DNA of 12,133 bases, taken from positions 1 through 12,133 of the forward strand of contig JBHEMM010000029.1 of NCBI GenBank assembly GCA_046262595.1, in the 5' to 3' direction. The position numbers and the translations under genes are program-made. This DNA is from Vulcanimicrobiaceae bacterium. Its GTDB lineage: Bacteria; Vulcanimicrobiota; Vulcanimicrobiia; Vulcanimicrobiales; Vulcanimicrobiaceae. How positions within the stretch are numbered: position 1 is the stretch's first letter; the number at the start of each line of letters is the position of its first letter. This document shows, one piece after another, positions 1 through 12,133 of the stretch. The notes below the pieces were generated by a model. The model ran no database searches and was not told the DNA's origin. It was given only the letters and a program-made list of their open reading frames with translations.

Positions 1-2
1 CA

Positions 3-796
3 ATGGACCCGCGTGTTCGTAAAGCATTAGAAGAGTGGGTCAAACAGGGAAACACCGTGGCGCTGTTTGGTGCAGCGCCGTCTTTTGTGCCCCCGCTCTT
101 CGGTGCGCGCGCGCGCTTCGGCGGCTCGCGCGATGCCGTCACGGACTGCGGCGTGCGCGCCGGGCCGTATGCGGTGACGGGTCCGTTCCCGCAAACGTTT
201 TCCGCGGGGTGCTCGAGAACCCGCGCGACGCTGCTGCGCTCGGGCGCGCGTGCTGCCGGCATTGCGTACGCGTATGGAAAAGGCACCGTCGTCCTCGTCA
301 CGTCCGCACAGCCGTTCGACAACGAGCATTTGAGCAAAGCGGGCAACGCCCGTTTCGCGTACGATCTTTTTGCTCCGCTCGGACCGGTCGCTTTTGACGA
401 GCGCCTCTACGGCTATGCGAACGATCGCAGCTTGTGGCAGGTGATCCCGCCGCCGGCGCGTTTGGCGATCGTCATTGCCGGTATCGCGCTGCTGCTCGCG
501 CTCGCCGGTGCGAACCTGCCGTTCGCGCCGCCGCTGACGTTGGAAGAAAAAGCCGTGCGCGACTCTTCAGAGTATCTGCATTCGCTCGCGTCGATGCTCC
601 GGCGCGGGCGCGCGCACCGCGACGCGGTCGCACGGTTCTGCACACCGATCAAAAAAGCGCTTGCGCCGCACGCGGCGCAGCCTGACGCCCGCGCAATGCT
701 CGAAGAAGCGCGCTCGCTGGAGATGCAACTGTCACTGCACGAGGAAGATGTCCTTGCAGCGGCGCGCATCTTCGCTCGTGTTCGAAAGGATTATCC

Positions 797-803
<7 letters not shown>
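3..803 (+). CDS. DUF4350-like membrane-anchored protein of the MoxR cluster (probably 5'-truncated by the window edge)
   Basis: Motifs such as 'WVKQGNTVALF', 'YGKGTVVLVTSAQPFDNEHLSKAGNARFA' and 'VAFDE', then one hydrophobic helix (RLAIVIAGIALLLALAG) and 'FAPP...EYLHSLASMLRR', resemble DUF4350 proteins found upstream of MoxR. The stop overlaps the moxR start (ATGCTAA, 797-803). The true start is likely upstream of base 1. Confidence 0.75.
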
Positions 804-1748
<945 letters not shown>

Positions 1749-1762
<14 letters not shown>

Positions 1763-3089
1763 CGTACCGTGGCTCGCGCTGTGGCTGGGGCCGCGCGCGT
1801 ATTGGGCGCTCAGCATCCTCGCGATGTTGTTCGCGGCGGCTGCGCCGCTGCACGCGGTGCTTTTTGCAGCTTATGCGGGCGCCGCCGCGTTCGCAGTCCT
1901 TATCGTGGCCGACGCCGTGCTCATACGGCGCGCCGCTGCCTTCGAGATGACGCGGCGGCCGCCCGAACCGTTTGCAATGGGCCGCCGCGCATCGCTTGGA
2001 TACATATTGCGCAATCACGCCGCATATGCGCTGCGCACGGGCTCGATCGAAGCACCGCTGCATCTCCTGCGGTACGAATGCGACGAACTCACGGTACGCG
2101 TGCCGCCGGCAAGCGAGGTGCGCGTGGAGCGCGCGGTGCTGCCGGTGGCGCGGGGCTCGGGCGACCTGCAAACGCTTTTCGCCTGGTACGAAACGCCGAT
2201 CGGATTGTTGCGGCGACGCATGCGCGTTGCGGCGGGGGCTTCCGTGCGCGTGTATCCCGATCTGAGCGCTGTCGAGCGGTACGGATCGCTTCAGGCGCGT
2301 AACCGCTTAATCGAATCGGGATTGCGGCGCATGCGTCTGCGGGGCGCCGGAACCGAGCCTGAAAGCGTGCGCGAATGGGAAGCCGGCGATGCGTTCCGGG
2401 CAATCGATTGGAAAGCCACCGCGCGCACCGGCAAAGTGATGGTCGTCCAATACGAAGTCGAGCGCAGCCAAAACGTCGTGATCCTGCTCGACGCCGGACG
2501 GCTGATGATGCCGCGCATCGGCCTGCAGCGCAAGTTCGATTACGCCGTGACGGCGGCACTTTCGGTTGCCTCCATCGCGGCGCTCGCCAACGACAAAGTT
2601 GGCGTGGTCGCTTTCGCGGGCGAGATCCTGCGCGCTTCCGCGCCGCGCCAACATGGACGTTCGCTCGAGCGTCTTGCGCAGGAGATGCACGACATCGAGC
2701 CGCGTTTTGAAGAAGCGGATTACGACAAAGCGTTTGCGTATCTGCGCGCGCACGTGCATAAGCGCAGCTTAATCGTTTTCTTTACCGATATGATCGATCC
2801 GGCAGCGCAAAGTTCCGTGCTCGCGCAGCTCGCGACGCTGAGCCGGCGGCATCTGGTGATCTGCGCGTTCATGAACGATGCCGCCGTAGAAACGGCGCTC
2901 GAACGGGAGCCTGCAGACGCGCGCGAGGCTTATACGCAAAGTGTTGCGCTGGACCTGCAGGCAGAACGGCGGCTCGCTTCGGCGACGCTGGTGCGCATGG
3001 GTGTACGCGCGATCGACGTGCCGGCGCGCCTTTTGACGACAACGCTTATCGATCGCTATCTTCAGATAAAGCAGCGGGTTCAACTCTAG
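1749..3089 (+). CDS. DUF58-domain (VWA-like) protein, MoxR partner
   Basis: N-terminal hydrophobic helices, 'VRVYPD', DUF58 core 'GTEPESVREWEAGDAFRAIDWKATARTGKVMVVQYEVERSQNVVILLDAGRLM', then 'DKVGVVAF' and 'RSLIVFFTD'. Start placed at GTG 1749, overlapping the moxR 3' end; TTG 1737 is an alternative. Confidence 0.9.
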
Positions 3090-4038
3090 GCACGCCAAAA
3101 TAAACGAGCAGCGCGAACGCCGTTGCGATGCCCATGCCGGCGCGCACCGCTTCCGAAAAGCGCAATGGTGAGAAGAAGCCCTCGATCGCGCCGGCAACCG
3201 GCAGCATTGCCGCTACCCCGCAGATGAGGACGCCCGCACGGCGCGCGTTGCGCACGAGCGCTTCACTCCGGCGCAAACGTCCGGGCAGCAGCACGCCCGC
3301 CGCAAGCAGCAGCCCCGCTCCGCCGGCGATTTGAATCGCGGTGAGCTCGATGAAGCCGTGCGGCGCAATCGTCACCCAAAAATCCGTTCCGAAGCCCGCG
3401 CGTCCGTAGAGTGCGCCCAAGGCGCCGAGCATCAACCCGTTCAGCGCAATCTCGTACACCGTAAAAACGCCTAGCGTGACGATTCCTGCGGCGAACGCAA
3501 GAACGGCTACGCGGATGTTGTTCGTAATGATCAGCGACGACATTTCGGCCGACCGCTGCGGCGAAAACGCGAAGTTCGAGTTGTGCAGGCTGCGCGTGAT
3601 GTGCGCGGGGATCATCGAGTCCGGCACGAGCGCACTTGCATCGGCCGGCCGGTTCATGACGACGATGTAGGCAACGCATGCGCAAAACACGGTCAAAACA
3701 ACGCAAATGCCGATGGAGGTCCACGACGCGCGAACCTCCGCCGGGAAGGTGTAGACGAAGAAGCGCGCGGCGCGGCGCCAGCCGCCCTCGAGATTCGCTC
3801 CGTAGACGAAGGCGTGCGCGCGCGCGGTGAGCCGGTTGAGATATAGCAGAACGCCGGCATCAAACCGGCGCCCTTGAGCGTATGCGAGATCGGACGTCAG
3901 CAGGCGGTAGAGGCGGCCGAATTCGAAAAGTTCGCCGGCGCTCAAACTCGAGAGGCCGCGTTTCCCGGCGCGCGTCAACAGCGTTTCAAGCCGTTCCCAA
4001 TTTTGCGTGCGGCGGCGTACGAACGAACGCTGATCCAT
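3046..4038 (-). CDS. SpoIIM-like / DUF95 integral membrane protein
   Basis: From ATG 4038: MDQRSFVRRRTQNWERLE, 'LYRLLTSDLAYAQ', 'YLNRLTARAH', 'IITNNIRVA', 'NGLMLG', 'IAPHGFIELTAI', 'AGAIEGFFSP', typical of the SpoIIM-like family in MoxR clusters. The upstream part of the 439-aa ORF is antisense to the RDD gene and is not considered real. Confidence 0.9.
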   Translation of the reverse strand: MDQRSFVRRRTQNWERLETLLTRAGKRGLSSLSAGELFEFGRLYRLLTSDLAYAQGRRFDAGVLLYLNRLTARAHAFVYGANLEGGWRRAARFFVYTFPAEVRASWTSIGICVVLTVFCACVAYIVVMNRPADASALVPDSMIPAHITRSLHNSNFAFSPQRSAEMSSLIITNNIRVAVLAFAAGIVTLGVFTVYEIALNGLMLGALGALYGRAGFGTDFWVTIAPHGFIELTAIQIAGGAGLLLAAGVLLPGRLRRSEALVRNARRAGVLICGVAAMLPVAGAIEGFFSPLRFSEAVRAGMGIATAFALLVYFGVPRVEPAALSEDSDR

Positions 4039-4080
4039 CTGCACAGGGCGCTTCGCGCACGTGCAGCGAACATCCCGCGG

Positions 4081-4818
4081 ATGGATCGCTCGCTCAGCGT
4101 TACAACGCCTGAGAGTATCGCCTTTTCGTACGAGCTCGCCGGCCTGGGCAGCCGCTTTCTCGCGGTGATGATCGATCTCCTGATCCAGATCGGCATTGTG
4201 CTCGTGATCGTGGTGGGCATCGTGCTCGCCCGCACGCAGCCGGGCACCTACCCGCGTGTCGCGGCCGAAACGCCTCTGTGGGCGAAGTCTGCGGCAATCG
4301 CGCTGATCGTCGTCGTCCTGTTCGCAATCTTCTTCGGGTATTTCATCCTGTTCGAAGCACTGCACGGCGGCCGCACGCCGGGAAAGCGGCTGGTCGGCAT
4401 CCGCGTCGTTCGCGACGGCGGTTACGCGATCGATTTTGGAAGCGCCGTGGTGCGCAATCTGGTGCGCGCCGGTGAGTTCGGGTTGGGCTTTTACGCGATC
4501 AGCGCGGCGTGCACGCTGATATCGAAGCAGAACAAACGCCTGGGCGATTTAGCCGCGGGCACCGTCGTGGTGCGGGACGCGCGTACCGTTTCGCTCGCGA
4601 TGCTGCACGCCCAGTCTGGCGCGGGAGGGCCGCCCTCGCCGCTTACCCCTGAAGAGCAGGTGATCGTCGACCGGTTTGTCGCGCGCCGGGCAACGTTGGC
4701 GCCCAATATCCGCGGCTTCCTTGCCGCCCGTATCGTCGACCGCATCCGTCCGCGCCTTTCGGAAGAACTGCGGCGGCTGGACGATGAAGCGCTTTTGGAG
4801 CGGCTTAGCGCTTCGTGA
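4081..4818 (+). CDS. RDD family membrane protein
   Basis: From ATG 4081: 'TPESIAFSYELAGLGSRFLAVMIDLLI', two TM helices, 'YFILFE..GGRTPGKRLVGIRVVRDGG', 'RNLVR' and 'KRLGDLAAGTVVV' are RDD signatures. Confidence 0.92.
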   Translation: MDRSLSVTTPESIAFSYELAGLGSRFLAVMIDLLIQIGIVLVIVVGIVLARTQPGTYPRVAAETPLWAKSAAIALIVVVLFAIFFGYFILFEALHGGRTPGKRLVGIRVVRDGGYAIDFGSAVVRNLVRAGEFGLGFYAISAACTLISKQNKRLGDLAAGTVVVRDARTVSLAMLHAQSGAGGPPSPLTPEEQVIVDRFVARRATLAPNIRGFLAARIVDRIRPRLSEELRRLDDEALLERLSAS

Positions 4819-5788
4819 TCTTCGCGGCGAGATCGCGCGCGAAGCAGAGCGCTTCGTTCTTCGTCGAGTCGTAAATTGCTTTGGCGTCGGCGGCGCTCAT
4901 CTGCCGTCCGTGTTCGTAAAAGAACGTCACGCCTTCGCCGACGACAATTGTCCCCGCGTATGCGATCGCGCCTTTGATGGCAATGCCGGCGACCGGAATG
5001 AAGCCCGAGAGTTCGCGCGCGAGGGAACGCCAGCCGAAGCCGCCGCCGATGACGGGCAGCAGCTGCCAGAGCCGCTGAACGTCCGGATCTTTGCCGTACG
5101 CGGCTTCGATCTGCAGCATGAGCATCATCTGAATGCCGGTGATCGCGACCATATCACCTGCCGACGCGAAGACGCCGGCGAGCAGGCCGATGACCGGAAT
5201 GTGATCGACGACAGCGCTCGCAAGCGAGACTTTGAGCGCGTTGCTGGCCGCATCGCGAGTGAGCTTCGCGCCGACGGCTTCGCGCAGCACGGGCAGCCGG
5301 CGCCCGACCGCAATTTCCACGCCCTTCGAACAGTCGATTAAATGCGCGAACACCCGGCCGCGCAACGCTTCGCGCGAAATGGCCGGGACGAAGTATTCGC
5401 CGTACGCGCCGCGCACCGGCGCAGCGGCCGGGCCGGATGCCGGCGCATCTTCATCAACGGTAACGCCTAGAATCGGCAGGTTCAGCGCGCGCAGCGGCGC
5501 CATGCCGGCCGCCGAAACGTCGCTTCCCCGGCCCAAAAAGATCACGGCCCGCGCTTCCGCCGGCAGCGAGATGTGCGGGACGCCCGGAACGATCGTCTCC
5601 AAGCACGCCGCCGCGTCCGGCGGGACAGTTTCTTCGCCATGCCCGGAGAGCAGCAGCGCCCGCAGCGAGGCCACCAGAGCCGGATCGCCGCACAGGTAGT
5701 ACCGGAACGGTTTACGCGTATGCGCGTGCACCGCGCGGACATCGATGCCCTTGCGTACCAGCCGCAGCAACTCCCCCGTCGCCGCCAC
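4805..5788 (-). CDS. DUF697/YcjF-like protein with an uncharacterised N-terminal alpha/beta domain
   Basis: The C-terminal half 'IPVIG...AGDMVAITGIQMMLMLQIEAAYG...GGGFGWRSLARELSGFIPVAGIAIKGAIAYAGTIVVG...FFYE' matches the DUF697 pattern from recall. The GTG start is 5 bp after the peptidase stop. Confidence 0.72.
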   Translation of the reverse strand: MAATGELLRLVRKGIDVRAVHAHTRKPFRYYLCGDPALVASLRALLLSGHGEETVPPDAAACLETIVPGVPHISLPAEARAVIFLGRGSDVSAAGMAPLRALNLPILGVTVDEDAPASGPAAAPVRGAYGEYFVPAISREALRGRVFAHLIDCSKGVEIAVGRRLPVLREAVGAKLTRDAASNALKVSLASAVVDHIPVIGLLAGVFASAGDMVAITGIQMMLMLQIEAAYGKDPDVQRLWQLLPVIGGGFGWRSLARELSGFIPVAGIAIKGAIAYAGTIVVGEGVTFFYEHGRQMSAADAKAIYDSTKNEALCFARDLAAKITKR

Positions 5789-5793
5789 GGCTA

Positions 5794-7848
5794 TTACGTG
5801 CCCCCGCTTGCGGCTTGACGGCGCGTCTGGCCGCCGGGATGCGCTTCGTTTTGCGGATCGTCGGTGTAATCCAGGTAGATGAGTCCCAAAAATATCTCCA
5901 GCGCTTCGGCGTGCATGCCTCTGGCGTTGGCGATGTCGACGATGCTGCGGTGCTGCTCGTGCGACTCGCGGATGATTGCCTGCGGCGTCGTGCGCGTATC
6001 CGCCGCAACGATCGAGGCTGCCGTCAATTCGCCGGGCGTGACGTCGTCGTGCAGCATGTCGATGTAGCTCAAGTCATCCACGTTCCACCGTACGTTGATC
6101 GCCTTCTGAAGGGTCGCGTAACGCGGCGCCGATGTTCCCAGGCCCAGCATCGTGATCTCGGCGGAGAGTTGACGCGAGCGCGCCATGTTGTAGAGCTGCG
6201 AGGCTTGCGATGCCGATACCGCCGCCTGGCCCAGCGATGTCTGCGCCTTTTGCATATAGGGAAGCAGCGATTCGTAATCCATCTGCGAGTAGTCGTTGAA
6301 GTAGTTGAGCGATATCTGCTGCAGCCGCTTCACGAACGCGTCCAAGTCGCCCAAGCCTTGATCGAGCTGCATGGCGGATGCGCGGCCGGCATCCACCGCG
6401 CGCACCATATCGCCGTCCGCCGCCGAAAGCTCGCCGAACATGTGCGGATACGATGGAAAGACGGCCACGGAGTCGGAGGGAATCGGAACGGCCTTCATGG
6501 CGCCTTGCATGTCGGCGAGCACACGCGCGTTTTCCGCGAGAAGGCCGGTCGGCTTGTTTGTTTTTGTATCGACCGAGCCGACTTGCTCGACGGCTTGCGT
6601 GATGTCGGTGATCGCGCTGTTGACGGAACGCGACATGCCCGAAAGGCTGCGCTGCACGGCTTCGACGCGCGAGCCCTTTTTGATCTCCACGCGGCTGAAG
6701 TCCGGAATTTCGTAGCCGATCGTGTCCAAACGCTGCTTAAGCGAGTTCAGCTGGCTGTGCCCTTGATCGTGGCGTGCGCCGATCTGTGCTACGGCTTGCG
6801 TCTGCACGTCCAGCGCCTGCTGCATCTTTTGGTTGAGCGACGCGAGGTGGGGCCGCGTCAAGTCGACCTTGTGCACTTCCATCGCGCGCAGCGCCATCAC
6901 TTGCGCTTGGGCCGCGGCTTTGACTTGCGGCGAGCGGCTTTGCGCCAGTTCTCCCAGCGTCGCGCGGCTTTTGTTCGTCAAGCCCAACGCCAACTGCGCT
7001 TCGCTCTGTCCGAGCATCGCTTGCTGGTTGGCCGGATTCGTCTGGAGGATTTTTCCTAGTTCCAGGCTTGCCGAGCTGTACCGTGCTTGCTGCAGATCGT
7101 GCAGCGCCCAAACTAAGCGCTGGTCGGCGGTCGTCTTGGTCGGATCCAGTTCGGGATAGCCGAGCAGATGCGAAACGCGCGCGCCGGATCCGGGATGGTC
7201 CTGGAAATACTTGGTGACCAGATCGCTATGCTCGCCCTCGAGCGCACCCAAATGCTGCTGCATAGTAAGCATCGCTTCGGGGTCGTAACCCGCGCGCGAC
7301 ATCAGCAGCAAACCGTATTCGTCCGCCTGCAACTCGTCCTGGCGCGACATCTTAGCCATGGCACCGGCTTGAATGAGGTTGCCGAAATTGTAGATGAACG
7401 GCGAGAAGATCGAAGCGATTCCCAGGATCAGATTGAGGATTTGCGATTTGTTCTGCATCGTGACCGCATGGCGGCGCTCGATGTGGCCGGTTTCGTGACC
7501 GATGACGCCTGCCAATTCGTCGTCGGACTGCACGAAGTCGAGCAGTCCCTCGTTGACGTAGACATAGCCGCCCAATGTGGAAAAGGCGTTGATGTCGTTG
7601 TCTTTGACGATCTTGATATTGTAGGGAACGTCTTTGCGCGCCGTCTCCGCCCACAGTTTGTTCGAAACGCCTTGAACCCACGCGTTGAGCAGGGGGTCGG
7701 ATTCGATGACGCTGCCTTCGACGATCTGCTGATCGTAGTAGCGGCCCATTGAAATTTCGGTTTGCGTGGACGTCGCAAGCGCAGGTGACGGGCACATGGC
7801 ACCCATCAGCGAGATGATGACGGCAATGGGAATGACGCGGCGTAACAT
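5794..7848 (-). CDS. Exported M48-family zinc metalloprotease with TPR-like region and long helical C-terminal extension
   Basis: Signal peptide MLRRVIPIAVIISLMGAMCPSPALA. Peptidase motifs 'INAFSTLGGYVYVNEGLL', 'DELAGVIGHETGH' (HExxH at 7483-7497), 'SRQDELQADEYG', 'AGYDPEAM' and 'DHP...R'. TPR-like 'YSSASLELGKILQTNPANQQAMLGQSEAQLALG'. Ends in tandem stops TAA TAG. Confidence 0.92.
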   Translation of the reverse strand: MLRRVIPIAVIISLMGAMCPSPALATSTQTEISMGRYYDQQIVEGSVIESDPLLNAWVQGVSNKLWAETARKDVPYNIKIVKDNDINAFSTLGGYVYVNEGLLDFVQSDDELAGVIGHETGHIERRHAVTMQNKSQILNLILGIASIFSPFIYNFGNLIQAGAMAKMSRQDELQADEYGLLLMSRAGYDPEAMLTMQQHLGALEGEHSDLVTKYFQDHPGSGARVSHLLGYPELDPTKTTADQRLVWALHDLQQARYSSASLELGKILQTNPANQQAMLGQSEAQLALGLTNKSRATLGELAQSRSPQVKAAAQAQVMALRAMEVHKVDLTRPHLASLNQKMQQALDVQTQAVAQIGARHDQGHSQLNSLKQRLDTIGYEIPDFSRVEIKKGSRVEAVQRSLSGMSRSVNSAITDITQAVEQVGSVDTKTNKPTGLLAENARVLADMQGAMKAVPIPSDSVAVFPSYPHMFGELSAADGDMVRAVDAGRASAMQLDQGLGDLDAFVKRLQQISLNYFNDYSQMDYESLLPYMQKAQTSLGQAAVSASQASQLYNMARSRQLSAEITMLGLGTSAPRYATLQKAINVRWNVDDLSYIDMLHDDVTPGELTAASIVAADTRTTPQAIIRESHEQHRSIVDIANARGMHAEALEIFLGLIYLDYTDDPQNEAHPGGQTRRQAASGGT

Positions 7849-8009
7849 GCGGTGTGGCTCTCTCTACCCGGTCCGCCGGGCGGAAGTTGCAGCAATGGGC
7901 AATCCAAGAACGCAGGAGCAGCTTCCTGTGTTACGCGCGCAATCGGCGGCCGGCTCGTCGCCGGCGCGGGCCCGCTTGCTCGCGATTGCTTCTTGCAGAA
8001 CCATAGCGG

Positions 8010-8060
8010 TGTGGAGAACATGAGGATAAACCGAAGAACTTGTGCACCGCCTGTGGACAT
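8010..8060 (-). promoter_or_regulatory. Cluster of DnaA-box-like 9-mers in the divergent peptidase/minC intergenic region
   Basis: On the + strand: TGTGGAGAA (8010-8018) and TGAGGATAA (8021-8029), each 1 mismatch to TGTGGATAA; TGTGGACAT (8052-8060), 2 mismatches; and a weak TGTGCACCG (8041-8049). All share one orientation, in two pairs 11 bp apart. Confidence 0.5.
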
Positions 8061-8100
8061 CAAGGGGCAAGCCCCGTGGAGCGCGTCGAACCGCTCGGTG

Positions 8101-8940
8101 ATGGCGGTACTGCGCGGTAAAGGCCTCGGTCTCGAGGTCGCCTTGGGAGGACGTGATTTCGAGGCGGCCCTGGCCGAACTGCAAAGCAAGCTCGGCGAGC
8201 GTCCCGGCTTCTACCGCGGCAGTTCTGCCACTGCGGCGCTCGGCGCGTCCGCGTGCTCGCACGAGCAGATGGAACGCCTTCGGCTTCTTCTTGACGCGCA
8301 CGGAATCGCGCTCGAAGGCCTGTGCGGCGGTCCTTCGCTTGAATCGCTTGCGCAGGAGCTGGGCGTGCGTTTTGCCGCTCTGGACGACGGCGGTGAAGAG
8401 CTCGCCCGCCGCCGCGCGCTGCGTCCGACGCGCGAGGTTCAACTCTCCGACGCGGCGCGCTCGCTCGTGGCCGATTTTGCGGGAGCCCGCGCCGACATTG
8501 CGAACCGCCGGCAGCGCGGAGAAACCAGCGTGCGCCGCGCCGCTGCTGCAGCGGCGGGTCCCGTTTCGCCGGAGACGCCGCAGAGCGATGCGCCCGCGGC
8601 TCCCGCAACGCTGTATCACGTCGGCACCTTGCGCGGCGGGCAAGCGCTGCACAACCTCGGGAACATCGTGATCGTCGGCGACGTGAACCCGGGAGCGGAA
8701 CTCGTGGCAAGCGGCGACATCGTCGTGTTCGGCGCGCTGCGCGGCGTCGCGCACGCCGGCGCGCAAGGCGATGCGGGCGCGCGCGTGTACGCAATCGATC
8801 TCGCTCCCACGCAGCTGCGCATCGCAACCTATATTGCTGCGGATGCGGGAAATCGTTCGCATGCGGCGGTACATCCGGAAGTTGCATGCGTTCAAAACGA
8901 ACGCATTGCGATCGTTTCAAAGGAGCGTCCATCGCCGTGA
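8101..8940 (+). CDS. minC: Septum site-determining protein MinC
   Basis: N-domain 'LRGKGLGLEV...LQSKLGERPGFYRG'. C-terminal beta-helix 'TLRGGQALHNLGNIVIVGDVNPGAELVASGDIVVFGALRGVAHAGAQGD..ARVYAIDLAPTQLRIA'. Lies directly upstream of minD. Start placed at ATG 8101 rather than 7852. Confidence 0.94.
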   Translation: MAVLRGKGLGLEVALGGRDFEAALAELQSKLGERPGFYRGSSATAALGASACSHEQMERLRLLLDAHGIALEGLCGGPSLESLAQELGVRFAALDDGGEELARRRALRPTREVQLSDAARSLVADFAGARADIANRRQRGETSVRRAAAAAAGPVSPETPQSDAPAAPATLYHVGTLRGGQALHNLGNIVIVGDVNPGAELVASGDIVVFGALRGVAHAGAQGDAGARVYAIDLAPTQLRIATYIAADAGNRSHAAVHPEVACVQNERIAIVSKERPSP

Positions 8941-9728
8941 GCGCGCGCAAGATCGTTTTTACCTCGGGCAAGGGCGGCGTCGGCAAAACGACGACGACCG
9001 TGAACACCGGCGCGGCGCTCGCGCAGCGCGGGCACCGCGTCATCTTGATCGATGCCGATATCGGCTTGCGTAATCTCGACCTGGTTCTGGGGCTTGAAAA
9101 ACGCATCGTTTTTGATTTAGTGGAAGTGATCGAAGGGCGCTGCCAGGTGCGTCAAGCGCTGATCAAAGACAAGCGCTTCGATTCGCTCTCGATCCTTCCG
9201 GCGGCCCAGACGCGCGACAAAGAAGCCGTCAACGAAGAACAGATGGCTGGTTTGGTCGAGGAGTTGTCCGGCATGGCCGACTACGTCCTCATCGATTGCC
9301 CGGCCGGCATCGAAGGCGGCTTTCGCAACGCCGTCGCGGGCGCAGCCGAAGCGGTGATCGTGACCACGCCCGAAGTGAGCGCGATACGTGATGCGGATCG
9401 CGTGATTGGCAAGCTGGCGGAAAAGGCGATGCCCGTGCGGCTCATCGTGAACCGCATCCGGCCCGAGATGGTGCGCAGCGGCGACATGCTCTCCGTTGAA
9501 GACGTTTGCGAAATACTTTCGGCCGAACTGCTGGGCATCGTGCCGGACGATGAAGAGATCATCGACACGACCAACCGCGGCGAGCCCGTCGTGCTTGGCG
9601 AAGGTTCGCGCCTGCGCGCCATCTACGAGAAGATCGCGCGGCGGCTCGAGGGCGAGCTCGTGCCCTTTACCAATCTCGACTCCACCGGATTTTTGGGCCG
9701 TCTTTTCGGCGCCTTGAAAGCAGGCTAA
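8937..9728 (+). CDS. minD: Septum site-determining ATPase MinD (copy 1)
   Basis: Deviant Walker A SGKGGVGKTT, DADIGLRNLD, AAQTRDK, DCPAGIE, TTPEVSAIRDADR, GDMLSVED, NRGEP and the C-terminal amphipathic membrane-targeting sequence GFLGRLFG. The GTG start overlaps the minC stop (GTGA), with AAGGAG upstream. Confidence 0.96.
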   Translation: MSARKIVFTSGKGGVGKTTTTVNTGAALAQRGHRVILIDADIGLRNLDLVLGLEKRIVFDLVEVIEGRCQVRQALIKDKRFDSLSILPAAQTRDKEAVNEEQMAGLVEELSGMADYVLIDCPAGIEGGFRNAVAGAAEAVIVTTPEVSAIRDADRVIGKLAEKAMPVRLIVNRIRPEMVRSGDMLSVEDVCEILSAELLGIVPDDEEIIDTTNRGEPVVLGEGSRLRAIYEKIARRLEGELVPFTNLDSTGFLGRLFGALKAG

Positions 9729-9729
9729 C

Positions 9730-10569
9730 GTGCACCACGCCGCAGTCGATCCGCTGCTGCAAAGCGTGCCCAAACAGTTGGGCCGCGCGATCGTCATCAC
9801 ATCCGGTAAGGGCGGCGTCGGGAAAACAACAACGACCGCGAACCTGGGCACCGCATTGGCGAAGCGCGGCGCAACCGTAGCGCTCGTCGATGCCGACGTC
9901 GGTTTGCGCAATCTCGACATCGTCATGGGTTTGGAATCTCGCGTGAAGTATCACGTGCTCGACGTCTTGGAAGACGTGGCGACGCTCGACGACGCGCTCG
10001 TGCGCGACAAAAATTCGCCGACGCTGCAGCTGCTGGCGGCCGCGCAGACGCGTGAAAAAGAAGACGTCGACACGGAAAAAATGCGCGCGCTGATCGAGCG
10101 GCTGCGCGAACGTTTCGACTATGTGCTGATCGACTGCCCGGCCGGCATCGAGATGGGCTTCAAGAACGCCGTCGTCGGCGCACAGGAAGCGATTGTCGTG
10201 TGCACGCCGGAGGTTTCCGCGGTGCGCGATGTGGATCGCGTCGTCGGGCTGCTCGGCAACCGTTTCACCCCGCAGCTCGTCATCAATCGCGTCCGCCCGG
10301 GCCTGGTGAAAAAAGGCAAGATGCTTTCGGTCGAAGACGTCAATTCGATTTTGCATCTGCCGCTGCTCGGCGTCATCGCCGACGAACCGGACGTGATCGT
10401 TTCGACCAACAAGGGCGAACCGCTCGCACTGCGCAGCGATTCACCGACGGCTTCCGCCTATCACGCGATCGCGGCTCGCATCGCGGGCGAGGACGTCGCC
10501 GCTCCCACCGTAGAATACAAAGCGAGCTTCATGGATAAACTCGGTTCGTTCTTCGGAGGCCGCCGCTAG
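9730..10569 (+). CDS. minD: Septum site-determining ATPase MinD (copy 2)
   Basis: SGKGGVGKTT, DADVGLRNLD, AAQTREK, DCPAGIE, TPEVSAVRDVDR, MLSVED, NKGEP and C-terminal amphipathic SFMDKLGSFFG. The GTG start is 1 bp after the minD1 stop; an alternative TTG start at 9778 gives MGRAIVITSGKGG. Confidence 0.94.
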   Translation: MHHAAVDPLLQSVPKQLGRAIVITSGKGGVGKTTTTANLGTALAKRGATVALVDADVGLRNLDIVMGLESRVKYHVLDVLEDVATLDDALVRDKNSPTLQLLAAAQTREKEDVDTEKMRALIERLRERFDYVLIDCPAGIEMGFKNAVVGAQEAIVVCTPEVSAVRDVDRVVGLLGNRFTPQLVINRVRPGLVKKGKMLSVEDVNSILHLPLLGVIADEPDVIVSTNKGEPLALRSDSPTASAYHAIAARIAGEDVAAPTVEYKASFMDKLGSFFGGRR

Positions 10570-10571
10570 CA

Positions 10572-11072
10572 ATGATCGAGTTCTTCAACAAGCTCTTCGG
10601 CCGCCAACCCTCGGGCGCAACGGCGAAAGAGCGCTTACGCCTGGTCCTCATGTCCGATCATCTTTCACTGGCTCCCGACATGATCGAGGCGATGAAACGC
10701 GATCTCGTGGACGTCATCTCGCGCTACGTCGAAGTCGATCGCGAAAAGATCGACGTTCACTTCGAGCACCAAGACAAAGCCCTGGCCATGCTCGCAAATA
10801 TCCCCATCACGGGCGTAAACCGCAACGGCTCATCCTCCACCGGCTCGAACGGCAACGACTCCAACGGCGAGCGCGAACCGTCAGCAGGCAATGCGCTCGC
10901 GACGCCGCAGGAAGCGGCTCGTGTCCCGGAAGCCATGGATGGGGGTACGAGCGGACGAGCGCGGCCGGCCACCGCCGATGCCGCCGCGCCCAAAGCCAAA
11001 AACGGCGCCCGCCGCAAACGCAAGAAAAACGGCGCCGCGCAATCTGCGGGAAGACCGGCACCGGCAACGTAG
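10572..11072 (+). CDS. minE: Cell division topological specificity factor MinE with long low-complexity C-terminal tail
   Basis: N-terminal amphipathic MIEFFNKLFG, contact helix 'SGATAKERLRLVL', 'MKRDLVDVISRYVEVD' and 'LANIPI'. SD GGAGG at 10555-10559. Residues ~85-166 are an extra tail. Confidence 0.93.
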   Translation: MIEFFNKLFGRQPSGATAKERLRLVLMSDHLSLAPDMIEAMKRDLVDVISRYVEVDREKIDVHFEHQDKALAMLANIPITGVNRNGSSSTGSNGNDSNGEREPSAGNALATPQEAARVPEAMDGGTSGRARPATADAAAPKAKNGARRKRKKNGAAQSAGRPAPAT

Positions 11073-11132
11073 CAGCGTCGCACGCTCGCCTGAAAGGGCC
11101 GCGCGCGCCGCATAGCCGATAACCGCGGGAGA

Positions 11133-12133
11133 ATGGCCTCCATCGCGCTTTCGTACCAGACGCGCCGGTATCTGCGCAGCGTCAATTGGTTCCTGATAGC
11201 CGCAGCGGCTTTGTTGACGCTGTTCGGCATCGTGGTGATTCAATCGGCCAACTTGCACTCGGGCGACGCCGGATCCGAGTATAAGAAACAAGCGTTTTAT
11301 GCCATTGCCGGCGTCGCGGTCATGTATGCGTTCTCACGCACCGACTATCGCAATTTCGCGCGCTGGGCGCCATGGCTGTACGGCATCAATCTGCTTCTGC
11401 TGCTCGTCGTATTCCGGGTCGGGCATAACGCGCTGGGCGCCCAGCGATGGATCTCGCTGGGGCCGCTGGGAACGTTTCAACCCTCGGAACCCGCCAAACT
11501 CATTTTGGCAGTCTTCGTCGCGTGGGGCCTGTGCAAGTGGCCGTTCCGGCGGCTTGAAGATTTGTTGCGTCCGCTGGCAGCCGTCGGCATTCCCGCGCTG
11601 CTGATCGTCAAACAGCCGGACCTCGGAACGACGCTGGTGCTGCTTTCGATCCTCTCGACGCAGCTGTTCTTCGGGCTGGAACGTCTGCGCTATTTCACCG
11701 TGTATGCGTTGGGCGTGATAGGAACGGCGGCATTCACGGTCGGCACGAACTTTGTCCTCAAGCCGTTTCAAAAAGCGCGCCTGCTCGTCTTCGTCAATCC
11801 GAAAGCCGATCCTCAAGGTGCCGGTTACAATTTGAACCAGTCGAAGATCGCCGTCGGCAGCGGCGAATGGTTCGGGCGGGGCCTGCATCACGGCACGCAG
11901 ACGCAGCTCAACTTCGTGCCCGAACACTCGCGCGATTTTATTTTCACCGTGGTCGCGGAAGAGACGGGCTTTTTGGGTGCGCTCGCCGTGATCGGTGTCT
12001 ACATCGTTTTGCTGTACGGCGGCATCATCGCGATGATGGCGGCGCGCGACAAGTTCGGTTTTTTGCTTGCGGCCGGAATCGTCGGCATGTTCGCGTTTCA
12101 CGTCATCGTGAACGTCGGGATGACGATCGGCAT
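11133..12133 (+). CDS. rodA: Rod shape-determining protein RodA (FtsW/RodA/SpoVE SEDS family), 3'-truncated by the window edge
   Basis: Absent from the ORF track because there is no stop in the window. Manual translation from ATG 11133 gives MASIALSYQTRRYLRSVNWFLI..., 'GAQRWISLG', 'FQPSEPAK', 'KQPDLGT', 'GAGYNLNQSKIAVGSG', 'GTQTQLNFVPEHSRDFIF..AEETGF' and 'NVGMTIG'. Position after minE favours rodA over ftsW. Confidence 0.92.
   Translation, partial: MASIALSYQTRRYLRSVNWFLIAAAALLTLFGIVVIQSANLHSGDAGSEYKKQAFYAIAGVAVMYAFSRTDYRNFARWAPWLYGINLLLLLVVFRVGHNALGAQRWISLGPLGTFQPSEPAKLILAVFVAWGLCKWPFRRLEDLLRPLAAVGIPALLIVKQPDLGTTLVLLSILSTQLFFGLERLRYFTVYALGVIGTAAFTVGTNFVLKPFQKARLLVFVNPKADPQGAGYNLNQSKIAVGSGEWFGRGLHHGTQTQLNFVPEHSRDFIFTVVAEETGFLGALAVIGVYIVLLYGGIIAMMAARDKFGFLLAAGIVGMFAFHVIVNVGMTIG

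Follow-up and report, generated by a model that had tools for sequence, protein, structure and literature searches.

Pattern formation in biology has the Min system as its standard model, and characterised bacterial Min systems use one homodimeric MinD. Paralogous P-loop subunits take the place of a homodimer in Cfd1-Nbp35, Ffh-FtsY and the mycobacterial BagA-BagB pair; to our knowledge, none of these is the MinD of a Min oscillator. In E. coli, MinE binds a single side of dimeric MinD and sets off both subunits, and complementation occurs with one-sided MinC/MinD heterodimers (reviewed in PMC6803595); therefore, a one-sided dimer can work. PMC13228585 describes several MinD-family paralogs per cell in Haloferax volcanii (MinD1-4), a multiplicity shared with the bacterium described here, and reports that Haloferax has no MinC or MinE, that its MinDs do not act in division, and that MinD2 and MinD4 position motility structures.

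The locus examined here lies in a window of 12,133 nucleotides, the whole stretch of DNA analysed, from a Vulcanimicrobiaceae bacterium. The host is a soil-type organism. The locus shares with E. coli MinCDE the order minC-minD-minE, the catalytic residues, Asp154 of helix 7, the C-terminal membrane helix, the MinE contact helix and the MinC R-x-G-Q motif. The structures matched are E. coli entries PDB 3Q9L and 3R9I/J, P. aeruginosa-type 6RIQ and Aquifex-type 4V02/4V03. In contrast to E. coli, two MinD proteins of about 55% identity share one MinC and one MinE, and the pair is distinguished by charge changes that mirror each other at a predicted contact of the dimer, by Lys159 in MinD1 (D1), and by His59 and an N-terminal extension in MinD2 (D2). 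Single-MinD operons in other classes of the phylum have the same gene order and likewise encode long MinE tails. In Bacillota with a second MinD the copies are unlinked and 7 of the 10 second copies have their own downstream minC, whereas here one MinC and one MinE are shared. The B. subtilis-type MinCD-MinJ-DivIVA system is not matched, as MinE is present and a PF05103 (DivIVA) match is absent from the incomplete genome G000 (89.7% complete).

Operon layout and distribution

The four genes lie in the order minC-minD1-minD2-minE at 8101-11072 on the + strand and were called against NCBIfam curated cut-offs. The product of minC (8101..8940, +) matches TIGR01222 at 98.2 bits (cut-off 95.25), and its start was set at the ATG at 8101, where alignments of relatives begin at residue 1. 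In-frame start codons are also present upstream of this ATG. The products of minD1 (8937..9728, +; GTG start, 263 residues, P0001) and minD2 (9730..10569, +; GTG start, 279 residues, P0002) match TIGR01968 at 366.8 and 351.8 bits, respectively (cut-off 212.9). MinE (10572..11072, +; 166 residues) matches TIGR01215 at 74.8 bits (cut-off 49.3), with the MinE domain at residues 3-79 followed by a low-complexity tail. These coordinates and scores bear out the first-pass annotation, which described two adjacent, full-length, tightly packed minD genes: minC and minD1 overlap by 4 bp, and gaps of 1 bp and 2 bp separate minD1 from minD2 and minD2 from minE. With minC and minE encoded alongside minD, the locus belongs to the MinCDE type. 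Directly 3' of minE is an ORF (11133..12133, +) that continues past the window end and that is, judging by its motifs, the start of a putative rodA/ftsW-like gene. A scan for promoters and terminators gave nothing usable: its one promoter-like site is on the opposite strand, where 0.5 were expected by the scan.

The tandem arrangement of two MinD genes characterises the class Vulcanimicrobiia as a whole. Two adjacent copies are found in 40/40 relatives, at least two MinD matches in 81/81 sampled genomes of the class (Eremiobacteria), and the order C-D1-D2-E in 65/65 class loci; the minCDDE synteny is thus conserved, with the second copy missing from none of the relatives or class genomes. The distance from the D1 stop to the first D2 start is at most 15 nt in 53 of 56 loci, a Shine-Dalgarno sequence was counted at 44 of 56 (loose pattern, no control; given no weight here), and the class loci compared contain no additional partner gene in the operon. 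Among 69 genomes from other classes of the phylum, 41 have one MinD, 28 have none and none has two. Outside the phylum, where the counts cover 301 Bacillota, G172 and E. coli K-12, two TIGR01968 matches occur in 10 of the Bacillota (adjacent in 0/10) and in G172. A third MinD match in G000 was rejected as a member of the system, as it lies on a 728-bp gapped contig (C101) with a GC content of 0.56, versus 0.62-0.64 for four other contigs, and is likely a contaminant. Our literature search found no paper describing such a two-MinD operon, in keeping with the initial suggestion of a possibly undescribed Min variant.

Identity and ancestry of the two MinD proteins

D1 and D2 are 52% identical by BLASTP (135/259), and the hand count of 130/237 identical core residues made in the first pass was reproduced by alignment. 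Across 99 genomes the identity ranges from 49 to 60%. The pair was described at the outset as diverged rather than an assembly repeat, and a repeat is indeed ruled out because minD1 and minD2 are identical at 546 of 739 aligned bases (74%) and the pair is present class-wide. The GKGG, GLRN, QTR and RD[A/V]DR motifs claimed earlier are found in both translations. Lys11, Lys16, Asn45, Glu126, Glu146, Asp152 and Asn222 (compared positions follow E. coli MinD numbering) are invariant in 100 D1 and 102 D2 sequences, and Asp40 is present in 100/100 D1 and 101/102 D2, such that both copies carry the combination of deviant Walker A Lys11, switch I Asp40/Asn45, Glu146 and Asp152 that defines MinD. The main MinE contacts Glu53, Arg151, Asn222 and Gly224 are present in both copies, and Asp154, a residue whose salt bridge to MinC has been tested, occurs in 100/100 D1 and 101/102 D2. 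The C-terminal membrane-targeting helix proposed for both copies was recovered as a predicted amphipathic 11-mer in D1 (9687..9719, +; hydrophobic moment 0.62) and D2 (10525..10557, +; 0.63). Median moments, computed with no unrelated-tail control, are 0.63 for 100 D1, 0.60 for 102 D2 and 0.66 for 25 single-copy proteins.

Phylogenetic trees, built without FlhG sequences, place D1 and D2 in one clade each (support 100/98 and 100/100), and the families branch in the same order within both, showing that a single old paralog pair has been retained across the class. In both best trees a branch sets D1 and D2 together apart from the rest, with a sister grouping that is not firmly supported (85/65 in one tree, 61 in the other). 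This lack of firm monophyly, together with an N-terminal extension as in FlhG, would fit a D2 that is an FlhG-like or other non-Min ATPase, or a foreign MinD moved into the operon. Such an origin is, however, very improbable: the TIGR01968 score of D2 is at MinD level, D2 shares the branch and the family order of D1, the FlhG/FleN N-terminal activator motif DQAxxLR occurs in 0/60 D2 upstream frames, and FlhF (TIGR03499) has no match above cut-off in the incomplete G000. An FlhG identity was rejected. The matches listed in a D2 profile search are proteins 79-91% identical to it, called MinD wherever named, and D1 matches FleN structure chains at 1e-25 versus 1e-65 to 1e-77 for MinD chains.

Both copies are under purifying selection, with dN/dS of 0.03-0.17 in the four closest pairs; the medians of 0.21 and 0.27 over 1,088/1,540 pairs are inflated by saturated, GC-biased third positions beyond the closest pairs. 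Five reading-frame breaks in four genomes (D1 in G001 and G037, D2 in G014, both in G008) are small indels that resemble sequencing errors (not proven), and decay was rejected. D1 and D2 agree at all catalytic positions and at most of those that form the interface or contact partners, as would be expected of redundant copies that mix freely into random homo- and heterodimers, serve dosage or oscillation tuning and differ neutrally. This arrangement appears improbable, given that clean loss of one copy is seen in 0/81 genomes, that paralog-specific residues are fixed across three families, and that selection constrains both copies.

Paralog-specific residues and dimer preference

An AlphaFold-based table lists residues 191-194 and 213-222 at the dimer interface, and has the same MinE residue touched by 191/192 from one subunit and by 219/222 from its partner (PMC10241942 supplement); the table is a prediction for another species, and residue 190 itself is absent from it. 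The ancestral cross-dimer contact would join loop 190-192 of one subunit with helix 215-219 of the other. Lys/Arg190 and Glu215 are present together in one protein in single-copy relatives. In D1, the loop Ser181-Gly182-Asp183 (positions 190-192; 9477..9485, +) has lost the ancestral base at 190 and retained the acid at 192, while Glu206 and Asp210 (215 and 219; 9552..9566, +) represent a retained and a new acid, position 219 being Asp or Glu in 100/100 D1. In D2, the loop Lys195-Gly196-Lys197 (190-192; 10312..10320, +) retains the base at 190 and has a new base at 192 in two of the class families (f1 and f2), and Pro220 and Val224 (215 and 219; 10387..10401, +) reflect loss of the ancestral acid 215. 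The third family (f3) arrives at the same charge sign by different residues (D2 Thr192, Lys/Arg215). The contact may thus have been split after duplication, with the acidic side staying on D1, which would have kept its acids and gained Asp219, and the basic side on D2, which would have kept base 190 and mostly gained Lys192. At the split contact, attraction would be confined to D1:D2, with repulsion in D1:D1 and either repulsion or neutrality in D2:D2.

A crude charge score, the product of loop (190+192) and helix (215+219) charges, was devised after this pattern had been seen. By this post hoc measure the D1:D2 heterodimer has the strictly lowest product in 99/99 genomes, which are kin that inherited few events and are counted separately; the D2:D2 product is neutral, not repulsive, in 90/99. 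The gap at 190/192 x 215/219 is the highest among 55,461 segment pairs, and of the 4,665 interface pairs no other passes the bar. The product is attractive in 21/25 single-copy sister-class MinDs, zero in E. coli MinD and zero or repulsive in 25/25 Bacillota MinDs; therefore, the contact is dispensable for homodimers elsewhere. A complex prediction of D1, D2 and two ATP with the MinC C-terminal domain gave a score of 0.25 and a mark of 0.32, with no contacts returned, and is not counted as evidence.

We propose that D1 and D2 work for the most part as a D1:D2 heterodimer whose two partner-binding faces differ, a reading to which we assign a probability of about 0.6. The first-pass annotation had offered heterodimers or two MinD populations, and the reciprocal charge changes and residue conservation lean towards the former. 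Homodimers could still form, because most interface residues are identical between the copies. The operon encodes MinC and MinE once each, together with two MinD ATPases that are diverged and intact. In the proposed cycle, heterodimers driven by ATP would attach to the membrane and recruit MinC to block FtsZ, and MinE would then release them, as in E. coli.

The second option, two mostly separate homodimer pools with D1 as a canonical MinE-driven oscillator and D2 as a slower or static pool that anchors MinC or positions other cargo, draws on the greater divergence of D2. D1 is nearer to single-copy MinD (mean 55.6% identity to the sister classes), and the D2 stem is longer (0.67 versus 0.32). 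Comparison with 50 outgroup MinDs, among which 176 sites are conserved, puts five of the seven one-sided losses in D2 (57, 59, 71, 101, 215) and two in D1 (190, 238). The altered 57-72 surface of D2 includes Lys73-Tyr74-His75 (Val57-Tyr58-Asp59 in E. coli; 9946..9954, +), and position 59 is His in 102/102 D2 and Asp in 100/100 D1. D2 also lacks one MinE-contact acid in f1 (Glu201) and another in f2 (Asp198); most f3 D2 keep both, in a family where D1 has a hydrophobic residue at 159. Its N-terminal extension (9730..9777, +; 16 residues here), absent from the first-pass description, is found in 56/56 paired loci as 12-176 Ala/Pro/Glu-rich residues. The lack of a DivIVA match in G000 and the placement of motility machinery by archaeal MinD paralogs, as described in PMC13228585, point the same way. 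Separate pools are nevertheless unlikely: a D1 homodimer does not readily account for the gain of Asp219 opposite D1's own Asp192, the extensions differ in length and sequence and share only a His that often stands at position 2 (26/56), and the operon holds no extra partner gene.

If the preferred heterodimer forms, its faces can be assigned tentatively. Position 159 of helix 7 is a MinC/MinE contact site in E. coli (PMC6803595). In the alignment, E. coli Ile159 corresponds to Lys159 in D1 (9411..9413, +), and the position is Lys in 91/91 D1 of f1 and f2, Met in 9/9 f3 D1 and Leu in 102/102 D2. Helix 7 of D2 (Leu159) with the 53-59 strand of D1 would have stayed ancestral and might favour MinC, and helix 7 of D1 (Lys159, Asp192, Asp198, Glu201) with the altered 57-72 patch of D2 might favour MinE or another partner. 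The MinD-binding motif of MinC is RGGQ here and RSGQ in E. coli; within the class it is RGGQ in 42/44 f1 and 5/5 f2 and RSGQ in 10/10 f3, and so tracks D1 Lys159, which could mean that MinC contacts D1, against this assignment. The retention of Asp154 and of the main MinE contacts in both copies speaks against it as well, as do the two acids kept in most f3 D2 and the hydrophobic residue at 159 in f3 D1.

Implications for Min patterning

It is doubtful that the whole class uses an obligate MinD1:MinD2 heterodimer with specialised faces, the first serving MinC and the second MinE or a new partner. Such a dimer would design out two features central to the E. coli system, the competition of MinC with MinE for a single site and the formation of MinCD copolymers, as an alternating MinCD filament cannot extend from a dimer with a single MinC face. 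If true, a natural two-subunit MinD would provide a direct test of whether one-sided MinE action suffices, whether MinE must displace MinC and whether MinCD copolymers matter. The genes of the system are small and experimentally tractable, and a tunable two-ATPase oscillator would be usable for reconstitution. A two-subunit MinD would, in addition, be a clear example from bacteria of the passage from homodimer to heterodimer after duplication, with the single-copy sister classes as outgroup.

The tandem minD operon and its distribution

The minC gene (8101-8940 of the window) is followed by minD1 (8937-9728), minD2 (9730-10569) and minE (10572-11072), coordinates that agree with those of the first-pass annotation. 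The minC and minE genes pass their NCBIfam cut-offs, and the two MinD paralogs, D1 and D2, score 366.8 and 351.8 bits against TIGR01968, both above cut-off. D1 and D2 are identical at 130 of 237 core residues, or at 135/259 by BLASTP. The C-terminal tail of MinE (10821-11072) consists of 85 low-complexity residues with a basic cluster; long MinE tails occur throughout the phylum, single-MinD genomes included. The next ORF, from 11133, is presumably rodA/ftsW-like, judging by its motifs. Divergent from minC lies a 684-aa protein (5794-7848, minus strand) whose residues 26-226 resemble an M48 metalloprotease (BepA model, below cut-off), with a long C-terminal part beyond. The 327-aa ORF at 4805-5788 (minus strand) had no match among NCBIfam models. 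In the cluster at 3-4818, 797-1762 would encode a MoxR-type AAA ATPase look-alike, 1737-3089 a DUF58/VWA-like protein and about 3046-4040 (minus strand) a SpoIIM-like membrane protein; an RDD-like protein is probably also encoded there. Elsewhere in the source genome, G000, a short gapped contig (C101:1-728) carries a third, different MinD; this contig has lower GC and is likely a contaminant of the bin. The next match scores highest with ParA/RepA models, every one below cut-off. DivIVA was not found in G000, which is 89.7% complete.

Two adjacent, same-strand MinD matches are present in 40/40 relatives searched (24 of the same family, 5 of the same order and 11 of the same class), or 37/37 without the unpublished G022, G023 and G036. 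The phylum sample comprised 150 other genomes; all 81 of the same class (one being G036) have at least two TIGR01968 matches, and the 69 of other classes have one (41 genomes) or none (28), never two. The order C-D1-D2-E, for which the first-pass annotation had proposed a synteny survey, is kept in 65/65 class loci (63 genomes, G000, G022 and G023 among them), while outgroup loci have minC-minD in 25/25 and a minE match in 20/25. Records that carry names assign the lineage to Vulcanimicrobiota/Eremiobacteria. Two whole MinD ORFs were obtained from 63 of 67 class loci; of the remaining four, one has both genes but with ambiguous bases in them, and the sequence of three is truncated where the locus begins. 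The tandem MinD operon is real and class-wide. The 28 other-class genomes without a match at 1e-40 are in many cases >90% complete. The absence of matches at this threshold in families f12 (0/5), f13 (0/6) and most of f6 (5/19 matched) suggests that the Min system was lost there.

Among 301 Bacillota genomes, 252 have a TIGR01968 match and 10 have two copies. The two copies never lie side by side in these ten genomes; the closest two are separated by ~12 kb and sit on opposite strands. In 7/10, the second MinD is followed by a minC of its own. These second, unlinked clusters (L179, L180, L182, L183, L189, L190 and L191 in G369, G184, G340, G308, G472, G423 and G398) run minD then minC, with a minE match between in 4/7, and the usual minC-minD-minE is also present. 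A Melghirimyces genome (G172, L172) has a second MinD above the TIGR01968 cut-off at C4:137928-138698, with no minC or minE match found nearby. Literature searches, in which subscription papers were thinly covered, returned no description of a tandem minD operon or of Min genes of the phylum; the operon is a variant of MinCDE that these searches did not find in print. The lineage names had no match in the supplements of PMC10241942 that were available. The accessible part of the description of a cultured class member (PMC9758169) reports rods to filaments of 1-92 µm and does not mention minD.

Ancestry and anatomy of D1 and D2

Each paralog is a single clade, both in a quick tree of 99 rows (97 for D1, 100 for D2) and in a careful tree of 41 rows (100/98 and 100/100), and the families branch alike within the two; these trees therefore place the pair before the split of the sampled families. 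In both best trees D1 and D2 are set apart together by one branch, but its support is weak (61; 85/65); the pair therefore probably, though not certainly, arose by duplication in place. The stem is longer for D2 than for D1. A non-Min D2, FlhG-like or foreign, is very improbable: both proteins are MinD by the TIGR01968 family test, and the FlhG features checked were not found. The dN/dS ratios, which the first-pass annotation had wanted for each copy, are low for both (D1 0.04-0.17, D2 0.03-0.14) in the four closest genome pairs, more distant pairs being saturated, and both copies are maintained by selection.

The alignment, in E. coli MinD numbering, contained 100 D1 and 102 D2 together with 25 MinDs from sister classes and 25 from Bacillota; the Bacillota sequences represent 25 of 35 loci, as the motif filter missed the others. 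Five frameshifted copies from four genomes, which look like small sequencing indels, were kept out; G068 D1 is also absent, yet its frame is open. A small D2 frameshift at residue 183-184 occurs at the same place in L068 (G008) and L069 (G014) with different inserted letters, and is likely a sequencing error. Redundant or freely mixing copies are improbable. Catalytic and switch residues are retained in D1 and D2 alike, and of 176 sites conserved in 50 outgroup MinDs, 122 are kept in both, 44 are mixed, 3 are lost in both, 2 are lost in D1 only (190, 238) and 5 in D2 only (57, 59, 71, 101, 215). K54 and D/E219 are found in 100/100 D1 and H59 in 102/102 D2; in families f1 and f2, K159 occurs in 91/91 D1 and K/R192 in 92/92 D2. 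At its N-terminus, D2 carries an extension rich in Ala, Pro and Glu (56/56 loci). The longest (176 in-frame residues, L057, G031:C42) overlaps the D1 stop by 4 bp. Available text of PMC7857489 reports that ClpXP degrades E. coli MinD via its N-terminus; by analogy, we would guess that the extension could change turnover.

A proposed divided dimer contact

AlphaFold-based data for Halothiobacillus MinD (PMC10241942, MOESM6) list 187, 191-194, 213, 215, 218, 219, 221 and 222 as dimer-interface residues, and 191/192 of one subunit face the same MinE residue as 219/222/223 of the other. Single MinDs of sister classes have K/R190 in 25/25 and E215 in 24/25. D1 has lost the base while retaining and adding acids, and D2 has retained the base and lost the acid. 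A score was computed from charge(190+192) versus charge(215+219) on both sides of the dimer. For D1:D1, D2:D2 and D1:D2, respectively, it is +4/0/-4 in 76 genomes, +2/0/-2 in 13, 0/0/-4 in 1 and +4/+2/-3 in the 9 f3 genomes. D1:D2 is thus lowest in 99/99, for a post hoc score on genomes that are kin. As a control, 55,461 segment pairs with this spacing were scored; to pass, a pair had to give the heterodimer the lowest score in at least 98% of genomes, with a mean gap of 3 or more, and three did. The 190+192/215+219 pair has the largest gap and is the only one to pass among the 4,665 touching listed interface residues.

Such split charges are the pattern expected when paralogs divide a homodimer contact. 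As a lead for D1:D2 pairing they are of moderate strength, because the score was devised post hoc and applied to related genomes, the interface list does not include residue 190 itself, and E. coli and Bacillota MinD homodimers are 0 or repulsive on the same score. That D1 and D2 form separate homodimer pools is rather unlikely. The residue patterns favor MinD working as a preferred D1:D2 heterodimer, with a probability of roughly 0.6.

Partner faces of the proposed heterodimer

The MinE site has two halves, one per subunit (PMC10241942 table, AlphaFold-based). One heterodimer face would set helix 7 of D1 (K159; D192, D198 and E201 kept) against the altered 57-72 patch of D2, and the opposite face would set D2 helix 7 (L159) against the ancestral D1 strand. 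In D2, most f1 sequences have lost E201 (no more than 1/87 has an acid there), and f2 sequences have Q in place of D198 (5/5); the same table lists both positions as MinE K19 contacts. In the portions of PMC6803595 and PMC6771821 available, S148, D154 and I159 contact both MinC and MinE, MinE bound on one side triggers both MinD subunits, and one-sided MinC/MinD heterodimers complement. A D1:D2 heterodimer, if formed, might therefore have separate MinC and MinE faces, a tentative proposal. Against it, D154, which is required for MinC recruitment according to the accessible part of 10.64898/2026.10.05.756812, is present in both D1 and D2, as are the core MinE contacts; specialisation is weaker in f3, and the branch on which D1 K159 arose is also the one where MinC changed from RSGQ to RGGQ. 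Judged from its sequences, the minC-minD1-minD2-minE system would work like MinCDE.
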